Shown one piece after another: positions 1-64,000 of a stretch of DNA of 64,000 bases. Positions within the stretch are counted from its first letter, which is position 1. Each line of letters opens with the position of its first letter. The notes under the pieces were generated by a model. The model made no database searches, had not been told where the DNA came from, and saw nothing but the letters and a program-made list of their open reading frames with translations. The stretch comes from an uncultured Eubacteriales bacterium (lineage in GTDB: Bacteria; Bacillota; Clostridia; Peptostreptococcales; Anaerovoracaceae), in NCBI GenBank assembly GCA_900545135.1, contig UQXL01000004.1, positions 1,886 through 65,885 of the forward strand, given 5' to 3'. The translations under genes and the position numbers were made by a program.

Positions 1-669
1 CGCTACGAATAATGCCCATAAAAGTATCCAGCCGATGAAGGATAACTGCAGGCAAAAGAGCTTGCCTTTATTGCCTTTCATCATCAGCTTGCTTTCTCTT
101 ATGCACTGCAGGATTTTCTTTTCGCGGTCGTCTGCAAGGATGAACATGGACTGGCTGTACCTCAAAGCAGCCAATATCATCAGAACCGAGGCAATCACTG
201 CAAATAACAGAGTAGCCAGAATCTCGTAAGTTAAGAGTGTGATTATCACGCCCGGAATCAAGGCCGCCATTCCCCATGCTACAGTTCTTATATAAACCAT
301 AAAGTAAAGTCCTACAGTTTTTGGAAAGAACGTAAAACCTTTAAAGATATCTGAATAGGCTGTTCTCTTCGTTCTGAAAGCTTTCAGTATAAACATATTG
401 AATCCTATGACGAGAGGCGCAATAAGCAGGGCATCGACAAATCCCATCAGCATGCTGGTAAAATTGATCTGGTAATAATTATAATCAATATAGAAATATC
501 TGTATATAGGCACCGCTTCAGCAAAGATACCGGTTAAAAAGCTTATCGCGAAAGACAGCATAATGTATATGAAAACTCCCAGAATAAGTCTCCACCAGTT
601 TCCTCTTGCGGCGTTCCGCGCTATTTCCCTTATCTTAGAGCATGGCTCAGTTACTATATGATGTTCCAT
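1..669 (-). CDS. DUF975-family integral membrane protein, paralog 1. The ATG is at 669 and the frame is still open at position 1, so the 3' end lies outside the window.
   Basis: Manual minus-strand translation gives MEHHIVTEPCSKIREIARNAARGNWWRLILGVFIYIMLSF.... The N-terminus is near-identical in pattern to the next ORF. No stop codon was found in this frame between 669 and 1. Confidence 0.5.
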   Translation of the reverse strand, partial: MEHHIVTEPCSKIREIARNAARGNWWRLILGVFIYIMLSFAISFLTGIFAEAVPIYRYFYIDYNYYQINFTSMLMGFVDALLIAPLVIGFNMFILKAFRTKRTAYSDIFKGFTFFPKTVGLYFMVYIRTVAWGMAALIPGVIITLLTYEILATLLFAVIASVLMILAALRYSQSMFILADDREKKILQCIRESKLMMKGNKGKLFCLQLSFIGWILLWALFVA

Positions 670-672
670 AGA

Positions 673-1431
673 TTAGAATTCTCCTTCTCTGTTATTTCCG
701 ACCACTACTAAATTTTCAGTCACCAGCTCATAAAACACAGTCTGCGACATAAATCTGTACAAGTCCACTGCAACCAAGGGAATGGACATGATAAGCCATA
801 TTATTACCGAAATTATTCCTGTAGTATCGAACAGGTCAGTCAGCATGCTCGGCAGGCTGGCTAAAATATACCATCCTATAAAAGTGAGATTGAGATAAAA
901 CAGCTTTCCTTTGTTGCCCAGCATAAGTCTCTTGCTTTCGTTGATACACTGGGAAGCGCTCCAGTCAGGATGGTCTGCCTGAAGATAAAAACACTGGCTA
1001 TATCTGTATGAAGCTACTATTCCCGGTATGCCAAACAGCAGTGACCAGAGAAAAACTTTTACTGCATATAGCAGATACAGCAGGAATGTCTTGATAAATA
1101 TGCTGAATCCTTCAAAGACCATACCGCAGTCTGTCTCTTTCTTTCTGAAAAAAGTCAGAAGAAACATGGAAAGTCCATAAGTAAGCGCGCCCTTGACAAA
1201 CAGCTCATAAAGCCAGCTGGCATATCCGATAAACATCTCCACTCTTTGTCCGTAAGGAAATACAAAAGTCCTTGTCGTAAAGAAGAAAACGTCCAGCAAG
1301 GCCATCATACCTGACAGCATGAAAAAGTATATGAACACGCCCACAAACATCCTCTGCCAGTTGCCGGCCAGTGCATTCCTCGCTATTTCTCTGATCTTAA
1401 AAGCTGGTTCAATCACTATTCTGTTATCCAT
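673..1431 (-). CDS. DUF975-family integral membrane protein, paralog 2
   Basis: 252-aa ORF, MDNRIVIEPAFKIREIARNALAGNWQRMFVGVFIYFF.... It is multi-TM and sits in tandem with a paralog. Confidence 0.55.
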   Translation of the reverse strand: MDNRIVIEPAFKIREIARNALAGNWQRMFVGVFIYFFMLSGMMALLDVFFFTTRTFVFPYGQRVEMFIGYASWLYELFVKGALTYGLSMFLLTFFRKKETDCGMVFEGFSIFIKTFLLYLLYAVKVFLWSLLFGIPGIVASYRYSQCFYLQADHPDWSASQCINESKRLMLGNKGKLFYLNLTFIGWYILASLPSMLTDLFDTTGIISVIIWLIMSIPLVAVDLYRFMSQTVFYELVTENLVVVGNNREGEF

Positions 1432-1636
1432 AAATACTCCTTTAAATAATGTTAATTTATACTGATTATCTAACTTGTCTATGAATTTTGTATTCTGCGG
1501 CTGCTCAGAGCCCAGCAGCTGTTAAAACTCAAGTATCGCTCAGAGTCTGCTGCTCAGCGCCCTCCGCATTGCATGCTCACCTCATCATAAGTCTGCTCTG
1601 CTCGCCCAAAACGATCTCCGCGGGAGCATGTTTCAT

Positions 1637-1735
1637 TTTTCTGAGCGAGCCAAGCCTAAATTTTTAAGTGGAGCAATCTTAAATTTCTGAGCGGGCCAAG
1701 CCTAAATTTTCTGAGCAGGGCAAGCCTTAATTCAA
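1637..1735. repeat. Three tandem copies of a ~25-nt unit (ttctgagcgRgccaagccYaaatt), with spacers of 0-18 nt
   Basis: Direct reading gives tttctgagcgagccaagcctaaattt / ttctgagcgggccaagcctaaatt / ttctgagcagggcaagccttaatt. Confidence 0.6.
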
Positions 1736-1769
1736 TTTATTTGCATTTCAGACTAATTTGTCTGTGTTA

Positions 1770-2160
1770 GCAGAAATGTTGTAGAATTTAAGGATTTTAT
1801 AAAATTCTACAACGTTGAGATGTTAGCCTACGTGAGTCGCACAATGTGCGACATGTAATCTGTAATATTATGGAAAATGTTGTACAATTTTTTATTTTGA
1901 CTGATTTTTGACAACATTTTTCATTTTAGAGCGTGCCGAAACTTGTCGAATCAGCTATTAAAACGAGCCGATGTTGGCATATCTTTATAAAATCTGAAAA
2001 TTTGCCAACATTTTTTAGAAAAGGTGTTGGCAAATTTGCCACAAATCCGAAAAATGTACAACATCGACATGATTCGACTCGCCAAAGTACCCAAAATCGT
2101 AGAAGTCTTTCCAAAATGTTGGCATTTAAGCAGCATTTTTAATTTTTGCCAACATTCAAC
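1770..2160. repeat. AT-rich array of at least 9 copies of an AATGTTG(G/T)(C/A)A..AAT motif in both orientations. It includes the perfect palindrome TTGGCAAATTTGCCAA and the inverted pair TGTTGTAGAATT-N17-AATTCTACAACG.
   Basis: The motif occurs at about 1777, 1803, 1876, 1908, 1969, 2003, 2025, 2113 and 2143. Confidence 0.5.
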
Positions 2161-2221
2161 CGACTAAACCGTTTCTAATTATACATTTTCCTTTTCTATC
2201 GCTTCAATAAATTAAGTCCGT

Positions 2222-2390
2222 CAAAGCGTTTCAATATCCGCGTCCTCTCGGCGAAGCCGATATAATCGTTACAATCTCCTGCGGACATTATACCACAAAG
2301 CAAGTTTAGCAAAGTGATTCAATGAACCCTACCCTGCGGCAACGCCGAACAATACGATGTTGGGTTCATTATACCATTCCAAAGAATATT
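2222..2390 (+). repeat. Two tandem ~65-80-nt hairpin units (gcgtttcaat..cctctcggcgaagccga..cattata and gtttcaatgaaccc..gggttcattata). They belong to the same family as the units at 54466-54697.
   Basis: There are conserved ends (gYttcaatg ... cattata). The outer stem differs between units in a compensatory way (ccgc/gcgg against aaccc/gggtt). There is an inner CGGC-NNN-GCCG hairpin. Confidence 0.6.
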
Positions 2391-2418
2391 TGACAATGAC
2401 ATTAAATAGTTCTATAAT
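2390..2418 (+). promoter_or_regulatory. Sigma-A type promoter, TTGACA-N17-TATAAT, driving the TPP riboswitch and thiT
   Basis: ttgaca at 2390-2395 and tataat at 2413-2418 with a 17-nt spacer, immediately upstream of the riboswitch. Confidence 0.6.
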
Positions 2419-2425
2419 GATAAAA

Positions 2426-2512
2426 TGCTAGGGGAGCTTATGCTGAGATAATACTGCAGTTTTGCAGTTTGACCCTCAACACCTGATCCGGTCAATGCCG
2501 GCGTAGGGAAGC
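2426..2512 (+). promoter_or_regulatory. TPP (THI-box) riboswitch
   Basis: ctaggggagc..gctgagata..accctcaacacctgatccggtcaatgccggcgtagggaag matches the THI element consensus (GGGG..GCTGAGA..ACCC..CCTGATCYGGNTAATGCCRGCGTAGGGAA). It is followed by thiT. Confidence 0.85.
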
Positions 2513-2567
2513 AAAAAAACGTTATTTTTTTGTGCGGTTCCCCTCCTATAACAAAGGAGGATTTTTT

Positions 2568-3113
2568 ATGTCAACACAAACAAAAGGAAGAAACAATTTA
2601 CATCAGTTAGTGCTTTGCGCCGTACTCATAGCTCTGGCGACAGTTCTGGGAATGATCAAACTCCTGGATCTTCCTTACGGCGGCTCTATCACACTTATGA
2701 GCATGCTGGCCGCTACACTGTGCGGTTACTACTGCGGAACAGCTAAAGGCATAGTCGCATGTATGGCTTTGGGATTGATCAATTTGATCCTTGGTTCAAG
2801 CATAATTCATCCTGTACAAGTGATACTGGACTACTTCCTGGCTTTCGGTCTCATGGGCCTTTCCGGCCTGACCGCCAACAAGAAGCACGGTCTCACCACA
2901 GGATACATAATCGGAGTTACTGCCAGATTTATCTGCAGCTTTCTCTCAGGCTTCATATTCTTTGCAGAATATGCTCCTGAAGGAATGAATCCTATATGGT
3001 ATTCCTTCGTTTACAATATCATCTACATCGGAACAGAAGCCATAATAACCATCATCGTTATAAACATTCCTGTCGTCAAAAACACTCTGGTAAGGCTGAA
3101 AGAGCAGATTTAA
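2568..3113 (+). CDS. thiT: ECF-transporter S component for thiamine (ThiT)
   Basis: The ATG at 2568 follows the RBS aaaggagg. The product is ~181 aa and multi-TM, directly downstream of the TPP riboswitch. The listed ORF starts earlier, at the GTG at 2532. Confidence 0.8.
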   Translation: MSTQTKGRNNLHQLVLCAVLIALATVLGMIKLLDLPYGGSITLMSMLAATLCGYYCGTAKGIVACMALGLINLILGSSIIHPVQVILDYFLAFGLMGLSGLTANKKHGLTTGYIIGVTARFICSFLSGFIFFAEYAPEGMNPIWYSFVYNIIYIGTEAIITIIVINIPVVKNTLVRLKEQI

Positions 3114-3361
3114 AAAATGGCTTATCAGTTTTAATATTATGACTATATAATGCTGATTCCCCCTCTTTATGTGAAATCTTTTATGAAAGGAGCACCCTTA
3201 TCATGATTAGATTTACAGATTTCAGAGGGGGATAGTTTTTAGTAATTTCAGATAATTTTTCTAGTCCTGATAAAAATTTCAAATACCCATTGATAAGTGA
3301 AGAATAGAATGTTAAAATTATATCTAACAAAATCATACATACAAGAAAGGGAGTTTAAAAA

Positions 3362-4138
3362 ATGTATAGTACGATCAAATATGAAGTAAAAGAGTCAATA
3401 GGTTATATCACCATCAATAGACCTGAGGCTCTGAACGCTCTCAATAAAACAGTTCTCGAAGAACTTTTCGACGTATTCAACAAGATCGACGCAGATAAAG
3501 ATATAAGAGCCGTTATCCTGACCGGCGAGGGCCGTTCGTTCGTCGCAGGAGCCGATATAGCGCAGATGAGTACGCTGTCGGTAGCCGAAGGCCGCGCTTT
3601 CGGAGCCTATGGTCAGAAAGTAATGAATTTCATAGAAAAGATTGAAAAACCTGTAATCGCTGCAGTAAACGGCTTTGCTCTCGGCGGAGGCTGTGAACTT
3701 GCCATGGCCTGTGATTTCAGAATAGCCTCAGCCAAAGCAAAATTCGGTCAGCCTGAAGTGGGGCTCGGCATCACTCCGGGTTTCGGCGGCACGCAAAGGC
3801 TTTCCAAGCTGGTGGGAAAAGGCATGGCCAAGATGCTCATTCTTACGGCTGAAACCATCAGCGCCGACGAAGCTCTCAGAATCGGACTCGTAGAAAAAGT
3901 CGTGGAGCCTGAACAGCTCATACCTGTATGCGAAGAAATTGCAAAGAAGATAGCCTCAAAAGCTCCTATCGCCGTAGCCATGTCCAAGACATGCATCAAT
4001 AAAGGCTATCATCTCGATCTGTTTTCAGGTTCCGCCCTTGAAGCAGAAGCTTTCGGCGGCTGCTTCGGTACAGAAGATCAAAAAGAAGGCATGAAGGCTT
4101 TCCTCGAGAAAAGACCTGCTGAGTTCAAGAATAAATAA
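3362..4138 (+). CDS. crt: Short-chain enoyl-CoA hydratase (crotonase family)
   Basis: 258 aa with the crotonase-fold signature (ITINRPEALNAL, FVAGADI, GGGCELAMACD). Confidence 0.85.
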   Translation: MYSTIKYEVKESIGYITINRPEALNALNKTVLEELFDVFNKIDADKDIRAVILTGEGRSFVAGADIAQMSTLSVAEGRAFGAYGQKVMNFIEKIEKPVIAAVNGFALGGGCELAMACDFRIASAKAKFGQPEVGLGITPGFGGTQRLSKLVGKGMAKMLILTAETISADEALRIGLVEKVVEPEQLIPVCEEIAKKIASKAPIAVAMSKTCINKGYHLDLFSGSALEAEAFGGCFGTEDQKEGMKAFLEKRPAEFKNK

Positions 4139-4303
4139 GATTTTTAAAGATTATATGGCCCGCGATCGATAACACATTATCATCATTTTGATAATGTGCA
4201 ATGCCATAAGGCGCTGCGGCCAGCAATACATCGACAAACAATGAACCTCCGTTCAATGCGGAGGTTCATTGTTATATTCACGTTGTCCCCTGCAATTTCA
4301 CTG

Positions 4304-6058
4304 TTATCGCAAGCAGTCGGATCCGCAGTCCGCACCGCAACCACAATCAGATCCGCAGTCCGCCTCGCAGATTCCATGGCTTTCGTTGTGAAGAAGCTTG
4401 TGCTCCTTTCCTTTCAGTATGCCCTCATATAAATCTATGACGAAAGGATTGTCGCTGGAAATCTTGATCTGCTTGGAGCCGTCGACTTCGTAAAGTCCCT
4501 TTGCTCTCGCTTTCTTCGTATCGGCAGTTATAGGCACAGGCTGACCGCCGCCGGCTATACAGCCGTTCTTGCAGGCCATGACCTCGACGAAATCGTAATA
4601 AAGCTCGCCGCTCTTGATACCGTCCATGACGTAGGCAGCGTTTTTCAGGCCGTTTACTACGGCTATCTTTATCTCTCTGCCCTTGATTTCAACCTTGGCT
4701 TCCTTTATTCCCTCAGGTCCGCGTATGCCGGTAAAGCTTATCCACTCCAGGTCCTCCGTCTTGTAGCTTCCCACCAGTCTTCTGAGAACGGCTTCAGTCA
4801 CTCCTCCTGTCACTCCGAATATAGCTCCGCCTCCGGAGGAAATTCCGAAAGGTATATCCAAAGCCTCTGCGTTGAGCTCCGACAGATCGATTCCTGCTTC
4901 CTTTATCATTCTCGTTATTTCAGTGGTGGTCAGAACGTAGTCCACATCCATCTCGCCCTCTGTCCTGTGCTCAGGCCGGAGTATCTCGGCTTTCTTAGCT
5001 GTACAAGGCATAATCGAGACAACCACGGTCTTTCGCCCGTCGTCCTTGTTCAACCTGGACTGTTCCTTGACTACGGCGCCGAACATCTGCTGCGGAGAGC
5101 GGCAGGAAGAGATATGCTTTCTCAGCTCAGGATACTTTTCTTCGCAGAATTTGACCCAGGCCGGGCAGCAGGAAGTGAACAGAGGCAAGTCTTTGCCCTC
5201 CTCCAGCTTTTCCATCAGTTCCTTGGATTCCTCCATTACAGTCAGGTCCGCGCCGAAGTTGGTGTCGTATACCTCGTCGAAACCCATGAGCCGCAATGCC
5301 GCCACCAGCTTTTCGATGGAATTATCGCCTTTTTTGATTCCGAACTTATCTCCGACAGCAACTCTCACGGCAGGAGCTATCTGCGCCACGACTCTCGTAT
5401 TCTTATCGGCTAAAGCCTCCCAGACGGGATGGATATTCTGTTTAACCGTTATAGCTCCCGTAGGGCATACGACGCGGCACTGGCCGCAGCCTACGCAGCT
5501 GGTCTTGGAAAGCGGCCTGTCAAAAGCAGTAGTCACTCTCATCTTCGAGCCTCTGTGGGCAAATTCCAGTATGCCCAGACCCTGTATTTCCGTGCACGTC
5601 CTCACGCAGTCGCCGCACAGAATACATTTGTTTGGGTCTAAAACTATGCACTCGGAGCTGTAGTCAAGAGGCAGCTTAGGCTTGTTGTTTTCAAATCTGA
5701 CGTAGTTTACGCCCAGCTGGTTGGCCAGTTTGAGCAGTATACACGCGCCGTTGGTGCGGCATGTGGTGCAGTCTGTGCAGTGGGAAGCCAGCAGAAGCTC
5801 TATTATCATCTTTCTGTGATGCTGTAATTTCAGCGTATTGGTATAGATGACCATTCCTTCTCTCGGAACCTCTGAACATGAAGCGAAAATTTTTCCCTTA
5901 TCGTCCTCTACCACGCACATTCTGCATGAGCCGTAAGTGGAAAGCTCCGACAAATAGCAGAAAGTAGGAAGCTCTATGCCTGCTTTTCTTATTACAGACA
6001 GTACATTTCTCTCATCGCTGAAAGCGACTTTCTTGTTGTTTATCGTCATATACTTCAT
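4304..6058 (-). CDS. hydA: [FeFe]-hydrogenase catalytic subunit with an NuoG-like N-terminus; subunit of a trimeric bifurcating hydrogenase
   Basis: H-cluster motifs TSCCPAW, MPCTAKK and MACKNGCIAGGGQP are present, together with N-terminal 2Fe-2S and 4Fe-4S cysteine motifs. The C-terminus carries an unusual CGSDCGCGADCGSDC tail. Confidence 0.9.
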   Translation of the reverse strand: MKYMTINNKKVAFSDERNVLSVIRKAGIELPTFCYLSELSTYGSCRMCVVEDDKGKIFASCSEVPREGMVIYTNTLKLQHHRKMIIELLLASHCTDCTTCRTNGACILLKLANQLGVNYVRFENNKPKLPLDYSSECIVLDPNKCILCGDCVRTCTEIQGLGILEFAHRGSKMRVTTAFDRPLSKTSCVGCGQCRVVCPTGAITVKQNIHPVWEALADKNTRVVAQIAPAVRVAVGDKFGIKKGDNSIEKLVAALRLMGFDEVYDTNFGADLTVMEESKELMEKLEEGKDLPLFTSCCPAWVKFCEEKYPELRKHISSCRSPQQMFGAVVKEQSRLNKDDGRKTVVVSIMPCTAKKAEILRPEHRTEGEMDVDYVLTTTEITRMIKEAGIDLSELNAEALDIPFGISSGGGAIFGVTGGVTEAVLRRLVGSYKTEDLEWISFTGIRGPEGIKEAKVEIKGREIKIAVVNGLKNAAYVMDGIKSGELYYDFVEVMACKNGCIAGGGQPVPITADTKKARAKGLYEVDGSKQIKISSDNPFVIDLYEGILKGKEHKLLHNESHGICEADCGSDCGCGADCGSDCLR

Positions 6059-6071
6059 CTGTCGATACCTC

Positions 6072-8009
6072 CTACCATTCTATGCGTATAGCGCCGAAAG
6101 CGCATGCGCTCTCGCAGGCTCCGCATTTGATACATCTTTCGCTGTCTATCACGTAAGGCTCTTTTATCTTGCCGCTTATGGCGTCAGCCGGACAGTTCCT
6201 GGCGCACTTGGAGCAGCCTTTGCACCTTTCCGGACTTATTACGAAGCGCCTCAGCTCCGTACAAGTATGGGAAACGCACTTTTTCTCCACCACATGCTGC
6301 ATGTATTCGTCACGGAAAAGTTTCAAGGTGCTCCTTACAGGCAGAGCCGCGCTCTTGCCCAGTCCGCAGAGAGCCGTTTCAGTTATGGTTTCCGCCAGCT
6401 CGTCCAGCAAATCGAGATCCTCAGGCTTGCCCTTTCCGGCTACTATCCTTTCAAGGATTTCCAGCATGCGCTTTGTTCCCTCGCGGCAAGGTACGCATTT
6501 TCCGCAGCTTTCTTTTTGAGTGAAATTCATGAAAAATCTGGCCACTTCCACCATACAAGTGCTGTCGTCCATTACGACGAGGCCGCCTGAGCCTATCATA
6601 GCGCCCATTTTTTTCAGCGAATCAAAGTCCAGGCTTACATCAAGCTGCGGCGTTATGAGACATCCTCCGGACGGTCCTCCTATCTGAACAGCTTTAAACT
6701 GTCCGTCGTTTTTGATGCCTCCTCCTATGTCGAAGATTACTTCTCTCAGCGTAGTTCCCATAGGAACTTCGATAAGTCCTGTGTTTTTTACGCTGCCTGT
6801 AAGGGCGAAGGCTTTAGTGCCCGGGCTGGTCTCAGGGCCTATGGATTTGAACCATTTTGCGCCTTTGTTTATTATTCCCGGAACGTTGGCGTATGTCTCC
6901 ACGTTATTGAGCACAGTAGGTCTGTCGAAAAGGCCGTGTTCCACAGTCCTGGGCGGTTTTACCCTCGGCATTCCGCGGTTTCCCTCGATGGAAGCTGTAA
7001 GCGCGCTGCCCTCGCCGCAGACGAAAGCGCCTGCTCCTCTGCTTATGTATATCTTGAATGAGAAATCTGAGCCGAGAATATTATCTCCAAGCAGTCCTGC
7101 TTCTTCCGCCTGCTCTATGGCGTTTTTCAGACGGCTTACAGCAAGGGGATATTCAGCTCTCACATAAATATATCCCTCCTGGGCTCCCACAGCATAGGCG
7201 GCAATCATCATGCCCTCCAGCACTCTGTGAGGGTCTCCCTCCATTATGCTCCTGTCCATAAAGGCTCCGGGGTCTCCCTCATCACCGTTGCAGACGACAT
7301 AGCGGTGTTTTTCCTCCTGTCTTGCCACCTGGCTCCATTTGTAACCTGTTTTGAAGCCTCCGCCACCGCGGCCTCTGAGATTTGATTCGCTGACTTCTTC
7401 AATGACTTCCTCAGGAGTCATCTCAAAAAGAATCTTGGCCAGACCCTTATAGCCGCCTTTAGCGATGTATTCCTCTATGTTTTCTGCATCTATGTGGCCG
7501 CAGTTTTCCAGCACTATTCGCGTCTGTTTCTTGTAGAAAGGAATTTCTTCCTGTCTGGCGTATTCTATCCCATCCTGTCTATAGAGCAGTTCCCTGATTA
7601 TTTCGCCTTTTTTTACTGTTCTCTCGAATATCTGTCGGCAATCACTGACAGACACTTTTGTATACAGTATACCCAAAGGCTCAATTCTCATCAGCGGTCC
7701 CATCTCGCAGAAACCATGACAGCCGCTCTTCTTCACGCCTATCTTTTCCGCCATTGAATCCTCTGCCGTATCACTTTGCGCAGCCTCGTTATTATGTATA
7801 TCGCCGCACGCTATGCCGGCTCCGAAGTGTATCTCCACATCAGGATTGTCCTCCGCCAGCATTTTCATTTCCTCATAAATTTCACCTGAACCTCCTGCCA
7901 GGCAGCCGGTTCCAGCGCAGATCAGTATTCGGCATCTGCAATTATCTATTTTAGCCTTTGCGCTTCTCGCTTTCTTTTCCAAAGCTGCAGCGCTGTTTAT
8001 TCTCTGCAT
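6072..8009 (-). CDS. hydB: NuoF-like NAD(P)H-binding flavoprotein subunit of the bifurcating hydrogenase (HydB)
   Basis: 645 aa with an N-terminal thioredoxin-like 2Fe-2S domain, a NuoF core (GGGGFKTGYKW) and a C-terminal 2x[4Fe-4S] ferredoxin. Confidence 0.85.
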   Translation of the reverse strand: MQRINSAAALEKKARSAKAKIDNCRCRILICAGTGCLAGGSGEIYEEMKMLAEDNPDVEIHFGAGIACGDIHNNEAAQSDTAEDSMAEKIGVKKSGCHGFCEMGPLMRIEPLGILYTKVSVSDCRQIFERTVKKGEIIRELLYRQDGIEYARQEEIPFYKKQTRIVLENCGHIDAENIEEYIAKGGYKGLAKILFEMTPEEVIEEVSESNLRGRGGGGFKTGYKWSQVARQEEKHRYVVCNGDEGDPGAFMDRSIMEGDPHRVLEGMMIAAYAVGAQEGYIYVRAEYPLAVSRLKNAIEQAEEAGLLGDNILGSDFSFKIYISRGAGAFVCGEGSALTASIEGNRGMPRVKPPRTVEHGLFDRPTVLNNVETYANVPGIINKGAKWFKSIGPETSPGTKAFALTGSVKNTGLIEVPMGTTLREVIFDIGGGIKNDGQFKAVQIGGPSGGCLITPQLDVSLDFDSLKKMGAMIGSGGLVVMDDSTCMVEVARFFMNFTQKESCGKCVPCREGTKRMLEILERIVAGKGKPEDLDLLDELAETITETALCGLGKSAALPVRSTLKLFRDEYMQHVVEKKCVSHTCTELRRFVISPERCKGCSKCARNCPADAISGKIKEPYVIDSERCIKCGACESACAFGAIRIEW

Positions 8010-8012
8010 AGT

Positions 8013-8486
8013 CTATGCTCCTCTCAGTTCAGTTATAAGAGCTGCCGCCGCTTCCGGAGTCATGGCAGGATACACTTTATCGTTCACAGTAAGCACCGGA
8101 GCCAGTCCGCAAGCGCCAAGACACGAGACGGTTTCCAGCGTAAACATCATATCGTCCGTCGTAGCCTTATCCTCAGACAGTCCCAGCATGCTGTAAAGCT
8201 TCTCAAGTATGGGTATGGACTTGCGCACATGACATGCCGTTCCGTCGCATACTTTTATCACATACTTGCCTTTTGGCTCAAATGAAAAGTTCTCATAAAA
8301 TGTAGCGACGCTGTAAGCTTTCGCTTCCGTTATCCCTATTTTTTCCGCCACGTAAGACAAAAGCTCACCGGGAAGATAGCGGTACTCGTTCTGTATATCC
8401 TGTATGATAGGAATAAGCGACGAGCTGTCAGCGCCATGCTGCGCTATTATCTCATCAGTTTTGTCGTAATAGCTCCTTTCTAACAT
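8013..8486 (-). CDS. hydC: NuoE-like [2Fe-2S] subunit of the bifurcating hydrogenase (HydC)
   Basis: 157 aa with the NuoE-family cysteine pattern (CDGTAC..CLGACGLAP). Confidence 0.85.
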   Translation of the reverse strand: MLERSYYDKTDEIIAQHGADSSSLIPIIQDIQNEYRYLPGELLSYVAEKIGITEAKAYSVATFYENFSFEPKGKYVIKVCDGTACHVRKSIPILEKLYSMLGLSEDKATTDDMMFTLETVSCLGACGLAPVLTVNDKVYPAMTPEAAAALITELRGA

Positions 8487-8725
8487 AAGTCCCTCCTGCT
8501 GTAAGTAAAAATAATTCCTGCAAAAGCGCGGATCGCTGTAAAAAAACGTTCCTGCGCTTTTGATAAAAACGTGAAACGATCAATAAAATTGCTTCGTCAA
8601 TTTATTATATTAAAGGCTGGGACAAATTGCAATAGTAAGTCGTTATCCTTTTAACAATTTTTTGTCTGCCTCACATAACTTGACGCCGGCATATATAATG
8701 CCGGCGCCGTCTGCTATGCATGCTT

Positions 8726-10033
8726 TTAAATTTTATATGTCTGGAACTTGTCGTTTTCTTCTTTTACGTCTTCCCTGAATTCATATTCATTTCCAGGAAG
8801 AATTGCGTTGGCTGCGATGCCCACTATCGAAGCTATGGCAAGGCCGGAAAGCGTGATGTCTGCGCCCAGCAGAGTGAAGGTTATTCCTCCCAGGGAGTTA
8901 AAGCCGAGGGCGCACACCAGTATCAGAGCCGCTATGATGGTATTTCTGCTTCTCGTGAAGTCCACGCGGTTTTCAACTACGTTTCTTATGCCGATAGCGG
9001 AAATCATGCCGTAAAGTATGAAGGAAATGCCTCCTATGGTAGCCGCCGGGATACATTCGATCACGAAAGCCACCTTTGGGATACAGGATAAAGCTATGGC
9101 GAATACGGCCGCTATCCTCATGACCATAGGGTCATATACTTTAGTCAGGGCGAGAACGCCTGTATTTTCTCCGTAAGTAGTGTTGGCCGGAGCGCCTACC
9201 GCCGCAGCCAGGCAAGTTGCCAGACCGTCCCCGAGCAAAGTTCTGTGGAGTCCAGGATCAGCGATGTAGTTCTTTCCTGTGGTGGCTCCTATCGCTGAAA
9301 TATCTCCTATGTGTTCCATCATCGTGGCTAGGGCTATCGGCATTATGGTTATAATTGCGCTTACATCGAACTTCATGAGGGTGATTTCAGGCAGTCCCAC
9401 TATCGCCTCGTCCTGTATGCCGGAAAAGTCCACTTCTCCCATCAGTATAGCCGCCAGATATGATACGGCCACGCCTATGAGTATAGGTACGATTTTCGCC
9501 ATGCCTCTGCCCCATATATTGAATACGATGACTGTGGCCAGCGCGATCAGCGCGATCGGCCAGTTGGTGGCGCAGTTGTTTATCGCTGAAGGAGCCAGTA
9601 TAAGGCCGATGGAAATGATGATAGGTCCTGTAACGACGGGAGGAAAGAACCTCATGACTCTTTTGGCCCCGAAGCCTTTTATCAAAGCTGACAGCAGAAG
9701 ATACAGAAGTCCGGCGCAGAAAACACCGCCGCAGGCGTATGGCAGCATCTCTATGTTAGGCGTTCCGTCCTCCATGAGAGGCGCTACAGCCGCATATCCT
9801 CCGAGGAAAGCAAAGGACGAGCCTAAAAACGCCGGAACTTTTCCCTTAGTCAAGAGATGAAACAGCAGCGTTCCTGCCCCGGCCATCAGAAGAGTGGTTG
9901 CTATCGGAAGTCCTGTCAGTATAGGCACCAGCACGGTTGCTCCGAACATGGCGAATGTATGCTGGAGCCCCAAAATAATGGTCTTGCCGGCGCCTAAAGT
10001 TTTTACGTCAGTAATTGGTTCATTGTTGTTCAT
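8726..10033 (-). CDS. NCS2-family nucleobase permease, uracil permease-like
   Basis: 435 aa with the motif GLQHTFAMFGATVLVP, typical of UraA/PyrP. Confidence 0.75.
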   Translation of the reverse strand: MNNNEPITDVKTLGAGKTIILGLQHTFAMFGATVLVPILTGLPIATTLLMAGAGTLLFHLLTKGKVPAFLGSSFAFLGGYAAVAPLMEDGTPNIEMLPYACGGVFCAGLLYLLLSALIKGFGAKRVMRFFPPVVTGPIIISIGLILAPSAINNCATNWPIALIALATVIVFNIWGRGMAKIVPILIGVAVSYLAAILMGEVDFSGIQDEAIVGLPEITLMKFDVSAIITIMPIALATMMEHIGDISAIGATTGKNYIADPGLHRTLLGDGLATCLAAAVGAPANTTYGENTGVLALTKVYDPMVMRIAAVFAIALSCIPKVAFVIECIPAATIGGISFILYGMISAIGIRNVVENRVDFTRSRNTIIAALILVCALGFNSLGGITFTLLGADITLSGLAIASIVGIAANAILPGNEYEFREDVKEENDKFQTYKI

Positions 10034-10084
10034 AAATCTTGCCCTCCCTGTGAATTATTGTTTTCTACATATGAATTATCCTAT

Positions 10085-10115
10085 AAAAAGGACTTCCTAT
10101 TGGGAAGTCCTTTAA
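10085..10115 (-). terminator. Intrinsic terminator downstream of the pyrophosphatase gene
   Basis: Minus strand reads aaaggacttcc-caat-aggaagtccttttt: a 9-bp GC-containing stem followed by a U-run. Confidence 0.6.
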
Positions 10116-10130
10116 TAAGTCTTGAATTGT

Positions 10131-12143
10131 CTACAGCAGACCGCCGATCTCTACGAACAGAGGAGCGAATACTACTGCTACTATTGTCATAAGCTTTATG
10201 AGAATGTTGATTGAAGGACCGGATGTATCCTTGAACGGGTCGCCTACAGTATCTCCTACGACAGCGGCTTTATGAGGTTCAGAACCTTTTCCGCCGTAAT
10301 TTCCTTCTTCAATGTATTTCTTGGCATTGTCCCAAGCTCCGCCGGCATTGGCCATCATGATGGCAAGCAGTACGCCGGAGGATAATGCTCCGCCCAGCAT
10401 TCCGCCTAAAGCGGCAGGTCCTAAAACGATACCTACAAGCAGAGGCGCTATGATAGCCATGATACCCGGGGCAATCATTTCTTTAAGAGCAGCCTTGGTG
10501 GAAATGTCAACGCAGTTAGCATAGTCAGGCTTTGAAGTTCCTTCCATTATGCCCTTGTCTTCTCTGAACTGTCTTCTCACTTCTTCAATCATCTGATTGG
10601 CAGCTTTTCCTACTGAATTCATAGTCATAGCTGAGAACAGGAACGGAAGCATAGCTCCGATGAACAGTCCGATGATTACGATAGGGTCAAGCAGGCTGAT
10701 AACATCCAGGTTTGTAACTGCCGCGTATGAAGCGAACAGAGCCAGAGCTGTCAGTGCAGCTGAACCGATGGCGAAACCCTTACCGATGGCAGCTGTGGTG
10801 TTGCCAACTGAGTCAAGCTTGTCCGTGATTTCTCTTACGTCGTGAGGCAGCTCTGACATTTCGGCGATACCGCCTGCATTGTCGGAAACAGGACCATAAG
10901 CGTCAACGGCTACGGTCATACCTGTAGTTGAAAGCATACCTACGGCAGCAAGAGCGATTCCGTAAAGTCCTGCGAACTGATAAGCGACGAATACGCCTAC
11001 GCATATGAGGATGATAGGCCACAGAGTCGACATCATGCCTACTCCCAAGCCGCTGATGATAGTAGTAGCGGCTCCTGTCTGAGACTGTTCTGCAATTTTC
11101 TTAACTGATTTGTAATCTGCGGAAGTATAGATTTCCGTGATCTTTCCTATCGCTATACCTACCACAAGTCCGGAGATGATGGCAGCTGCATAAGTGTAGT
11201 CTCCCAGCATGCTCTTGGAGAAATATATCGTAGCGATTATAACGATGATTCCGCTTATATAAGTACCCATGTTGAGAGCGCTGGCAGGATTGCCGCCTTC
11301 CTTTCCTCTCACGCACATGATGCCTATTACTGAAGCGAGTATGCCTATAGCTGATATCACAAGCGGGAATATTGCAGCCGTAGTTTCTGAGAAAGTGGCC
11401 GTCTCCGCTGAAGTCATAACAGCTACGGAAGCCAGTGTGATGGCTGAAATTATTGAACCTACATAGGATTCAAACAGGTCTGAACCCATTCCGGCAACGT
11501 CGCCTACGTTATCGCCTACGTTGTCCGCGATAACTGCAGGGTTTCTAGGGTCGTCCTCAGGGATGCCTGCTTCTACCTTACCTACAAGGTCTGCTCCTAC
11601 GTCTGCAGCTTTAGTATAGATACCGCCTCCGACTCTTCCGAAGAGAGCCATAGAGGAAGCGCCGAGACCGAAGCCTGTAACGCATTCTACTACTGTAGCT
11701 AAATCAAGAACTACAACTACAAGTCCGAGTCCGAAAAGGCCGAGGCCTGATACGCACAGACCCATAACGGCTCCGCTTCTGAACGCGATCTTGAGAGCTT
11801 TGTTCATTCCGGATTCTCTGGCAGCGTTGGCAGTTCTCACGTTACCTGCGGTAGCCACCTTCATTCCGAAGAAACCGGCCAGTACTGAAAGCAACGCTCC
11901 GCATACGTAGAGCACTGCTGTCGTCCAGCTCTGTAAGCCAAGTCCTATCAACAAGAATAATAAGACAATTACGATGACCATTGTCTTATATTCTCTTCTC
12001 AGGAACGCCATAGCACCTTCTCTGATGTATCCGGCGATTTCCCTCATTCTGTCTGTACCTTCGTCAGCCTTGAGAATCCATGCTGCTAAGCAAAACGCAA
12101 CAACTAGTCCAAACGCGGCTGCACATACAGCAAAAATGTCCAT
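10131..12143 (-). CDS. hppA: Membrane-bound ion-translocating (H+ or Na+) pyrophosphatase
   Basis: 670 aa, 16-TM-like, with the conserved V-PPase motifs ([28 protein letters not shown]). Confidence 0.9.
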
Positions 12144-12247
12144 GTTTGATACCTCCTGCTCACTTTTAACGCTGAAGAAGAGGCACGCTAAAGCACCTCC
12201 CTACGCAAAGTGAATATTAAATAATAATAAACGTTTTAATTGCGAAG

Positions 12248-12478
12248 CTAGTCCATTGCCACCAGCGCCAAAGACAGCACTACGAACAGGATAGCTCCTA
12301 CTGTTGTAATTTTTGACAATATAGCCTCATAGCCCTTGCTCTTCTTCTTTCCGAAAAGCTGTTCAGCTCCGCCTGCGATAGAGCCGGAAAGCCCTGCGCT
12401 GTTGCCCGACTGCAGAAGCACGCTGGCGATGAGAACGATGCTTGAGATTGCCAATAAAATCATTAAGAACAGTCTCAT
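12248..12478 (-). CDS. secG: Preprotein translocase subunit SecG
   Basis: 76 aa with two TM segments and a SecG-like sequence (LLQSGNSAGLSGSIAGGAEQLFGKKK). Confidence 0.8.
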   Translation of the reverse strand: MRLFLMILLAISSIVLIASVLLQSGNSAGLSGSIAGGAEQLFGKKKSKGYEAILSKITTVGAILFVVLSLALVAMD

Positions 12479-12537
12479 AATTTTCCTCCTACATTATAAC
12501 TCGATTAGTATACCATACAAACAATGTCGAAATCAAG

Positions 12538-13284
12538 TTAAAAGTTGACAATTTCAATAAATTTTAGCGGATCCAAACTTGCTCCGCCCACCAGCGCTCC
12601 GTCTATTTCTTCCATGTTCATGATTTCCGTAGCATTTTCAGGCTTGACGCTGCCGCCGTACTGGATCACTATCTTGTCCGCTGTCTCTTCATCATATATT
12701 TCTGTCAGCGTTTCCCTTATGCATGAACACATTTCATTGGCCTGCTCGGGAGTTGCGGTCTTTCCGGTGCCTATGGCCCATACAGGCTCGTATGCTATGG
12801 TAACCTTGCAGGCGTCGTTGCCGCTGATACCGCTGAATGCGGCTTTTACCTGAGAAGAAACCAGGCTCTGTGCCTTTCCTGCCTCCCTCTCCTCCAGTTT
12901 TTCACCTACGCATACTACAGGCAGAATTTTGGATTGGAGCAAAGCTTTGAGCTTGAGATTGACAGTCTCGTTTGTCTCGCCGAAATACTGGCGTCTTTCA
13001 GAATGTCCCACAAGGCAGTAGTCTACGCCCAGTTCCTCAAGCATTTCTACAGAAATCTCTCCTGTAAAAGCGCCCTCTTTTTCAAAATGAACGTTCTGTG
13101 CGCCTACGCCTATGCCGCTGCCTGAAAGCTCTTCTTTCAGAGCCTGAAGCTGCGTATAAGGCGCAAAGATTGCAGCCCTTACGTCCGTATCGTGATAAAG
13201 CTTTTTAAATTCGCAGGCAAATTCCCTCGCCTCGCTGATGGTCTTGTACATCTTCCAGTTTCCCGCGATGAACGGTATTCTCAT
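12538..13284 (-). CDS. tpiA: Triosephosphate isomerase
   Basis: 248 aa with IAGNWKM, GHSERR and YGGSV. Confidence 0.95.
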   Translation of the reverse strand: MRIPFIAGNWKMYKTISEAREFACEFKKLYHDTDVRAAIFAPYTQLQALKEELSGSGIGVGAQNVHFEKEGAFTGEISVEMLEELGVDYCLVGHSERRQYFGETNETVNLKLKALLQSKILPVVCVGEKLEEREAGKAQSLVSSQVKAAFSGISGNDACKVTIAYEPVWAIGTGKTATPEQANEMCSCIRETLTEIYDEETADKIVIQYGGSVKPENATEIMNMEEIDGALVGGASLDPLKFIEIVNF

Positions 13285-13319
13285 ATAGCTTTCCCGCCTT
13301 TCTTATCTTATCCTCTTAC

Positions 13320-14516
13320 TTATCCGATCTTATCTTCCAGAACGGCCACGCCCGGCAGCTCTTTGCCTTCGAGGAATTCAAGAGAAGCTCCTCCGCCTGT
13401 GGAGATGTGACTCATCTCTGAAGCCAGTCCGAACTGGGTCACCGCCGCGGCAGAATCTCCGCCTCCGATGACTGTCACCGCCTCTGATTGAGCCATCGCC
13501 TCGGCCACCGCTAAAGTTCCCTTGGCGAAGTTTTCCATCTCGAAAACGCCCATAGGTCCGTTCCATACGACGGTCTTTGCATTGAGGATTTCTTCCTTAT
13601 ATATGGCCGCCGTTTCAGGTCCTATATCGAGTCCCATCATGTCTGACGGAATTTCTTCAGCTTTATAAACTCCGGTCTCTGTATCGTTCTTGAATTCTTT
13701 GCCGCATACCACGTCCACGGGGAGCAGGAACCTCACCTTATTTTCTTCGGCTTCCCTGATGAGGTCTTTAGCCAGATCTACGCTATCCGCATCGAGGATG
13801 GAAGTTCCGATTTCATATCCCATGGATTTGAAGAAAGTATAGGCCATGCCGCCGCCTATTATCAGAACGTCGACTTTGTTAAGCAGATTTCTTATCACCG
13901 ATATCTTGTCGCTCACCTTGGCTCCTCCCATGATGGCGACGAAAGGTCTCTGCGGATTTTCCACGGCGTTGCCTAAAAACTCCAGCTCCTTTTCTATCAG
14001 AAAACCTGATACGGCCGGCAGATACGAAGCGATGCCGGCTGTCGAAGCGTGGGCTCTGTGGGCAGTGCCGAACGCGTCGTTGACAAATATATCCGCTAAA
14101 GAAGCCAATTCCTTGGCAAATTCTTCTCCGTTCTTGGTTTCTTCCTTTCTGAAGCGGACGTTTTCAAGAAGCATCACCTGGCCGCCTTTGAGCTGTCCGG
14201 CTTTTTTTCTTACCTCATCGTCCACGACGCTGTCAGAGGCGGCGAAGATCACATCTGTACCGAGGAGCTGCGAAAGTCTGTCTGCAACAGGCTTTAATGT
14301 GTATTGTGCGTCCGGCTGTCCGCCCGGTCTTCCCAGGTGGGACATCAGTATAACTGCCGCATTTTCCCCGATAAGGTACTGTATCGTCGGCAGCGCCGCT
14401 TTTATTCTCGTATCGTCGGTGATCTGTCCGTCTTTGAGGGGAACGTTGAAATCGCATCTGGCGATGACTTTCTTATCTTTGACTTCTATATCCCTGATAG
14501 TTTTTTTCATTTTCAA
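13320..14516 (-). CDS. pgk: Phosphoglycerate kinase
   Basis: 398 aa with conserved PGK motifs. Confidence 0.95.
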
Positions 14517-14635
14517 GCCTTTCTTTTCATTAAATATTCAGCAAACTCGCCGTCCCCTGGCGCTCTTCCCGCGCCGCGGCAGATGACGCCGAGGGTGATG
14601 GGCAGGTGCGCGGGGCGGCGAGCAAATTATTGGTT

Positions 14636-15646
14636 CTAGCCTACGCTGTGTATGTACTTTATCATTTCAAGAATCTTGCTTGAATATCCGAATTCATTGT
14701 CATAAAAGGCAATAAACTTGAAGAAATGGTCGTTCAGTTCTATGCCCTCCCTCGCATCGAAGATGGAAGTGCATGGATCGCCTACGAAATCTCCGGAGAC
14801 AACCTCGTCGTCCACATATTCCAGAACTCCTTTCATATAAGTTTCTGACGCTTCCTTTACCTTTGCGCAGATTTCTTCGTAGGAAGCCGGTTTTTCCAAA
14901 ACTACATTGAGGTCTACCACTGAAACGTCTGCCGTAGGGACTCTGTACGAAATACCTGTCATCTTTCCCTTGAGCGACGGAATTACCAGTCCTACGGCTT
15001 TAGCCGCGCCTGTGGTCGATGGAATCACGTTGCCGAAAACGCTTCTGCCTGTTCTCCAGTCTTTCATGGAACGGGCGTCCACTACTTTCTGCTTGGCTGT
15101 CGCCGAATGGATGGTGGACATGAGTCCTTCCTTGATTTCCCAGTTGTCTTCGATGACTTTTGCCAGAGGCGCGAGACAGTTGGTTGTGCAGGAAGCGTTG
15201 GAAACGACCTGCATTTCCGGTCTGTATTCCTCGTGGTTTACTCCGTATACGAAAGTCGGAGTATCCTTGTCCTTGGCCGGCGCGGATATGATGACTTTCT
15301 TAGCTCCGGCTTTTATATGATCCATGGATTTTTCTGTAGTAACGTAGGCTCCTGTGGCCTCCACAATGTACTCTGCTCCGCATTCTTTCCACGGAATGTT
15401 GATTGCTTCGGTCTCACTGTAAACGGGAACTTTTTTGCCGTCTATTATCAGACCTTTGTCGTAGCGGTCCAGGCTCTTCGGAAATCTTCCGAAAGTCGTA
15501 TCGTACTTCAACATGTAGACCAGATACTCAAGGTCTGCGTTTCTCACGTTGATTCCCGCAATCTCGATTTCGGGCATGTCCATCGCCGCGCGGATGACAA
15601 CTCTTGCAATTCTTCCGAAACCGCTGATACCTACTTTAATCGCCAT
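14636..15646 (-). CDS. gap: Glyceraldehyde-3-phosphate dehydrogenase (type I)
   Basis: MAIKVGISGFGRIARV.. and SCTTNCLAP. The start was chosen at the ATG preceded by gggagg; the ORF extends to 15679. Confidence 0.9.
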   Translation of the reverse strand: MAIKVGISGFGRIARVVIRAAMDMPEIEIAGINVRNADLEYLVYMLKYDTTFGRFPKSLDRYDKGLIIDGKKVPVYSETEAINIPWKECGAEYIVEATGAYVTTEKSMDHIKAGAKKVIISAPAKDKDTPTFVYGVNHEEYRPEMQVVSNASCTTNCLAPLAKVIEDNWEIKEGLMSTIHSATAKQKVVDARSMKDWRTGRSVFGNVIPSTTGAAKAVGLVIPSLKGKMTGISYRVPTADVSVVDLNVVLEKPASYEEICAKVKEASETYMKGVLEYVDDEVVSGDFVGDPCTSIFDAREGIELNDHFFKFIAFYDNEFGYSSKILEMIKYIHSVG

Positions 15647-15692
15647 TTTTCTTTTCCTCCCAAACTCTAAGTATGACAATTACTTTTTTAAA

Positions 15693-17075
15693 TTATTTAT
15701 ATTCGTATCTTCTTCTCTTCGATGAAGATAAAATATTCATTCCTTCCCTGTACTTGGCAACTGTACGGCGTGATATCTCTATTCCTCTTTCGCTGAGGAT
15801 CTCTACCATCTCCTGGTCGCTGTAAGGCTTCTTAGGGTCTTCCCCGTCTATTATTTCCTTTATGAACGTTTTAATGCTGTTGGAGGACAGTCCTTCTCCG
15901 CCCTGGCTGGTCACGCCGCTTGAGAAGAAATACCTTATCTCGAAAACGCCTCTCGGGGTCTGCATATATTTGCCGTTGATGGAACGGCTTACTGTGGACT
16001 CGTGTACTCCCATCACGTCTGCCACCTGCTTCAGCGTCAGCGTTTTCAGATATTTAGGTCCCTTGTCGAGGAACTCTTTCTGATGCTCCACCACAGCCGT
16101 GACCACGTTGAATATGGTCTGTCTGCGCTGTTCTATGCTCTTTATCAGCCATATCGCTGAATTGAATTTATCTGTAAGGTATTTGGATACTTCTTCGTCG
16201 TTTTTAGTCTCCTTTGAAAGGTTGGTGTAATAAGGGCTGACCATAAGATGCGGTATGCTGTTCTCGTTGGTTGTAACCACATATTCACCGTTCACTTTCT
16301 CGACTATCACGTCGGGAGTTATGTATTTGACGTTTTCGTCGCTGGCATAGCTTCTTCCCGGCTTCGGCTCAAGAGTTCTTATCAGGTCGCATACCATCTG
16401 CACCTGACTAACAGGTATGCCCAGCTGTTTGGAAACTTTGCCCAGCCTGTTCTCACCAAGGTCCTCAAGGTGATTGAGGATTATGTACTCTATCCTGTCC
16501 TCGAGAAGTCCCTTTGCTGCCAGCTGTATTATGAGACATTCCTTAAGGCTTCTGGCGCCTACCCCCAAGGGCTCAAAGGTCTGAATGACGTCAAGGACTT
16601 TTTCCACCTGCTCTTCAGTAGTCCTGAAGCATTTCGCGACTTTCTCGATATCGGCGGTAAGATAACCGTTGTCGTCTATGGCTTCCACCAGATATCTTCC
16701 TATCTTGAGGTCCTTTCCTTTCAGGTTGGAAAAGGTCAGCTGAAGAAGCAGCGAGTCTTCCAGCGTCTCGTCTTTGCTGACGAACTGTTCAAAGGAGAAC
16801 GTGTCCTTATCCTTTGAATACTGCCACTGCTTATAGCTTATATCGTCGTAATCTTCCTTGACTTTTTCACGCAAATCGAAATCGGGCTGTTCCTTGGGCG
16901 GCTCGATGTCGGCCGTTCTGTCAAATTCCAGAACGGGGTTTTCCAGCAATTCGCCCTGCACGAAATTATCCAGCTCCTGAGTGTTGAACTGGAGAATTCG
17001 GATTGCCTGAATAAGTTCTGGCGTCATAGTCAACTTCTGAGTCTGTTCAATTGTCAGGCCATAACTTAATTTCAT
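15693..17075 (-). CDS. rpoN: RNA polymerase sigma-54 factor
   Basis: 460 aa with an N-terminal Q/L-rich region I and a C-terminal RpoN box (ARRTVAKYRE). Confidence 0.85.
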   Translation of the reverse strand: MKLSYGLTIEQTQKLTMTPELIQAIRILQFNTQELDNFVQGELLENPVLEFDRTADIEPPKEQPDFDLREKVKEDYDDISYKQWQYSKDKDTFSFEQFVSKDETLEDSLLLQLTFSNLKGKDLKIGRYLVEAIDDNGYLTADIEKVAKCFRTTEEQVEKVLDVIQTFEPLGVGARSLKECLIIQLAAKGLLEDRIEYIILNHLEDLGENRLGKVSKQLGIPVSQVQMVCDLIRTLEPKPGRSYASDENVKYITPDVIVEKVNGEYVVTTNENSIPHLMVSPYYTNLSKETKNDEEVSKYLTDKFNSAIWLIKSIEQRRQTIFNVVTAVVEHQKEFLDKGPKYLKTLTLKQVADVMGVHESTVSRSINGKYMQTPRGVFEIRYFFSSGVTSQGGEGLSSNSIKTFIKEIIDGEDPKKPYSDQEMVEILSERGIEISRRTVAKYREGMNILSSSKRRRYEYK

Positions 17076-17142
17076 CCTACACCTCTAGCTTAATCAAATT
17101 CAACCCTTTTTCTTATGCAAATATTATACCAAAAAACTCATA

Positions 17143-17613
17143 TCATTTCAAGCCTGGGAAGCCTAATTGTCTTAACGCTTCAAACAATATTATATTAGCA
17201 GAATTTGACAGATTGAAGGATCTGGCTCTTGTATTCTCGCTCATCGGTATCCTCACGGCCTTTTCTTCGTTCTCATGTATAAAGTCCCTCGGCAGCCCCC
17301 TTGTCTCTCTGCCGAAGAGAATGAAGTCTCCGTCTTCATATTTTACTTCAGTATAGAGGCGGCCTCCCTTTGTCGTCGCCAGCCACATCCTCTTCTCACC
17401 GTATTTTTTTATGAAATCGTCAAGGCTTTCGTGTATCTCCAAGTCGACGTAAGGCCAGTAATCAAGCCCGGCTCTTTTCACATGTCTGTCGTCTATATCG
17501 AATCCCAGAGGTTTGACAAGATGGAGCTTGGTGTCTGTGGCCGCGCATGTTCTGGCTATATTGCCCGTATTGGGCGGTATTTCAGGTTCTACGAATACTA
17601 TGTTAAGACTCAT
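17143..17613 (-). CDS. trmL: tRNA (cytidine/uridine-2'-O)-methyltransferase TrmL (SpoU class)
   Basis: 156 aa with SPOUT-family motifs (EPEIPPNTGNIARTCAA). Confidence 0.8.
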   Translation of the reverse strand: MSLNIVFVEPEIPPNTGNIARTCAATDTKLHLVKPLGFDIDDRHVKRAGLDYWPYVDLEIHESLDDFIKKYGEKRMWLATTKGGRLYTEVKYEDGDFILFGRETRGLPRDFIHENEEKAVRIPMSENTRARSFNLSNSANIILFEALRQLGFPGLK

Positions 17614-17748
17614 ACTAAGTCATCCTCCCCTGACAATAATAACAAATTTTCAAAAAAGGTAAAGACAAAATTTCAAAACTGTTATATAATTTTGCTTAAA
17701 TAATTGTCGGAACAAACCGCAGTTATTCATTTGAACAAGGAGGAAAGC

Positions 17749-18717
17749 ATGAAAACCGCAAAAATCGGATTACTTGGCTTCGGCAACGTAGGCGGCGGAA
17801 CTTATCACATACTTACCGAAAACAAAAAAATAATAGAAGAGCGCACCGGAGTTACTCCCGAAGTAGTAAAAATTCTCCAGCGCAGCAGAAACAAAAAGCG
17901 TTTTACAGACGCAGACCCGTCGATTTTGACTGAAGATCCTGACGACATCATCAAAAATCCCGAGATAGACATTGTAGTGGAAATGATCGGCGGCATAGAG
18001 CCTGCCACCTCATTCATGGTGCAGTCCATGCAGAACGGAAAGCATGTAATCAGCGCCAACAAGGCGGCCATAGCTGCCAACTACAAGCTGCTCACGGAGA
18101 CGGCCCGCGCCAATAATGTGGAATTTCTCTTTGAGGCCAGCGTGGCCGGAGGCATCCCTGTGCTTACAGCTCTTACAGGAGCTCTGCAGGCCAATAACTT
18201 CATTGAAATCATGGGTATCTTAAACGGTACCACCAACTATATCCTCACCAAGATGACAGACGAGGGTCTTTCATACGACGACGTATTAAAGGACGCTCAG
18301 GCGAAGGGCTTCGCTGAAGCCGATCCAACCGCCGATGTTGAGGGAATCGACGCAGCCAACAAGCTTTCTATATTGATAGCTCTAGCCTTTGGAACCCACA
18401 TTCCTCCCGGATCCATACCTACCGAGGGAATCACCAGAGTTTCTCCTGAGGACATCAAGACAGCTTCAGCAAGCGGCAAAAAGATAAAGCTCATCGGCAA
18501 AGCGCGTATGGACGGCGGAAAACTGGAATATTCAGTCTCCCCTGTTCTCCTGGACGAAAGCCATCCTCTTGCAGGAGTGAGCAACGAGTTCAACGCCGTA
18601 TACGTCACCGGCGATATGGTCGGAGAGCTGATGTTCTACGGACGCGGCGCAGGCCCGCTCCCTACCGGCAGCGCAGTCTGCGGTGACATACTGAGCATAA
18701 TGAAGAGAAAGTTCTGA
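17749..18717 (+). CDS. hom: Homoserine dehydrogenase (no ACT domain)
   Basis: An aggagg RBS precedes the ATG at 17749. Contains [11 protein letters not shown] and a catalytic domain with NGTTNYIL and a conserved Lys region. Confidence 0.85.
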
Positions 18718-18758
18718 TAAAGCAGGTAAAAAAAAAGATAAACCAACGGAGGTATAAA

Positions 18759-19259
18759 ATGTCATTATATAAACAGTGGCTGGACCTGATGGAGGGCCAG
18801 ACAGAAGAAACATTTGAAAGTTTTTGGAAAGAATACAGTGAGACGGAAACCAGAGTATACGAACATATCCTGGCAAACAAAGATACTCATTTGAGCGGCA
18901 CATTCAAGGAGCTGACAGAGAAATTCAATGCCAATCCTGCGATATTCATGGGTTTTCTCGACGGAGTCAACACCAGCCTGAATAAGGAAAACGACCTGGA
19001 AAAGATCAAGGAAGATACTGCCATTGACCTTGACATCGACTTTGAGAAGCTGTTTTTCAACATGCTCAAGGCTGACGCCGATTATCTCTACACCCTGCCT
19101 CAGTGGGACGGTGTGCTCTCTGAAGACAAGAGGAAAGAAATCGCCAAGGATTTCAAGCGTTCAAAGACAGTCCGCAAGGAAAAGGAGCCGGGCCGAAATG
19201 ATCCGTGTCCTTGCGGCTCAGGCAAAAAATATAAGAAATGCTGCGGAAAAGATAAATAG
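18759..19259 (+). CDS. SEC-C motif domain protein
   Basis: The C-terminal [17 protein letters not shown] matches the SecA-type metal-binding SEC-C motif. Confidence 0.6.
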
Positions 19260-19361
19260 CGTTATACTTTCCGCATAACCGTTAAGGCTTATCCGGGCAG
19301 CGGCGCCGACGCTTGGCGCATTTCTGTACACAAGCCCGGCATTTAAGAAAGGAACCATTCT

Positions 19362-20045
19362 ATGCATAAGGAAGATTCAATGCAGCTGTCAGTGATACAG
19401 CATCAAAACGATTTTATTTTCAGGACTTTTGTCTGGATGTTTGCAGGACTCCTGGTGACAGCCGCCTGTTCGTGGCTCACCTATGCTTCCAACCTGTTCT
19501 GGTATTTCCTCTATCAGAACACTTTCACCACGCTGCTGATAGCAGAAGTCGTGGTCGTCCTGCTGTTTTCATTTTTATTCAGAAAGCTGCCGCCTTTGGC
19601 AGTAGGCATACTTTTCTTTGCCTACGCCGTACTGAACGGCATTACGCTTTCAGTGATATTCGCCGTCTATCAGATGAGCTCCATCATAGTTTTATTCCTC
19701 GCCGGAGCTGCCCTCTTCGGCGGATTCGCCATCTACGGCTACAGATGCAAGAGCGACCTTACCCGCTGGGGCCCGATGCTGATGATTACCCTGCTGGTGG
19801 CGGTCGTCGTAAGCCTGATAAATATGTTCCTGCTGAGAAGCAGCGCGATGGAAATAGTCATAGACTGCGCCGTACTCTTCCTGTTCTTCGGCGTTACCGC
19901 TTACGATATGAACATGATCAAACAGTTCAGCATGGCTGCTCTTGAAAGCGACAGAAAGCTTTACATCTACGGAGCGATGCAGCTTTATCTGGATTTTATA
20001 AACATTTTCCTGAGACTTCTCGCCCTCTTCGGCAAGAGAAAATAG
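19362..20045 (+). CDS. Bax-inhibitor-1 / YccA family membrane protein
   Basis: 227 aa with 7 TM segments and a BI-1-like C-terminal region. Confidence 0.65.
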   Translation: MHKEDSMQLSVIQHQNDFIFRTFVWMFAGLLVTAACSWLTYASNLFWYFLYQNTFTTLLIAEVVVVLLFSFLFRKLPPLAVGILFFAYAVLNGITLSVIFAVYQMSSIIVLFLAGAALFGGFAIYGYRCKSDLTRWGPMLMITLLVAVVVSLINMFLLRSSAMEIVIDCAVLFLFFGVTAYDMNMIKQFSMAALESDRKLYIYGAMQLYLDFINIFLRLLALFGKRK

Positions 20046-20081
20046 CCGCGAGGCGTGCAGAAATTCGGATATTGGGAAAAA

Positions 20082-20222
20082 GGGAAAACCCCGCCAGTCC
20101 TGGTCAACATTCGTCAGCATGCGCTGACATGCGTCTGCATTTGTCAATGCGCGCGAATTCGTACCTGCGTCGATTTCAAGGCGCGTTGCATACGCATTTC
20201 ACAGGACTCCGGGGTTTTATTT
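20082..20222 (+). other. Long imperfect inverted repeat enclosing ~100 nt of nested small hairpins, followed by a T-run. It may be an unusually large terminator or a structured RNA element.
   Basis: aaaaccccgccagtcct ... aggactccggggtttta ttttt. The interior carries gtcagc-atgc-gctgac and atgc-gtct-gcat stems. Confidence 0.35.
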
Positions 20223-20391
20223 TTATGCTTTTGCGAGTTGAAATTTATATCAGTAATAAAAGTTCAGATAATCTTTCAAGTAAAGCAAGATATAACGATT
20301 ATAGTCGATTTTATTTTTCAGTTTAAAGTTTATCAGATCATGCCATTTATTATAATTTTTATAATCTCTTATATTGTGCTCATAGGGCGGC

Positions 20392-20904
20392 TTACTTCCC
20401 TCTGCCATAAGCGCTCTCATCTCTTCTAAAATCTTCCTGAGTTTCTTTTTTCAGCTCTTCTTTCATAATTTCAATGGTTGCCGTATATATCTCTTTTTCT
20501 TTTACGATGCTTCTCTCCTTTTCAAAAAAAGGAAAGACATAAGTATCGATTTGCCTTCTTAATCCCTGCATGCAATTTTCCATTTCATCGGCAGTATCGC
20601 CGTATTTTATCCAGCCGATATTGCTCGTAGGTCTATTATTCGACATCAAATAAGCAAGAGAATTTGTGCTTCCGATAAAATTAGATGGATGTCCGTTCCA
20701 GTTTTTATTATATCCAATGCCGCATTCAGAAATCACCAGTTGATTATACGGCTTGCCCTCTCTTTGGAAAAGAATGTAGCTGTATAGTTCTTCGTCTTCC
20801 CTTTTACGAAATAAATAGAAATTTCCCCATGCCCTTGTCAGTTGATACTGCGGGAAACAGTCTCTCATCATCTTTTCAAGAAACGGTTTTATAATTACTT
20901 TCAT
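20392..20904 (-). CDS. Hypothetical protein
   Basis: 170-aa ORF with a decent coding look. No motif was recognised. Confidence 0.4.
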   Translation of the reverse strand: MKVIIKPFLEKMMRDCFPQYQLTRAWGNFYLFRKREDEELYSYILFQREGKPYNQLVISECGIGYNKNWNGHPSNFIGSTNSLAYLMSNNRPTSNIGWIKYGDTADEMENCMQGLRRQIDTYVFPFFEKERSIVKEKEIYTATIEIMKEELKKETQEDFRRDESAYGRGK

Positions 20905-20954
20905 TGCTGATACTCCTCATCATGCCGATACTCAGGCATCATGCCCTGATTCAT

Positions 20955-21290
20955 CTATACTTTATGATTTGGCACCACAGCGAAATACAGCAAGTCATCG
21001 CTGCTGTCATTTATCAAACTGTGCTGGCAGCCCTCAGGGCAGTAATGCACGTCCCCCGCTTTAAGTTCCTCATATTCTCCCTCAAAAAGAGCTTTTCCCT
21101 GACCCTTCTGAATAAATATAACTTCACTGCTGCCCTCATGTCTGTGCAGGCCGATCGTAGCGCCCGGAGCCAGCTTGCCGAACATCACACGGTTATTGTC
21201 GTCCGTAAACATCTTTGCCTCCGTATCCTTTTCCCCGCCCTTGAAATTATGCAGTATCTGAGTTTCCATATTTTCAAAATCAATTATCAT
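20955..21290 (-). CDS. Cupin-domain protein
   Basis: 111 aa with cupin motifs (G..HRHEG..E, GD....P.G..H). Confidence 0.6.
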   Translation of the reverse strand: MIIDFENMETQILHNFKGGEKDTEAKMFTDDNNRVMFGKLAPGATIGLHRHEGSSEVIFIQKGQGKALFEGEYEELKAGDVHYCPEGCQHSLINDSSDDLLYFAVVPNHKV

Positions 21291-21431
21291 TACGTTTATC
21301 CTCCGCGAAATCGTCTATTTTGTTTATCATTTTATCATAAACGGAAACGATTTGGCACAGATTAGGGCGAAGTTTTGAAAAATTTTGTCAAAGTTCGTCG
21401 GTTATGTTACAATGCTATGGGAGGTGCAATC

Positions 21432-22058
21432 ATGGTAAAAGACTCTGACATAAATAAGATACTGGATATACTTGAAGAAACATATCCAGAGGCCGAATGT
21501 GCCCTTAAGCACGTAAACACGTATCAGCTCATAGTGGCCGTCGTGCTCTCGGCTCAGACCACCGACAAAGCGGTAAATCTGGTGGCCCCGGCCCTGTTTG
21601 AAAAATACCCCACTCCTTACGAGCTGGCGGAAGCTGAGCCTGAGGAAGTGGCTGAATACATAAAACGCATAGGAATGTACAAGACAAAGTCTAAAAACAT
21701 AGTCGGCCTGGCCAAAGCTTTAGTGGAAAATTACGGTGGAGAGGTCCCTGACAATTACGACGCTCTGGTCGCTCTTCCCGGAGTCGGCAGAAAGACGGCC
21801 AACGTGGTGCTTTCCGTAGGCTTCGGACATCAGAGGATAGCCGTAGACACTCATGTTTTCAGAGTGGCCAACAGAATAGGTCTTACTGCTGAAAAAGACG
21901 TGCTGAAAACTGAGCTCTCGCTGATGGAAAGGATCCCGGAAGAAAGGTGGTCCAGAACCCACCACAGCCTCATCTTCCACGGCAGGCAGTGCTGTGACGC
22001 GAGAAAGCCAAAATGCGACAGCTGCCCCATCGAGGAATACTGCGATTACGTGAGATAA
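21432..22058 (+). CDS. nth: Endonuclease III (DNA glycosylase / AP lyase)
   Basis: A gggagg RBS precedes the ATG at 21432. Contains an HhH-GPD motif and the C-terminal 4Fe-4S loop C-X6-C-X2-C-X5-C. Confidence 0.9.
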   Translation: MVKDSDINKILDILEETYPEAECALKHVNTYQLIVAVVLSAQTTDKAVNLVAPALFEKYPTPYELAEAEPEEVAEYIKRIGMYKTKSKNIVGLAKALVENYGGEVPDNYDALVALPGVGRKTANVVLSVGFGHQRIAVDTHVFRVANRIGLTAEKDVLKTELSLMERIPEERWSRTHHSLIFHGRQCCDARKPKCDSCPIEEYCDYVR

Positions 22059-22744
22059 ACGACAGACCGCAGGCATAGAGCCTGCGGTCTGTCGTTTTCT
22101 ACGTCAAAGATTATCAGGCCGCCCTTTCTCTCGTAGCCTGTCTGCCACAATTCATCGAAGTCAAGCCACACGAATTCACCGTAGGACACTACCTTTACCA
22201 TCAGGTGACCTGCGTTCTCGCCGCCTGTAGAAATTTCTTTGTCATCGGCGTTCTCGCCGCCATCTCCGCACTCCCAATATCCCGTAAGCATGAACCAGTG
22301 CCATTCAAAATCCTTGAACTTACTGTCCTTATGCTTGAGATTGAGACATGGCAGCGGTATTTTTTTGTCTATCTGGCTTTTAACGATTTTTTTCGCTTCT
22401 TCAAGACTGCCCTTTCCGGAAAACCCTCTGATGCTGATTCTGTTTTCACCGATGTCTCTGAGATAATCCGTCAGGCCCTCTATGTATATATCAAGGCTGT
22501 CTATCCCCTGCCATCTCGGGCGAAGATAAGGCTTCATCACCCTTGAAAAGGCTTTATATGACTTGATCGTGATTTCTGATGTTTCTATTGGGCAACACTC
22601 TGTCAGTCCCATGTACTTGCTGAAATATATCAGGCTGTCGCAGGCTGTCACGGCGGCGCAGCCGCCGCCCTTCATCATAGGGTCTGTGAATTTTTCCTGA
22701 TTCCATCCGTATGAACCGCCTACTGTATAATATTCCAATTCCAT
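22046..22744 (-). CDS. Hypothetical protein, possibly a papain-like (C39/BtrH-like) cysteine peptidase fold
   Basis: 232 aa. The N-terminal GGGCAAVTACDS and a later EWHWFMLTG fit a Cys...His pair. Assignment is by pattern only. Confidence 0.35.
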   Translation of the reverse strand: MELEYYTVGGSYGWNQEKFTDPMMKGGGCAAVTACDSLIYFSKYMGLTECCPIETSEITIKSYKAFSRVMKPYLRPRWQGIDSLDIYIEGLTDYLRDIGENRISIRGFSGKGSLEEAKKIVKSQIDKKIPLPCLNLKHKDSKFKDFEWHWFMLTGYWECGDGGENADDKEISTGGENAGHLMVKVVSYGEFVWLDFDELWQTGYERKGGLIIFDVENDRPQALCLRSVVYLT

Positions 22745-22817
22745 ATAAACGCTATCTTACCTTTCAGAATTTTTAAATCATTCTGCCGGCCGGCACCCCG
22801 GCATGGCTCTCTTGGGA

Positions 22818-23162
22818 CTATCTGACCGGAGTATAACTTATCTCAGATTCTTCATCCGTAGCCTCAAGCTTCATGATCACGGGACGCAGTCCGTCGTTGC
22901 AGCTGACTATGGCCACGTTGGGCTTTCTGATCCAGTCGCCGTAATAGAAAAGCTCTTTGCCGCAGCCGTGAGCCAGAGCGAACACATACTGATAGATGGC
23001 TTTCCACGCCTCGTCGCAGAATCCCTCAGGCTTGGCATAATCCGCATAAAACACCTGCCCCTTTTTCATCATAGGGCAGGCGTCGAGTCCCTCAGCCCCG
23101 TATTCTGCCGCCAATTCCTTATCCAGAGTCGTTTTAAGAATGGTTATCTTTACTTTTTTCAT
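22818..23162 (-). CDS. Small cysteine-containing hypothetical protein (possibly TIGR04076-like)
   Basis: 114 aa, MKKVKITILKTTLDKELAAEYGAEGLDACP.... The family assignment is from memory only. Confidence 0.4.
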   Translation of the reverse strand: MKKVKITILKTTLDKELAAEYGAEGLDACPMMKKGQVFYADYAKPEGFCDEAWKAIYQYVFALAHGCGKELFYYGDWIRKPNVAIVSCNDGLRPVIMKLEATDEESEISYTPVR

Positions 23163-23172
23163 TTCGTTATGC

Positions 23173-23225
23173 CCACCTATTTTCGCCTACAAGTCTATTT
23201 TCGCCTGCGCGCCTATTTTCGCCGT
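23173..23225. promoter_or_regulatory. Three direct repeats of CTATTTTCGCC phased at 21 bp, upstream of the minus-strand gene 22818-23162. Candidate response-regulator-type binding sites.
   Basis: cctattttcgcc at 23173, tctattttcgcc at 23194, cctattttcgcc at 23215. Confidence 0.4.
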
Positions 23226-23414
23226 TCTGTGATTTTCTTTTTTATGATTTTTCTTTTTATGGTTTTGTGATATTATACCTCTATAAGGGGAAAATTTAAA
23301 GTGCGGATTTTGGCAGCAGAGGCCAAATCAATCCGGGATTATCGGCAACATTTTTCTGTGCGAATCAGTTTTATTGAATTAAAGAGTCATTAAGTCAATC
23401 ACAGGAGCCTCAGA

Positions 23415-23975
23415 ATGAAATTTTTAGACAAGCGGACAAACGAGATCAAATTGGCGTATTCCATCGAAAATGGCGGAGAAAAAGTATTGGTAAAATTTAC
23501 TGCCGAGGGAAAGGTGTACAAATACAATAGGGATAATATTGAAATACTTGATGAATCACAGCGAGCGGATTCACACATTATTTACCAAATCAAGCAGCAG
23601 TGCTATAAATGCAGAGCTGAAACAGCCATCTATACTTACATCGTATTTTCAGATGGTACAGATGAAGATGTTACATTTCCGTGGGATAAAGAGAGGTTAT
23701 TAAGAGGACAAAACATCTTTGCGCATCTTGAAGATCCCAGCATCGAATATTACGGTTTAAAAGTCATCGGCGGAAACAAAGAATTGGATGGGCTTCTCAT
23801 TAAAGAGTTCCCCGATAAAATCAAATCACAATACAGCAAAACGCAAAACCGAGTTTACCCTATGAATCTCTGTGAGCATTGCGGAGCAAAACAAGGCGAG
23901 TATTTTATCTATCGCCAAATAAACGAAGCAATAAAAAATATGGAAAAAATAACTGTGAAAGGATATACAACATGA
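23415..23975 (+). CDS. Hypothetical protein with a CxxC...CxxC zinc-ribbon-like pair
   Basis: 186 aa with CYKC...CEHC. Confidence 0.4.
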   Translation: MKFLDKRTNEIKLAYSIENGGEKVLVKFTAEGKVYKYNRDNIEILDESQRADSHIIYQIKQQCYKCRAETAIYTYIVFSDGTDEDVTFPWDKERLLRGQNIFAHLEDPSIEYYGLKVIGGNKELDGLLIKEFPDKIKSQYSKTQNRVYPMNLCEHCGAKQGEYFIYRQINEAIKNMEKITVKGYTT

Positions 23976-24103
23976 TAAAAGTACTGTTTGTTTGCCACGG
24001 CAACATCTTGAAAAGTCCCGAAAAAGCCTGTAAAATCAATGATTCTGTGGCAGATAAAGGCGTTTACTACACCACTACTACACCATTTTTGAAAGAACCT
24101 TGA
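23972..24103 (+). pseudogene. 43-aa remnant of a low-molecular-weight protein-tyrosine-phosphatase / ArsC-type gene (N-terminal CX5R P-loop only)
   Basis: MIKVLFVCHGNILKSPEKA resembles the LMW-PTP N-terminus (VLFVCLGNICRSP). The ORF stops after 43 aa, and its ATG overlaps the preceding stop codon. Confidence 0.55.
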
Positions 24104-24289
24104 TGTGACGAGTTTTAATAGACGAAAATGCAAGCGACGGTATTCCTAAGCAGGAGTACCGTCGCTTGCTGTATATCTGTATATAGTGAATGTGTGCCTT
24201 GAGCAAATGTTCATGTGTCATAAAGTAACACACAAGAATTTGATTGACAGCTCCCATTATTTCGTATCTTACAGAAAAATAATACTATG

Positions 24290-24314
24290 AAATTTATGAG
24301 TGACTCATAAATTT
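24290..24314. promoter_or_regulatory. Perfect 25-bp palindrome AAATTTATGAGT-G-ACTCATAAATTT in the promoter region of the PNPOx-like gene and HxlR gene
   Basis: Read directly; it is an exact reverse complement around a central G. A TTGACA -35-like box lies 45 bp upstream. Confidence 0.5.
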
Positions 24315-24405
24315 GCTAATATCTTGTTTGGCATAAGTTATTTTCTTATAATGAGCATAGCTCAAATAAAAGAGTACGAAATCAAATTTGGAGGTAATTC
24401 AAAAA

Positions 24406-24798
24406 ATGAATGAGAGTGTTTTGAAGCTGTTAAAAGCAGGTATGTGGGATTTAGCAACTTGTGCAGATGGCGAGCCGAATGTTGTTCCGGTTGCCTTTAA
24501 AGATGTAACAGAGGATGGTAAGCTGGTTGTGGGTGATGTGTTTCTGGAAACTACATTAAATAACATCAAAGCCAGCAATGGTAAAATCGCTATTTCTGTT
24601 TATGACCCGCAGAATTTGGAGGGTTATCAGATTAAAGGAACTGCTGAATATGTGACCGAAGGTGCCGTTGTCGATACCTTTAAGGCTGTGGTAGAAAAAA
24701 TGTTCAATGGAGCAGCTACAGCAAAGGGGGCATTGATTATTGATCCAGAAAAAGTTATTGTTACTACTCCCGGTGCTGACAATAAGAAGGTACTGTAA
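24406..24798 (+). CDS. Pyridoxamine 5'-phosphate oxidase-like (FMN-binding split-barrel) protein
   Basis: About 130 aa, MNESVLKLLKAGMWDLATCADGEPNVVPVAFKDV..., typical PNPOx-like family. Confidence 0.6.
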   Translation: MNESVLKLLKAGMWDLATCADGEPNVVPVAFKDVTEDGKLVVGDVFLETTLNNIKASNGKIAISVYDPQNLEGYQIKGTAEYVTEGAVVDTFKAVVEKMFNGAATAKGALIIDPEKVIVTTPGADNKKVL

Positions 24799-25027
24799 GA
24801 ACTGATGAATCAGGCGGGTGCAGAGTTTTAACAATTCTGTATCCGCCTTTTCAAAACAAAAAATGACGAAAACGGTTATTACCCCTCAAAAATGTATTCG
24901 ATGTAGAAAATGTGTATTCTTGTGTCATAAGCAGGCGCCACAAATAGAAATACACTAATAAATTACATAGTTACTTTTGTTTAAGAAGTCCGTATGATAC
25001 AATGGAAAGCGAAAGGAGAACTATATT

Positions 25028-25402
25028 ATGTATCAAAAAAAATTACAAGAAGATATTCGCTGCCCGTTGGAGTACGGCTTGGAAGTGTTTGGAGGAAAAT
25101 GGAAATCAAGAATCATTTGCGTACTTGCGGAAATGAAAACATTACGCTACAGCGAAATCAGAAAACAGATGTGCAACATAACAGATGCGGTTTTAGCATC
25201 AACTTTGAAAGAACTGATTGCCGATGAGATTGTCCACCGGAAATCTTATGATGAAATCCCTCCAAAAGTTGAATATTCTTTAACGACAAAGGGGCAATCT
25301 GTTGTGCCAATTCTTCAGAGTATTTGTAAATGGTCTGGCATTTTTTATAAAGACGATAATGAACATACAATGGCTCAATGTCAGAAATGTGATTACCGAT
25401 AA
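25028..25402 (+). CDS. HxlR-family transcriptional regulator
   Basis: CPLEYGLEVFGGKWKSRIICVL and a wHTH. Confidence 0.8.
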   Translation: MYQKKLQEDIRCPLEYGLEVFGGKWKSRIICVLAEMKTLRYSEIRKQMCNITDAVLASTLKELIADEIVHRKSYDEIPPKVEYSLTTKGQSVVPILQSICKWSGIFYKDDNEHTMAQCQKCDYR

Positions 25403-25431
25403 TATAAATTACACAATAAAAAGGGGGTGAC

Positions 25432-26025
25432 ATGAAGATGAGCATTTCTATGTTAGGAACACTTTCCTGTTATATGGTTATTAGCTCCTTTACACCCGGA
25501 CCGGGTAATATATTGGCTACGAATACAACTACACGTTTTGGTTGGAAAAAAGGAAAACGATTAATTTTAGGAATTTGCTGTGGATATTTTCTGGTTCAGA
25601 TGATTTGTACGTTGGCTCTATATAGTTTAAATATGGTACTTTCTCCTGTACTATCAATTTTAAAATATATTGGTGTAGCATATATGGTTTGGTTGGCAAT
25701 TTATATTGCTGTCAGCCATCCGGAAACCTCTCATTCCAATAAAGCACCAAGCTTCTCCACAGGTTTTCTGCTACAGCTGGTGAACATAAAAATTTATTTA
25801 TACATCAGCACACTGCTGACAGCTTATCTGATTCCATATATCGAGAGTTTGCCATTACTTATTTTAGCTGGAGTTGGAGTCACTGCTATAGGAAGTGCAG
25901 CTTCTGTTACATGGGCTTTGTTAGGTATCAAACTGCAATCCAGTTATAAGAAATATTTTCGCGTTATTAACATTACCCTTGCGCTTTTCTTGTTGTATTG
26001 TGCATGGGGGATTATAAAGGCTTGA
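25432..26025 (+). CDS. LysE/RhtB-family amino-acid exporter
   Basis: 197 aa, 6 TM, with the N-terminal FTPGPGN motif. Confidence 0.7.
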   Translation: MKMSISMLGTLSCYMVISSFTPGPGNILATNTTTRFGWKKGKRLILGICCGYFLVQMICTLALYSLNMVLSPVLSILKYIGVAYMVWLAIYIAVSHPETSHSNKAPSFSTGFLLQLVNIKIYLYISTLLTAYLIPYIESLPLLILAGVGVTAIGSAASVTWALLGIKLQSSYKKYFRVINITLALFLLYCAWGIIKA

Positions 26026-26043
26026 CAGATAAGGAGTGTAACT

Positions 26044-26444
26044 ATGAACATTCAATATACCGAAAAAAAATATTTACCGCAGAACAGATAGAAGAACTGT
26101 TTTTATCTGTAAAGTGGATTTCCGGAAAATATCCGGATAGATTATACCGAGCATTGCTCAATTCCTCTACGGTAATTACAGCATGGGACAATAAACGCTT
26201 AGTCGGTCTTGTCAGAGTTTTAGATGACGGCGGAATGGTAGCGTATATACACTATGTTCTTGTTCATCCAGACTATCATAAAAATGGAATTGCGGGTACC
26301 ATGATAAAGCAGGTGAAAGAGAAATACAAAAATTATCTATATCTTGAAGTTATGCCGGAAGAAAGCAAGAATGCTACTTTTTATGAACGCTTTGGATTTC
26401 AGGTAATGAAAGACGGAGTTGCCATGCAAATTTCTAATTATTAA
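26044..26444 (+). CDS. GNAT-family N-acetyltransferase, reading frame broken at an A8 homopolymer (26063-26070)
   Basis: The ATG at 26044, with a perfect AAGGAG RBS, gives MNIQYTEKK then a stop. After a -1 shift in the A-run the GNAT frame continues as IFTAEQIEELF..; acetyl-CoA motif RVLDDGG...HKNGIAGTM. The listed ORF (25998..26444) uses an upstream ATG with no RBS. Confidence 0.6.
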
Positions 26445-26452
26445 AATATTTC

Positions 26453-26854
26453 ATGAAAGAAAACAGCGATATGAAAGATGGAACAAAATGTCTGCATTCA
26501 GGATATTCTCCTAAAAATTCAGAACCGAGGGTAGTGCCTATTGTGCAAAGCACTACTTATATGCTGCGATGTGCGGATAACTCCATATATACCGGCATCA
26601 GCACCGATTTGCAGCGCCGTTTCGAGGAGCATCTCTCAGGCGGAAAAGACGGTGCCAAATACACAAAAAGCCGCGCTCCACTCCGAATCGAGCGGGCATG
26701 GACTTCACCGGATCGTTCATCCGCCTCAAAATTGGAATACGCTCTCAAAAAGCTGTCCAAATCAGCAAAGGAAGAACTCATACGATCTCCTGAAAAAATT
26801 TATTTGATTTTTAATGATAAACTTAATTGCAAAGTTTATAATCTTGTAGTATAA
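26453..26854 (+). CDS. GIY-YIG nuclease family protein (UPF0213/YhbQ-like) fused in frame behind a ~30-aa remnant of a Cys/Met-metabolism PLP enzyme N-terminus (MetY / methionine gamma-lyase-like)
   Basis: Residues 7-35, KDGTKCLHSGYSPKNSEPRVVPIVQSTTY, resemble O-acetylhomoserine sulfhydrylase N-termini (..LHAG....TGA.AVPIYQTTSY). Residues 36 onward, MLRCADNSIYTGISTDLQRRFEEH..GAKYTKSR..KLEYALKKLSKSAKEELI, form a GIY-YIG domain. Confidence 0.6.
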   Translation: MKENSDMKDGTKCLHSGYSPKNSEPRVVPIVQSTTYMLRCADNSIYTGISTDLQRRFEEHLSGGKDGAKYTKSRAPLRIERAWTSPDRSSASKLEYALKKLSKSAKEELIRSPEKIYLIFNDKLNCKVYNLVV

Positions 26855-26932
26855 TGATTCCGTTGTCGCTTGGCTGTATTGTATTTAACAGCGCAGCTCC
26901 GATTCAACTGAAAATTTACAATTACAAGATTC

Positions 26933-27007
26933 GCTGATGTGGCTCAATGGTAGAGCAGCTCATTCGTAATGAGCAGGTTGGGGGTTCGATTCCCTTCATC
27001 AGCTCCA
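26933..27007 (+). tRNA. tRNA-Thr (anticodon CGT)
   Basis: Manual cloverleaf: acceptor GCTGATG/CATCAGC, D-arm GCTC-AATGGTA-GAGC, anticodon arm GCTCA-TTCGTAA-TGAGC, T-arm GGGGG-TTCGATT-CCCTT, 3' CCA encoded. Confidence 0.85.
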
Positions 27008-27014
27008 AGAATAG

Positions 27015-27046
27015 AAAAATCAGAGCCGAAGCTCTGATTTTTTTTA
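27015..27046 (+). terminator. Intrinsic terminator after the tRNA, bidirectional because of the flanking A-run and T-run
   Basis: aaaaatcagagc-cgaa-gctctgatttttttt. Confidence 0.7.
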
Positions 27047-27051
27047 TTCTC

Positions 27052-27080
27052 ATATAATCCAAGGGAATCGAACCCTTGGG
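27052..27080 (-). other. tRNA-like T-arm plus acceptor fragment (CCAAGGGTTCGATTCCCTTGGATTATA on the minus strand) with no 5' half; a possible integration or deletion scar
   Basis: It shares the 15-mer GGGTTCGATTCCCTT with the T-arm of tRNA-Thr in inverted orientation. No complementary 5' acceptor strand was found upstream. Confidence 0.4.
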
Positions 27081-27297
27081 CACGAGCGCAGTGAGAAGCT
27101 CCGGTGGAGCTTCGAGCAGCGAGTGCTCCGAAGCCGAGCGGCTGCGAGGCAAGGAAGCAGTATTTGTTTTTCCTATTGCAATCACCGCCTTTTTGTGCTA
27201 TATTTAAGTCAAAAGGTAAGCTTAATGGCTAACCTTCTAAAATGATTTTAATATGTTTCTTAAAACCGTCTTAGTTGGATCAGACCTTAGGCGGTTT

Positions 27298-27372
27298 TTA
27301 CTTTCTGTGGTTATCTATACTGACTAACCCCATAATCATCAAAACAATTACAAGTATCTCATAGTCAGTCAT
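27298..27372 (-). CDS. Candidate 24-aa hydrophobic peptide ORF (MTDYEILVIVLMIMGLVSIDNHRK), type-I-toxin-like (Fst/Ldr-style)
   Basis: The ATG is preceded by GGAAAGG at 8 nt. It has one TM helix plus a charged tail and lies in a 460-bp intergenic region next to tRNA. Speculative. Confidence 0.2.
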   Translation of the reverse strand: MTDYEILVIVLMIMGLVSIDNHRK

Positions 27373-27510
27373 ATTTTGACCTTTCCGAAAGTCAACCGCT
27401 TTCGCCTATCCCCTTGACAATCATAATATACCATACTTGGAAAAACATATAAATGCACAAGAAGAAATATTCTCAAAATTTACCCATTTTTGAAAAATAA
27501 AATGCTTACG

Positions 27511-28206
27511 TTATAGCTCCGGCAACAATTTCGACTGCTCTTCCGGCATGACTTGCATTATCTTCTCCAAAAGCTCTTCAGGCTTTTCGGCCAGCACATC
27601 GGAGCCCTGCAGCTCTTCACGTAAGCCGAAGCCGTAAAGGCAGCCGACGAAGCTGCTGCCGCTGACTTTAGCACATTCCAGATCGCTCTTTCTGTCTCCG
27701 ACGACCACATACGGGCCGGGGAAATCGCTCTCGATACGGCCGATAATTTCAGTTTTAGGCAGATAGGCAAAGGATTCGCAGTCGTAAAACCTTTCAAACC
27801 ACCTGTCCATGCTGAACTGCTGCCAGTGTACTCTTGCATAGGAAGTCTGGCAGTTGCTGAGGACCGCCATGCTATATCCCCGCCTTTTCATCTCTTCGAG
27901 CGTTTTCCCGATACCATCATACCAGACGGCTTTTCCGGTAAGAACTGCTTCCTCCATATATGCGCCCACCATGTCCGAGGCTTTCTCCCGCAGTTCTCCG
28001 GGCAAATCCGGTAGAAAAGAATTCCACATCTCATATTTGTTCATGCCGAGCCAAGAAGCTATTCTTTGAGAAGAAACAGGCGGTATTTCAATGCTACAGC
28101 TCTCTTTCAGCCACCTGAAAGCTTCGCGCATGGCAGGCTCGTAGATGTTCATCGTATCATGGATTGTGCCGTCATAGTCAAAGATAATCGAATGTTTCAT
28201 CTTCAT
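27511..28206 (-). CDS. HAD-IA family hydrolase immediately downstream of ribH; candidate 5-amino-6-(5-phospho-D-ribitylamino)uracil phosphatase
   Basis: DYDGT motif I and HAD motifs. There is a 1-nt gap to ribH on the same strand. Confidence 0.7.
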   Translation of the reverse strand: MKMKHSIIFDYDGTIHDTMNIYEPAMREAFRWLKESCSIEIPPVSSQRIASWLGMNKYEMWNSFLPDLPGELREKASDMVGAYMEEAVLTGKAVWYDGIGKTLEEMKRRGYSMAVLSNCQTSYARVHWQQFSMDRWFERFYDCESFAYLPKTEIIGRIESDFPGPYVVVGDRKSDLECAKVSGSSFVGCLYGFGLREELQGSDVLAEKPEELLEKIMQVMPEEQSKLLPEL

Positions 28207-28207
28207 C

Positions 28208-28681
28208 TTACATCTGTTTCAGGAGATTGACCGTTTCAATAGCTGACAGAGCGCAGTCATATCCCTTGTTGCCTGATTTGCTGCCTGCCCTAGCGATGGC
28301 CTGCTCGATGTTTTCCGTAGTTATCACGCCGAACATGATCGGAACTCCCGTCGAAAGGCTTACCTGCGCTATACCCTTTGAAACTTCGTTGCAAACATAG
28401 TCGTAATGGGTGGTGTCGCCGCGTATAACTGCCCCTACACAGATGACTGCGTCGTATTTCTGCGACTTGGCCATTCTGGCAGCGGCCACAGGAATTTCAA
28501 AGGCTCCTGGTACCCAGGCGGCTGTGATGTTTTCCTCCTCTACTCCGTGACGCACGAGGCCGTCCACTGCCCCTGCAAGCAGCTTGTTGACTATGATTTC
28601 GTTGAAGCGGGAAGCGACGATTCCTACTTTCATATTTTCAGGTGCTACGACCATTCCTTCCAATACTTTGATATTGCTCAT
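28208..28681 (-). CDS. ribH: 6,7-dimethyl-8-ribityllumazine synthase
   Basis: 157 aa, [13 protein letters not shown].... Confidence 0.9.
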
Positions 28682-28725
28682 TTTTTATTCCTCCTGCAAT
28701 TTATTTATGAAATAATCTTTTTAGT

Positions 28726-29937
28726 TTAGAATTTTATCTTCTTGAAGATATGACCCATCTTCTCCTGCTTGGTTTTCATGTAGAAATTGTCGTATTTCTG
28801 CGGCGGAATCTCGATGGGAACTCTTTCCTTGATCACCAGGCCGAAGCCCTCCAGACCGTAGACTTTTTCCGGATTGTTGGTCAAAAGCCTCAGCGACTTG
28901 ACTCCCAGATCGGACAATATCTGCGCGCCGACCCAGTATTCCCTCAGATCAGGCGCAAAGCCCAGGCGGATATTGGCTTCCACCGTATCGAGGCCCTGTT
29001 CCTGAAGCTCGTATGCTTTCAACTTGTTTATCAGCCCTATTCCACGGCCCTCCTGGCGCATGTAAAGCACAATTCCTCTGCCGGCGGCTTCTATCTGCTC
29101 CATGGCGGTCTGAAGCTGCAGTCCGCAGTCACAGCGCAAAGAGCCGAATGTGTCTCCTGTGAGACATTCAGAATGTACGCGGCAAAGCACGTCCTCTCCG
29201 TCTCCTATCTCGCCTTTGACCAGCGCTACGTGATGCTCTCCGGTGATGTCGTTCACATAACCGCAGATATTGAATTGGCCGTACTGCGTCGGCAGTTTGG
29301 CGCGGGCTTCGCGCAGTACATGTTTTTCATGTATTCGGCAGTAGTCCTGCAGCTCTTTGATGGTGATAAATTTCAGGCCGTACTTGTCAGCCAGCTTCCA
29401 TAAGTTCGGAGTACGCATCATGGTGCCGTCCTCTTCCATCACCTCGCAGCATACGCCGCATTCCTGCAGGCCGGCCAGTCTCATGAGGTCGACGGTGGCT
29501 TCGGTGTGTCCGTTTCTGACCAGAACTCCCCCTCTCCTTGAAACCAGAGGGAATACGTGTCCCGGCCGTCTGAAATCCTGAGGATTTGACGATGGATCAG
29601 CGCATTTAATTATGGTGTGGGAGCGTTCTGCGGCGGAAATTCCCGTGCTGGTATCCATATGGTCTATGGATACGGTAAAGGCCGTGCTGTGGTTGTCGGT
29701 GTTTTCCGCCACCATCTGCGGCAGACCGAGTCTTGCGGCGACTTTTGCGCTCATTGGCGTACAGATAAGGCCTTTAGCATGGCTGGCCATGAAATTGATG
29801 TTTTCCTTCGTTGCGAATTCTCCGGCGCATATCATATCTCCCTCGTTTTCCCTGTCAGGGTCGTCTGTAACGAGGATTATTTTTCCAGCGCGCAGATCTT
29901 CCAGCGCTTCCGGAACTGTGTTGTATTTTCGTTGCAT
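28726..29937 (-). CDS. ribBA: Bifunctional 3,4-dihydroxy-2-butanone-4-phosphate synthase / GTP cyclohydrolase II
   Basis: 403 aa with [10 protein letters not shown] (RibB) and a CxCxxC zinc site (RibA). Confidence 0.9.
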
Positions 29938-29956
29938 TTTTATGTCCTCCTAAAGA

Positions 29957-30631
29957 TTAAATTCCGTATTTTTCAAGGAAAGCCATCGTCAGGCCCTCTT
30001 CCTTTTCAGCTGCTTTTTCCTGTACTGGTGCGGAAAGTCCTGATGGATCCAGCAGAAGCTTTCTGACGTATTTCCCGATAACGTCGTTTTCCAGGTTCAC
30101 CTTGCTTCCCGGTTTCTTGCCGAGCAGAGATGTTTCTTCTCCTGTGTGAGGTATCACCGATACGGAAAACGCCGTGCTGCTTGTTTCCGCTACTGTGAGG
30201 CTTATTCCGTCGATGCATATTGAGCCTTTGTCCACGATAAGCCCCAGGATTTCTTTCTTCGCTTCTATGGTGACCCATACGGCGTTTCCCTCTTGGCGCA
30301 TGGTTTTTATGATACCTGTTCCGTCGATGTGGCCGGTCACCAGATGGCCGCCGAAACGTCCGTCTGCTGCCATGGCTCGTTCCAGATTGACGGAATCGCC
30401 GGTCTTTAAGCTGCCTAGGCTGCTTTTTCTGATTGTCTCAGCCATCACGTCGGCGGTAAACCCATCCGGCTGGAGAGAAACGACAGTAAGGCAGACGCCG
30501 TTGACGGCTATGCTGTCTCCCACGGACGTGCCCGCCAGCACTTTTCTTGCTCTGACGGCTATTGTTCCCGATATGCCCTGTATAGACAAGGAACAGACTG
30601 TGCCTTTTTCCTCCACTATCCCTGTAAACAT
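29957..30631 (-). CDS. ribE: Riboflavin synthase alpha subunit
   Basis: MFTGIVEEKGTV... with two lumazine-binding repeats. Confidence 0.9.
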   Translation of the reverse strand: MFTGIVEEKGTVCSLSIQGISGTIAVRARKVLAGTSVGDSIAVNGVCLTVVSLQPDGFTADVMAETIRKSSLGSLKTGDSVNLERAMAADGRFGGHLVTGHIDGTGIIKTMRQEGNAVWVTIEAKKEILGLIVDKGSICIDGISLTVAETSSTAFSVSVIPHTGEETSLLGKKPGSKVNLENDVIGKYVRKLLLDPSGLSAPVQEKAAEKEEGLTMAFLEKYGI

Positions 30632-31758
30632 TTCTCGTATCCTTTCTTCAGTTTATATTCCAGCAGGATATCTTCACCTATGCGGCTCACATTCTCAAGC
30701 TGCAGCTCAGCTGCTTCAGACGGCATGGCGACGCCCTGCCCTGCCACAGGAGTCCTGCCGTTTCCTCCAAATATCTTCGGCGCGAGAAAAACTTTGACTT
30801 CCTGCACTATTCCTGCCTGCAGAGCGCTGTCGTTCAGTGTTCCGCCTCCCTCAAGCAATATGCTGTCCACCGCGTCTACTCCTTGAATTTCTCCTTTTCC
30901 CAAGAGTTCCATCAGTCTTTTTAGATCCACCTGGCCATTCTCGTCCTGCATGGAAACGACATGCAGGCCGATTTCCTCAAGGTGCTTCCGCTTTTCTGCC
31001 ATAGACGGCTCAGTTCCGTCGTCTGCGCAGGCTACGACTGTAGTATACTCTCCGGCTGTTTTGCATATATTGCATTCTTCCGGTATCCTCAGCCTGCTGT
31101 CGCATATTATACGTATGGGGCTTTGCTTTCCTTTTACTCTGACGGTGAGCAGCGGATCGTCAGCCAGTACGGTGCCTATTCCTGCCATGATGCCGGTATA
31201 TGTCCATCTCATTTCCTGCACTTTAGCCCGGGCTTTTTCTCCTGTTATCCATTTGGAGGCCCCTGTCCTGGTGGCGATCTTGCCGTCCGCCGTTGCGGCG
31301 TATTTCATGACCACATAAGGGCGATTGGTGGTTATATAGTGGAAAAACACCGGATTGAGCCTGTCACATTCTTCTCTCATAAAATCTTCTTCCACTTCTA
31401 CGCCTGCGGCCCTCAAAATCGAAACTCCTTTACCGCTTACTTTCGGGTTAGGATCTCTCGATCCGATGATAACCCTGGCGATCTTGTGCTCTAAAATAGC
31501 GTCGGTGCAGGGCGGTGTTTTACCGTGATGACAGCAGGGCTCCAGCGTAACATACAGTTCCGCGCCCTCGGAGGATTCGCTTAGTGAAGCGAAAGCGTTT
31601 CTCTCAGCGTGAAGACTGCCGCACCGCTCATGGTATCCCTCGCCGATTATTCTGCCGTCCTTTACTATCACTGCGCCGACGAGGGGGTTTGGATTTGTCT
31701 GTCCTGCGCCTTTTTTGGCAAGCTCGACGGCTCTTTTCATAAATCTTTGTTCAGACAT
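30616..31758 (-). CDS. ribD: Bifunctional diaminohydroxyphosphoribosylaminopyrimidine deaminase / 5-amino-6-(5-phosphoribosylamino)uracil reductase
   Basis: The start is taken at MSEQRFMKRAVELA, with RBS aaagga. Contains HAE...PCxxC deaminase motifs and a reductase domain. The listed ORF has a 31-aa upstream extension. Confidence 0.85.
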   Translation of the reverse strand: MSEQRFMKRAVELAKKGAGQTNPNPLVGAVIVKDGRIIGEGYHERCGSLHAERNAFASLSESSEGAELYVTLEPCCHHGKTPPCTDAILEHKIARVIIGSRDPNPKVSGKGVSILRAAGVEVEEDFMREECDRLNPVFFHYITTNRPYVVMKYAATADGKIATRTGASKWITGEKARAKVQEMRWTYTGIMAGIGTVLADDPLLTVRVKGKQSPIRIICDSRLRIPEECNICKTAGEYTTVVACADDGTEPSMAEKRKHLEEIGLHVVSMQDENGQVDLKRLMELLGKGEIQGVDAVDSILLEGGGTLNDSALQAGIVQEVKVFLAPKIFGGNGRTPVAGQGVAMPSEAAELQLENVSRIGEDILLEYKLKKGYEKCLQG

Positions 31759-31973
31759 TTTTCTGTCCTTTCTTTGGTCCTTCTGCGCACGGCTCTTCAG
31801 TTTTGTGCTTCCAGCTAAAAAACAAAATAAAAATCCCGCAGCCTGTGCCAAATCCGATGTATGGATATATTCTTCAGGTTACGGGAGTTCTCTGCGTGCA
31901 GTTTCAGCGGTTAGTCGGCAGCTTACCCGGGCGGTCTGCCGAGGCTTAAAGCTTAAAATCTTCTGTCCGCTGT

Positions 31974-32007
31974 AAAAAAATACCCTGAAATGATGAACAT
32001 TTCAGGG
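31974..32007 (-). terminator. Terminator of the FMN-riboswitch expression platform
   Basis: Minus strand reads ccctgaaatg-ttcatc-atttcaggg followed by tatttttttt. Confidence 0.6.
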
Positions 32008-32040
32008 CTGGAATATACACGTCAAAAATAAACTGTATGC

Positions 32041-32147
32041 ATCTTCTTCCATCCAGACTATACTGTCGGCTTCGGAGTTTCACCGAATCTGCCTTTCGGC
32101 TCGCGGGCTTTACCGCCGGTAGGGAATCGCACCCTGCCCTGAAGATT
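32041..32147 (-). promoter_or_regulatory. FMN riboswitch (RFN element)
   Basis: Minus strand reads cttcagggcagggtgcgattccctaccggcggtaaagcccgcgagccgaaaggcagattcggtgaaactccgaagccgacagtatagtctggatggaagaagat, matching the RFN consensus (GGGCAGGGTGAAATTCCC.ACCGGCGGT..AGCCCGCGAGC....CCGACAGT.AAGTCTGGATG.GAGAAG). Confidence 0.8.
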
Positions 32148-32263
32148 ATTGTTTTGATGAATTTATCATACCACTCTATGGCTGACTTTGCAAGAGGTTT
32201 ATTGAAAAAGCGCAAAAGAGCTGCGTAGTTCGTGTAAAGCCCCAGGCTTCCTCATTGCCTCCA

Positions 32264-32836
32264 TCAATACCCCAATTCTGCAAGCCAGCTCTCTATTTCT
32301 TCCCTCGAGCCTGCTGCGTCTTCTTCATAGCAGTCGAATACATTGTCTGAGATATTGGCATCAGGCAGCGCTTCTGTGATTATTTCAACGCTGCTCGCAA
32401 GGCCGCCTGTTCCGTGGGAGCAGAACAGATATACCTGTTTTCCCGACAGGTCGTTATTGTCAAGGAAAGACAGCAAAGCCATCGGAACGCCATACCACCA
32501 GTTAGGATAGCTCAGAAATTCTCCGCTGCCCACGGCTATTTCCCCCGTCAGTTCCGTTTCTTTCTGCAGAAAATCACGTTTAGTTTTCTCGGCCAGTGAA
32601 AGCATCTCCTGTGCCCGCCTTTTAAGCAGCAGGCCGTCCTCAGTCAGGACTATGTTGTGATTGCTGCGCACGAAAAGTTTAACTCCCAGCTCCTCCTCCA
32701 GCTACATCATCTGGCGTGAACGCGCAGGCTGGCTGATAAGAAGAGTCTGCGACGCTCTCGTTATATTTTCTTCCCTTGCTACTGCCGGGAAATAATTCAA
32801 AACACGAAATTCCACTGACACGCCCCCTTTCTTCAT
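32264..32836 (-). pseudogene. LysR-type regulator pseudogene. An intact HTH region is interrupted by an in-frame TAG at 32701-32703, and the 3' part is fused to a flavodoxin-like C-terminal fragment.
   Basis: Minus-strand translation gives MKKGGVSVEFRVLNYFPAVAREENITRASQTLLISQPARSRQMM*LEEELGVKLFVRSNHNIVLTEDG.. (the LysR HTH consensus is ..ALSRQIKQLEEELGV..). After ..TGEIAVGSGE the sequence switches to ..KQVYLFCSHGTGGLASSVEIITEALPDANISDNVFDCYEE.., which is flavodoxin-like. Confidence 0.55.
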
Positions 32837-33053
32837 ACCCATTATATATCAGTTTCCATTCATATTCAACATATCTGACGTTCTGTCATGTCTTTTTTAT
32901 CATATCTCTTCTATCATGTCTCTAAGCCATAACCGCGCTGATTTTACCAAATTCTCTGAAAAATAAAATTAGCTGAAAACTGTTGTCTTTTTACCCGGCA
33001 GATGATACGATTTCATTATAAGCATCGTTAAAAGAGCTTTAAGGAGGCAACTT

Positions 33054-34517
33054 ATGAAAAAATATCGCTGTTTGATGTGCGGCCACATCTACGACGAAGA
33101 AAAAGAAGGAACAAAATTCTCTGATCTCCCTGAAAGCTGGACATGCCCTATGTGCGGCGTGCCAAAAGCCATGTTTCAGGAAATGGAAGAAGACACCTCT
33201 GACGATAAAAAAGCTGAAGCCGCCGAAGCTTCTCAAGTCACCGCATCTGCGCAAGCCGCTGCAGCCGGTCAAGCTGCGGAAGGCAACACCATAGAAAGCT
33301 ATCTCAATGAATATGCCAGAAATTCTGACTCAAAGGAAACCAACATGAGCGATATCCATGAAATGGCTAGGACCGGCAAGAGCATCATTTCTGCCATGGG
33401 GACCTCAAAGCCTGTTCCTGCCTGGGATGAGATACTCATCCTCGGAAACCAGCTTAATCCGCCGCCCCTCCTGGAAAGCGAAGAAATATCGCTGAGAACG
33501 GTCATCGGAAAAAAAGCGAAAAAACCTATGGTGATAGAATCGCCTGTATATATAACTCACATGTCTTTCGGCGCTCTTTCCAAGCGTGCCAAGGTCTCCC
33601 TTGCCAAAGGAAGCGCCGCAGTGAAGACGGCCATGTGCAGCGGCGAGGGCGGTATCCTGCCTGAGGAAAAGGAAAACGCCTATAAATATATCTTTGAAAT
33701 AATTCCCAACATGTACAGCGTCACAGACGAAAACCTCAAGGCCAGCGACGCCATAGAAATAAAGATCGGTCAGGGCACCAAGCCAGGCATGGGCGGCCAC
33801 CTGCCCGGCTCCAAAGTAACTGCCGAAATCGCTCAGGTAAGAGGCAAGAAGCAGGGCGAGGACATAATCAGCCCGTCCAAATTCCCTCAAATCAACTCAA
33901 AGGAAGACCTCAAAGCCTTTGTTGCGGAACTTCGTGAGAGAAGCGAGGGCAGACCTGTCGGCATCAAAATAGCGGCAGGCAGAATAGAAGATGACCTGGA
34001 ATTCGCCGTATACGCAGAGCCCGACTTTATAACTGTCGACGGCCGCGGCGGAGCCACCGGTGCCAGCCCTAAGATCATAAAGGATTCCACCACTGTGCCT
34101 ACCGTATACGCCCTCTACAGAGCTAAAAAGTATCTCAATGAGCATGCTCCTGACATTGATCTTCTCATAACAGGAGGCTTCAGGCTTTCCTCCGACATCG
34201 CCAAGGCTCTTGCCATGGGAGCAACGGCAGTTGCCATAGGAACAGCCGCTATGATGGCGATAGCCTGCCAGCAGTACAGGATATGCCACACGGGAAAGTG
34301 CCCTGTAGGCGTAGCCACTCAGGATCCTGAGCTTGAAAGCAGACTGGACGTCAATCTGTCCTCCCAGAGACTGGCCAATTATCTGACCGCGGTGAACGAC
34401 GAGCTGAAGACCTTTGCCCGCATTACAGGGCATAAAGATGTTCACCAGCTGAATAAAAAAGACATAGTCACCACCAGCAGAGACATCGCCGAATATACGG
34501 ACATAAAACACGTATAA
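33054..34517 (+). CDS. Rubredoxin-domain / FMN-binding glutamate-synthase-family (GltB domain 2-like) fusion protein
   Basis: N-terminal CxxC...CPMCG rubredoxin. The central and C-terminal parts match the Glu_synthase FMN/Fe-S domain (GGTGASP.., CHTGKCPVGVATQD). Confidence 0.75.
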   Translation: MKKYRCLMCGHIYDEEKEGTKFSDLPESWTCPMCGVPKAMFQEMEEDTSDDKKAEAAEASQVTASAQAAAAGQAAEGNTIESYLNEYARNSDSKETNMSDIHEMARTGKSIISAMGTSKPVPAWDEILILGNQLNPPPLLESEEISLRTVIGKKAKKPMVIESPVYITHMSFGALSKRAKVSLAKGSAAVKTAMCSGEGGILPEEKENAYKYIFEIIPNMYSVTDENLKASDAIEIKIGQGTKPGMGGHLPGSKVTAEIAQVRGKKQGEDIISPSKFPQINSKEDLKAFVAELRERSEGRPVGIKIAAGRIEDDLEFAVYAEPDFITVDGRGGATGASPKIIKDSTTVPTVYALYRAKKYLNEHAPDIDLLITGGFRLSSDIAKALAMGATAVAIGTAAMMAIACQQYRICHTGKCPVGVATQDPELESRLDVNLSSQRLANYLTAVNDELKTFARITGHKDVHQLNKKDIVTTSRDIAEYTDIKHV

Positions 34518-34760
34518 ACTGCAAAATAGAGACAGCCCCGCGCTTACGGTCAAGAACCGCAGGTACGGGGCTGCTGTATTTTGTTGCTCTGAGGGTATCC
34601 TTCAATTGCCGCTAAAAATCTATATGATTTTTAGCCAAATCTTTCATATACCCATTCCGGAGCATCATCTATTACATCAAGCAAAGCCTGTCTCAATTCA
34701 TCGGCAGACATCGAATTAACATATTCTATAAATTTGTTGTACAATTCTTTTTGATATTCC

Positions 34761-35084
34761 TCATACTCTCTCACTTTCCTCTACCAGCCTTTCGTATTCA
34801 TCGGCTTTCTCAGGAAATACAGCAAAATAGAGGGCTATCTTGTGTTTACATACCAGAATCCTATCTTTTGCGAGAGGACAGTTGCACTTCGATCTTTTAG
34901 GATGCTCCACGTCGATAAATACATCGTATTTTCTGCCGTTGCTGCCCTCAACCACTCCCTCGTACTGTTCTTCGCCTGTTTTTATGTATGATTTAACTTT
35001 TTTCCGTTGATAGTATTCAAGGCCACGCCATGCGGACGCTGAGCTTGCAAGATTGACAAACCTCATAAGAGCACCTCTTTTCAA
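34761..35084 (-). CDS. SWIM zinc-finger domain protein
   Basis: CNCPLAKDRILVCKHKIAL is a CxCxnCxH SWIM motif. Confidence 0.5.
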   Translation of the reverse strand: MKRGALMRFVNLASSASAWRGLEYYQRKKVKSYIKTGEEQYEGVVEGSNGRKYDVFIDVEHPKRSKCNCPLAKDRILVCKHKIALYFAVFPEKADEYERLVEESERV

Positions 35085-35131
35085 TACTTCCTAGTAATGG
35101 TTTTCTTATCATTTTTATATTATCTATCAGG

Positions 35132-35770
35132 TCATTCCCTGTCCAGGTCCCTCGTATTTTTGCCCAGCTTTTCTTCATAGTCGTGGACCTTTCTCAGGTT
35201 ATTCATCCTTTCGTCCAGCTCTGCGCTTATCTGTGCGCAGCGATACAGCTCGTCGGCCATCTCATCGGTAAATTCCCTGTCCTTTTTATATCTCAGCTGA
35301 TGCTCCAAGGCTGCCCATGAGTCCATGGCTATGGTTCTCAGCTGTATTTCCACTTTCATGTGGCGTTTTTCATTGGCCAAAAAGATGGGAACAGTAACTA
35401 TGAGATGGAGGCTTCTGTATCCATTGGGTTTAGGATTGGCTATGTAGTCTTTCTTCTTGATCAGGTGTATGTCGTCCTGCCTCAGCAGTGTTTCAGCCAC
35501 CATATATACGTCCTCCACGAAGGCACATATTACCCTGACTCCGGCCACGTCGTTGAGGTTTTCTTCAAGAGACTCCAAAGTGAGAGGCAGATCGTCTCGT
35601 TCAAGCTTTTCTATTATGCTTTCTATTCTCTTCAGCCGCGTCTGGATTCCGTTTATCGGATTTCTGTCGTATTGAAGAGAATATTCTTCGTTCAAGACGT
35701 TGAGCTTTGTTTCCATTTCCATTATAGCGCATCTGTAATATGCCATCAGCTTCTGGAAATTTTCCATCAT
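35132..35770 (-). CDS. relQ: Small alarmone synthetase, (p)ppGpp synthetase of the RelQ/RelP (YjbM/YwaC) type
   Basis: RelA/SpoT synthetase motifs are present (DVAGVRVICAFVEDVY, GYRSLHLIV, EIQLRTIAMDSWA). The start is placed at MMENFQKL by length homology; the ORF extends to 35863. Confidence 0.8.
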   Translation of the reverse strand: MMENFQKLMAYYRCAIMEMETKLNVLNEEYSLQYDRNPINGIQTRLKRIESIIEKLERDDLPLTLESLEENLNDVAGVRVICAFVEDVYMVAETLLRQDDIHLIKKKDYIANPKPNGYRSLHLIVTVPIFLANEKRHMKVEIQLRTIAMDSWAALEHQLRYKKDREFTDEMADELYRCAQISAELDERMNNLRKVHDYEEKLGKNTRDLDRE

Positions 35771-35897
35771 GGGCTTAGTCTTTTTAATCAGCGGCGGCAA
35801 AAACGTTGCCGCTCTGCTTAATTTTTTATTTTTTCTGTTTTTATCAGGATTTCTATTGAACATTTGGTTCCTTTTGTCCTTTCTTTATCTCCTGTTT

Positions 35898-36461
35898 TTA
35901 CTGGCAGTGCAATGCCTCTATCAGCTCAGCTAAATTCTGATGAAACTTTCCTATATATATTCCATCTATGAAACGGTGGTTTACTTCGACGGAAATATGC
36001 AAAATTTTGCGTCCGCCCTCATCTGCGTATTTTCCCCAGGCTATATGCGGAATGGAATTGTCTTTTGCGCCTTGGCCGTCCAGATATTTTTCATTGGTGA
36101 GAGCCGTCATTTCAAACCATGGAGCGCAGGAAAAATAAATCAGCTCTTCCCCCTCTTCGTCCTCGCAAATGAAGCATTTCTGCGCCGCGCTCTTTTCAAC
36201 TGCCCTGCGGCAAAGTTCATCGAGGCCGCCGCCCAAGTCCATCGTAACTATGTGGAAGGTTTCCTTTCCTTTTTTGAGGTCGGTAAAGCTGGGTATCCTC
36301 TTATCCAGCCTATATATTTCTCCGTTCTCCACCGTATATGAAAAAGCTTCCACGCTGTTTACAGCTTCAGTGCAAAGGTAAACAAGGGCATAATAAAAGG
36401 ATATCCCCTTTTCTTTCGCATACCTGTATAGATTGGTTACGTCCTGCTTGAAGGTCACCAT
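35898..36461 (-). CDS. Chloramphenicol-acetyltransferase (CAT)-family protein, apparently lacking ~28 N-terminal residues
   Basis: The C-terminal ISVEVNHRFIDGIYIGKF aligns to the CAT catalytic region (IQVHHAVCDGFHVGR). The upstream in-frame sequence is CAT-like but is closed by a TAG. Confidence 0.6.
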   Translation of the reverse strand: MVTFKQDVTNLYRYAKEKGISFYYALVYLCTEAVNSVEAFSYTVENGEIYRLDKRIPSFTDLKKGKETFHIVTMDLGGGLDELCRRAVEKSAAQKCFICEDEEGEELIYFSCAPWFEMTALTNEKYLDGQGAKDNSIPHIAWGKYADEGGRKILHISVEVNHRFIDGIYIGKFHQNLAELIEALHCQ

Positions 36462-36591
36462 ATAAAACGGGTCGGAGGACGCGGATAAGTAAACTTCTCC
36501 CTCCGGTTCTTCATTTAAAATTATATCAGTTATTTTTGACAGCTATATAAAGATCGTCAAATCAATCAGTAAAGTTCATCGAAAACACTCT

Positions 36592-37464
36592 TCATTGCTC
36601 TTCATCATTAAATTCTTTTTCGTGTTCTCTGAAAAAATTGTAATACATCTTTACATTTTCAAGTTCCGTCCATCTTTTTACGCTCACCGGGCTTTGGTCC
36701 AGGTCATAGATTTTGGCTCCTTTTACCGCTAGTAAAAACGGCGAATGGGTGGCTATGATAAACTGACAGCCGAAAAATCTGGCGGAATTTTCTATATATT
36801 CTATAAGTTCCTTCTGTCTTTCGGGCGAAAGACTGTTCTCCGGCTCGTCCAGCAGGATAAGACCCGGGGGTTCCAGCTTCTGTACAAAATATTTAAAAGC
36901 GCTTTCTCCGTTGGAATGTTCGCGCACGTTGTCCATCACCTTTTCCCTGACATATTTGGACTGAGTCGTCCGCCTCGCCAGATTGACTTTTTTCAGCCTT
37001 TCATAGTCCTCCAGCGAAGACAGAGTAAAATCCGAATATTTGGCGTCCAAATAATCGGAAAGCAGCTCTTCTCTGCGGATATCTATGCCTTCATTCACAC
37101 ATCTCAGATTAAGCATGAAATCAAACACGTCGTCGCTGGTTATGACGCGGCTTTCTTCAGGTATCTGACTGAGCAAGCCATAGTCGCACATCTCTATGTA
37201 ATCTTCAAAGAAGCTGCTTCGGTTGTACAGCGTGTCTCTCTCAAGGCGCAGCGCCTCGCCTATGACGTTTAAAGCCGTCGTTTTGCCCGAACCGTTTCCG
37301 CCGCAGAGAATAGTTATATCGTCAAATTCCAGAGAAGAAAGACTTCTTTCGGAAAGGACGCGGAACGGATAAAAGCTGTCATAGCATGTGCGCTTTACTT
37401 CTTTCATTAGATATGTGTATTCTCTCTCCCTGTCCGGAAAAGAAAAGTAAGATAAATACCTCAA
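36592..37464 (-). CDS. Stand-alone ABC-type ATPase (AAA_21 / COG3910-like)
   Basis: Walker A GGNGSGKTT, Walker B LILLDEPENSLSP, an ABC signature-like region and the H-loop ATHSPF. Translationally coupled to the upstream gene. Confidence 0.6.
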   Translation of the reverse strand: MRYLSYFSFPDREREYTYLMKEVKRTCYDSFYPFRVLSERSLSSLEFDDITILCGGNGSGKTTALNVIGEALRLERDTLYNRSSFFEDYIEMCDYGLLSQIPEESRVITSDDVFDFMLNLRCVNEGIDIRREELLSDYLDAKYSDFTLSSLEDYERLKKVNLARRTTQSKYVREKVMDNVREHSNGESAFKYFVQKLEPPGLILLDEPENSLSPERQKELIEYIENSARFFGCQFIIATHSPFLLAVKGAKIYDLDQSPVSVKRWTELENVKMYYNFFREHEKEFNDEEQ

Positions 37465-38358
37465 TTAAAACTCCCCCTCTGCGGCAAGACCGGCAGCCGA
37501 ACGCTGTGAATCCGCTGCCGGACGCTGCGAATACCTCTCTATAAGGCCTTTTGCCCATTCCATCAGCAGTTCCGAAAGCCGGTGAAAATCAGCTCTGTCC
37601 TTTACTTCAGCACTTTCCCCACCAATTTTTCCTGCTTTTTCCGCTTCCCGGGCAAATCTTCCTGCTTCCCGGGCAAATCTCTCCGCTTCCTTGGCAAATC
37701 TTTCCGCCTCTCCCAGCTCCGCTATCTTTTTCTCAGGGCCGTCAAGAGAGTTTATCAGTTCTTCTCTCGTCTTTAAATAAACGCCTTCTTCGCGGAAATA
37801 CTCCGCTCTGAGCACGAACCCGGCATGTTTAAATAGACCCTGCAGGATTTCAGAGCTTTTTTCATGGACCATATTATGGACTAAGCTATGATATATATTG
37901 CAGGCGCCTGTGTGAGCTGCCCTCGCAGCGTCCTTCCTGCTTATGGAATTCCTCAGCTTTTCCAGGCTGCCAAATACGTCCCTCGTATCATAGCAAAACT
38001 GAAACAGATCTGCTTTGTCCCAATTTTCAAGTTCCCCCATGCCTGACACAAATCCGCATATAAGCCCACGCTCAGGCAGCGCTGAAATAGCTCCATCATA
38101 TTTCTCTAAATCAGAAGCAGAAACATTGTCTAAAATCAGCACTATGTCTATGTCGCTGTCTTCTCTGGCTTCTCCCCTGCCGCGGCTTCCCTGTATTCCG
38201 ATAAACTCCACTCTGCCGCCAAAAGTTTCAAGCATAAGAGCACAGTAGTTTTCCAGCCATTTCTCTATATCAGTCATCTCATCTCCTAAGGCTATACCGC
38301 CAATTCCCACATATTTTCCTTTACAGTTTATTTTAACATACTGCCTCTGGTTTTGCAT
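37465..38358 (-). CDS. Minimal nucleotidyltransferase (Pol-beta superfamily) domain protein with an internal tandem ERFAREAG-type repeat
   Basis: GIQGSRGRGEAREDSDIDIVLIL is a GS-X9-13-DxD NTase motif. The C-terminal helical domain contains AERFAKEAERFAREAGRFAREAEKAG. Confidence 0.6.
   Translation of the reverse strand: MQNQRQYVKINCKGKYVGIGGIALGDEMTDIEKWLENYCALMLETFGGRVEFIGIQGSRGRGEAREDSDIDIVLILDNVSASDLEKYDGAISALPERGLICGFVSGMGELENWDKADLFQFCYDTRDVFGSLEKLRNSISRKDAARAAHTGACNIYHSLVHNMVHEKSSEILQGLFKHAGFVLRAEYFREEGVYLKTREELINSLDGPEKKIAELGEAERFAKEAERFAREAGRFAREAEKAGKIGGESAEVKDRADFHRLSELLMEWAKGLIERYSQRPAADSQRSAAGLAAEGEF
37631..37710. repeat. About 3.3 tandem copies of a 24-bp unit (cttcccgggcaaatcttcctg-like) inside the NTase coding sequence
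   Basis: ccgcttcccgggcaaatcttcctg / cttcccgggcaaatctctccg / cttccttggcaaatctttccg. This is an in-frame 8-aa repeat. Confidence 0.6.
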
Positions 38359-38460
38359 CAGCTTTTATGCCGCTTTTATACTGCCGCCATGTTCAAGCCG
38401 TCTTGACTGTCCCTCCGTTCAGTGTTAAAATCGTATACAATAAATCACTTGGGAGAAAAA

Positions 38461-39120
38461 ATGCTTACACTTGACTTTTTAAGCAACGATTATAAAGAAA
38501 AAAAGACTCAGGCTCAGATAGTAGAAGAAAACATTGAAATAGATATAATAACGGGCAGGATACCTGCAGGAAAGCGAATCAATGAGCAGGATATATGCAA
38601 AGCTTACAATATGAGCCGCACACCTGTCAGGGAAATTCTCCGCCGCATCGAGGGAAACGGCCTCGTGAAGTCGATACCCAACAGGGGTGTATTTGCCGTG
38701 GGACTGACTGCAGATGATATAGACGACCTCTATTATCTCAAGACAATTCTGGAAGTTCAGTGCGTCCGCTGGGCCGTGGAGCGGATAGAAGACTACCAGA
38801 TGGAGCTGCTGGAGGAAACCTTTGACTTCATGCAGTTTTATACCATGAGTAACGACCTGGAAAAAATACTGCGTATAAACGAAGGCTTCGACTCTATAAT
38901 TTATAACGCCGCCCACAACAAAGAACTGGAGGCAAGGCTTCTCAGGTACAACTTCCTTATAAAGCACGCCAACGCAGACATAAAATATCCTCTGAACTAT
39001 CTGCCGACAGTTTTGGAAGAACACCGCGCCATATACGACGCCTTTACCGCCAAAGATCCCGATGCCGGGGCCGAAGCCACCGAAATACACCTGTACAAAT
39101 CCATGCTGAGGCGAAAATAA
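38461..39120 (+). CDS. GntR-family (FadR/FCD subfamily) transcriptional regulator
   Basis: A gggag RBS precedes the ATG at 38461. Contains a wHTH (YNMSRTPVREILRRIEGNGLV) and an FCD domain. Confidence 0.75.
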   Translation: MLTLDFLSNDYKEKKTQAQIVEENIEIDIITGRIPAGKRINEQDICKAYNMSRTPVREILRRIEGNGLVKSIPNRGVFAVGLTADDIDDLYYLKTILEVQCVRWAVERIEDYQMELLEETFDFMQFYTMSNDLEKILRINEGFDSIIYNAAHNKELEARLLRYNFLIKHANADIKYPLNYLPTVLEEHRAIYDAFTAKDPDAGAEATEIHLYKSMLRRK

Positions 39121-39173
39121 AATTAAAACTCTGTACTGCGAAACATACCGCAGTCACAGAGTTTTTTAGTTTA

Positions 39174-39530
39174 TCATCCGCACAGCTTCTTATAGTTTTC
39201 CCCGAAGTCCATCATTGCGTCCAATATGGGCCTCATGCTCTCCCCCAGCTCCGACAGGGAATATTCAACTCTTGGCGGGACTTCGGCATATACAGTCCTT
39301 TTAACGATTCCGTCCGCTTCCATGGATCTGAGGCTGTCTGTCAGCACTTTCTGACTTATGCCTTCCAAAGATTTCTGCAATTCATTGAACCGACACGGTC
39401 TTTCCAGCAGATTGCGGAGAATGAGCAATTTCCATTTGCTTCCTATCAATGATACTGTAGTTGCCACAGGGCAGCTTGGCAGTTCTTCTTTTTTCTTCAC
39501 GGCAGTATCTCCCCTCTCTATTTTCAGCAT
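39174..39530 (-). CDS. HxlR-family transcriptional regulator (second copy)
   Basis: CPVATTVSLIGSKWKLLILRNL. Confidence 0.8.
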   Translation of the reverse strand: MLKIERGDTAVKKKEELPSCPVATTVSLIGSKWKLLILRNLLERPCRFNELQKSLEGISQKVLTDSLRSMEADGIVKRTVYAEVPPRVEYSLSELGESMRPILDAMMDFGENYKKLCG

Positions 39531-39741
39531 TGCATTAAAAATCTACTGTTACATTAAATTTTTACTATTGCATATTGGTCATTGCAATATAAATTTTTTT
39601 AAAAAATTTTCTCTCCCAATCCTCTGAATTCCAAAAAAGTCACAAAAAAGTAAGTATCCTCATAAAAAAATGCGTACTTGCGGCTATTTTACTGCGGCAA
39701 TAGAATGATAGCAGAAAATCAAAGTTAAGGAGGAACGAGCA

Positions 39742-40476
39742 TTGAACATTCAAACTTGCCTTGAAATACTGCGCCAGATCAAAGACGTTTCCTTTGCCAC
39801 GACGGACGAAAAAGGTATGCCACAGGTCCGCATCATCGATGTGATGCTTGTCGAAGACCGGAAGCTGTTTTTCTGCACAGCAAGGGGAAAAGATTTCTAC
39901 TGCCAGCTTGTCAGCTCCGGCAGCGTCGCCGTGGTCGGCATGAACAAGGATTATCAGATGGTGCGCCTCAGCGGAAAAGCCAAAAAGCTTACAGAGCAAA
40001 AGAAATGGATAGACCGCATATTCAGTGAAAATCCTTCCATGAACGACGTTTATCCCGGAGACATCCGCTATATACTGGAGCCGTTCTGCATAGAAAGCGG
40101 AGAAATTGAATTTTTCGACCTGGGCGTTTCGCCCATCTTCCGCCGGAAATTCTCAATGGATAAATCTCAAAAATGCGGTTTTCACATCACAGAAAGCTGT
40201 ATAGGCTGCGGAAAATGTCTGAAACTTTGTCCGCAAAAATGTATTGAAAGGGGAACGCCCTGCCGCATAAAACAGGAGCACTGTCTCCACTGCGGACTTT
40301 GCGCAAAGAACTGCCCTTTCCATCGTCATAGCCATAGTCCTCGGTCTGGCGCTGGGCGTCCTGATCAGCGAGTTTCAAAGAAGTTCCAAGCCTGTCATGG
40401 GCTTAGTAAACTTTGTCTACACCATACCGTCCATCTCACTGCTGGGATTTCTCATACCCTTTTCAGGCATAGGTGA
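39742..40476 (+). CDS. PNPOx-like FMN-binding domain fused to a 2x[4Fe-4S] ferredoxin domain. The native C-terminus is lost after ..CAKNCPF at about 40320, and the listed tail is junction read-through.
   Basis: The N-terminus is PNPOx-like. CIGCGKCLKLCP and CLHCGLCAKNCP are two CxxCxxCxxxCP motifs. The tail HRHSHSPRSGAG... overlaps the permease fragment in another frame. Confidence 0.6.
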   Translation: MNIQTCLEILRQIKDVSFATTDEKGMPQVRIIDVMLVEDRKLFFCTARGKDFYCQLVSSGSVAVVGMNKDYQMVRLSGKAKKLTEQKKWIDRIFSENPSMNDVYPGDIRYILEPFCIESGEIEFFDLGVSPIFRRKFSMDKSQKCGFHITESCIGCGKCLKLCPQKCIERGTPCRIKQEHCLHCGLCAKNCPFHRHSHSPRSGAGRPDQRVSKKFQACHGLSKLCLHHTVHLTAGISHTLFRHR

Positions 40477-40642
40477 CACGACCGCCGTCATCGCTCTGAC
40501 CGTATATGCCCTCTTGCCTATGGTCCGCAATACTTACGCCGGTCTGACCAACGTAAATCCCCTGCTGGTTGAAGCTGCCGCAGGTATGGGAAGCACCAAG
40601 TTTGAAGTACTGTACAAGAGCAAAATTCCGCTGGCATAGCCA
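40313..40642 (+). pseudogene. Internal fragment (~108 aa) of an OpuCB/OpuBB-type osmoprotectant ABC-transporter permease, lacking both ends
   Basis: The +1 frame reads ALSIVIAIVLGLALGVLISEFQRSSKPVMGLVNFVYTIPSISLLGFLIPFSGIGDTTAVIALTVYALLPMVRNTYAGLTNVNPLLVEAAAGMGSTKFEVLYKSKIPLA*, which is mid-protein BPD_transp_1 sequence with no start and a premature end. Confidence 0.6.
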
Positions 40643-41318
40643 GTCATCTTCGGCAGGTTTTGCTTACGACGGAAAACGCTTCAACAGATATTTCAGCGAT
40701 TTTGCGGAAAAGTACGGCTTCAGCGACATGTATACCGGAGGCTTTTATCCTTATGAAACACCGGAAGAACATTGGGCCTACTGGAGCCGCTATATAAAAA
40801 TTAACCGCTATGAAGACGCACCAAAGCCCGTATATGAAATGCTTCTGAGCCTTGTCAAAGACAAAGATTACTTCGTCATAACCACCAACGTAGACCACTG
40901 CTTTCAGAAAGCCGGCTTCGATAAGAGCAGATTGTTTTATACGCAGGGCGACTATGGTCCGTTTCAGTGTTCTGAGCCATGCTGCCAGAAGACCTATGAT
41001 AACGAAACGCAGATAGAGCGCATGGTTTCTGAGCAGTCAGAAATGAAGATACCATCAGAGCTCATACCAAAATGCCCTGTCTGCGGCAGACCCATGACCA
41101 TGAATCTCAGGTCAGACAGCCGTTTTGTCGAGGACGAGGGCTGGCACCGCGCTCTCAAGCGTTACGAATCGTTTCTGCAGAACCACAGAAAAGATCATGT
41201 TCTTTTCCTGGAGCTTGGCGTAGGCTACAACACCCCTGTCATCATCAAATATCCGTTCTGGCAGATGACAGCCGAAAATCCAAAATCGGTCTACGCTTGT
41301 ATCAATGAAAGGGAGTAA
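40569..41318 (+). CDS. SIR2-family protein (sirtuin fold with TTNVDH motif and Cys4 zinc site), 5'-truncated, so the GAGxS Rossmann motif is missing
   Basis: VITTNVDHCFQKAG aligns to the sirtuin TQNID..H..AG motif. CSEPCC...CPVCG is the zinc site, and LFLELGVGYNTPVI the C-terminal Rossmann strand. Only a TTG or internal ATG start is available, and the frame is closed 24 nt upstream. Confidence 0.55.
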   Translation: MKLPQVWEAPSLKYCTRAKFRWHSQSSSAGFAYDGKRFNRYFSDFAEKYGFSDMYTGGFYPYETPEEHWAYWSRYIKINRYEDAPKPVYEMLLSLVKDKDYFVITTNVDHCFQKAGFDKSRLFYTQGDYGPFQCSEPCCQKTYDNETQIERMVSEQSEMKIPSELIPKCPVCGRPMTMNLRSDSRFVEDEGWHRALKRYESFLQNHRKDHVLFLELGVGYNTPVIIKYPFWQMTAENPKSVYACINERE

Positions 41319-41396
41319 CCGGGAATATATCCTTTTTCGTTGTCAGACATTTTCAAAAAGTAAAAATATTATTTTTTTGAAACCGGGAGGGTGTAT

Positions 41397-42594
41397 GAAA
41401 ACGATAATCAGGACAGAATATCTGGAGCGAATCATTGAACTAAATCAGACTCCGGACATTAAAATTATTACAGGAATTCGCCGGGCAGGAAAGTCAGAAT
41501 TGATGCGGGCATATATTTCGTATCTGAAGAGTCATTTTGAAAACATCAATATTATCTTTATTGATTTTATGGATATGGAATATGAAGGGCTCAAAGAATA
41601 TCATGCTCTTCACACATATGTGGAAGAGCATTATCAGGCGGAAAAAACGAACTATGTTTTTGTGGACGAGGTCCAGATGTGTCCCAATTTTGAACTGGCA
41701 ATCAACAGCCTCTATTCGAAAAGAAAATATGATATTTATATTACGGGTTCCAATGCTTTTTTGCTGGGCGCAGAGTTGGCAACTTTATTTACCGGGCGTT
41801 ATATTGGAATCCATGTGTTCCCCTTTAGTTTCCGGGAATATTGTCAGTATTACAATGAGATTGACGACAAGGAGAAATTATTTGATGAGTATACGATAAA
41901 GGGAGGATTGGCAGGCTCTTATGCTTATAATACAGAAGCAGACATAATCCGCTATGTTAAGGAAGTCTATGAAACGATCGTTACAAGAGATCTTGTACAG
42001 AAATATTCTCTGACAGATACGCTGGTTTTACAGCGCCTGAGCGAGTTTCTTATGGACAACATCAGCAATCTGACTTCTCCAAATAAAGTCAGCCAGCTTA
42101 TGACAGCAAATAAAACAACTACCAACCATGTGACTGTCGGCAGATATATTAAGTATTTGTGCAATGCTTTTGTTTTTTACGATATAAAACGCTATGATAT
42201 TCGCGAAAAAAAATACCTTGGAAGCTCTGAAAAATTTTATCTGTGTGATACAGGTATCAGGTATGCGGTTCTGGGAAGTAGGAACATGGATTACGGAAGG
42301 GTATATGAGAATATATTCTGCATGGAACTGCTTCGTCGTGAGTATTCGGTATATGTTGGGAAACTGTACCAGAAGGAAATTGACTTTGTAGCACAAAAGG
42401 GAGATGAGAAAATATACATTCAGGTCAGTGACAATATTTCGGATCACAAAACCCTTGAAAGGGAATGCCAGCCATTACTGCAAATCCGTGATGCTTATCC
42501 CAAGAAAATTATTGCACGGACACAACACCCGAAATACAGTTACGAAGGAATCGAGATTTGTGATATTGTTGACTGGCTATTGCAGGAGGGATAA
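41397..42594 (+). CDS. AAA+ ATPase of the COG1373 type (AAA_14 plus DUF4143)
   Basis: A gggagg RBS precedes the ATG at 41397. Contains a P-loop (TGIRRAGKSELM) and Walker B (YVFVDEVQ), with a DUF4143-like C-terminal half. Confidence 0.7.
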
Positions 42595-42596
42595 AA

Positions 42597-43388
42597 ATGA
42601 ACACACTAGATCAGCTTTTAGAACTCAATGACATACTGCTCGATGAAATGCCCCAGTACAGACAGCAGGCCCTGCTTTTCGGAAAGGACCGTCAGAATCA
42701 GTGGAATCTTTTCCGTTCCCTCGTCAACATCAGGCCTGCCATGCCTGCCAGCCGTGAATTTATAGAACTGCAGGACGCGCTGCTGCAAGGTGAAATCGAG
42801 AAAAAAGGCATAACGAACGTCAGCGATTTGACTCCAGTGCATGATAATCTCTATCTTTGGCATGGAGATATAACGACGCTCAAGGCCGGAGCCATCGTAA
42901 ACGCCGCCAACAGCGGCCTCACCGGCTGCTATCACCCGTGTCACGGCTGCATAGACAATGCGATTCACACATACGCCGGAGTGCAGCTGAGGCTGGAATG
43001 TGCGCAGCTGGTGGAAAAACAGGGTTTCCCCGAACCTACCGGCCGCGCAAAGATCCCCGGCGCATATAATCTGCCGTGCGAGCACGTAATCCATACGGTC
43101 GGTCCTATAATCTCAGGCGCGCTTTCACAGGAAGACCGCAGACTGCTGGCTTCATGCTACCGCTCATGTCTCGATGTTGCTGTAGAAAATCATATGAGCA
43201 GCATCGACTTTTGCTGTATTTCCACGGGAGAATTTCATTTTCCGCCGGAGGAAGCGGCAAATATCGCCCTGAGAACCGTAATGGATTACAAAAAAGAAAA
43301 CAACTGCTCCGTAGATGTGATATTCAATGTGTTTACAGACAGAGACTATAACATCTATAAGCAGCTGATAAACTGTGATTTTTGCTGA
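42597..43388 (+). CDS. Macro-domain protein with a ~70-aa N-terminal extension (protein-ADP-ribose hydrolase type)
   Basis: AIVNAANSGLTGC..GCIDNAIHTYAG..IHTVGP matches the macro-domain consensus (IVNAAN..L.GGGV..AIH.AAG). Its length and extension are those of the sirtuin-linked macro proteins. Confidence 0.75.
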   Translation: MNTLDQLLELNDILLDEMPQYRQQALLFGKDRQNQWNLFRSLVNIRPAMPASREFIELQDALLQGEIEKKGITNVSDLTPVHDNLYLWHGDITTLKAGAIVNAANSGLTGCYHPCHGCIDNAIHTYAGVQLRLECAQLVEKQGFPEPTGRAKIPGAYNLPCEHVIHTVGPIISGALSQEDRRLLASCYRSCLDVAVENHMSSIDFCCISTGEFHFPPEEAANIALRTVMDYKKENNCSVDVIFNVFTDRDYNIYKQLINCDFC

Positions 43389-43418
43389 CTGCCGGTATAA
43401 AAAGCGGCAGAAAGCGCT

Positions 43419-43994
43419 TTATCCCAGGATTCCCAGATGCTCCAGGAGGATCTTTATTCCTATGAGAATCAGTATGGTTCCTCCTGCCAGCGTCGCTTTA
43501 TTTTTATATTTAGCGCCGAATTTATTTCCTATCACTACACCGATGGCTGACAGCATGAACGTGGTCACTCCTATGATCAGGACAGCCATCTCTATCTCAA
43601 CTCTGAGAAAGGCGAAAGAAATGCCTACTGCCAAAGCGTCGATGCTGGTGGCCACAGCGAGAACGAGAACTTCTCTCAGCTTAAGCTTTATCTCTTTGAC
43701 ATCGCAGCTGGCGGCTTCATCGTCCTTCACCACATCCAGAATCATCTTTCCGCCGATAAAGGCCAAAAGAGCAAAGGCGATCCAATGATCTACAGAAACT
43801 ATGTACTCTTCGAACTGTTTTCCCAGGAAATATCCTATAAGCGGCATGAGCGCCTGAAAGCCACCGAAAAATATTGCTATCGTAAGAATGTTTTCTGCTG
43901 TCGCTCTTCTCATACACAGCCCTTTGCATATAGACGCCGCGAAAGCATCCATAGAAAGGCCTATGCCAATCATCAGTACCTCAAAAAAACCCAT
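43419..43994 (-). CDS. mntP: Manganese efflux pump MntP
   Basis: MGFFEVLMIGIGLSMDAFAASI.. with duplicated DUF204 halves. The listed ORF extends to 44039. Confidence 0.75.
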   Translation of the reverse strand: MGFFEVLMIGIGLSMDAFAASICKGLCMRRATAENILTIAIFFGGFQALMPLIGYFLGKQFEEYIVSVDHWIAFALLAFIGGKMILDVVKDDEAASCDVKEIKLKLREVLVLAVATSIDALAVGISFAFLRVEIEMAVLIIGVTTFMLSAIGVVIGNKFGAKYKNKATLAGGTILILIGIKILLEHLGILG

Positions 43995-44103
43995 ATTGCC
44001 TCCCAGCCAAATAGCGCAAAACACTTTATTATTGTACAACAGAATACGCCGGGAGGCAATAAAATATTATCTTGCGCTTATCTCTAGCGCCTATCTCGCA
44101 ATA

Positions 44104-46695
44104 TTATCTTGCGCTTATCTTAAGCGCTTCGCCGTCTGAATCTATCAGAACGGTCTGTCCGTCTACGACGTCGCCGCTTATGATCATGGAAGCTATTTCA
44201 GTCTCTATATTCTTCTGCAGATAACGCTTTACAGGTCTTGCTCCGTAGTGAGCGTCGTAAGCCTGGTCAGCGATGAAGCTCTTGGCTTCCTCAGTAAGTT
44301 CAAGGCTCATATCCCTGTCTTTAAGTTTCTTTTCAAGACCGACAAGGGACAAGCCGATTATATCCATGATCTGAGTCTTGGTGAGCGGGCTGAAGAGAAT
44401 TATGTCGTCTATCCTGTTGAGGAACTCAGGTCTGAAATAGTTTTTAAGCTGTCCCGTCACCCTCTCCTCCACTTCGGAAGAGATTTTACCGTCTTCCTGC
44501 ATGTTCTCGATCAGGTCGCTGCTTCCGATGTTGGAAGTCATTATGACGATGGTGTTCTTAAAGTCTACCGTTCGTCCCTGATTGTCCGTCAGGCGTCCGT
44601 CGTCCAAAAGCTGGAGCAGGATATTAAAAACGTCGGGATGAGCTTTCTCTATCTCATCGAACAGGATAACGCTGTAAGGTTTACGACGGACGGCTTCCGT
44701 CAGCTGTCCTCCTTCGTCGTAGCCCACGTATCCCGGAGGCGCACCTACAAGTCTGGATACTGAATGTTTTTCCATGTACTCGGACATGTCTATCCTTATC
44801 ATGTTTTTCTCAGTATCAAACAGGGCTTCTGACAGCGCCTTGGCCAGCTCCGTCTTTCCTACGCCTGTAGGTCCGAGGAAGATGAATGAACCTATAGGCC
44901 TGTTTTCATCTTTCAGTCCTGCTCTCGCTCTCAGTATGGCTTCGGAAACAGCCTGAACTCCGTCCTCCTGACCTATTACTCTCTTGTGAAGTATGTCGGG
45001 AAGTCTGAGCAGCTTTTCTCTTTCGCTTTCCACCAGCTTGCTTACAGGGATCCCTGTCCAGCCGGAAATGACCTCGGCGATTTCTTCTTCCGTGACTTCT
45101 TCCTTGAGAAGTCTTTCTTCATCGGCTTTGGCGGCAGCAGACTTTTCTTCCTCCAGCTTTTTCTCCAGCTCCGGCAGCGTGCCGTATTTGAGCTGCGCAA
45201 GCTTCTCCAGATCGTAATTTCTTTCCGCCTCTTCCATCTGGTGGCGCACTTCTTCTATCTGCTGTTTCGTCGCTTTTGCCTCGGAAATAGTCTTTTTCTC
45301 AGTCTCCCATTTTGCTCTCATCAGAGCGTCCTCTTCTTTCAGAGATGCCAGTTCTTTTTCGAGAGCTTCCAGCCTTGCCTTGGAGCCTTTGTCCGTTTCT
45401 TTGCCGAGAGCTTGTTTTTCAATTTCCAGCTGCATTATCTTTCTTGAGATCTCATCCAGCTCGGCTGGCATGCTGTCGATCTCCGTCCTTATTCTGGCGG
45501 CAGCTTCGTCCATCAGGTCTATGGCCTTGTCCGGCAGGAATCTGTCGCTTATATACCTGTCGGAAAGCGTTGCGCAGGCGATGAGCGCTCCGTCGGTGAT
45601 CCTTACGCCGTGGTGTATCTCAAATCTCTCCTTGAGTCCTCTCAGTATGGAAATGGTATCCTCTACCGTCGGCTGATCGACAAGGACTTTCTGGAATCTT
45701 CTCTCCAGCGCCGCGTCTTTTTCGATGTACTTTCTGTACTCGTCCAGCGTAGTCGCGCCTATGCAGTGCAGCTCGCCCCTTGCCAGCTTAGGCTTGAGCA
45801 GGTTGCCTGCGTCCATGGAGCCTTCCGTTCTGCCGGCTCCCACGATATTGTGTATCTCGTCTATGAACAGGATTATTCTGCCCTCTGATTTTTCCACTTC
45901 GTTGAGTACGGCCTTCAGCCTTTCCTCGAATTCTCCCCTGAACTTGGCTCCTGCGATCAATGCTCCCATGTCGAGGGCGAAGATGGTCTTGTCTTTAAGA
46001 CCCTCAGGAACATCGCCGTTTAAGATTCTCTGGGCCAGCCCCTCTACGACTGCCGTCTTGCCTACGCCAGGCTCTCCGATGAGGACAGGATTGTTCTTGG
46101 TTCTCCTGGAAAGTATCTGTATGGCATGTCTGATCTCCGCATCTCTTCCTATTACAGGGTCGAGCTTGCCGTCTCTTGCCATCTGTACCAGATCTCTGCC
46201 GTATTTAGTTAGGGCGTCGTAGTTATCCTCTGGATTCTGGCTGGTGACTCTCTGGTTTCCCCTTACTTTTGAAAGGGCTTCAAGAAATTTATCCTTGGTT
46301 ATGCCGAACTTGGCGAAAATCCTGCTGCTCGGCGTATTCTTTTCCTCCAGCAAAGCCAGATACATGTGTTCTACGCTGACGTACTCGTCCTTAAACTGCT
46401 CGGCTATCTTTTCGGAATTCATCAGTATCTGCGAAAGTCTTCTCGATGAATACATGTTGTCGGCAGCTCCCGATACTTTAGGCAGTTTTTCCAGCTCTTC
46501 CTGCAAATCCGCGATGACCGAAGTTACGTCTATGTTGCTGTATTGCAGCAGCTTAGGAATCAAACCGTCTTTCTGCATCAGCAGCGCCAGATGCAGATGT
46601 TCCCCTTCCAGCATCTGATGTCCCTCAGAAATAGCTATGTTCTGACATTCAACTATAGCTGACTGCGCATTCTGTGTATATTTTTCTATGTTCAT
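44104..46695 (-). CDS. clpB: ATP-dependent chaperone ClpB
   Basis: 863 aa with two AAA+ modules, a middle coiled-coil, and GxxGVGKT Walker A twice. Confidence 0.95.
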
Positions 46696-46772
46696 GATAT
46701 CACCCCTTTTTAGTCTTTCTCGATGTTTACATTTTTATTTTACACCTGCGGAAAACAAATGTAAAGCATTTT

Positions 46773-46799
46773 TTAGCACTCGTCTCAAAAGAGTGCTAA
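46773..46799. promoter_or_regulatory. CIRCE element (HrcA operator), TTAGCACTC-N9-GAGTGCTAA, upstream of clpB
   Basis: A perfect consensus read directly, 78-104 nt upstream of the clpB start. Confidence 0.8.
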
Positions 46800-46844
46800 T
46801 AATTTTACAATTATTACTTACCCATTATTATTGTCTTTAATCAT

Positions 46845-46870
46845 TAAAAAAGCCGTTATTTTTAACGGCT
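46845..46870 (-). terminator. Intrinsic terminator after the C_GCAxxG_C_C gene, also usable from the plus strand
   Basis: agccgtta-tttt-taacggct with a flanking A-run and T-run. Confidence 0.6.
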
Positions 46871-46910
46871 CTTAAAATATTTTCTAATTCATTTCTTGCA
46901 ATTCTCCCAA

Positions 46911-47330
46911 TCAGTTACGGCCGCTTCCTGGCAGTATTGCTTCCAGCTTTTTGGCCATCTCCTCCACTATCAGATGACACGGATTTTCAAATCCCGGTAT
47001 CTGCAGCCGCTGCAGTTCGCAGCAATGAAGCGTGCTAAAATCGCTCATGAAAGATTCAGTCAAATCGCATATCATCCTATACCCATCCATATTATCCACA
47101 TCGTTTTGCCCCTCCTTTGCCGTCATCAGCCCTATCATGCCTGCGGCAACTGTAAATGCTCCGCAGCAGGACTGTTCGCTCTGCATGCCAAGCCCCATGA
47201 CAGAAAACATCTTTCTAGCTTCTTCCGGCAAATTCAGTTTGTAGTATTCGTTGCACGCGTTATACATCGCTTCCGCGCAGGACAAATCTGTTCCGACGTG
47301 ATAAAAGTTCACCAGTTCATATAGCTTCAT
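46911..47330 (-). CDS. C_GCAxxG_C_C family putative redox protein
   Basis: SCAEAM.., MGLGMQSEQSCCGAFTVAAGMIGL and TLHCCEL fit the family pattern. A ggggagg RBS precedes the ATG at 47330. Confidence 0.6.
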   Translation of the reverse strand: MKLYELVNFYHVGTDLSCAEAMYNACNEYYKLNLPEEARKMFSVMGLGMQSEQSCCGAFTVAAGMIGLMTAKEGQNDVDNMDGYRMICDLTESFMSDFSTLHCCELQRLQIPGFENPCHLIVEEMAKKLEAILPGSGRN

Positions 47331-47443
47331 ATCTTTTTCCTCCCCGGCTTGTCTCACAGTTTCTGAGCTCACTCAAGTTCCCTGCTTACTGCTATCTCGG
47401 CCGCTCTGCAGCAATAGCTCTGTCTTGCGGCAATAGACCTATC

Positions 47444-48166
47444 TTAAAGAAGCAGTTCTATGAAGAAACCCACGATCGGCGTGAGGATTTTGCCCGTCAC
47501 ATTTAATATGATGAGCAGCATCAATATGTAAAATCCGTTGTTATAGACGGTATAATACCAGCTGTATCTGTCCAGCCTGAAAATCTGCGTCACTATACCG
47601 AAGCCGTCCAGCGGCGGCACAGGCAGCAGATTGAAGACCATCAGCACCAGATTTATGCTCATCATGTAGTAGAGTATCCAGAACAGTATTTCCGTAAAGC
47701 TTCCGCTGTAGATATAACCTCCGCCGGACCTTACCAAAAGCCTTATCGCTCCTGCGGAGAGAGCTGCTATGATAAAATTGGTGACGACTCCAGCCAGTGA
47801 AACCATGATCTCATCCACTCTTCTGTGCTTATAATAGGACGGATTTATCTGTACAGGCTCGCCCCAGCCGAAGCCGGCAAAAAACAGAGCGAGAAATCCT
47901 ATGGGGTCTATATGCTTCAAAGGATTAAGGGAAAGCCTTCCCTGAAGCTTAGGCGTAGGGTCTCCCAGCCAGTAGGACACGAATCCGTGTGCCGCTTCGT
48001 GAAAGGTCAGTCCTATGATGATTCCAGGGAGCATCATCAGCTGATCTATCAGCCACTGCCCTATGTCTCTCGTCGATGATAGCATGTTGTTTATCAAAAG
48101 CACGCATATTATTATCAGTATGGCAGGATTTACATTTCTGAACATTCTTCTGAAATTTTCTTTCAT
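47444..48166 (-). CDS. Site-2-protease-family (M50) membrane metalloprotease
   Basis: HEAAHG is the HExxH motif, and LNPLKHIDP... is the second motif. Confidence 0.7.
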   Translation of the reverse strand: MKENFRRMFRNVNPAILIIICVLLINNMLSSTRDIGQWLIDQLMMLPGIIIGLTFHEAAHGFVSYWLGDPTPKLQGRLSLNPLKHIDPIGFLALFFAGFGWGEPVQINPSYYKHRRVDEIMVSLAGVVTNFIIAALSAGAIRLLVRSGGGYIYSGSFTEILFWILYYMMSINLVLMVFNLLPVPPLDGFGIVTQIFRLDRYSWYYTVYNNGFYILMLLIILNVTGKILTPIVGFFIELLL

Positions 48167-48277
48167 CTCTTTCCCCTTTTGTAAAATATTAAATTTATTT
48201 TAGCACATTTTCACCTTGGTTTAAATAATATATTGTAAGAAAAAGGGCTTACTTGCCTGACTGAAAGGTGGTTTTTT

Positions 48278-48637
48278 ATGAATACATCTCTAGTTTGCAT
48301 TGACGTTTATACGGTAAACGAAGGAGATACGCTCCATTCCATAGCAGAAAAATACGATCTGCCCGTCAGCTTACTTATGAGAGTCAACGGTATCGACAAT
48401 CCGTACAATCTCCAGATAGGACGTCGCCTATGCATTCCCGGCACTGAAGATCAGCTTCCTCAGCCGCCGCAGACTCCGGAAAGATGCAGCACTACTCACA
48501 CCGTAGCTCCCGGCGATACCCTGTACTTAATAGCTAAAAAGCACGGCATAAAACTGGATAATCTTATGAGGGCAAATCCGAGCATCGACCCTTACAATAT
48601 GCTGATAGGAACCGAGCTCTGTATCCCTGCGGAATAA
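48278..48637 (+). CDS. Tandem LysM-domain protein
   Basis: There are two LysM repeats (YTVNEGDTLHSIAEKYDL.., HTVAPGDTLYLIAKKHGI..). Confidence 0.75.
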   Translation: MNTSLVCIDVYTVNEGDTLHSIAEKYDLPVSLLMRVNGIDNPYNLQIGRRLCIPGTEDQLPQPPQTPERCSTTHTVAPGDTLYLIAKKHGIKLDNLMRANPSIDPYNMLIGTELCIPAE

Positions 48638-48641
48638 TTTT

Positions 48642-48710
48642 ATTTCGCAGACAATTTGCATTTCTGCGAAACAATTTTATTTCGCAAAGCAATTTGAATC
48701 TCTGCGAAAT
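48642..48710. repeat. Two tandem ~30-bp palindromic units (tttcgcaga-N11-tctgcgaaa and tttcgcaaag-N12-ctctgcgaaa) between convergent genes
   Basis: Read directly. The stems are AT-rich and there is no U-run. Confidence 0.4.
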
Positions 48711-48966
48711 AGTTTGTGTTCCAGAAATATGACATAAGTCTTGGAAATCAAAAAAGAGTGACTGTCACAAAATGGACCGACCTCCAACCGTTAGATTTAT
48801 GCTCTAACTTTTGAATGTCGGTTCACAAGCAGCCGCTCTTTTGTTTTTCATTAGTCCTATGATTGGCAATGCTCCGGCAGACAGCGGCCTCTGCGGTCAT
48901 CAGCTCGTTGCAGGTGCGATGACTCACGCCTATGACCGTCAGAGACGGGCCAGCGGCAAACCGAAA

Positions 48967-49770
48967 TCAATAGGTAAATCCCGTATCAGGATCGGAGTAT
49001 TCCCTGAGCCTGGTCTGATAAGCGTCCATCGCGGCTTCCTCATAGGCCAGCTTTGGTTCGCTTACTTCCAGAACATTTTTCAGAAACCACTTGGTAAACA
49101 GAGGGTTTAAAACGAGGAACGGCCCGATTACGTAAGTACAGAAAAAGTTGTTTATCCTTATTCCCTCTTCTTTCGTCTCGGGGTTCAGTCCCACTCCCCT
49201 CTCAGTCATAAATAAGTATTTATCGGAAATGTTTCCGTAGCCGTAGCCGAATACGCTCTTAAAGCCGACGATTTTTATCGTCTCGCATGGTTGCTCTTCG
49301 GCGTCGTTTCCGCTACCGGCAGCCGAGTCTCCGGCAGCTTCGTCTCTGGCAGCTCCGCCGCCGTCAGGCAAAAAGCTTCCCAGATAGAGAGAATTAAATC
49401 TCTTTCTCGCCTTTCTTCTGGCGGAAAAATCCAGTATTCCAAGACCGTCGCATACTTTTTTATCTTCTTCGATTATCTCCCTGGCGAAAATTTCTCCCGC
49501 ATTGCCAGTCACCAAAAATGCTGTTCCCTGGCCGATGCGCTCCCGGATAACGTCACTGTATTTTGAGAGAGCCTCTATGGCCAGCATCTGGCCCTTTTCA
49601 GTCGTAGTTCCCATATATATGAGGTCCGGTTTTTCCTTTGCAAACAGAGGCTCGTCCTTGAGGCTGGTGTTGACTATTTCTGCTTCAGGAATGCAGCGGC
49701 TCAGATAGGTGACGTTGGCCAGATCACCGTACAGGTTGCAGATTTCCGGGAAAAGAACTTCTATCTTCAT
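48967..49770 (-). CDS. gatD: Lipid II isoglutaminyl synthase glutaminase subunit GatD (CobQ-type GATase)
   Basis: GLGILDF.., IVGFKS.FGYGYGN and a C-terminal His region. Overlaps murT by 4 nt. Confidence 0.75.
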   Translation of the reverse strand: MKIEVLFPEICNLYGDLANVTYLSRCIPEAEIVNTSLKDEPLFAKEKPDLIYMGTTTEKGQMLAIEALSKYSDVIRERIGQGTAFLVTGNAGEIFAREIIEEDKKVCDGLGILDFSARRKARKRFNSLYLGSFLPDGGGAARDEAAGDSAAGSGNDAEEQPCETIKIVGFKSVFGYGYGNISDKYLFMTERGVGLNPETKEEGIRINNFFCTYVIGPFLVLNPLFTKWFLKNVLEVSEPKLAYEEAAMDAYQTRLREYSDPDTGFTY

Positions 49771-51155
49771 GCCGTCTCACCTCTTTCCTCTATGGCCTTT
49801 TCAACGTTTTTAGCTACGTTGTTGCACAGCGTTATGGAATCTGTGCCGTAAAAGATATATATGTCTGTGCCGCTTTCAAGTTTGAGGGCTTTCGGCGAAT
49901 CCAGCTCCCTCTCGACGAAAGATATTCTGTCGTCGCCTATTCCTGCCATCTTGAGCCTCAAGTAATAGTCCTTGGCTCTCGGGCCGGTGACCACTATATT
50001 CTTAATGTTTTCCCTGTTGAGAAATTCAAAGTCCGCATCGTATAGCCAGCAGACGTTTTCTGACCAGTGCTTGCTGTCTCCGAGGCTGTTCATCATAAGT
50101 ATGAGCTCTTTGTCTCCAGGTCTTCCAGCCACGTAATCAAAGGCTCTTGAAGCGCCGAGGGCGTTCTTGTCTTTGGCCATCTGCTTTACGATGCGATGTC
50201 CGCCGGCTTCTTTGACGTCGAACCTGCTCTTGACAATCTCTATCTGCTCAAGGAGTTCCTTTATTCTCTCGCGGCTGTAGCCCAGCTCCCTGAACAGCGA
50301 AACGACGGCTACCACGTTATATATATTGAATACGCTGTCGTTTAAAAGCCTGTATTTCGCCGTCTCTCCGCCGTCTTCCACTTCTATGGTCATATTCTCC
50401 AGGTCAGCGTTTTTTCCCTTGTAATCACATTCAGGCGACTTGAAGCCGCAGTCCGGACAATATGCTTTTCCTATATGATGGTATCTGAGATGTTCATATT
50501 TCAAAATGCTGCTGCACTCAGGACATACCCGTAGGTCGTTGATGAGATTGACACATTCCTTGACGTCTGTATCGAGGCTTTCTATGCCGAAATACTTCCT
50601 CTCGTTTTCCGGCGCTATGCCGCAGGCGATGAGATCGTCGCCGTTGATTATGAGCCTGGTTTCCGGCGGCATTTCCTCCGTCAGAATACGGGCTATAAAC
50701 TCCGGATGTCCGTTTCTCATGATCGAATCTCTCGTCAGGTTGTTTATCAGCAGAAGCTCAGGTTTCAGGGCAGGAAAAAGCAGCGGTGCAGAACGCTCGT
50801 CCATCTCCAGCAGCGCCGTGTCGTACTTGGCTTTTCCGAAAATTCCTGCGCCCATGATGAGGGCTGTGGCTATGCCTGTATTTATGTTGGAGCCGAGACT
50901 GTTGTTAAGCACACGCCTGCCGTCTGCCTTGAACATATCTATGGCCAGATTGCAGACAGTGGTCTTGCCGTTGGTTCCTGTCACGCCGATTATGGCCTTC
51001 GGCTTTTTTATTATCTTAAGGAAATCGGGGCACAGCTTGATTGCCACCACCCCCGGGAAATTAGTTCCGTTATGTCTTGTTATTCTCAGCGCTATGACCG
51101 ACAGCTTGGCCGCCCACAGCGCGATAAAAAATCTTATTTTGTTCATTATTCTCAA
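49767..51155 (-). CDS. murT: Lipid II isoglutaminyl synthase ligase subunit MurT (Mur-ligase family plus DUF1727)
   Basis: IGVTGTNGKTT and a Cys4 zinc ribbon (CPECS...CPDCG). Confidence 0.85.
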   Translation of the reverse strand: MRIMNKIRFFIALWAAKLSVIALRITRHNGTNFPGVVAIKLCPDFLKIIKKPKAIIGVTGTNGKTTVCNLAIDMFKADGRRVLNNSLGSNINTGIATALIMGAGIFGKAKYDTALLEMDERSAPLLFPALKPELLLINNLTRDSIMRNGHPEFIARILTEEMPPETRLIINGDDLIACGIAPENERKYFGIESLDTDVKECVNLINDLRVCPECSSILKYEHLRYHHIGKAYCPDCGFKSPECDYKGKNADLENMTIEVEDGGETAKYRLLNDSVFNIYNVVAVVSLFRELGYSRERIKELLEQIEIVKSRFDVKEAGGHRIVKQMAKDKNALGASRAFDYVAGRPGDKELILMMNSLGDSKHWSENVCWLYDADFEFLNRENIKNIVVTGPRAKDYYLRLKMAGIGDDRISFVERELDSPKALKLESGTDIYIFYGTDSITLCNNVAKNVEKAIEERGETA

Positions 51156-51258
51156 TATCCGTATTCGATTTTATATTTCACTCATATCAATAAGTCATCC
51201 GCCGTAACGTGCATATGCACAGAGCATCAGATGCATTATTATTCAGTGTATTAAAAGA

Positions 51259-52281
51259 TTAACATTTGAATTCTGGTATGATTTCTTTAATCTTTGGCAT
51301 TATACCTATTCCTCCCGGAGTCTGTCCAGGAAGCTGCCAGAAATCATGGGCGCAATAGTTATTGCCTTCTATTATAGCAGGGCCTTTCGGAGTAATAGCG
51401 ACATCCCAGCCTACATACCTCATCTGGGGAATTTCCAGAGCCGCCTTTTTTACCATTTCCACCGCTTCTTTCATAAACGGGACTTTATATCCTATAAGAG
51501 GAGTATGGCTGTATGGATGTTCAGTATAGTGTATTCCTGCCGTCGTATCTCCTGAATGAGCAGGATAAAGGAATTCGCCGGTTTCTACGTCTACAGGTCC
51601 GTGGAGTCCATAATTATCCACAACTCTTCCGTTAATTCCCATTTTGAACACTGCATAAACGCAATGCGGAACGCCTTTTCCGTCTATCATCGTTATCATT
51701 CTCATGGTATTTACTGAAAAAGGATATATCTTATCTATATCAGGATGATTTTCTATTACATCCTCAATTGTGGCGAATCCCTTATCCCTCACATATTTTA
51801 CGAAATCTTCAAAACTATCAAATTTTTCAGTTTCCAGAGATTCGCAGCCGATTCCGCAGCTAAGATCTTTCATTTTTGCAAATATTTTTTTTCTTGTGCT
51901 GAAAAAATTCTTTATATCTTCATCGGAGGCAGTTTCAAGGTCAAGGCACTCTCTTCCTATATATTCTTTGAATCGTTCATTGAATTCATTCTTATTATCA
52001 AAATAGTGCGCATAATCATGATCATTCATAAACATGATGAATTTCTTGCTTCTCATTCTAGTCATATACGTGTCTCTCTGTTTGTGGTTAAGATTCCAAA
52101 ATTCGAATATGACATAATCGTTATAGCCTGAGCCATAGCGAAGAGTACAGTTTATCATATCAAAAAATATAGCAATTTTGCTCTTTCCTGAGCGTTCATG
52201 AGCGTTATTTAATACTTTGGAAAATTTCTCAAAACTAGCCCCTCTGATAACTCTCATATAATACTGCAATCTGCTTTCCAT
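51259..52281 (-). CDS. ATP-grasp domain protein (sugar-transfer-associated ATP-grasp-like)
   Basis: 340 aa. The C-terminal VGWDVAITPKGPAIIEGN is a typical ATP-grasp core. The family assignment is tentative. Confidence 0.55.
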   Translation of the reverse strand: MESRLQYYMRVIRGASFEKFSKVLNNAHERSGKSKIAIFFDMINCTLRYGSGYNDYVIFEFWNLNHKQRDTYMTRMRSKKFIMFMNDHDYAHYFDNKNEFNERFKEYIGRECLDLETASDEDIKNFFSTRKKIFAKMKDLSCGIGCESLETEKFDSFEDFVKYVRDKGFATIEDVIENHPDIDKIYPFSVNTMRMITMIDGKGVPHCVYAVFKMGINGRVVDNYGLHGPVDVETGEFLYPAHSGDTTAGIHYTEHPYSHTPLIGYKVPFMKEAVEMVKKAALEIPQMRYVGWDVAITPKGPAIIEGNNYCAHDFWQLPGQTPGGIGIMPKIKEIIPEFKC

Positions 52282-52293
52282 ATCATCTTCCTC

Positions 52294-53760
52294 CTAAAGT
52301 ACATCTGTAAGTAGTCTTGAAACGACTTCTTTCAGCCTTATAATTATATTTCTTTTATTGTATTCAGACAGCGTCAGCTCATGGCTTTTTTGCATATCCA
52401 TTTCAAAGGTATCTTCCATCTGAGCTGCGAAATCTTCGTCGAACACAAATGCGTTGGTCTCAAAATTCAGTTTAAAACTTCTATTGTCGAAATTGGTAGA
52501 GCCCATGCTGGACACTTCTCCGTCCACCACCAGCGTCTTGGCGTGAAGAAATCCGTTGTCATATATCCATACGCGCGCTCCCGAGCGCAGAAGCTCACCT
52601 ATATAATAATAGGTTGCCCAGTAAACGAAAGGATGGTCAGGCATGCAAGGTATCATTACTCTGACATCTACGCCTGACTGAGAGGCCATTTTAAGCGATT
52701 CAAGTATGCTCTGGTCAGGAACGAAATAAGGCGTCTGCACATACACGTTTTTCTCGGCGTATGTGATCATCCTCATAAAGCCTCTCTTGACTTCTTCCTT
52801 AGGATCTTCCGGTCCGCAGGAAACGATCTGCACACCTTTGCGGCCGGCCTTTTCCGTGCTTAGAGCCGCCGATGGAACGGCTTCTATCTTTTCCTTGGTG
52901 GTAAATCTCCAGTCCATGATAAACCTGGAGTTTAAATCATATACGCTTCCGCCTTCTATTCTTACATGCGTGTCTCTCCAATATCCAAACTTGCGCTTTT
53001 TCCCCACATATTCCTTGGCGATGTTATACCCTCCGGTATACGCTACTTTACCGTCTATTACTGTTATCTTTCTGTGGTTTCTGTAGTTGAGTTTGAGACC
53101 GAGGAAAATGAATTTAGGTTTAAAGAAATATCCGACTTTTCCGCCGGCTCTCAAGTAGTCCTTTAACACTCCTTTGGTTATGTACCGGCTTCCCAAAGCG
53201 TCCATCAAAAGCCGCACTTCCACGCCTTCTCTGGCTTTTTCAGTGAGAACTTCTATAAATCTTCTTCCTACCTTGTCCCTCTTTATTATGAAGAACTCTA
53301 CGTTTACGCTTTCCCTGGCTTTCCTGATATCTTTTATCAGCTCCTCCATCAGCTCGTTGCCGTCAGTGATAAGTCGTATCTCGTTGTCCTGAGTATAGTA
53401 TGCTTTGCCGTAAACTTGATTGAGTTTTATCAGGTGCTGCCATTTTTGTGCGCTTTCCGATCCAAAGTCGTAAGTCTTCTCATCCATGTTGGCTATCTGT
53501 TTTCTCAGTGCGTTGCTGGTGACTCTCTCTTCGGTCTCAGTCATCCTGTTTATCTTTCTTCGGGAAATATTCTGATTAAGAACAAGATAGAGCACGAACC
53601 CCAATACAGGTATAAAGGCCATCACCATTATCCAGGCGAAAATGGCGGAGGACGTCTTTCTTTCGTTAAAAATAACTGTTATGATGAGTAACGCGTTTAT
53701 AACATATAGAGTAATAGGTGAACTGAATATTCCTACGATAAAATTCCAAATACTTTCCAT
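52294..53760 (-). CDS. cls: Cardiolipin synthase
   Basis: Two N-terminal TM segments and two PLD HKD motifs (NHRKITVIDG.., LHAKTLVVDG..GSTNFD). Confidence 0.85.
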   Translation of the reverse strand: MESIWNFIVGIFSSPITLYVINALLIITVIFNERKTSSAIFAWIMVMAFIPVLGFVLYLVLNQNISRRKINRMTETEERVTSNALRKQIANMDEKTYDFGSESAQKWQHLIKLNQVYGKAYYTQDNEIRLITDGNELMEELIKDIRKARESVNVEFFIIKRDKVGRRFIEVLTEKAREGVEVRLLMDALGSRYITKGVLKDYLRAGGKVGYFFKPKFIFLGLKLNYRNHRKITVIDGKVAYTGGYNIAKEYVGKKRKFGYWRDTHVRIEGGSVYDLNSRFIMDWRFTTKEKIEAVPSAALSTEKAGRKGVQIVSCGPEDPKEEVKRGFMRMITYAEKNVYVQTPYFVPDQSILESLKMASQSGVDVRVMIPCMPDHPFVYWATYYYIGELLRSGARVWIYDNGFLHAKTLVVDGEVSSMGSTNFDNRSFKLNFETNAFVFDEDFAAQMEDTFEMDMQKSHELTLSEYNKRNIIIRLKEVVSRLLTDVL

Positions 53761-53944
53761 AATCCTCTTTCTTTAGTCCTAATCTCAAATTCTGTAATAC
53801 CCTCAAGGCACGCTGAGTGCGTTGATGCAGTGTATGGTGAAATTTTCTGCTTTGCTGAAATCATTTCAGACAGTCTGTATGCAGCATCGGGTTTTACCAA
53901 TCGGCCTGCATGCAATCTCAGATTTGCCCTATCGGTTTCTCCTG

Positions 53945-54027
53945 GCGATTTGTCATCCCGGCGCGATTTCGTTTTCCTCCATCCTGTCGGCATGATTTGT
54001 TTTCCCGGTGCGATTTGATTTTGGAAG
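53945..54027. repeat. Two tandem copies of a ~38-nt unit (gcgatttgtcatcccggcgcgatttcgttttcc / gcatgatttgttttcccggtgcgatttgattttgg)
   Basis: Read directly. Confidence 0.5.
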
Positions 54028-54029
54028 AC

Positions 54030-54300
54030 CCAATGTTGCAGAATTTTTAAAAATTAGTCGTATTCTACAACATTCCTCATCTTAAATCAAATTAAATTAC
54101 CGTTAATTTTATGAATGTTGCAGAATTCTGTGAATATCTGAAATTCTACAACATAAATGAGCAAATATGTTGCATTTTTAATCAATAATTATGAAAATTA
54201 CAACATTGAATCAATTTCCCTGTGTTTTCATATCTCTATATGCTGATAATGTTGCATAATTTTAAAAAAACAAAAAATTATGCAACATTTCATGTCGGCA
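54030..54300. repeat. AT-rich array of at least 8 copies of the AATGTTG(C/T)A.AAT motif in alternating orientation
   Basis: caatgttgcagaattt, attctacaacattcc, gaatgttgcagaattctg, aattctacaacataaat, atatgttgcattttta, aattacaacattgaat, aatgttgcataatttt, attatgcaacatttc. Confidence 0.5.
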
Positions 54301-54465
54301 GCTAAGTTTCTCAGTTCTATTTCCTGCCAGCCGTTACCCTCTCGCCTTATATTCTGCAGCGAAAGTCTTGCGATTTCGCAAGGAGCAGCCTGAGAAGAGG
54401 AACAGCCTGCGGAACAGATGAGCAGGGCTTTTGTGCCAGAATTATTCTAACGCCCTCCAGTCTGC

Positions 54466-54697
54466 CCAAAGGCGTTTCAATGGCCGCTTCCTCTCGGCGA
54501 AGCCGATACAATCCTCTGCGGACATTATAACGCTATACAGTCGGTTAAGCAGCGTTTCAATGAACCCTACCTCTCGGCGCAGCCGAATTATATAATCATG
54601 GGTTCATTATAACGCCAGCCAGTCTGCCAAAAGGCGTTTCAATGGCCGCTTCCTCTCGGCGAAGCCGATACAATCCTCTGCGGACATTATATCACGT
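54466..54697 (+). repeat. Three tandem ~65-nt hairpin units of the same family as 2222-2390. Units 1 and 3 are near-identical.
   Basis: ggcgtttcaatggccgcttcctctcggcgaagccgatacaatcctctgcggacattata occurs twice, with gcgtttcaatgaaccctacctctcggcgcagccgaattatataatcatgggttcattata between them. Confidence 0.6.
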
Positions 54698-56068
54698 TTT
54701 TCTCTTCAGCGCTATAAAAATTCCTGCAATGCACAGAGCCGTAAATACATAAAAACAAGTATGAATAGTATCCATTAAAACAGCTGTGTCCGCCTTGTCC
54801 AAAGCCGTGTTTCCCAAGTATGCCCCCATTACAAGAGTAACTACAGCCATGCTTGCAGTGTGCCCGATGGAGCGCATGGTGGCCAGAATTGAAGAAGCAA
54901 TTCCATAGTCTTCTTTTTCCACTGAAGCCATGACGGCGTTGGTGTTGGGAGACGTAAACAAGGCGAAGCCGATTCCCGAAAGAGAAAGAGTGCCTATTAT
55001 CCTGAATATACTGCTTTCCTGCGGCAGAAATGAAAACAAAGCCAGCGCCGCGGCGCAGAAGCCCATCCCGGCAGACGACATTATATAAGGGGAATGTTTG
55101 TCCGAAAGCCGTCCGGCGACAGGAGACAGCACGGCCATAACCAGGGGCGAGGCAATCAGAATCAATCCCGCCGTCTGGGAATTATAGTCCATTACCGTCT
55201 GCAGGTATATGGAAATCAAATAGCTTATGGCGTAAGTCGCGCCGTAATTGAGCAGCGCAGCCAGATTTGAGAAAGCATAAGAGAGATTTTGTCCGAACAT
55301 CCTGACCTCTATCACCGGATTTTCCTGTTTAAGCTCCGTTCTTATGAAAAGAAACATGAGAATTGCTCCGGCCGCCAGTATGAACGGCCCGGCGTCAGAG
55401 GCCGTGAGCGTTGAAAATCCGTACATGAGGCCGACGATGGCGGTAATATAGAGGAATACGCCTCTCCAGTCCATGTGGGACTTGTCCTTGGTGCGGTTTT
55501 CGGCGGGAAGCTTTCTAAACGCGCCATAAAACGCCACCGCCGAAACGATGGCTGCTGCAATAAAAATAGATTTCCAGCCGAAATTATGGTTCAGAAAGCC
55601 TCCCAGCACCGGTCCGGCTGAAAGCCCTGCATAGGTCGAGCTTGTGGAATATCCCAGCACTTTCCCCCTGAGTTCCTTGTCAAAAGCGCCTACAAGAATG
55701 GCTATGTTTGTGCTGAAAATCATCGAAGCGCCTATGCCTTGTCCCAGCCTTGCGAGCAGGAGCATCCACATTTTAGCGGAAAACATTCCAGCCACCGAAC
55801 ACAGCCAAAATATGAGGATGCCTATCCACAGGATCCGTTTTCTCTGGCTTCTGTCGGCTATCTTCCCGAAAGGTACGGCCAGTGCCGCGCAGGTCAGCAT
55901 GTAGGCTGTGACAACCCATCCTACCGCTGCGGCACTTACGCCGAAATCTTTTTCAATATCGGGCACCGACAAGTTGAGAGCGCTTCCCATGAAAGTCGTT
56001 ATGAAAGCTGTCGTGATGGAAACGAACAGCGTACTTTTCTGTTCAGGCGTATAGTTTTTCTTTTCCAT
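54692..56068 (-). CDS. MFS transporter (14-TM, DHA2-like)
   Basis: 459 aa with polytopic MFS motifs. The start is placed at MEKKNY; the ORF extends to 56101. Confidence 0.7.
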   Translation of the reverse strand: MEKKNYTPEQKSTLFVSITTAFITTFMGSALNLSVPDIEKDFGVSAAAVGWVVTAYMLTCAALAVPFGKIADRSQRKRILWIGILIFWLCSVAGMFSAKMWMLLLARLGQGIGASMIFSTNIAILVGAFDKELRGKVLGYSTSSTYAGLSAGPVLGGFLNHNFGWKSIFIAAAIVSAVAFYGAFRKLPAENRTKDKSHMDWRGVFLYITAIVGLMYGFSTLTASDAGPFILAAGAILMFLFIRTELKQENPVIEVRMFGQNLSYAFSNLAALLNYGATYAISYLISIYLQTVMDYNSQTAGLILIASPLVMAVLSPVAGRLSDKHSPYIMSSAGMGFCAAALALFSFLPQESSIFRIIGTLSLSGIGFALFTSPNTNAVMASVEKEDYGIASSILATMRSIGHTASMAVVTLVMGAYLGNTALDKADTAVLMDTIHTCFYVFTALCIAGIFIALKRKT

Positions 56069-56159
56069 AGATAGTATTATACGCCTTTTTAGAAAATGCA
56101 ATTCTTCCGGCTGATATTTTATGTAATTTTTGTTTATTTTGTTTTATTTGCTGTTTCTT

Positions 56160-57638
56160 CTAGAGTATTATGCATATAAAATAATCTTTTCCCTCGTCGC
56201 TTATCTTCTGCAGCGATCTCTGGACTTTTCCCCTCAGCGAGTCGGGAACGTCGTTCACCTTGCTCTCCATCTGCTCCGTGACCATTTCTCTCAGGGACTT
56301 GCCGAAAAGATTGGTTTCCCATATATCTTCTCCGCCGCTTTCAAACTGCTCTCTCAGTGAGCGGGCTAAATCCTCCGACTGGCTTTCAGTTCCCACCACA
56401 GGAGACACTTCTGTTGAAATATCAGTCTTTATTATATGCAGGCACGGTGCTTTGGCTTTCATCCTCACGCCATATTTATTTCCTTGCTTGAAGACCTCAG
56501 GCTTTTCTAAAATCATCTCGGAAAGCTTAGGCGCGACGATGCCGTAATCGGAAGTGTCGACTTGCTCAAGAGCGCCCTTTATATTGTCATAGGCAGCTTT
56601 CGCCTTTGAATATTCTTTGAGAAGAATGAAAAGCTCCCTGTCGTTTTCCACGGTGGCGTTCATCAGCTCTTCTATCACTTTGTAATAAAGTGCCGCGTCC
56701 AGACGTGGTTCCAAAACTACGAGGCCGCAGGACATATCGGCACGCACTACTTTCACGTCTTTGATGATCTTTCCGTCGGCAATCATCGAGCAGCTCTCGA
56801 CCACCTGTCCTATGGTCTCGAATTCTCCCATCCATTCTTTAACTCTGTCTATAATAGTGGCTTTTATCCAGTGGTCGTCGGAAATAGCGTCCAGATAACC
56901 CGGCAGCTTAAACTGGATTTCGCAGGCAGGAAACTGATTTATCAGTTTGTCAAACATATCCTCGAAGTTTTCTTCAGTCATACGCTGACAGTTCATGAGC
57001 AAAACAGGTATGCCATAATGCTCCTCCATCTGTCTGGCTGTTTCGCGGCTTTTGGGGCTCTGCGGCGTAGCTGAATTGAGCACTATCACAAACGGCTTGT
57101 GCAGAGCTTTAAGCTGAGCTACAGTCTTTTCCTCCGCCTCGGCAAAATTACTTCTCGGAAGCTCGCCGAAGCTGCCGTCGGTGGTCACTACGACTCCGAT
57201 GACGGAATGTTCCGTGATTACTTTTTCCGTTCCTATCTCAGCCGCCTGACTGAAGGGCAGCTGTTCATCCGACCATGGCGTGTTTACCATCCTTTCTTTC
57301 CCGTCTTCTTTATCTCCCAGCACTCCGGGCACCATATATCCTACGCAGTCGACCAGCCTTACGTTAAAGCTCGCTCCGCTCTTCGTATTGATCTGAACTG
57401 CTTCCGGAGGAATAAATTTTGGCTCTGTCGTAGTTATGGTCTTTCCCTCTCCGCTCTGCGGCAATTCGTCCATTATCCTGGTTTTTTCGTATGGATTGGC
57501 CATATTGGGAAATACGAGGATATCCATAAATCTTTTTATAAAGCTTGACTTGCCTGTCCTCACCGGTCCGACAACGCCTATATAGATGTCGCCTCCCGCT
57601 CTGGTTCCAATATCCCGATAGATATCTGTATTTATCAT
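56160..57638 (-). CDS. spoIVA: Stage IV sporulation protein A (spore-coat morphogenetic ATPase)
   Basis: MINTDIYRDIGTRAGGDIYIGVVGPVRTGKSSFIKRFMD matches the SpoIVA N-terminus. A ggagggg RBS precedes the ATG at 57638. Confidence 0.9.
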   Translation of the reverse strand: MINTDIYRDIGTRAGGDIYIGVVGPVRTGKSSFIKRFMDILVFPNMANPYEKTRIMDELPQSGEGKTITTTEPKFIPPEAVQINTKSGASFNVRLVDCVGYMVPGVLGDKEDGKERMVNTPWSDEQLPFSQAAEIGTEKVITEHSVIGVVVTTDGSFGELPRSNFAEAEEKTVAQLKALHKPFVIVLNSATPQSPKSRETARQMEEHYGIPVLLMNCQRMTEENFEDMFDKLINQFPACEIQFKLPGYLDAISDDHWIKATIIDRVKEWMGEFETIGQVVESCSMIADGKIIKDVKVVRADMSCGLVVLEPRLDAALYYKVIEELMNATVENDRELFILLKEYSKAKAAYDNIKGALEQVDTSDYGIVAPKLSEMILEKPEVFKQGNKYGVRMKAKAPCLHIIKTDISTEVSPVVGTESQSEDLARSLREQFESGGEDIWETNLFGKSLREMVTEQMESKVNDVPDSLRGKVQRSLQKISDEGKDYFICIIL

Positions 57639-57896
57639 ATAATCCCCTCCGCATATTTTTACTGCTATACAAAATATATTAGTCTGAAAAGCGATTATGC
57701 AGAGTTTCAGCAAAATTTCTCTGCTGTTTACTGGGAAACCTCCCTTGGTTCTATGAAAGCCTGTGCGACACGAGGTGGTTACTGCATCAACAAAGTGTGC
57801 CGGAAATGCGTCGAAGGATACAAACGTTGGCGAAAATCAGTCTATTACAGGCAATACGCTCAGCCAGATGCCCGACTCCCGAGCAAGTCTGGCATG

Positions 57897-57950
57897 CACA
57901 AAAAAACACTGAGCACAGCATGCGGCCGTCCCCCAGTGTTCTCAGTGTTT
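57897..57950. terminator. Bidirectional intrinsic terminator (9-bp stem aacactgag/ctcagtgtt with A-run and T-run flanks)
   Basis: aaaaaacactgag...ctcagtgtttt. Confidence 0.6.
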
Positions 57951-57959
57951 TCACTTTCC

Positions 57960-58499
57960 TCAGTTATTCATCTGCCTCTCTATATTTGAAAGCAGTCTCA
58001 TCAGCTCGTCGAGCTCTTCTTTGGACAGATCGTCTTTATTGATGAGCAAGACCGACTCATCCTTTTTTCTCGCGTAGACGTAATTTCCCTTAAAGCCGTA
58101 TTCGCTGAAAGCATTCCAATACAGCTTTCCCGAGCTCATTTCAGAAATCAACTGTATTCCGTCCTCGTCGATGATGTATTCCCTCATTCCGCTGGTAAGA
58201 GAGCTGTCAAGGCGTTTTTGCATTTTCTCAAGCTGCTTTTTCTGAATAGGCTTTGCTCTGAACGACATCACTATGAACAAGATTCCCGCCAGCATCAGCA
58301 CGATGTCTGAAACTTCGACGACTCCGTCTGACATATCCAAAAATAATTTTGCTGCGCCTATGGCGATGAAGAGCAGCCCGAATACGATAAAATAAATAAA
58401 AACTTTTTTTCGTCTGCGGGTGCTTTCCTTAGTCTCCATAGCCAAATCTATTATAGTTTTGCGCGCTTCATCGTTCACTTCAAGTTTATATTTGAGCAT
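57960..58499 (-). CDS. Hypothetical membrane protein (YcxB-like)
   Basis: 179 aa with two central TM helices. Confidence 0.4.
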   Translation of the reverse strand: MLKYKLEVNDEARKTIIDLAMETKESTRRRKKVFIYFIVFGLLFIAIGAAKLFLDMSDGVVEVSDIVLMLAGILFIVMSFRAKPIQKKQLEKMQKRLDSSLTSGMREYIIDEDGIQLISEMSSGKLYWNAFSEYGFKGNYVYARKKDESVLLINKDDLSKEELDELMRLLSNIERQMNN

Positions 58500-58648
58500 T
58501 AGATGTTCTCTCTTTTCATATAATTTCTCCTGCAGAAAAAGTCGTCATGCGCGTGGGTTTAACGCGTCGGGCTTTCACAAGCGCGGGTTTAACGCGCCGG
58601 ACTGTCACAAGCGCGCCTGGTTCATGCCTCATTCTTTCTTAAAAGTCC

Positions 58649-60430
58649 CTACAGCCTGGCCAGATACTGCTGTTTCCTCCGCTCAAGCTCGGAATCGTAT
58701 TCTATATCTCCGCCCTGATGGAGCTCTCTCAGATATGCATGATGATTTCCCAGTATTCCACGGTCTTTTTCGCTGAGTATCAGCAGGGCCACGTTGGAGC
58801 ACTGGTCGGCGACTCTCTCGAGGTTCGTTATGATGTCCATGAAGACGATGCCTGCCGCCGTAGTGCAGCCGCCTTTTTTCAATCTTTCCACGTGCCTGTT
58901 CTTCAGGGTCAGCACCATATCGTCTATGACTTCCTCCAAAGGCTCTATCCTGCGCGCTTCGTCAACGTCGAGAGTTTTGAAAGACTCCATAGTTATGTCG
59001 GCAATCTCAAATACTGCTTCTTCTATCAGGGCAAGCTCTTCCTTAGCTGTTTCCGAGAAATATATTTTGCCGGCAGAAATGGCCTGAGAAGCTTCCAGCA
59101 CGTTGATGGCATGGTCGCCGATCCTCTCGAAATTTGTAGAAGTCTGCATAAATGCGTTGATCCTCTGGTTATCAGCGTCCGTTTCCACGTTCTTTGAAAG
59201 GTTCACCAGGTAATTGTCCATAGTATCGGTAAAAAGGTCTATCTTATCTTCATTTTCATTTATCACGACGGCTCTTTCTTCGTCATACTTTTCCAGCAGC
59301 TTGCAGCTTCTCTTGAGGTTCTTGACCGCCGCGTAACCCATATTGGATATGGCTTTGTTGGCCTCGGAGATGGCAAGTTCAGGGACTCCGTAGAGTTTTT
59401 CGTCCGGAACCGGCAGGTCTGCCCTGTCTTCTTCCTCTTCCTTGTTCACCTTGATGATCTTCAGTGAAGCGTTCACCAGCTTGTCTGCGAAAGGAATCAG
59501 TGCAATTGCTGTAACCAAATTGAACAGTGTCTGGAAATTGGCTATGGAACCGCTGTTTACCGTGCTGCCCCAGAGTTCAGGGAAACCGCCTAAGCCTCTT
59601 ATAGCTTCCATCACGATCATGAACAGTATGGTTCCTATGGTGTTAAACAATATATGCACTATGCCTGTTCTCTTTGCGTCCTTGGAAGAGCCTATGGAGC
59701 ATATGAACAGAGTCACCACGCAGGTACCAAGGTTTATGCCCATTATCATAGGGTAGACCAGTTTGAATGTAAGGGTGCCAGTCACTGACAAAGCCTGCAG
59801 CATGCCCACCATTGCAGAGGAGCTCTGCACTATGACGGTGAGAACAAGCCCCACCAGTATGGCCAGTATGGGCTGATTGCTGAATTTGGCCATTATCTCC
59901 GCAAACTGAGGCGATTCGGAAAGGGGCGAAACGGCCGCCGTCATGCTCATGATGCCGGAAAACAGCACGCCAAAGCCCATGAAAATCTCGCCTTTAGTCT
60001 TGCTGTTGGGGCGCTTGATGAACATTATCAGGAGAATTCCCACGAACATGGAAAGAGGCGCCAGCGTCGACGGCTTGAAAAACTCAAGTATTATATTGCC
60101 CGATGAGTCGATGTCCATGAGGCGTATTATCTGAGCTGTCACCGTAGTGCCTATATTGGCTCCCATGACTATGCCCACCGCTTGTCTTAAATTGAGTATG
60201 CCGGCTGAAATCAGACCTACAGCCAGCACTATTGTGGCGGTCGAACTCTGTATCACCGCAGTTACAAGAGTTCCGGTTATCACTCCGAACACCACATTCT
60301 GAGTCGCTTTGCTCATCGCGCTTTTCAGAGCCGGACCGGAAGCATTCTTGAGTCCGTCTCCCATGACTTCCATTCCGTAAAGGAACATCGCCAGACCGCC
60401 TAAAAGGCTGATGACTGAGAAAATATTCAT
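58649..60430 (-). CDS. Na/Pi-cotransporter family protein with C-terminal PhoU-like domains
   Basis: 593 aa with duplicated Na_Pi_cotrans repeats (GANIGTT..) and PhoU-like helices. Confidence 0.85.
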   Translation of the reverse strand: MNIFSVISLLGGLAMFLYGMEVMGDGLKNASGPALKSAMSKATQNVVFGVITGTLVTAVIQSSTATIVLAVGLISAGILNLRQAVGIVMGANIGTTVTAQIIRLMDIDSSGNIILEFFKPSTLAPLSMFVGILLIMFIKRPNSKTKGEIFMGFGVLFSGIMSMTAAVSPLSESPQFAEIMAKFSNQPILAILVGLVLTVIVQSSSAMVGMLQALSVTGTLTFKLVYPMIMGINLGTCVVTLFICSIGSSKDAKRTGIVHILFNTIGTILFMIVMEAIRGLGGFPELWGSTVNSGSIANFQTLFNLVTAIALIPFADKLVNASLKIIKVNKEEEEDRADLPVPDEKLYGVPELAISEANKAISNMGYAAVKNLKRSCKLLEKYDEERAVVINENEDKIDLFTDTMDNYLVNLSKNVETDADNQRINAFMQTSTNFERIGDHAINVLEASQAISAGKIYFSETAKEELALIEEAVFEIADITMESFKTLDVDEARRIEPLEEVIDDMVLTLKNRHVERLKKGGCTTAAGIVFMDIITNLERVADQCSNVALLILSEKDRGILGNHHAYLRELHQGGDIEYDSELERRKQQYLARL

Positions 60431-60449
60431 CTTTAGTCCTTTCCCTCGA

Positions 60450-61844
60450 TTATCGAGAATCCGCCGTTCTGCCTGCCGGCTTTTTCTCCGGCCGCTCTTC
60501 TGCCAGCTCGCCTGTCAGGCTGAACGTATTTGCCCCCGTAATTTTCACAGCCGCTATTTGGCCTTCTATTCCTTCATACCCCTTGAAATTGACCAGCTTG
60601 AAACCGTCCGTTCTTCCCTCGTATATATCGCTTCTGCTTCTGCTCGGGCCGTCCACCAAAACATCCAGAGTCTTTCCTATGTACGCTTTGTTCTTTTCGG
60701 CAGACGACTGATTTATTATATCCACCAGACGGTTAAATCTCTCATGCTTGATATCCTCCGGAACCTGGTCCTCCCTCTTTGCAGCAGGAGTTCCCTGCCT
60801 TACGGAATAGAGAAAAGTAAACGCCGAGTCATATCCCACCTGACTGGCCAGCTGGAGAGTTTCTTCAAACTCGGATTCCGTTTCCCCCGGAAAGCCCACT
60901 ATGATGTCCGTGGAAATGGTTATCTCAGGCACGGCGTCTCTCAGCTTCCTGACGATTTCCAGGTAGGATTCCCGCGTATACTTTCTGTTCATTTCTCTCA
61001 GGACCTTGTCAGAGCCTGCCTGAACAGGAAGATGTATGTATTTGCAAAGCTTTTCGCAGTTTTTAAAAGCGTCTATCAGCTTGTCTGAGAGGTCCTTCGG
61101 ATGACTGGTCATGAACCTTATGCGCTCAAGACCCTCTATCTCCGCCAGCATGTATATCAAGTCAGTAAAATCGGCAGTTTTGCCACCTGAGCTGCAGCCT
61201 TTATATGAATTGACGTTCTGCCCAAGCAGCGTCACTTCCTTCACACCGTCAGCCGCTAAAGCACATATCTCTCTTACGATGTCCTCAGGCCGGCGGCTTC
61301 GTTCCCTGCCTCTGGTGTAAGGGACTATGCAGTAACTGCAGAAATTATTGCAGCCGTACATTATGTTCACGAAACTCTTATGTCTGAAAAGTCTCTCGGC
61401 AGGCAGGTCTTCGACCACGCCTTTCCCGTCCTCCCAGACTTCCATCTGCTTTTTCTTTTCCCTGTAAAGGTTGTCCAAAAGCTCAGGCAGCTTGTGCAGA
61501 TTGTGAGTTCCGTAGACCACGTCCACCCAGGGATATTTGACCTTGAGCTTGTCTATTATGTGCTGCTGCTGCATCATACAGCCGCATACGCATACCGTGA
61601 AAGATTCCTTTTCCTCGGCCTTTCTGCGCTTCAGCTGTCCAAGAGTGCCGAAGAACCGCTTGTCGGCGTTTTCCCTTATGCTGCATGTATTGAATATCAC
61701 TATATCGGCGCTGCTTCTGTCCTTTGCCTGCTCATATCCCTTTTCCAGGAGCAGGCCGGCCATTATTTCCGAATCGTGCTCGTTCATCTGACAGCCGAAA
61801 GTCGTGATATGAAAAGTCTTTTTTTCCGTCAAAACTGTCTCCAT
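60450..61844 (-). CDS. miaB: tRNA-i6A37 methylthiotransferase MiaB (radical SAM MTTase)
   Basis: The N-terminal MTTase domain (FGCQMNEHDSE), radical SAM CxxxCxxC (CNNFCSYC) and a TRAM domain. Confidence 0.8.
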   Translation of the reverse strand: METVLTEKKTFHITTFGCQMNEHDSEIMAGLLLEKGYEQAKDRSSADIVIFNTCSIRENADKRFFGTLGQLKRRKAEEKESFTVCVCGCMMQQQHIIDKLKVKYPWVDVVYGTHNLHKLPELLDNLYREKKKQMEVWEDGKGVVEDLPAERLFRHKSFVNIMYGCNNFCSYCIVPYTRGRERSRRPEDIVREICALAADGVKEVTLLGQNVNSYKGCSSGGKTADFTDLIYMLAEIEGLERIRFMTSHPKDLSDKLIDAFKNCEKLCKYIHLPVQAGSDKVLREMNRKYTRESYLEIVRKLRDAVPEITISTDIIVGFPGETESEFEETLQLASQVGYDSAFTFLYSVRQGTPAAKREDQVPEDIKHERFNRLVDIINQSSAEKNKAYIGKTLDVLVDGPSRSRSDIYEGRTDGFKLVNFKGYEGIEGQIAAVKITGANTFSLTGELAEERPEKKPAGRTADSR

Positions 61845-61852
61845 TCCAATGC

Positions 61853-62854
61853 TTAAATATGCATTTCGTTTTTCGTCTTTCTGCCCATCAGCATGTTCAC
61901 TGCTTCGAGGGCATCTATTTCTCCCTGTATCATCTTATATATGCAATCCGTTATCGGCATTTCGACATTGAGCCTGTCTGCCAGCTGGTGAGCCGCCTCC
62001 GCCGTGGAAATGCCCTCTACCACCATGCCGATTTCTCCTGCTGCCTGCTTCGGATCCTCTCCTTTTCCCATCAGAATACCGCAGCGGCGGTTTCTCGAAT
62101 GCATGCTGGTGCATGTCACGATGAGGTCTCCTATACCGGCAAGGCCGGAAAAAGTATTTATGTCAGCTCCAAGCGCAAGACCGAGCCTGCACATTTCCGT
62201 TATTCCCCTGGTCATTATGGCCGCCTTGGCGTTGTCTCCGAAGCCCATTCCATCGGAAATCCCGGCTCCTAGAGCTATTATGTTCTTCAGCGCCCCGCCA
62301 AGTTCCACGCCTGTGATGTCGTCGTTGGTATAGACTCTGAAACGGTCAGTATTGAAAATTTCCTGGACTTCTTCCGCAAGTCCCTCCTGCTTTGAAGCCA
62401 CGGTAACCGTCGTCGGCAGCTGCCTGGCCACCTCTTCGGCGTGAGACGGGCCTGAAAGGGCTGCATATTTCATATCCGGCGCGACTTGAGCGGCGATCTC
62501 CGAAAGCCTCATAAGCGTGCCCTTTTCTATGCCTTTAGCCACATTGACGGCTGCTGCGTCCGGCGCGATAAAAGGCTCGGCTGCCTCAAGAACAGAACGA
62601 AAGCTCTGCGCCGGTACGGAAAAGACTATGGTTTCCGCGCCGTCAAGGCATTTTTCCAAATCAGCCGTAAGCTTTAAATTTTCCGGCAGTTTCACTCCGG
62701 GCAGATAATGGGGATTTTCTCTCGTATCATCCATCAGGGCTATCTGGCTTTTCTTTCTTCCCCAGAGGGAAACGTCAAACCCTTTTCCTGCAAGCAGTAT
62801 CGCCAGGGCAGTTCCAAAGCTGCCCGCTCCTATAACAGTAATTTTTTTATTCAT
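61853..62854 (-). CDS. gpsA: NAD(P)H-dependent glycerol-3-phosphate dehydrogenase
   Basis: ITVIGAGSFGTALA... Confidence 0.9.
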   Translation of the reverse strand: MNKKITVIGAGSFGTALAILLAGKGFDVSLWGRKKSQIALMDDTRENPHYLPGVKLPENLKLTADLEKCLDGAETIVFSVPAQSFRSVLEAAEPFIAPDAAAVNVAKGIEKGTLMRLSEIAAQVAPDMKYAALSGPSHAEEVARQLPTTVTVASKQEGLAEEVQEIFNTDRFRVYTNDDITGVELGGALKNIIALGAGISDGMGFGDNAKAAIMTRGITEMCRLGLALGADINTFSGLAGIGDLIVTCTSMHSRNRRCGILMGKGEDPKQAAGEIGMVVEGISTAEAAHQLADRLNVEMPITDCIYKMIQGEIDALEAVNMLMGRKTKNEMHI

Positions 62855-62935
62855 ATATCTATATATCCACCTTTCATGCCGTAATTTTGCCGGCTAAAGC
62901 ATTTCCGCAAAATCACGGCCGTCAAGCCATTGCCT

Positions 62936-63514
62936 TTAAAACATCTTCGGCTCTTCGCCCTTGATAAGCCTCGCTATATTGGCTCTGTGCTTTATTATCA
63001 CGATCAGAGCCATCACCATACCTATATAAAGGAAATCTCTTTCCAAAAACCAGCAGGTTATGGGAAAGGAAACGGCTCCCAGCAGCGACCCCACCGACAT
63101 CCTGCGAGACACTGCAAGCCCGATGGCCACTATCAGCAACGTAATGACAGCCATCACCCAGTTGACAGCCAGCAGCGCACCGAAAGCAGTCGCCACGCCC
63201 TTGCCGCCCTTGAAGCTGTACACGCAGGGCCATATATGGCCGCAGAATACCGCCAGAGCGCAGAACATGCCTATGGTTTCGTTGCCGAAGCGAAGTCCCA
63301 GCCAGACGGCCAGCACGCCTTTTCCTATATCTATGATGAGAGTTATGACTGCGGCTTTCTTTCCCAGCACACGCAGTGCGTTGGTGGTTCCGGCGTTGCC
63401 GCTGCCTTCTTTCTTGATGTCTATTCCAAGCGCCTTGCCCAGCAGTATCGACGGTGATATATTTCCTATGAAATATGCAAGGGTGACCCATATGACAAAC
63501 TCTATGACGACCAT
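62936..63514 (-). CDS. plsY: Glycerol-3-phosphate acyltransferase PlsY
   Basis: GSGNAGTTNALR and 5 TM segments. Confidence 0.85.
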   Translation of the reverse strand: MVVIEFVIWVTLAYFIGNISPSILLGKALGIDIKKEGSGNAGTTNALRVLGKKAAVITLIIDIGKGVLAVWLGLRFGNETIGMFCALAVFCGHIWPCVYSFKGGKGVATAFGALLAVNWVMAVITLLIVAIGLAVSRRMSVGSLLGAVSFPITCWFLERDFLYIGMVMALIVIIKHRANIARLIKGEEPKMF

Positions 63515-63516
63515 AT

Positions 63517-64000
63517 CTATTCTCCTTTTTCGCCCTTTTCGCGGAAAACGAATTTCAGCGATGTTCCCTCAAAGCCAAAGCTTTCTCTTATCTTATTCTC
63601 CAGATACCTGGCATATGAGAAATGCATGAGCTCTCTCTTGTTTATCTGGAAACTGAAAAGCGGCGGTTTTACTCCCACCTGAGCCGCATAATATATCTTG
63701 AGGCGGCGGCCCTTGTCTGACGGAGGCTGCTTCATCATCACCGCGTCCATTATCAGACTGTTGAGCTGGCCTGTAGGAACTCTCATCGCTCTGATTTCAG
63801 CCACGTATTTAGCCATGTCTATGACTTGATCTATCCGCTGTTTTTCCGCCACGGAAATGAAGATTATAGGCGCGTAGGACATGAACTGAAGATCGGCTTC
63901 TATGCCGCGCTTAAAGTCTCTCATGGTGTTGGTCTCTTTGACTATGAGATCCCACTTGTTGACTGCGATCACTACTCCTTTTCCGGCCTCGTGAGCAACG
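63517..64000 (-). CDS. der: GTPase Der (EngA), C-terminal part; the 5' end lies beyond the window
   Basis: IAVNKWDL (G4 of the second GTPase domain) and a KH-like C-terminus. The frame is open to the window edge. Confidence 0.8.
   Translation of the reverse strand, partial: VAHEAGKGVVIAVNKWDLIVKETNTMRDFKRGIEADLQFMSYAPIIFISVAEKQRIDQVIDMAKYVAEIRAMRVPTGQLNSLIMDAVMMKQPPSDKGRRLKIYYAAQVGVKPPLFSFQINKRELMHFSYARYLENKIRESFGFEGTSLKFVFREKGEKGE

Follow-up and report, generated by a model that had tools for sequence, protein, structure and literature searches.

Class M sirtuins (SirTM) carry QG in place of HG, and Asn118, Gln137 and Arg192 are the catalytic residues in the numbering of the S. pyogenes enzyme, SpySirTM (PMC4518038). 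Zinc-dependent macrodomains (Zn-Macro) are recognized by a NAAN motif, a Cx(4)HxC Zn-loop and an N-terminal three-helix extension (PMC11490716). Lone SirTM/macro pairs have been published, and the absence of GcvH-L and LplA2 beside such a pair is not unusual; the listed carriers include Firmicutes families such as Lachnospiraceae and Clostridiaceae (PMC4518038, PMC11490716), and the literature gives the targets of these pairs as unknown (PMC11490716). The ATPase family PDC-S01 is a phage-defence candidate whose antiviral activity is pending validation (PMC12988326).

In this study, a 64-kb stretch of DNA (64,000 nucleotides, hereafter the window) from an uncultured gut Bacillota species was analysed. 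A preliminary description of the letters had placed a sirtuin, an ATPase and a macrodomain gene on one strand, and the ORF list agrees: a SirTM-class sirtuin, an AAA_14/DUF4143 ATPase and a 263-aa zinc macrodomain are all encoded on the plus strand (Table 1). Judging from sequence comparison, the region is very probably a decayed lone SirTM/Zn-macrodomain ADP-ribosylation module, in which the ATPase gene is a passenger cassette.

Table 1. Features of the SirTM/macrodomain region, in positions of the window
Feature	Position	Strand	Basis or remark
HxlR-family regulator	39174..39530	-	Pfam HxlR E 4e-32; divergent from the PNPOx/ferredoxin gene
PNPOx_N + 2x[4Fe-4S] flavo-ferredoxin gene (fdx)	39742..40320	+	Pfam PNPOx_N and Fer4
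Opu/choline-type ABC permease gene scrap, codons ~27-131	40322..40639	+	BPD_transp_1 positions 21-106 of 184
SirTM (class M sirtuin) remnant, putative pseudogene	40643..41314	+	corresponds to residues 39-261 of the 287-aa orthologue P0002
Cassette left-flank remnant	41315..41348	+	aligns with L091 just 5' of the distal operator; absent from L001
Proximal palindromic operator	41349..41394	+	TTTTCAAAAA 41350-41359 / TTTTTGAAA 41374-41382; ribosome-binding site GGGAGG 41385-41390
AAA_14/DUF4143 ATPase with PD-(D/E)XK-type domain, PADLOC candidate PDC-S01, 399 aa	41395..42594	+	Pfam, PADLOC
Right junction	42583..42599	+	ATPase gene end (CAGGAGGGATAA) fused to macro ribosome-binding site/start at CAGGA(GG) microhomology
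Zinc-dependent macrodomain (Zn-Macro, protein-ADP-ribose hydrolase), 263 aa, intact	42597..43388	+	Pfam, NCBIfam, PDB

The sirtuin remnant and its macrodomain partner

The mechanical sirtuin ORF runs from 40569 to 41318 (249 aa), and sirtuin homology proper begins only at 40643/40644. The Pfam SIR2 match was marginal (E 4.8e-5, 23.8 bits vs a cut-off of 24) and the match to S. pyogenes SirTM (PDB 5a3a) was strong (E 5.4e-63, query 25-248 vs residues 46-270 of the 303 in the chain). The motifs TTNVD, TQGDYG, CSEPCC and CPVC were all found in the ORF; TTNVD (Asn), TQGDYG (Gln) and NLR (Arg) aligned to ITTNAD, IQGEYG and NKRN of SpySirTM, and these Asn, Gln and Arg columns were invariant in an alignment of full-length SirTM homologues (n=11). 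Both the class M assignment and the TTNVDH motif with a Cys4 zinc site, as first described, are thus upheld by the structure match and by the retained QG, Cys4 and catalytic Asn, Gln and Arg. The alignment to the SirTM structure, proposed in the preliminary description, gave a divided answer, since the catalytic set and the Cys4 site are kept and the Rossmann start is absent.

Compared with the full-length, 96%-identical orthologue P0002, residues 1-38, which hold the GAGxS NAD loop (GAGAGL), and the last 26 residues (262-287) are absent from the sirtuin. Both missing termini are conserved in 11/11 of the full-length homologues aligned, and a complete Rossmann fold, i.e., the N-terminal GAGxS loop together with the C-terminal strand and helix, is not present. 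The SIR2 N-terminus had been suspected to be replaced by a transporter scrap, and a permease fragment does abut the sirtuin homology; the 3' truncation had escaped notice. The homologue alignment also revealed a Leu-to-Pro change at a nearly invariant site of the remnant, and strain L172 carries an 11-nt deletion within it. By these comparisons, the sirtuin ORF is a predicted pseudogene, truncated at both ends and dead, and loss of ADP-ribosyltransferase activity is predicted because the NAD loop is missing. A dN/dS comparison with the sister locus L001, intended to reveal relaxed selection on the remnant, came out low (0.13; 16 synonymous and 9 non-synonymous changes, a total of only 25 substitutions that is too few to separate recent truncation from persisting selection). 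Therefore, either the truncations are recent or the fragment is still under selection.

The macrodomain gene lies 1.28 kb downstream of the sirtuin on the same strand. Its product matched Pfam Macro (E 5.6e-36), the NCBIfam equivalog NF003163 'protein-ADP-ribose hydrolase' (336 bits vs a cut-off of 272) and SauMacro (PDB 5kiv, E 3.3e-76; 5kiv and 8rsl both stand at E ~1e-76). NAAN was found at residue 102 and the Cx4HxC Zn-loop, CYHPCHGC, at residue 111, and the 5kiv alignment starts at residue 14, so that the protein has the motifs and the N-terminal extension of a Zn-Macro. These matches agree with the early view of a ~263-aa macrodomain protein with an N-terminal extension as the SirTM partner, and the gene is the canonical zinc-macrodomain partner of SirTM and is intact. 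In the assembly collection, the index lists this exact protein in 974 blocks, and it occurs in at least 600 contigs; among 8 strain contigs that span the gene whole, all retrieved by exact protein match, there were 0 nucleotide differences.

Neighbours, sister locus and junctions

The neighbourhoods of 80 SirTM loci were surveyed among the matches listed, all from species other than that of the window. A HxlR homologue in the same position and orientation was present in 43/80 of these listed loci, fdx adjoined macro/SirTM in 32/80, and macro adjoined sirTM in 59/80 and in L001. In Clostridia, the pair usually sits within a conserved operon of divergent HxlR, PNPOx-ferredoxin, macro and SirTM, and HxlR is the conserved first element of this clostridial module. 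An AAA_14 gene within ~8 kb was found at none of the 80 loci among the matches listed; across these loci sirtuin plus macro recurs, and sirtuin-ATPase-macro does not. The reported absence of GcvH-L and LplA2 also stands, as no GCV_H or BPL_LplA_LipB was seen among the genes called within +/-10 kb at the identical locus L002.

The upstream genes bear traces of deletion as well. The fdx gene has lost its last ~8 codons and the ORF continues out of frame to 40476 with a 51-aa nonsense tail; its homologues are 203-205 aa long and end in ...CP(V/A)xA(V/I)EKR. The permease scrap, to which TIGR03416/ProW-type models also matched, was probably left between two deletion joints. Transporter genes occupy this place in relatives: the gene order in L041 is fdx, a 512-aa permease-SBP, an ABC ATPase, macro and sirTM, and in L001 the 3' end of an OpuCA-like ABC ATPase gene lies directly upstream of sirTM. 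Neither the permease scrap nor the ATPase has a second copy elsewhere in the 64-kb window.

L001, which is 96-97% identical in nucleotides, encodes an intact 287-aa SirTM (P0002) followed by a minus-strand mazE-like gene and macro, and it supplies the intact SIR2 5' end that the preliminary description had hoped to find in a relative. Window 40643-41314 corresponds to L001 469-1140 (96.3% identical) and window 42583 onward to L001 1606 onward, with no L001 counterpart for 41315-42582; the ATPase cassette (1.27 kb) occupies the place of the sirTM 3' end and the mazE-like gene of L001. The 2-nt gap noted earlier between ATPase and macro is real (stop ending at 42594, macro ATG at 42597). When the right junction was compared with L001 (CCAGGAGGTAAAAATG) and with cassette ends (TTGCAGGAATAAAAAATGGTGCGCAATAAACAT...), the usual 20-nt right-end motif and sirTM 3' copy of the cassettes were found to be missing, and the tight spacing has the appearance of a microhomology deletion joint.

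The ATPase cassette and its interpretation

The mechanical ATPase ORF spans 41305-42594, and the true start is the ATG behind the GGGAGG ribosome-binding site, which is common to all homologues. The protein matched AAA_14 (E 5.7e-33), DUF4143 (E 6e-19) and PADLOC PDC-S01 (PDLC04787, E 1.4e-148 over 30-427), with Walker A GIRRAGKS and Walker B VFVDE; of the nuclease motif, EIDF was found, but members of this subclade have IQVS where (D/E)xK would be expected. When the upstream regions of 17 cassettes were aligned, all relatives proved to have kept the distal operator and a TTGCAT-N17-TATAAT promoter, both of which are deleted here. A promoter scan ahead of the ATPase gave no convincing promoter, and related cassettes elsewhere come with a promoter and operators of their own. 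Of the representative strain types, 4/7 (~14/23 contigs) carry a +G frameshift after 42204, the ORF is intact in the window and in ~9/23 contigs, and fragmented products of 101-275 aa occur in the cluster. Homologues at 84-95% identity are spread over many unrelated contexts, e.g., between the CCA-adding enzyme gene and proS, or beside DUF4132 and GntR genes. The nearest relatives (at least 85% identity) recur next to sirTM genes or next to fragments of the sirTM 3' end, and therefore the juxtaposition is non-random, though apparently positional. Taken on its sequence, the ATPase gene appears to be a horizontally spread, inserted cassette that is unrelated to the pair and is no operon partner. 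Searching plasmids with the cassette (blastn, distant mode) returned only a 99-nt weak match to an Acinetobacter plasmid, and the 20-nt right-end motif had 0 matches in a scan of viral contigs; nothing therefore points to a phage or a plasmid as the vehicle.

Several genomes have arrays of ATPase and Schlafen-type cassettes at the 3' end of sirTM; behind every cassette come a conserved motif of ~20 nt (AAAATGGTGCGCAATAAACAT) and a duplicate of the final 55 sirTM codons (codons 233-287, beginning exactly at the Asn233 codon). No integrase or recombinase was found in or beside the arrays of L091, L079, L092-L095 and L100. It is possible, though in our view rather unlikely, that the sirTM 3' end is a dedicated docking site for recombinase-less, promoter-bearing single-gene cassettes stacked into arrays, whose cargo would be either a PDC-S01 ATPase-nuclease or a Schlafen/AlbA_2-HATPase_c_4 protein, and that the window is a degraded example. 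If true, these would be small cassette arrays of a new kind, which could be mobilised in trans or, homing-like, by the PD-(D/E)XK ATPase itself. An extra sirTM-like match in L007, located 4.6 kb downstream, was not counted as an array, being of 25 aa, placed after redox genes and accompanied by no cassette. The redox block of L007 comprises two glutathione peroxidases, a flavodoxin, a MarR regulator, a radical SAM enzyme and a nitroreductase.

The adjacency of the three genes could be read in other ways. If the ATPase and Schlafen-type cassettes were functionally tied to SirTM, having been inserted beside it because they make use of ADP-ribosylation or regulate it, the window would hold a broken SirTM-plus-accessory-ATPase system, and cassettes do lie directly 3' of intact sirTM in L091, L097, L079 and L042, with a macro gene following them in L084 and L093. 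However, the cargo varies (AAA_14/DUF4143 or SLFN_AlbA_2/HATPase_c_4), each cassette has its own promoter, the same ATPase subclade is found at unrelated sites with the junction motif still attached (L085-L090), and most SirTM loci are cassette-free (0/80 with the ATPase and 2/80 with the Schlafen type among the matches listed). Duplication of the sirTM 3' end is what insertion leaves behind and not a mark of an operon, and we consider such a functional tie improbable. An assembly chimera or sequencing artefact deserves next to no credence: although four abrupt junctions lie inside 2.3 kb, and the metagenome contig L094, which equals the window at 100% to ~41430 and then falls to ~83%, could be chimeric, identical junctions were recovered at 99.7-100% identity in 9 independently assembled metagenome/MAG contigs, as long as 431 kb, whose samples and sources (ENA, JGI, NCBI MAG) differ.

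We regard as very improbable the proposal that the three genes form a functional NAD+-dependent, defence-like ATPase system, with SIR2 as the effector, the AAA_14/DUF4143 protein as sensor or nuclease and the macrodomain as antagonist. The genes are co-directional and tightly spaced, the ATPase matches a defence candidate, and its nearest relatives are often near sirTM or macro (L084, L091, L093, L097), all of which would suit such a system. But the SIR2 ORF has neither the NAD loop nor its C-terminus, the close ATPase-macro spacing is that of a probable deletion joint, and the ATPase is promoter-less here and frameshifted in many strains; moreover, where sirTM is intact (L091, L097), the cassette is self-promoted and separated by sirTM 3' duplications. 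A SIR2-defence assignment was dropped because neither the SIR2 nor the macro ORF matched any PADLOC family. Of the two possibilities left by the preliminary description, the degenerate SirTM-type operon stands, and the uncharacterised NAD+-dependent ATPase-associated system does not, given the apparently dead SIR2, the lack of a promoter and the 0/80 loci with the ATPase among the matches listed.

For the decayed SirTM/Zn-macrodomain module, four rearrangement scars emerge from the comparisons, and an ancestral order may be proposed. The ancestral order would have been divergent HxlR, PNPOx-ferredoxin, an Opu-type ABC transporter operon, sirTM, a short variable slot and macro. A ~0.1-kb deletion has fused the ferredoxin gene 3' end to permease codon ~27, and a ~2-kb deletion from permease codon ~131 into sirTM codon 38 has removed the GAGxS NAD-binding loop. 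The 1.27-kb PDC-S01-type cassette stands where the sister lineage has the final 26 sirTM codons and the mazE-like gene; it has lost its promoter and distal operator by deletion between the two operator repeats, and its right end is joined by microhomology to the macro ribosome-binding site. As a consequence, no ADP-ribosyl 'writer' would be made, and the Zn-macro 'eraser' would be the sole intact enzyme, its transcription depending entirely on read-through from the HxlR-controlled ferredoxin promoter. The ATPase would be a decaying, hitch-hiking passenger, neither sensor nor partner of SIR2 or macro. Some observations weigh against this reading: the low dN/dS of the remnant, its retained catalytic Asn, Gln and Arg and Cys4 site, the intact ATPase ORF of the window and of ~9/23 contigs, and the recurrence of the nearest ATPase relatives next to sirTM.

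Comparison with described systems

The window has little weight alone, being in all likelihood a pseudogenised case of a writer/eraser pair already described, together with a passenger gene, and it cautions that SIR2/ATPase/macro adjacency can be a deletion scar and not a system. The clostridial HxlR/PNPOx-[4Fe-4S]/Zn-Macro/SirTM operon nominates a candidate substrate or partner and a redox-sensing regulator for the lone pairs, and the cassette arrays at the sirTM 3' end offer a handle on the spread of the very abundant, uncharacterised PDC-S01 genes.

Among the closest described systems is the lone or 'minimal operon' SirTM/Zn-Macro pair (Rack et al. 2015, PMC4518038; Ariza et al. 2024, PMC11490716), with which the locus shares the class M motifs (QG for HG, Asn/Gln/Arg catalytic set, Cys4 module), the Zn-Macro with NAAN, Cx4HxC Zn-loop and N-terminal three-helix extension, the single strand and the lack of GcvH-L and LplA2. 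Unlike that pair, the sirtuin here is truncated at both ends and is predicted not to bind NAD+ via the Rossmann GAGxS loop; sirTM precedes macro and is parted from it by 1.28 kb of foreign DNA, whereas the known pair is an abutting macro followed by sirTM, and a transporter scrap separates the pair from its conserved ferredoxin partner. The extended SirTM operon of S. aureus and S. pyogenes (GcvH-L, Zn-Macro, SirTM, LplA2, OYE + LLM) has the same writer/eraser families and also a redox link, which is represented here by a PNPOx-type flavoprotein with two [4Fe-4S] and HxlR in place of OYE + LLM, but GcvH-L and LplA2 are absent within +/-10 kb. SIR2-based defence systems (Thoeris ThsA, DSR1/2, SIR2-HerA, SIR2-pAgo, SPARSA) likewise have a SIR2-fold gene beside an ATPase gene; in contrast, the SIR2 here is of class M, an ADP-ribosyltransferase family and not an NADase effector, has SpySirTM, an ADP-ribosyltransferase, as its closest structure, has no PADLOC match and appears to be a dead gene, and the ATPase is neither HerA nor STAND nor pAgo. 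The ATPase shares with PDC-S01 (COG1373, AAA_14 + DUF4143 PD-(D/E)XK; PMC12988326, PMC3424549) a full-length match, Walker A/B motifs and the form of a single-gene horizontal unit, and differs from PDC-S01 generally in being promoter-less, fused at its 3' end to the macro ribosome-binding site and frameshifted in many strains. Like genomic islands and integron-like arrays, the cassettes of related loci are placed serially at a gene 3' end, each with a 55-codon sirTM copy; unlike them, they are single genes of 1.3-1.7 kb with no integrase seen, and the window has lost these hallmarks.

The sirtuin remnant and the zinc macrodomain gene

The three co-directional open reading frames of the preliminary description were recovered exactly by an ORF check (Table), with each assignment upheld. 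The first frame barely registered with Pfam SIR2 (23.8 bits, cut-off 24), and was matched by the Streptococcus pyogenes class M sirtuin SpySirTM (PDB 5a3a, E 5.4e-63). It shows the hallmarks of this class (PMC4518038), i.e., TTNVD with the Asn118 equivalent, TQGDYG with Gln instead of the catalytic His, NLR with the Arg192 equivalent, and a retained Cys4 zinc module; the proposed sirtuin fold with TTNVDH motif and Cys4 site is thus confirmed, as class M. Of the points proposed for checking against a SirTM structure, the Asn is in place, the His is replaced by that class-typical Gln, and the Rossmann start is gone. The third frame scored 336 bits with the NCBIfam equivalog NF003163, 'protein-ADP-ribose hydrolase' (cut-off 272), was matched by SauMacro (5kiv, E 3e-76), and encodes NAAN and the Cx4HxC Zn-loop (CYHPCHGC), the defining features of Zn-Macros (PMC11490716); by these features the macro-domain protein is a textbook zinc macrodomain. 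The middle frame contains AAA_14 and DUF4143 (Pfam) and matched the PADLOC candidate PDC-S01 (E 1.4e-148).

Coordinates of the features discussed
Feature	Location	Remarks
Sirtuin, AAA_14/DUF4143 ATPase, zinc macrodomain (in order)	window 40569-43388	all same strand
Segment shared with sister locus L001	window 40643-41314; L001 469-1140	96.3% identity
Segment shared with L001	window 42583-51146; L001 1606-10177	96.6% identity
ATPase segment and the L001 segment it replaces	window 41315-42582; L001 1141-1605	L001: sirTM 3' end plus mazE/AbrB-like gene on opposite strand
Remaining proximal operator copy	window 41349-41394	
Real ATPase start	window 41395	ATG, preceded by GGGAGG ribosome-binding site
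IQVS after EIDF in ATPase	window 42359-42370	residues 328-345
Divergent HxlR gene and PNPOx_N/2x[4Fe-4S] gene	window 39174-40320	beside macro/sirTM module; loci L004-L083
Divergent HxlR regulator	window 39174-39530	faced by ferredoxin promoter
AAA_21/AAA_15 ATPase gene	window 36592-38358	- strand
Nucleotidyltransferase (NTP_transf_2/Polbeta) gene	window 35898-36461	
Conserved clostridial cluster, examples	L015 6646-8768; L074 6607-8738	
Cassette arrays 3' of sirTM	L091 3200-7313; L094 1-3192; L079 1866-4667; L042 4935-7617; L084 1674-4505	L092/L095: just after ATPase gene
Redox-stress block after sirTM	L007 9085-13447	Lachnospiraceae MAG
Window-L094 comparison	window 41230-42700; L094 1-1480	

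A protein search returned a 287-aa orthologue, P0002, 96% identical to the sirtuin remnant. The orthologue lies on contig L001, where macro, mntP, clpB and further genes follow in synteny with the window. DNA alignment gave the two segments of the Table and no matching segment beyond them, so that two parts of sirTM are missing from the window: codons 1-38, with the GAGAGL NAD-binding loop, and codons 262-287. All 11 full-length homologues aligned conserve both stretches, and the alignment also shows a Leu-to-Pro change in the remnant at a nearly invariant position; the gene is broken at both ends. The break abuts, on its 5' side, a 318-nt fragment (about codons 27-131) of a choline/ProW-type ABC permease, and this fragment and the L001 comparison bear out the earlier suggestion of a 5'-clipped SIR2 gene whose GAGxS start was replaced by a transporter scrap. 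The intact sirTM of L001 is directly preceded by the 3' end of an OpuCA-like ABC ATPase, and a more distant genome (L041) has the order fdx, 512-aa permease-SBP, ABC ATPase, macro, sirTM; the scrap therefore represents the remains of a transporter operon that once adjoined the locus and was cut down by two deletions. One of these also clipped the PNPOx-ferredoxin gene (fdx), which lost its last ~8 codons and gained a 51-aa out-of-frame tail. Against L001, dN/dS was 0.13 for the remnant (16 synonymous, 9 non-synonymous) and 0.37 for macro (14 synonymous, 19 non-synonymous); from the former value, sirTM seems to have been inactivated recently compared with the time at which the two lineages diverged, the numbers being small.

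The ATPase gene as an inserted cassette

A recurrent sirtuin-ATPase-macro arrangement, as had been envisaged, was not found: the 80 SirTM loci listed from other species-representative genomes gave no ATPase match (tblastn, E 1e-5), and macro adjoins sirTM in 59 of them. Close ATPase relatives, at 84-95% identity, abound in gut metagenomes and occupy unrelated contexts, such as between the CCA-adding enzyme gene and proS, or beside DUF4132 and GntR genes. Their aligned upstream regions share a TTGCAT-N17-TATAAT promoter between two palindromic operators, TTTCAAAAA...TTTTTGAAA, which marks them as self-contained units with their own promoter. This promoter is strong and sigma-70-like, and the two flanking palindrome copies, TTTCAAAAA-N13-15-TTTTTGAAA (L084-L106, about 150 nt before the ATPase starts), are likely repressor operators, possibly autoregulatory. 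In the window ~100 nt with the distal operator and the promoter are gone, apparently through a deletion that ran from one operator repeat to the other. A CAGGA(GG) microhomology links the final two codons of the ATPase gene to the ribosome-binding site of macro, and the 2-nt spacing noted before, itself confirmed, is a deletion joint. The ATPase thus reads as an insertion rather than a partner of sirtuin or macro. Of the two alternatives offered earlier, the degenerate SirTM operon stands, with both sirtuin ends lost; an NAD+-dependent ATPase-associated system is not supported, given the 80 loci, the unrelated contexts and the promoter carried elsewhere. The PD-(D/E)XK lysine position reads IQVS in this ATPase subclade, and the nuclease domain may be inactive or have a variant motif.

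Members of the ATPase subclade nearest the window (at least 85% identity) recur at sirTM 3' ends or beside sirTM 3' fragments (L091, L092, L094, L095, L097, L100, L113, L153). Each such cassette terminates in a ~20-nt motif, AAAATGGTGCGCAATAAACAT, followed by a diverged sirTM copy (codons 233-287) running from exactly the Asn233 codon to the stop. Schlafen/AlbA_2-HATPase_c_4 cassettes carry the same motif and fragment in L079 and L091, and are followed by a shorter sirTM fragment in L042; in L084 the motif follows both cassettes without a sirTM copy. At non-sirTM sites (L085-L090) the ATPase subclade still carries AAAATGGTGCGCAATAAACAT and a few sirTM bases. Each cassette has a single gene, for a PDC-S01 ATPase or a Schlafen/AlbA_2-HATPase_c_4-wHTH protein. 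The arrays can be read as descending from one founding junction that homologous recombination then spread, or as a dedicated cassette system, possibly self-mobilising. No recombinase or integrase was seen in or near them (L091, L079, L092-L095, L100), the viral contigs scanned held no AAAATGGTGCGCAATAAACAT, and a plasmid search returned no copy of the ATPase cassette.

The clostridial gene neighbourhood

Among the 80 clostridial SirTM loci listed, the commonest architecture was macro, sirTM (20), with divergent hxlR, fdx, macro, sirTM in 17 and divergent hxlR, macro, sirTM in 12; an HxlR gene occurred in 43 and a PNPOx_N + 2x[4Fe-4S] gene in 32. By gene order, SirTM/Zn-Macro in Clostridia usually sits in a conserved cluster of divergent HxlR, PNPOx_N + 2x[4Fe-4S], macro and sirTM. 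The targets of lone pairs are unknown according to PMC11490716, in which no mention of 'ferredoxin' or 'pyridoxamine' was found, and our literature search found no paper tying SirTM to HxlR, ferredoxin or pyridoxamine; a candidate for the target or partner of such pairs is the flavo-ferredoxin. The L007 block, composed of a glutathione peroxidase gene twice, a flavodoxin, a MarR regulator, a radical SAM enzyme and a nitroreductase, fits an oxidative-stress role of the module.

Elsewhere in the window, an AAA_21/AAA_15 ATPase gene adjoins a nucleotidyltransferase gene, and the two resemble a pair of the toxin-antitoxin or abortive-infection type. The nucleotidyltransferase product is called at 270, 281 or 297 aa depending on strain, with an (A/G)ERFA(K/R)EA repeat near the C-terminus in the window's copy. 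Beyond the pair lie a CAT (chloramphenicol acetyltransferase family) gene and a small RelA_SpoT gene.

Population evidence and relation to known systems

In the assembly collection an identical macro protein occupies 974 index blocks, with at least 600 contigs counted, and it was present on all 23 long contigs examined; the window's gene arrangement was seen in seven of seven representative places shown. These representatives and two further contigs align to the window at 99.7-100%, and macro had zero nucleotide differences in the eight contigs spanning it whole (seven of which were retrieved by exact protein match; the ninth stops inside the gene). A +G frameshift splits the ATPase in four of the seven representative types, which stand for ~14 of the 23 contigs; the sirTM remnant of one type is shortened by an 11-nt deletion, and ATPase products of 101-275 aa also occur in the protein cluster. 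L094 is 100% identical to the window across the sirTM/cassette junction and ~35 nt into the ATPase gene (to about 41430), then abruptly ~83%, from either allelic recombination inside the gene or chimeric metagenome assembly.

Of the writer/eraser pair only the eraser gene is intact in the window, and the ATPase gene has no promoter of its own there and carries a frameshift in many strains. Any expression of Zn-Macro would come by read-through from the ferredoxin promoter, and the protein, as an orphan enzyme, may hydrolyse Asp/Glu-linked ADP-ribose of other origin, to which the ATPase would add nothing; Zn-Macros of lone pairs remove Asp/Glu-linked ADP-ribose on PARP1 in vitro (PMC11490716). 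The reported lack of GcvH-L and LplA2 holds for the genes called within +/-10 kb in L002, the identical locus, and is ordinary, because lone SirTM/Zn-Macro pairs, with carriers including Lachnospiraceae and Clostridiaceae, are already described (PMC4518038). Like this locus, these pairs lack GcvH-L and LplA2; unlike them, it has a broken sirTM. PDC-S01 consists of one gene, encoding an ATPase fused to a PD-(D/E)XK domain; it is widespread and, as a defence candidate, still unvalidated (PMC12988326, PMC3424549). The locus thus represents a known type of module in decay, accompanied by a passenger whose type is known as well.

Follow-up and report, generated by a model that had tools for sequence, protein, structure and literature searches.

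Two hairpin arrays and their neighbors

The window (the whole stretch of DNA analyzed, 64,000 nt) carries two intergenic arrays of nested hairpin units. Locus 1, between thiT and DUF975, has two units (2226-2379); locus 2, between cls and a gene for an MFS protein (54692-56101), has three (54472-54697). An earlier note on this DNA had reported these copy numbers, along with conserved unit termini, an inner CGGC-NNN-GCCG stem-loop, and an outer stem that switches between unit types, and all four observations hold. A degenerate pattern run over the 64 kb, allowing up to three mismatches, found exactly five sites, which are the known units (0.00 expected, from 100 shuffled controls), and a covariance model (see below) gave them 57-76 bits, with everything else in the window at 17 bits or less. 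Read on the plus strand, the unit form is TTCAATG - variable arm - yTyCCyy(G/T) - CGGC-NNN-GCCG-A - variable segment - complementary arm - CATTATA, the outer stem switching between GGCCGC/GCGGAC and GAACCC/GGGTTC.

The units are indeed tandem, as the earlier note had it, but its limits for them (~60-65 nt) were too narrow: the linker of 25-26 nt that follows each hairpin belongs to the element and to its period. At locus 2 this period is 80-82 nt, with linkers of 26 nt separating the units (plus-strand coordinates; Table 1). Units 1 and 3 of this locus are 95% identical, and unit 2 stands at 60%; in the minus-strand reading, unit 3 is the most distal. The linkers fall into types, with clear hairpins in types 1 and 3, and weak or unconvincing ones in type 2. 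The arms of type-1 linkers covary among copies (AACGCC/GGCGTT vs. AACGCT/AGCGTT), while the type-2 linker of locus 1, on its minus strand, gives TTGTGG ahead of the internal TATAAT.

When the units are folded as single-stranded DNA, the nested hairpin is the minimum-energy fold in four of five, with z-scores of about -2 to -4. The fifth, at 2226-2294, is degenerate or decayed by this measure (z = -0.2), and has a 9-nt duplication within its variable segment. The ATTCTA at the proximal end of locus 2 is TAGAAT on the minus strand, which would be a degenerate copy of a regenerated -10 box (see below).

Table 1. Features of the two arrays and their surroundings, in window coordinates (a double slash marks a junction).
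Feature	Position	Strand	Description
Palindromes near locus 1 (five, same family as those near locus 2)	1776..2155	.	1776-1815, 1877-1917, 1971-2011, 2025-2064, 2116-2155
Locus 1, proximal junction	2200..2229	+	minus-strand reading CATTGAA-ACGCTTTGACGGACTTAA-TTTATT//GAAGCG
Locus 1, proximal unit	2230..2292	+	arms ATCCGC/GCGGAC, degenerate; 57.3 bits; weak fold
Locus 1, linker	2293..2317	+	type 2, CCACAAAGCAAGTTTAGCAAAGTGA
Locus 1, distal unit	2318..2373	+	arms GAACCC/GGGTTC, inner CGGC-AAC-GCCG; 76 bits
Native DUF975 promoter (putative)	2368..2396	-	TTGTCA-17 nt-TGGTATAAT, 11/12 matches plus TG
Palindromes near locus 2 (four, 40-41 bp)	54033..54288	.	54033-54073, 54115-54154, 54167-54206, 54249-54288
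Locus 2, proximal array end	54444..54475	+	last linker and ATTCTA
Locus 2, unit 1	54476..54529	+	hairpin B, arms GGCCGC/GCGGAC; 66.2 bits
Locus 2, linker between units 1 and 2	54530..54555	+	type 1
Locus 2, unit 2	54556..54611	+	hairpin B, arms GAACCC/GGGTTC, inner CGGC-GCA-GCCG; 65.7 bits; DNA fold z = -4.2
Locus 2, linker between units 2 and 3	54612..54637	+	type 1, ACGCC-N16-GGCGT hairpin
Locus 2, unit 3	54638..54691	+	hairpin B, arms GGCCGC/GCGGAC, inner CGGC-GAA-GCCG; 67.5 bits over 54634-54697
Locus 2, distal extended -10 box	54686..54694	-	TGATATAAT; the lone TGnTAtAAT at this place in the unit-free relatives L074, L075, and L076

On their low-coordinate side, both loci also have palindromes of the form ATGTTG-N28/29-CAACAT (seven exact matches, against 0.05 expected). 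The earlier note had placed each locus downstream of an AT-rich motif array, and had taken the whole for a composite intergenic repeat duplicated in the genome. The first of these statements is true of the window, but the link is peculiar to this species: within 1.5 kb of units in other genomes there are no such palindromes, except for one match that overlaps a unit itself, and neither L073 (the 89% relative described below) nor L058 has them at the orthologous site. The second can be set aside, since the two window loci share only single units and single palindromes, the latter in either orientation, with no collinear block. For the same reasons (absence beside units elsewhere and in L073, and the lack of collinear homology) the palindrome arrays were rejected as part of the element. 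They form a repeat family of their own, specific to this species, which has built up between units and genes, so that the window arrays now lie 700-800 nt from cls and DUF975.

Distribution of the family

A scan of one genome per species, with the arms left free in the search pattern, gave 56 loci, nearly all in the Anaerovoracaceae and unnamed relatives. The covariance model, built from 74 distinct units, confirmed 52 of these; the other four (L002, L010, L049, and L051) were discarded as chance pattern matches. A covariance search for further copies had been suggested in the earlier note, and there are many: the 52 loci account for 112 hits, in about 20 Anaerovoracaceae-type genomes. A lack of other copies, which the note had named as a refutation, is thereby contradicted. 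Array size ranges from one to five or six units, and a single metagenome-assembled genome (MAG), CALCEY01, has 12 loci in the pattern scan. Hosts include Emergencia (E. timonensis), Anaerovorax (A. odorimutans), Senimuribacter, “Clostridium aminobutyricum,” and related MAGs. The cls protein of the window shares 55-62% identity with those of named Anaerovoracaceae and 69% with that of Candidatus Fimisoma, which places its organism in this family.

The units have no match in Rfam 15, either at the gathering threshold or at E ≤ 10; elsewhere in the window the same search returned FMN, TPP, and tRNA models, plus microRNA-like noise on the AT-rich palindromes. No copies were found in the phage, plasmid, and viral collections searched, and literature searches gave no description of a TATAAT-targeted repeat. 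The units belong to a hitherto undescribed family of small repeated DNA elements of gut Clostridia (Anaerovoracaceae). Arrays of type III toxin-antitoxin RNAs or of a CRISPR-like kind were considered and rejected: no toxin or cas gene adjoins them, the inter-unit linkers are not unique, and one genome carries many such loci. No intrinsic terminators were predicted on either strand, including 3′ of the hairpins.

Orientation and neighboring genes

With the genes around each array called crudely, as greedy ORFs, the gene flanking the units on their 5′ side (plus sense) lies on the opposite strand at 44 of 45 loci; for the gene on the 3′ side the strands divide 25:21. This ties the arrays to gene starts and makes the minus strand the informative one, the reverse of that on which the earlier note had read them. 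The spacers they occupy are divergent in 21 cases, tandem and co-oriented in 16, and tandem but anti-oriented in one, with none convergent. Within each array all units have the same orientation, head to tail. Replication-strand bias was rejected as a cause, since it would affect both neighbors and only one side is biased. In minus-strand reading the layout is TRTGnTATAAT // hairpin - CATTGAA - linker - TGnTATAAT // 5′ UTR - gene.

The genes downstream are unrelated to one another: 43 proteins fall into 65 Pfam families, with at most two members per family, and include cardiolipin synthase, DUF975, thymidylate kinase, GlnRS, DNA polymerase III alpha, CoaBC, asparaginase, and cyclophilin. Genes on the other side of the arrays are equally diverse by Pfam. 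At least three intergenic positions are common to different genomes (DUF975/ThiT, CoaBC/CoaX, and upstream of a sigma-54 activator). Pfam searches of both sets of flanking genes found no transposase or recombinase within about 4 kb of any array, and neither a Y1 probe nor a motif search found a Y1-like ORF in the about 8 kb around each. In an all-against-all clustering of 472 neighboring ORFs, only generic ABC ATPases and sigma-54 activators recur.

These neighborhoods, and the anatomy of the units, bear on the possibility of integron-like cassettes, in which the linker between CATTGAA and TATAATG would be an attC-like folded site used by a tyrosine recombinase. The two motifs are imperfect inverse copies of each other (5 of 7 positions), closing the hairpin or the linker, and the arrays are chains of alternating imperfect hairpins in a single orientation, as such a scheme would have it. 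However, the core sites are not RYYYAAC/GTTRRRY, the would-be cassettes have no ORF, and the arrays are scattered over many loci instead of lying beside one integrase and its attI, with no integrase nearby; we consider this explanation extremely unlikely. A classical DDE-type MITE was also rejected: the sequence between TATAAT copies, GAACGC...TGTGG or GAACGC...CATGG, has ends that are not inverted repeats of each other.

Promoter-like signals at the array ends

The CATTATA at the unit end is TATAATG on the reverse strand. Its invariance is in part by construction, because CATTATA (hence TATAAT) formed part of the search pattern; the signals that accompany it were absent from that pattern. Forty of 49 distal ends have a TG at -15/-14, with the consensus T/C-R-T-G-n; TRTGn is the extended -10 element of Gram-positive bacteria. 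In the unique flanking sequence beyond, hexamers resembling a -35 box are enriched at a spacer of exactly 17 nt (mean score 2.35, vs. about 1.6), where 10 of 49 score at least 4 of 6, compared to 0-6 (mostly 1-4) at other spacings. CATTGAA was considered as a -35 box for the next TATAAT, and rejected on its spacing of 25-38 nt.

Beyond the last unit there is one more linker and one more TGnTATAAT, with a start codon 35-125 nt further on. Since each array ends in this way, n units are bounded by n+1 extended -10 boxes. Type-1 linkers, the kind present at locus 2 of the window, have no TG. At locus 1, the -10 box of the putative DUF975 promoter (Table 1) is the end of the last unit, and this promoter stands back to back with that of thiT, a perfect TTGACA-17-TATAAT (2390-2418, plus strand). 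At locus 2, the MFS gene uses the TGA of TGATATAAT as its stop codon; the box is probably both the native cls promoter and the insertion target. The TATAAT copies in the arrays may act as promoters in vivo. Delivery of a promoter by the window arrays is doubtful, because of their distance from cls and DUF975.

Filled and empty sites in relatives

Filled and empty sites were compared at two orthologous loci, those of DUF975 and cls. For the first, relatives were taken from a metagenome scan with the DUF975 protein, which yielded syntenic ThiT - TPP riboswitch - DUF975 contigs, about 73-79% identical in nucleotide sequence, without a unit. The empty spacer of one of these (L058) reads TTGTCA-17-TGGTATAAT//gaagcgagaatg...ATG. 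At the same point the window has the same promoter, then two units and TTTATT, apparently a decayed second copy of the -10 box, after which the ancestral 5′ UTR resumes with the GAAGCGA seen in L058. Another genome (L056) has three units, with different arms, at this point.

For the second locus, cls homologs were traced to their contigs. In three relatives with cls proteins 85, 80, and 72% identical to that of the window (L074, L075, and L076) the MFS-cls spacer is 25-73 nt, with no unit and a single -10 box (TGATATAAT, TGTTATAAT, or TGATACAAT). L073, at 89%, has one chimeric unit, between TGATATAAT and TGGTATAAT, and the contig of a relative at 86% starts inside a unit. A contig from the same species as the window (100% cls identity) has one unit where the window has three, which may be either a real change in copy number or an assembly collapse of near-identical repeats.

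In both comparisons the junction is directly after TATAAT, and the target is kept at the empty site. These junctions would fit with insertion without duplication, with duplication of a 6-bp target, or with loss through recombination between the two TATAAT copies. In a non-mobile explanation, an ancestral promoter-plus-leader module expanded by local slippage or unequal recombination and was lost from some lineages. The TGnTATAAT direct repeats that bound the arrays would favor both expansion and precise deletion, and recombination is also indicated by the chimeric units and by the difference of one and three units within a species (if not due to assembly collapse). Such a module would leave unexplained the same roughly 80-nt sequence before dozens of unrelated genes in one genome, and at cls, where units occur only in the closest relatives and all three of the remoter ones have an empty site, gain in the nearest lineage is favored. 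We regard a non-mobile origin as very improbable.

Stem covariation and the nature of the hairpin

The earlier note had pointed out that the arm changes are paired, preserving complementarity, and this is amply borne out. In the alignment of 74 units, 97.9% of stem cells are paired, and five stem pairs vary on both sides, for a total of 108 double-change cells among the 74 distinct units. No shuffle attains the observed covariation score, and when the register is slid, pairing falls to 23-54%. The signal is not circular, since the five positions were N in the search pattern. Altogether there are 17 arm variants, all Watson-Crick complementary and largely genome-specific: GATCGC is found in one MAG, GATTGC in another, and GAACCC together with GGCCGC in the window and its relative. 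Chimeric units also occur.

Pairs of the G.U type are all but missing, whichever strand is read (2 of about 370 variable cells). Of the 20 stem mismatches just two are of the G.T type, and neither G.T nor A.C is in excess. An RNA helix that drifted through so many states would be expected to leave G.U intermediates, and their near-absence argues for a DNA hairpin rather than an RNA one. The near-purity of the Watson-Crick covariation suggests that the hairpin is read as folded single-stranded DNA.

These numbers also weigh on the idea of a structured RNA, selected for its fold either as a cis-acting 5′ leader (on the minus strand) or as a tandem small RNA (on the plus strand). The strength of the covariation is what such an RNA would show; the arrays lie in 5′ regions, where they would be transcribed from the distal promoter; the loop is conserved across genera, including the GGA-containing, Shine-Dalgarno-like CAAGGAAG; and different genomes have some intergenic positions in common (see above). 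Besides the rarity of G.U pairs, however, the genes downstream have no common function, close relatives have no units at the same gene, and copy number runs from zero to six. A transcript beginning at a unit's own -10 box would start past the 5′ arm, and so could not form the hairpin, and the hairpins have neither a terminator after them nor an Rfam match. An RNA function is, in our estimation, distinctly unlikely. The combination of a loop conserved across genera with variable arms is unusual for a selfish repeat, and would fit a host function as well.

The earlier note had left the choice between an RNA element and a DNA palindrome like those of the REP/BIME family. On the evidence above (the two G.U cells, the unrelated genes, and the presence or absence of units among relatives) the DNA palindrome is the closer description, and the RNA element unlikely. 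Membership of a REP/BIME family in the strict sense would imply palindromes moved by a single-copy RAYT, and host roles such as mRNA stabilization or binding of gyrase or IHF. The units do form intergenic clusters of hairpin repeats whose structure is conserved beyond the sequence of their arms, with moderate copy numbers and genome-specific variants; and as RAYTs are Y1/HUH enzymes, their mechanism overlaps with that proposed below. Against this, the units are arranged head to tail, at promoters, with none in convergent spacers; they are 2-3 times the length of a REP, with nested hairpins and a linker; and no RAYT was found in the about 8 kb around each array. We think strict membership unlikely.

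A proposed mobile element inserting at -10 boxes

The explanation we favor, with somewhat better than even confidence, is that the units are mobile but non-autonomous, each integrating just 3′ of an extended -10 box, which it then regenerates. One unit would be one copy of an element of about 80-100 bp, which on the minus strand would start directly after the TATAAT of a sigma-A type extended -10 (TRTGnTATAAT). Its first part would be a long imperfect hairpin, with arms consisting of TAATGA and five or six variable bases and enclosing two conserved features, the inner CGGC-NNN-GCCG mini-hairpin and a segment resembling CAAGGAAG. The second part would be CATTGAA and a linker of 25-38 nt, itself a hairpin in most types, and the element would end in a (TR)TGnTATAAT of its own.

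Integration would be orientation-specific: the native promoter would be preserved at the distal end, and the gene would acquire a new, -35-independent extended -10 promoter before it. Head-to-tail arrays would arise because each insertion recreates the target. A trans-acting enzyme would presumably recognize the hairpins in the form of folded single-stranded DNA, and its chemistry may resemble the “peel and paste” transposition of IS200/IS605 elements or RAYTs, with insertion 3′ of a short target, no duplication, and a right-end cleavage motif inside the element. A single-strand mechanism of the IS200/IS605 kind is a guess by analogy. The mobile-element reading would explain the fixed orientation, the association with gene starts, and the lack of relation among the genes, as well as the genome-specific subfamilies, the chimeric units, and the filled and empty sites.

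A bolder proposal, which we hold to be rather improbable, is that the -10 hexamer is itself what is recognized, possibly on the single-stranded non-template strand of RNA polymerase open complexes, with HUH-type integration there and the extended -10 rebuilt behind. Such a promoter parasite could spread through promoters without silencing genes. Its way of choosing targets would be new among bacterial mobile DNA, and tandem promoters would arise from it naturally.

If the mobile-element reading is right, these would be miniature elements that insert at the core promoter while the host gene remains expressed, a strategy undescribed for bacterial repeats. Their defined sequence would help to locate native sigma-A promoters in a family of gut anaerobes that has received little study, and they could contribute to the multiplication of promoters and to strain-to-strain differences in expression. 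The reading also predicts an enzyme that cleaves after TATAAT beside a hairpin. For RNA motif discovery the family carries a warning, since DNA hairpins of mobile elements can give clean compensatory changes; the tell-tale is the lack of G.U pairs.

Comparison with known systems

Among characterized transposons, IS608 inserts 3′ of TTAC without duplication, has a right-end motif, TCAA, inside the element, and has subterminal hairpins (PMC3201880). Like IS200/IS605 elements and their gene-less derivatives (PATE- or MITE-like), the units are found in one orientation, 3′ of a short target; they likewise have no terminal inverted repeats. Subterminal imperfect hairpins that matter as structures may be a further common trait, strongly supported for hairpin B and clear in linkers of types 1 and 3, but weak in type 2. 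The Watson-Crick-only covariation fits with the single-stranded DNA recognition of these systems. The differences are that the target of the units and the element's own end would be one and the same 6-mer, TATAAT, a promoter -10 box; that the left hairpin extends across the junction, and is not set 19 nt apart from it; that the two hairpins are unlike each other; and that arrays, of up to six copies, are the rule. In addition, no TnpA was found in the loci around the unit arrays.

REP and BIME sequences are likewise dispersed and clustered extragenic hairpin repeats, conserved in structure more than in sequence. REPs occur mainly at the 3′ ends of genes or inside operons. Within BIMEs, REPs that are regularly spaced alternate in orientation (PMC2817692). 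The units, by contrast, run head to tail, lie at promoters, are longer, and are present in tens of copies, not hundreds.

The pneumococcal BOX and neisserial Correia elements are, like the units, small, modular intergenic repeats able to form hairpins; boxB is found in tandem, and the ends of Correia elements can create promoters. Correia elements have inverted terminal repeats and a TA duplication. Neither BOX nor Correia elements are known to sit specifically at -10 boxes. The units are not known to resemble either in sequence, and are found in different taxa.

With respect to target choice, TnGBS and ISLre2 elements of Firmicutes insert 15-17 bp upstream of sigma-A promoters in an orientation-specific manner (PMC3942029). 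The TnGBS/ISLre2/ISKra4 DDE transposons are the sole well-documented bacterial precedent for orientation-specific targeting of sigma-A promoters. They are kilobase-sized, carry genes, and have inverted repeats, whereas the units are about 80 bp and geneless, and would insert directly after the -10 hexamer and rebuild it.

Finally, putative mobile promoters are a descriptive class derived from similarity searches (Matus-Garcia et al., 2012; PMC3488235). They too consist of homologous upstream sequence before non-homologous genes, and the units come within the definition of this class. It is a class without defined structure, target, or junctions; the units, in contrast, have a definite anatomy, a point of insertion, and empty sites with which they can be compared.

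Promoters and Gene Order at the Two Loci

The extended -10 box ahead of cls (cardiolipin synthase), TGATATAAT, takes its TG from the TGA stop codon of the MFS gene (window 54692-54694, minus strand). The same overlap is found in two relatives, L073 and L074; in a third, L075, the cls -10 box lies within the 3′ coding end of the MFS gene. At the other locus, the thiT promoter, which precedes the TPP riboswitch, stands back to back with that of DUF975, their -35 boxes overlapping.

In the window, cls is followed by ATP-grasp, MurT, and GATase genes (window 47444-57713, compared with relatives L073-L076). In L073 alone, MurT and GatD come before the ATP-grasp gene, a small local rearrangement relative to the order shared by the window and L074-L076. 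The FMN riboswitch and tRNA of the window are ordinary features, with no relation to the hairpin units.

Features located in the window and in contigs of other genomes
Feature	Location	Strand	Description
Palindrome arrays (two)	window 1776-2155; 54033-54288		9 hyphenated palindromes, 40-41 bp, ATGTTG-N28/29-CAACAT
Direct repeats	window 53936-54022		2-3 copies, ~29 nt each, GATTTGTCATCCCGGCGCGATTTCGTTTT / GATTTGTTTTCCCGGTGCGATTTGATTTT
thiT promoter	within window 2368-2418	plus	TTGACA-17-TATAAT, 12/12
DUF975 promoter	within window 2368-2418	minus	TTGTCA-17-TGGTATAAT
TPP riboswitch	window 2420-2526		
FMN riboswitch	window 32037-32150	minus	120.6 bits
tRNA	window 26933-27004	plus	71 bits
Chimeric units	L041 4722-4787; L007 5734-5805; L073 2793-2856		5′ and 3′ arms from different subfamilies
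Short tandem duplications	L050 4678-4758; L007 5532-5805; window 2261-2280		in hairpin variable segment
Orientation exception	L036 4602-4667		unit
Flexilinea-binned unit	L008 719-786		a good unit, scoring 71 bits

Unit Variants and Unusual Settings

Chimeric units in the window's relative L073 and in two contigs of other genomes, L041 and L007 (arm pair in one example, GTCCGC/GGGTTC), give evidence of recombination or deletion between neighboring units. The variable segment of the hairpin is also prone to slippage, as judged from its short tandem duplications: CCGAATTAG three times in L050 (a further contig), AACGCCG twice in L007, and ATAATC/ACAATC in the window.

The sole exception in orientation among the units, on contig L036, lies 7 nt past the 3′ end of a same-strand ORF (249 aa), so that the unit's reverse-strand TATAAT would fire antisense into that ORF; either the ORF was miscalled or the copy is a genuine off-target one. 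Another unit lies upstream of a ribosome-hibernation-factor-like gene on a 5-kb contig, L008, binned as Flexilinea (Chloroflexota). The contig probably comes from a Firmicute and was mis-binned; if not, it would represent cross-phylum transfer.

Palindromes and Other Repeats

The palindromes, a repeat family separate from the hairpin units, are spaced 52-101 nt apart within the window arrays. Their inner arms differ in sequence between copies but keep their complementarity (TTGCAG, TTGTAG, TTGGCA, TTGTAC), and several copies share a C/T asymmetry, which would make a U.G pair on the minus strand only. They are also found in L077, a contig of the window's own species, but not at the sites orthologous to the window loci in L073 and L058 (a unit-free DUF975 relative), nor adjoining units in other genomes. 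The direct repeats between the palindromes and cls have no counterpart in the relatives' short spacers.

The unit-free DUF975 leader of L058 contains a single half-site, AATGTTGGCG (2450-2480), similar to a palindrome arm of the ThiT-DUF975 locus in the window, AATGTTGGCA. This half-site could possibly be a seed or operator from which the palindrome arrays grew.
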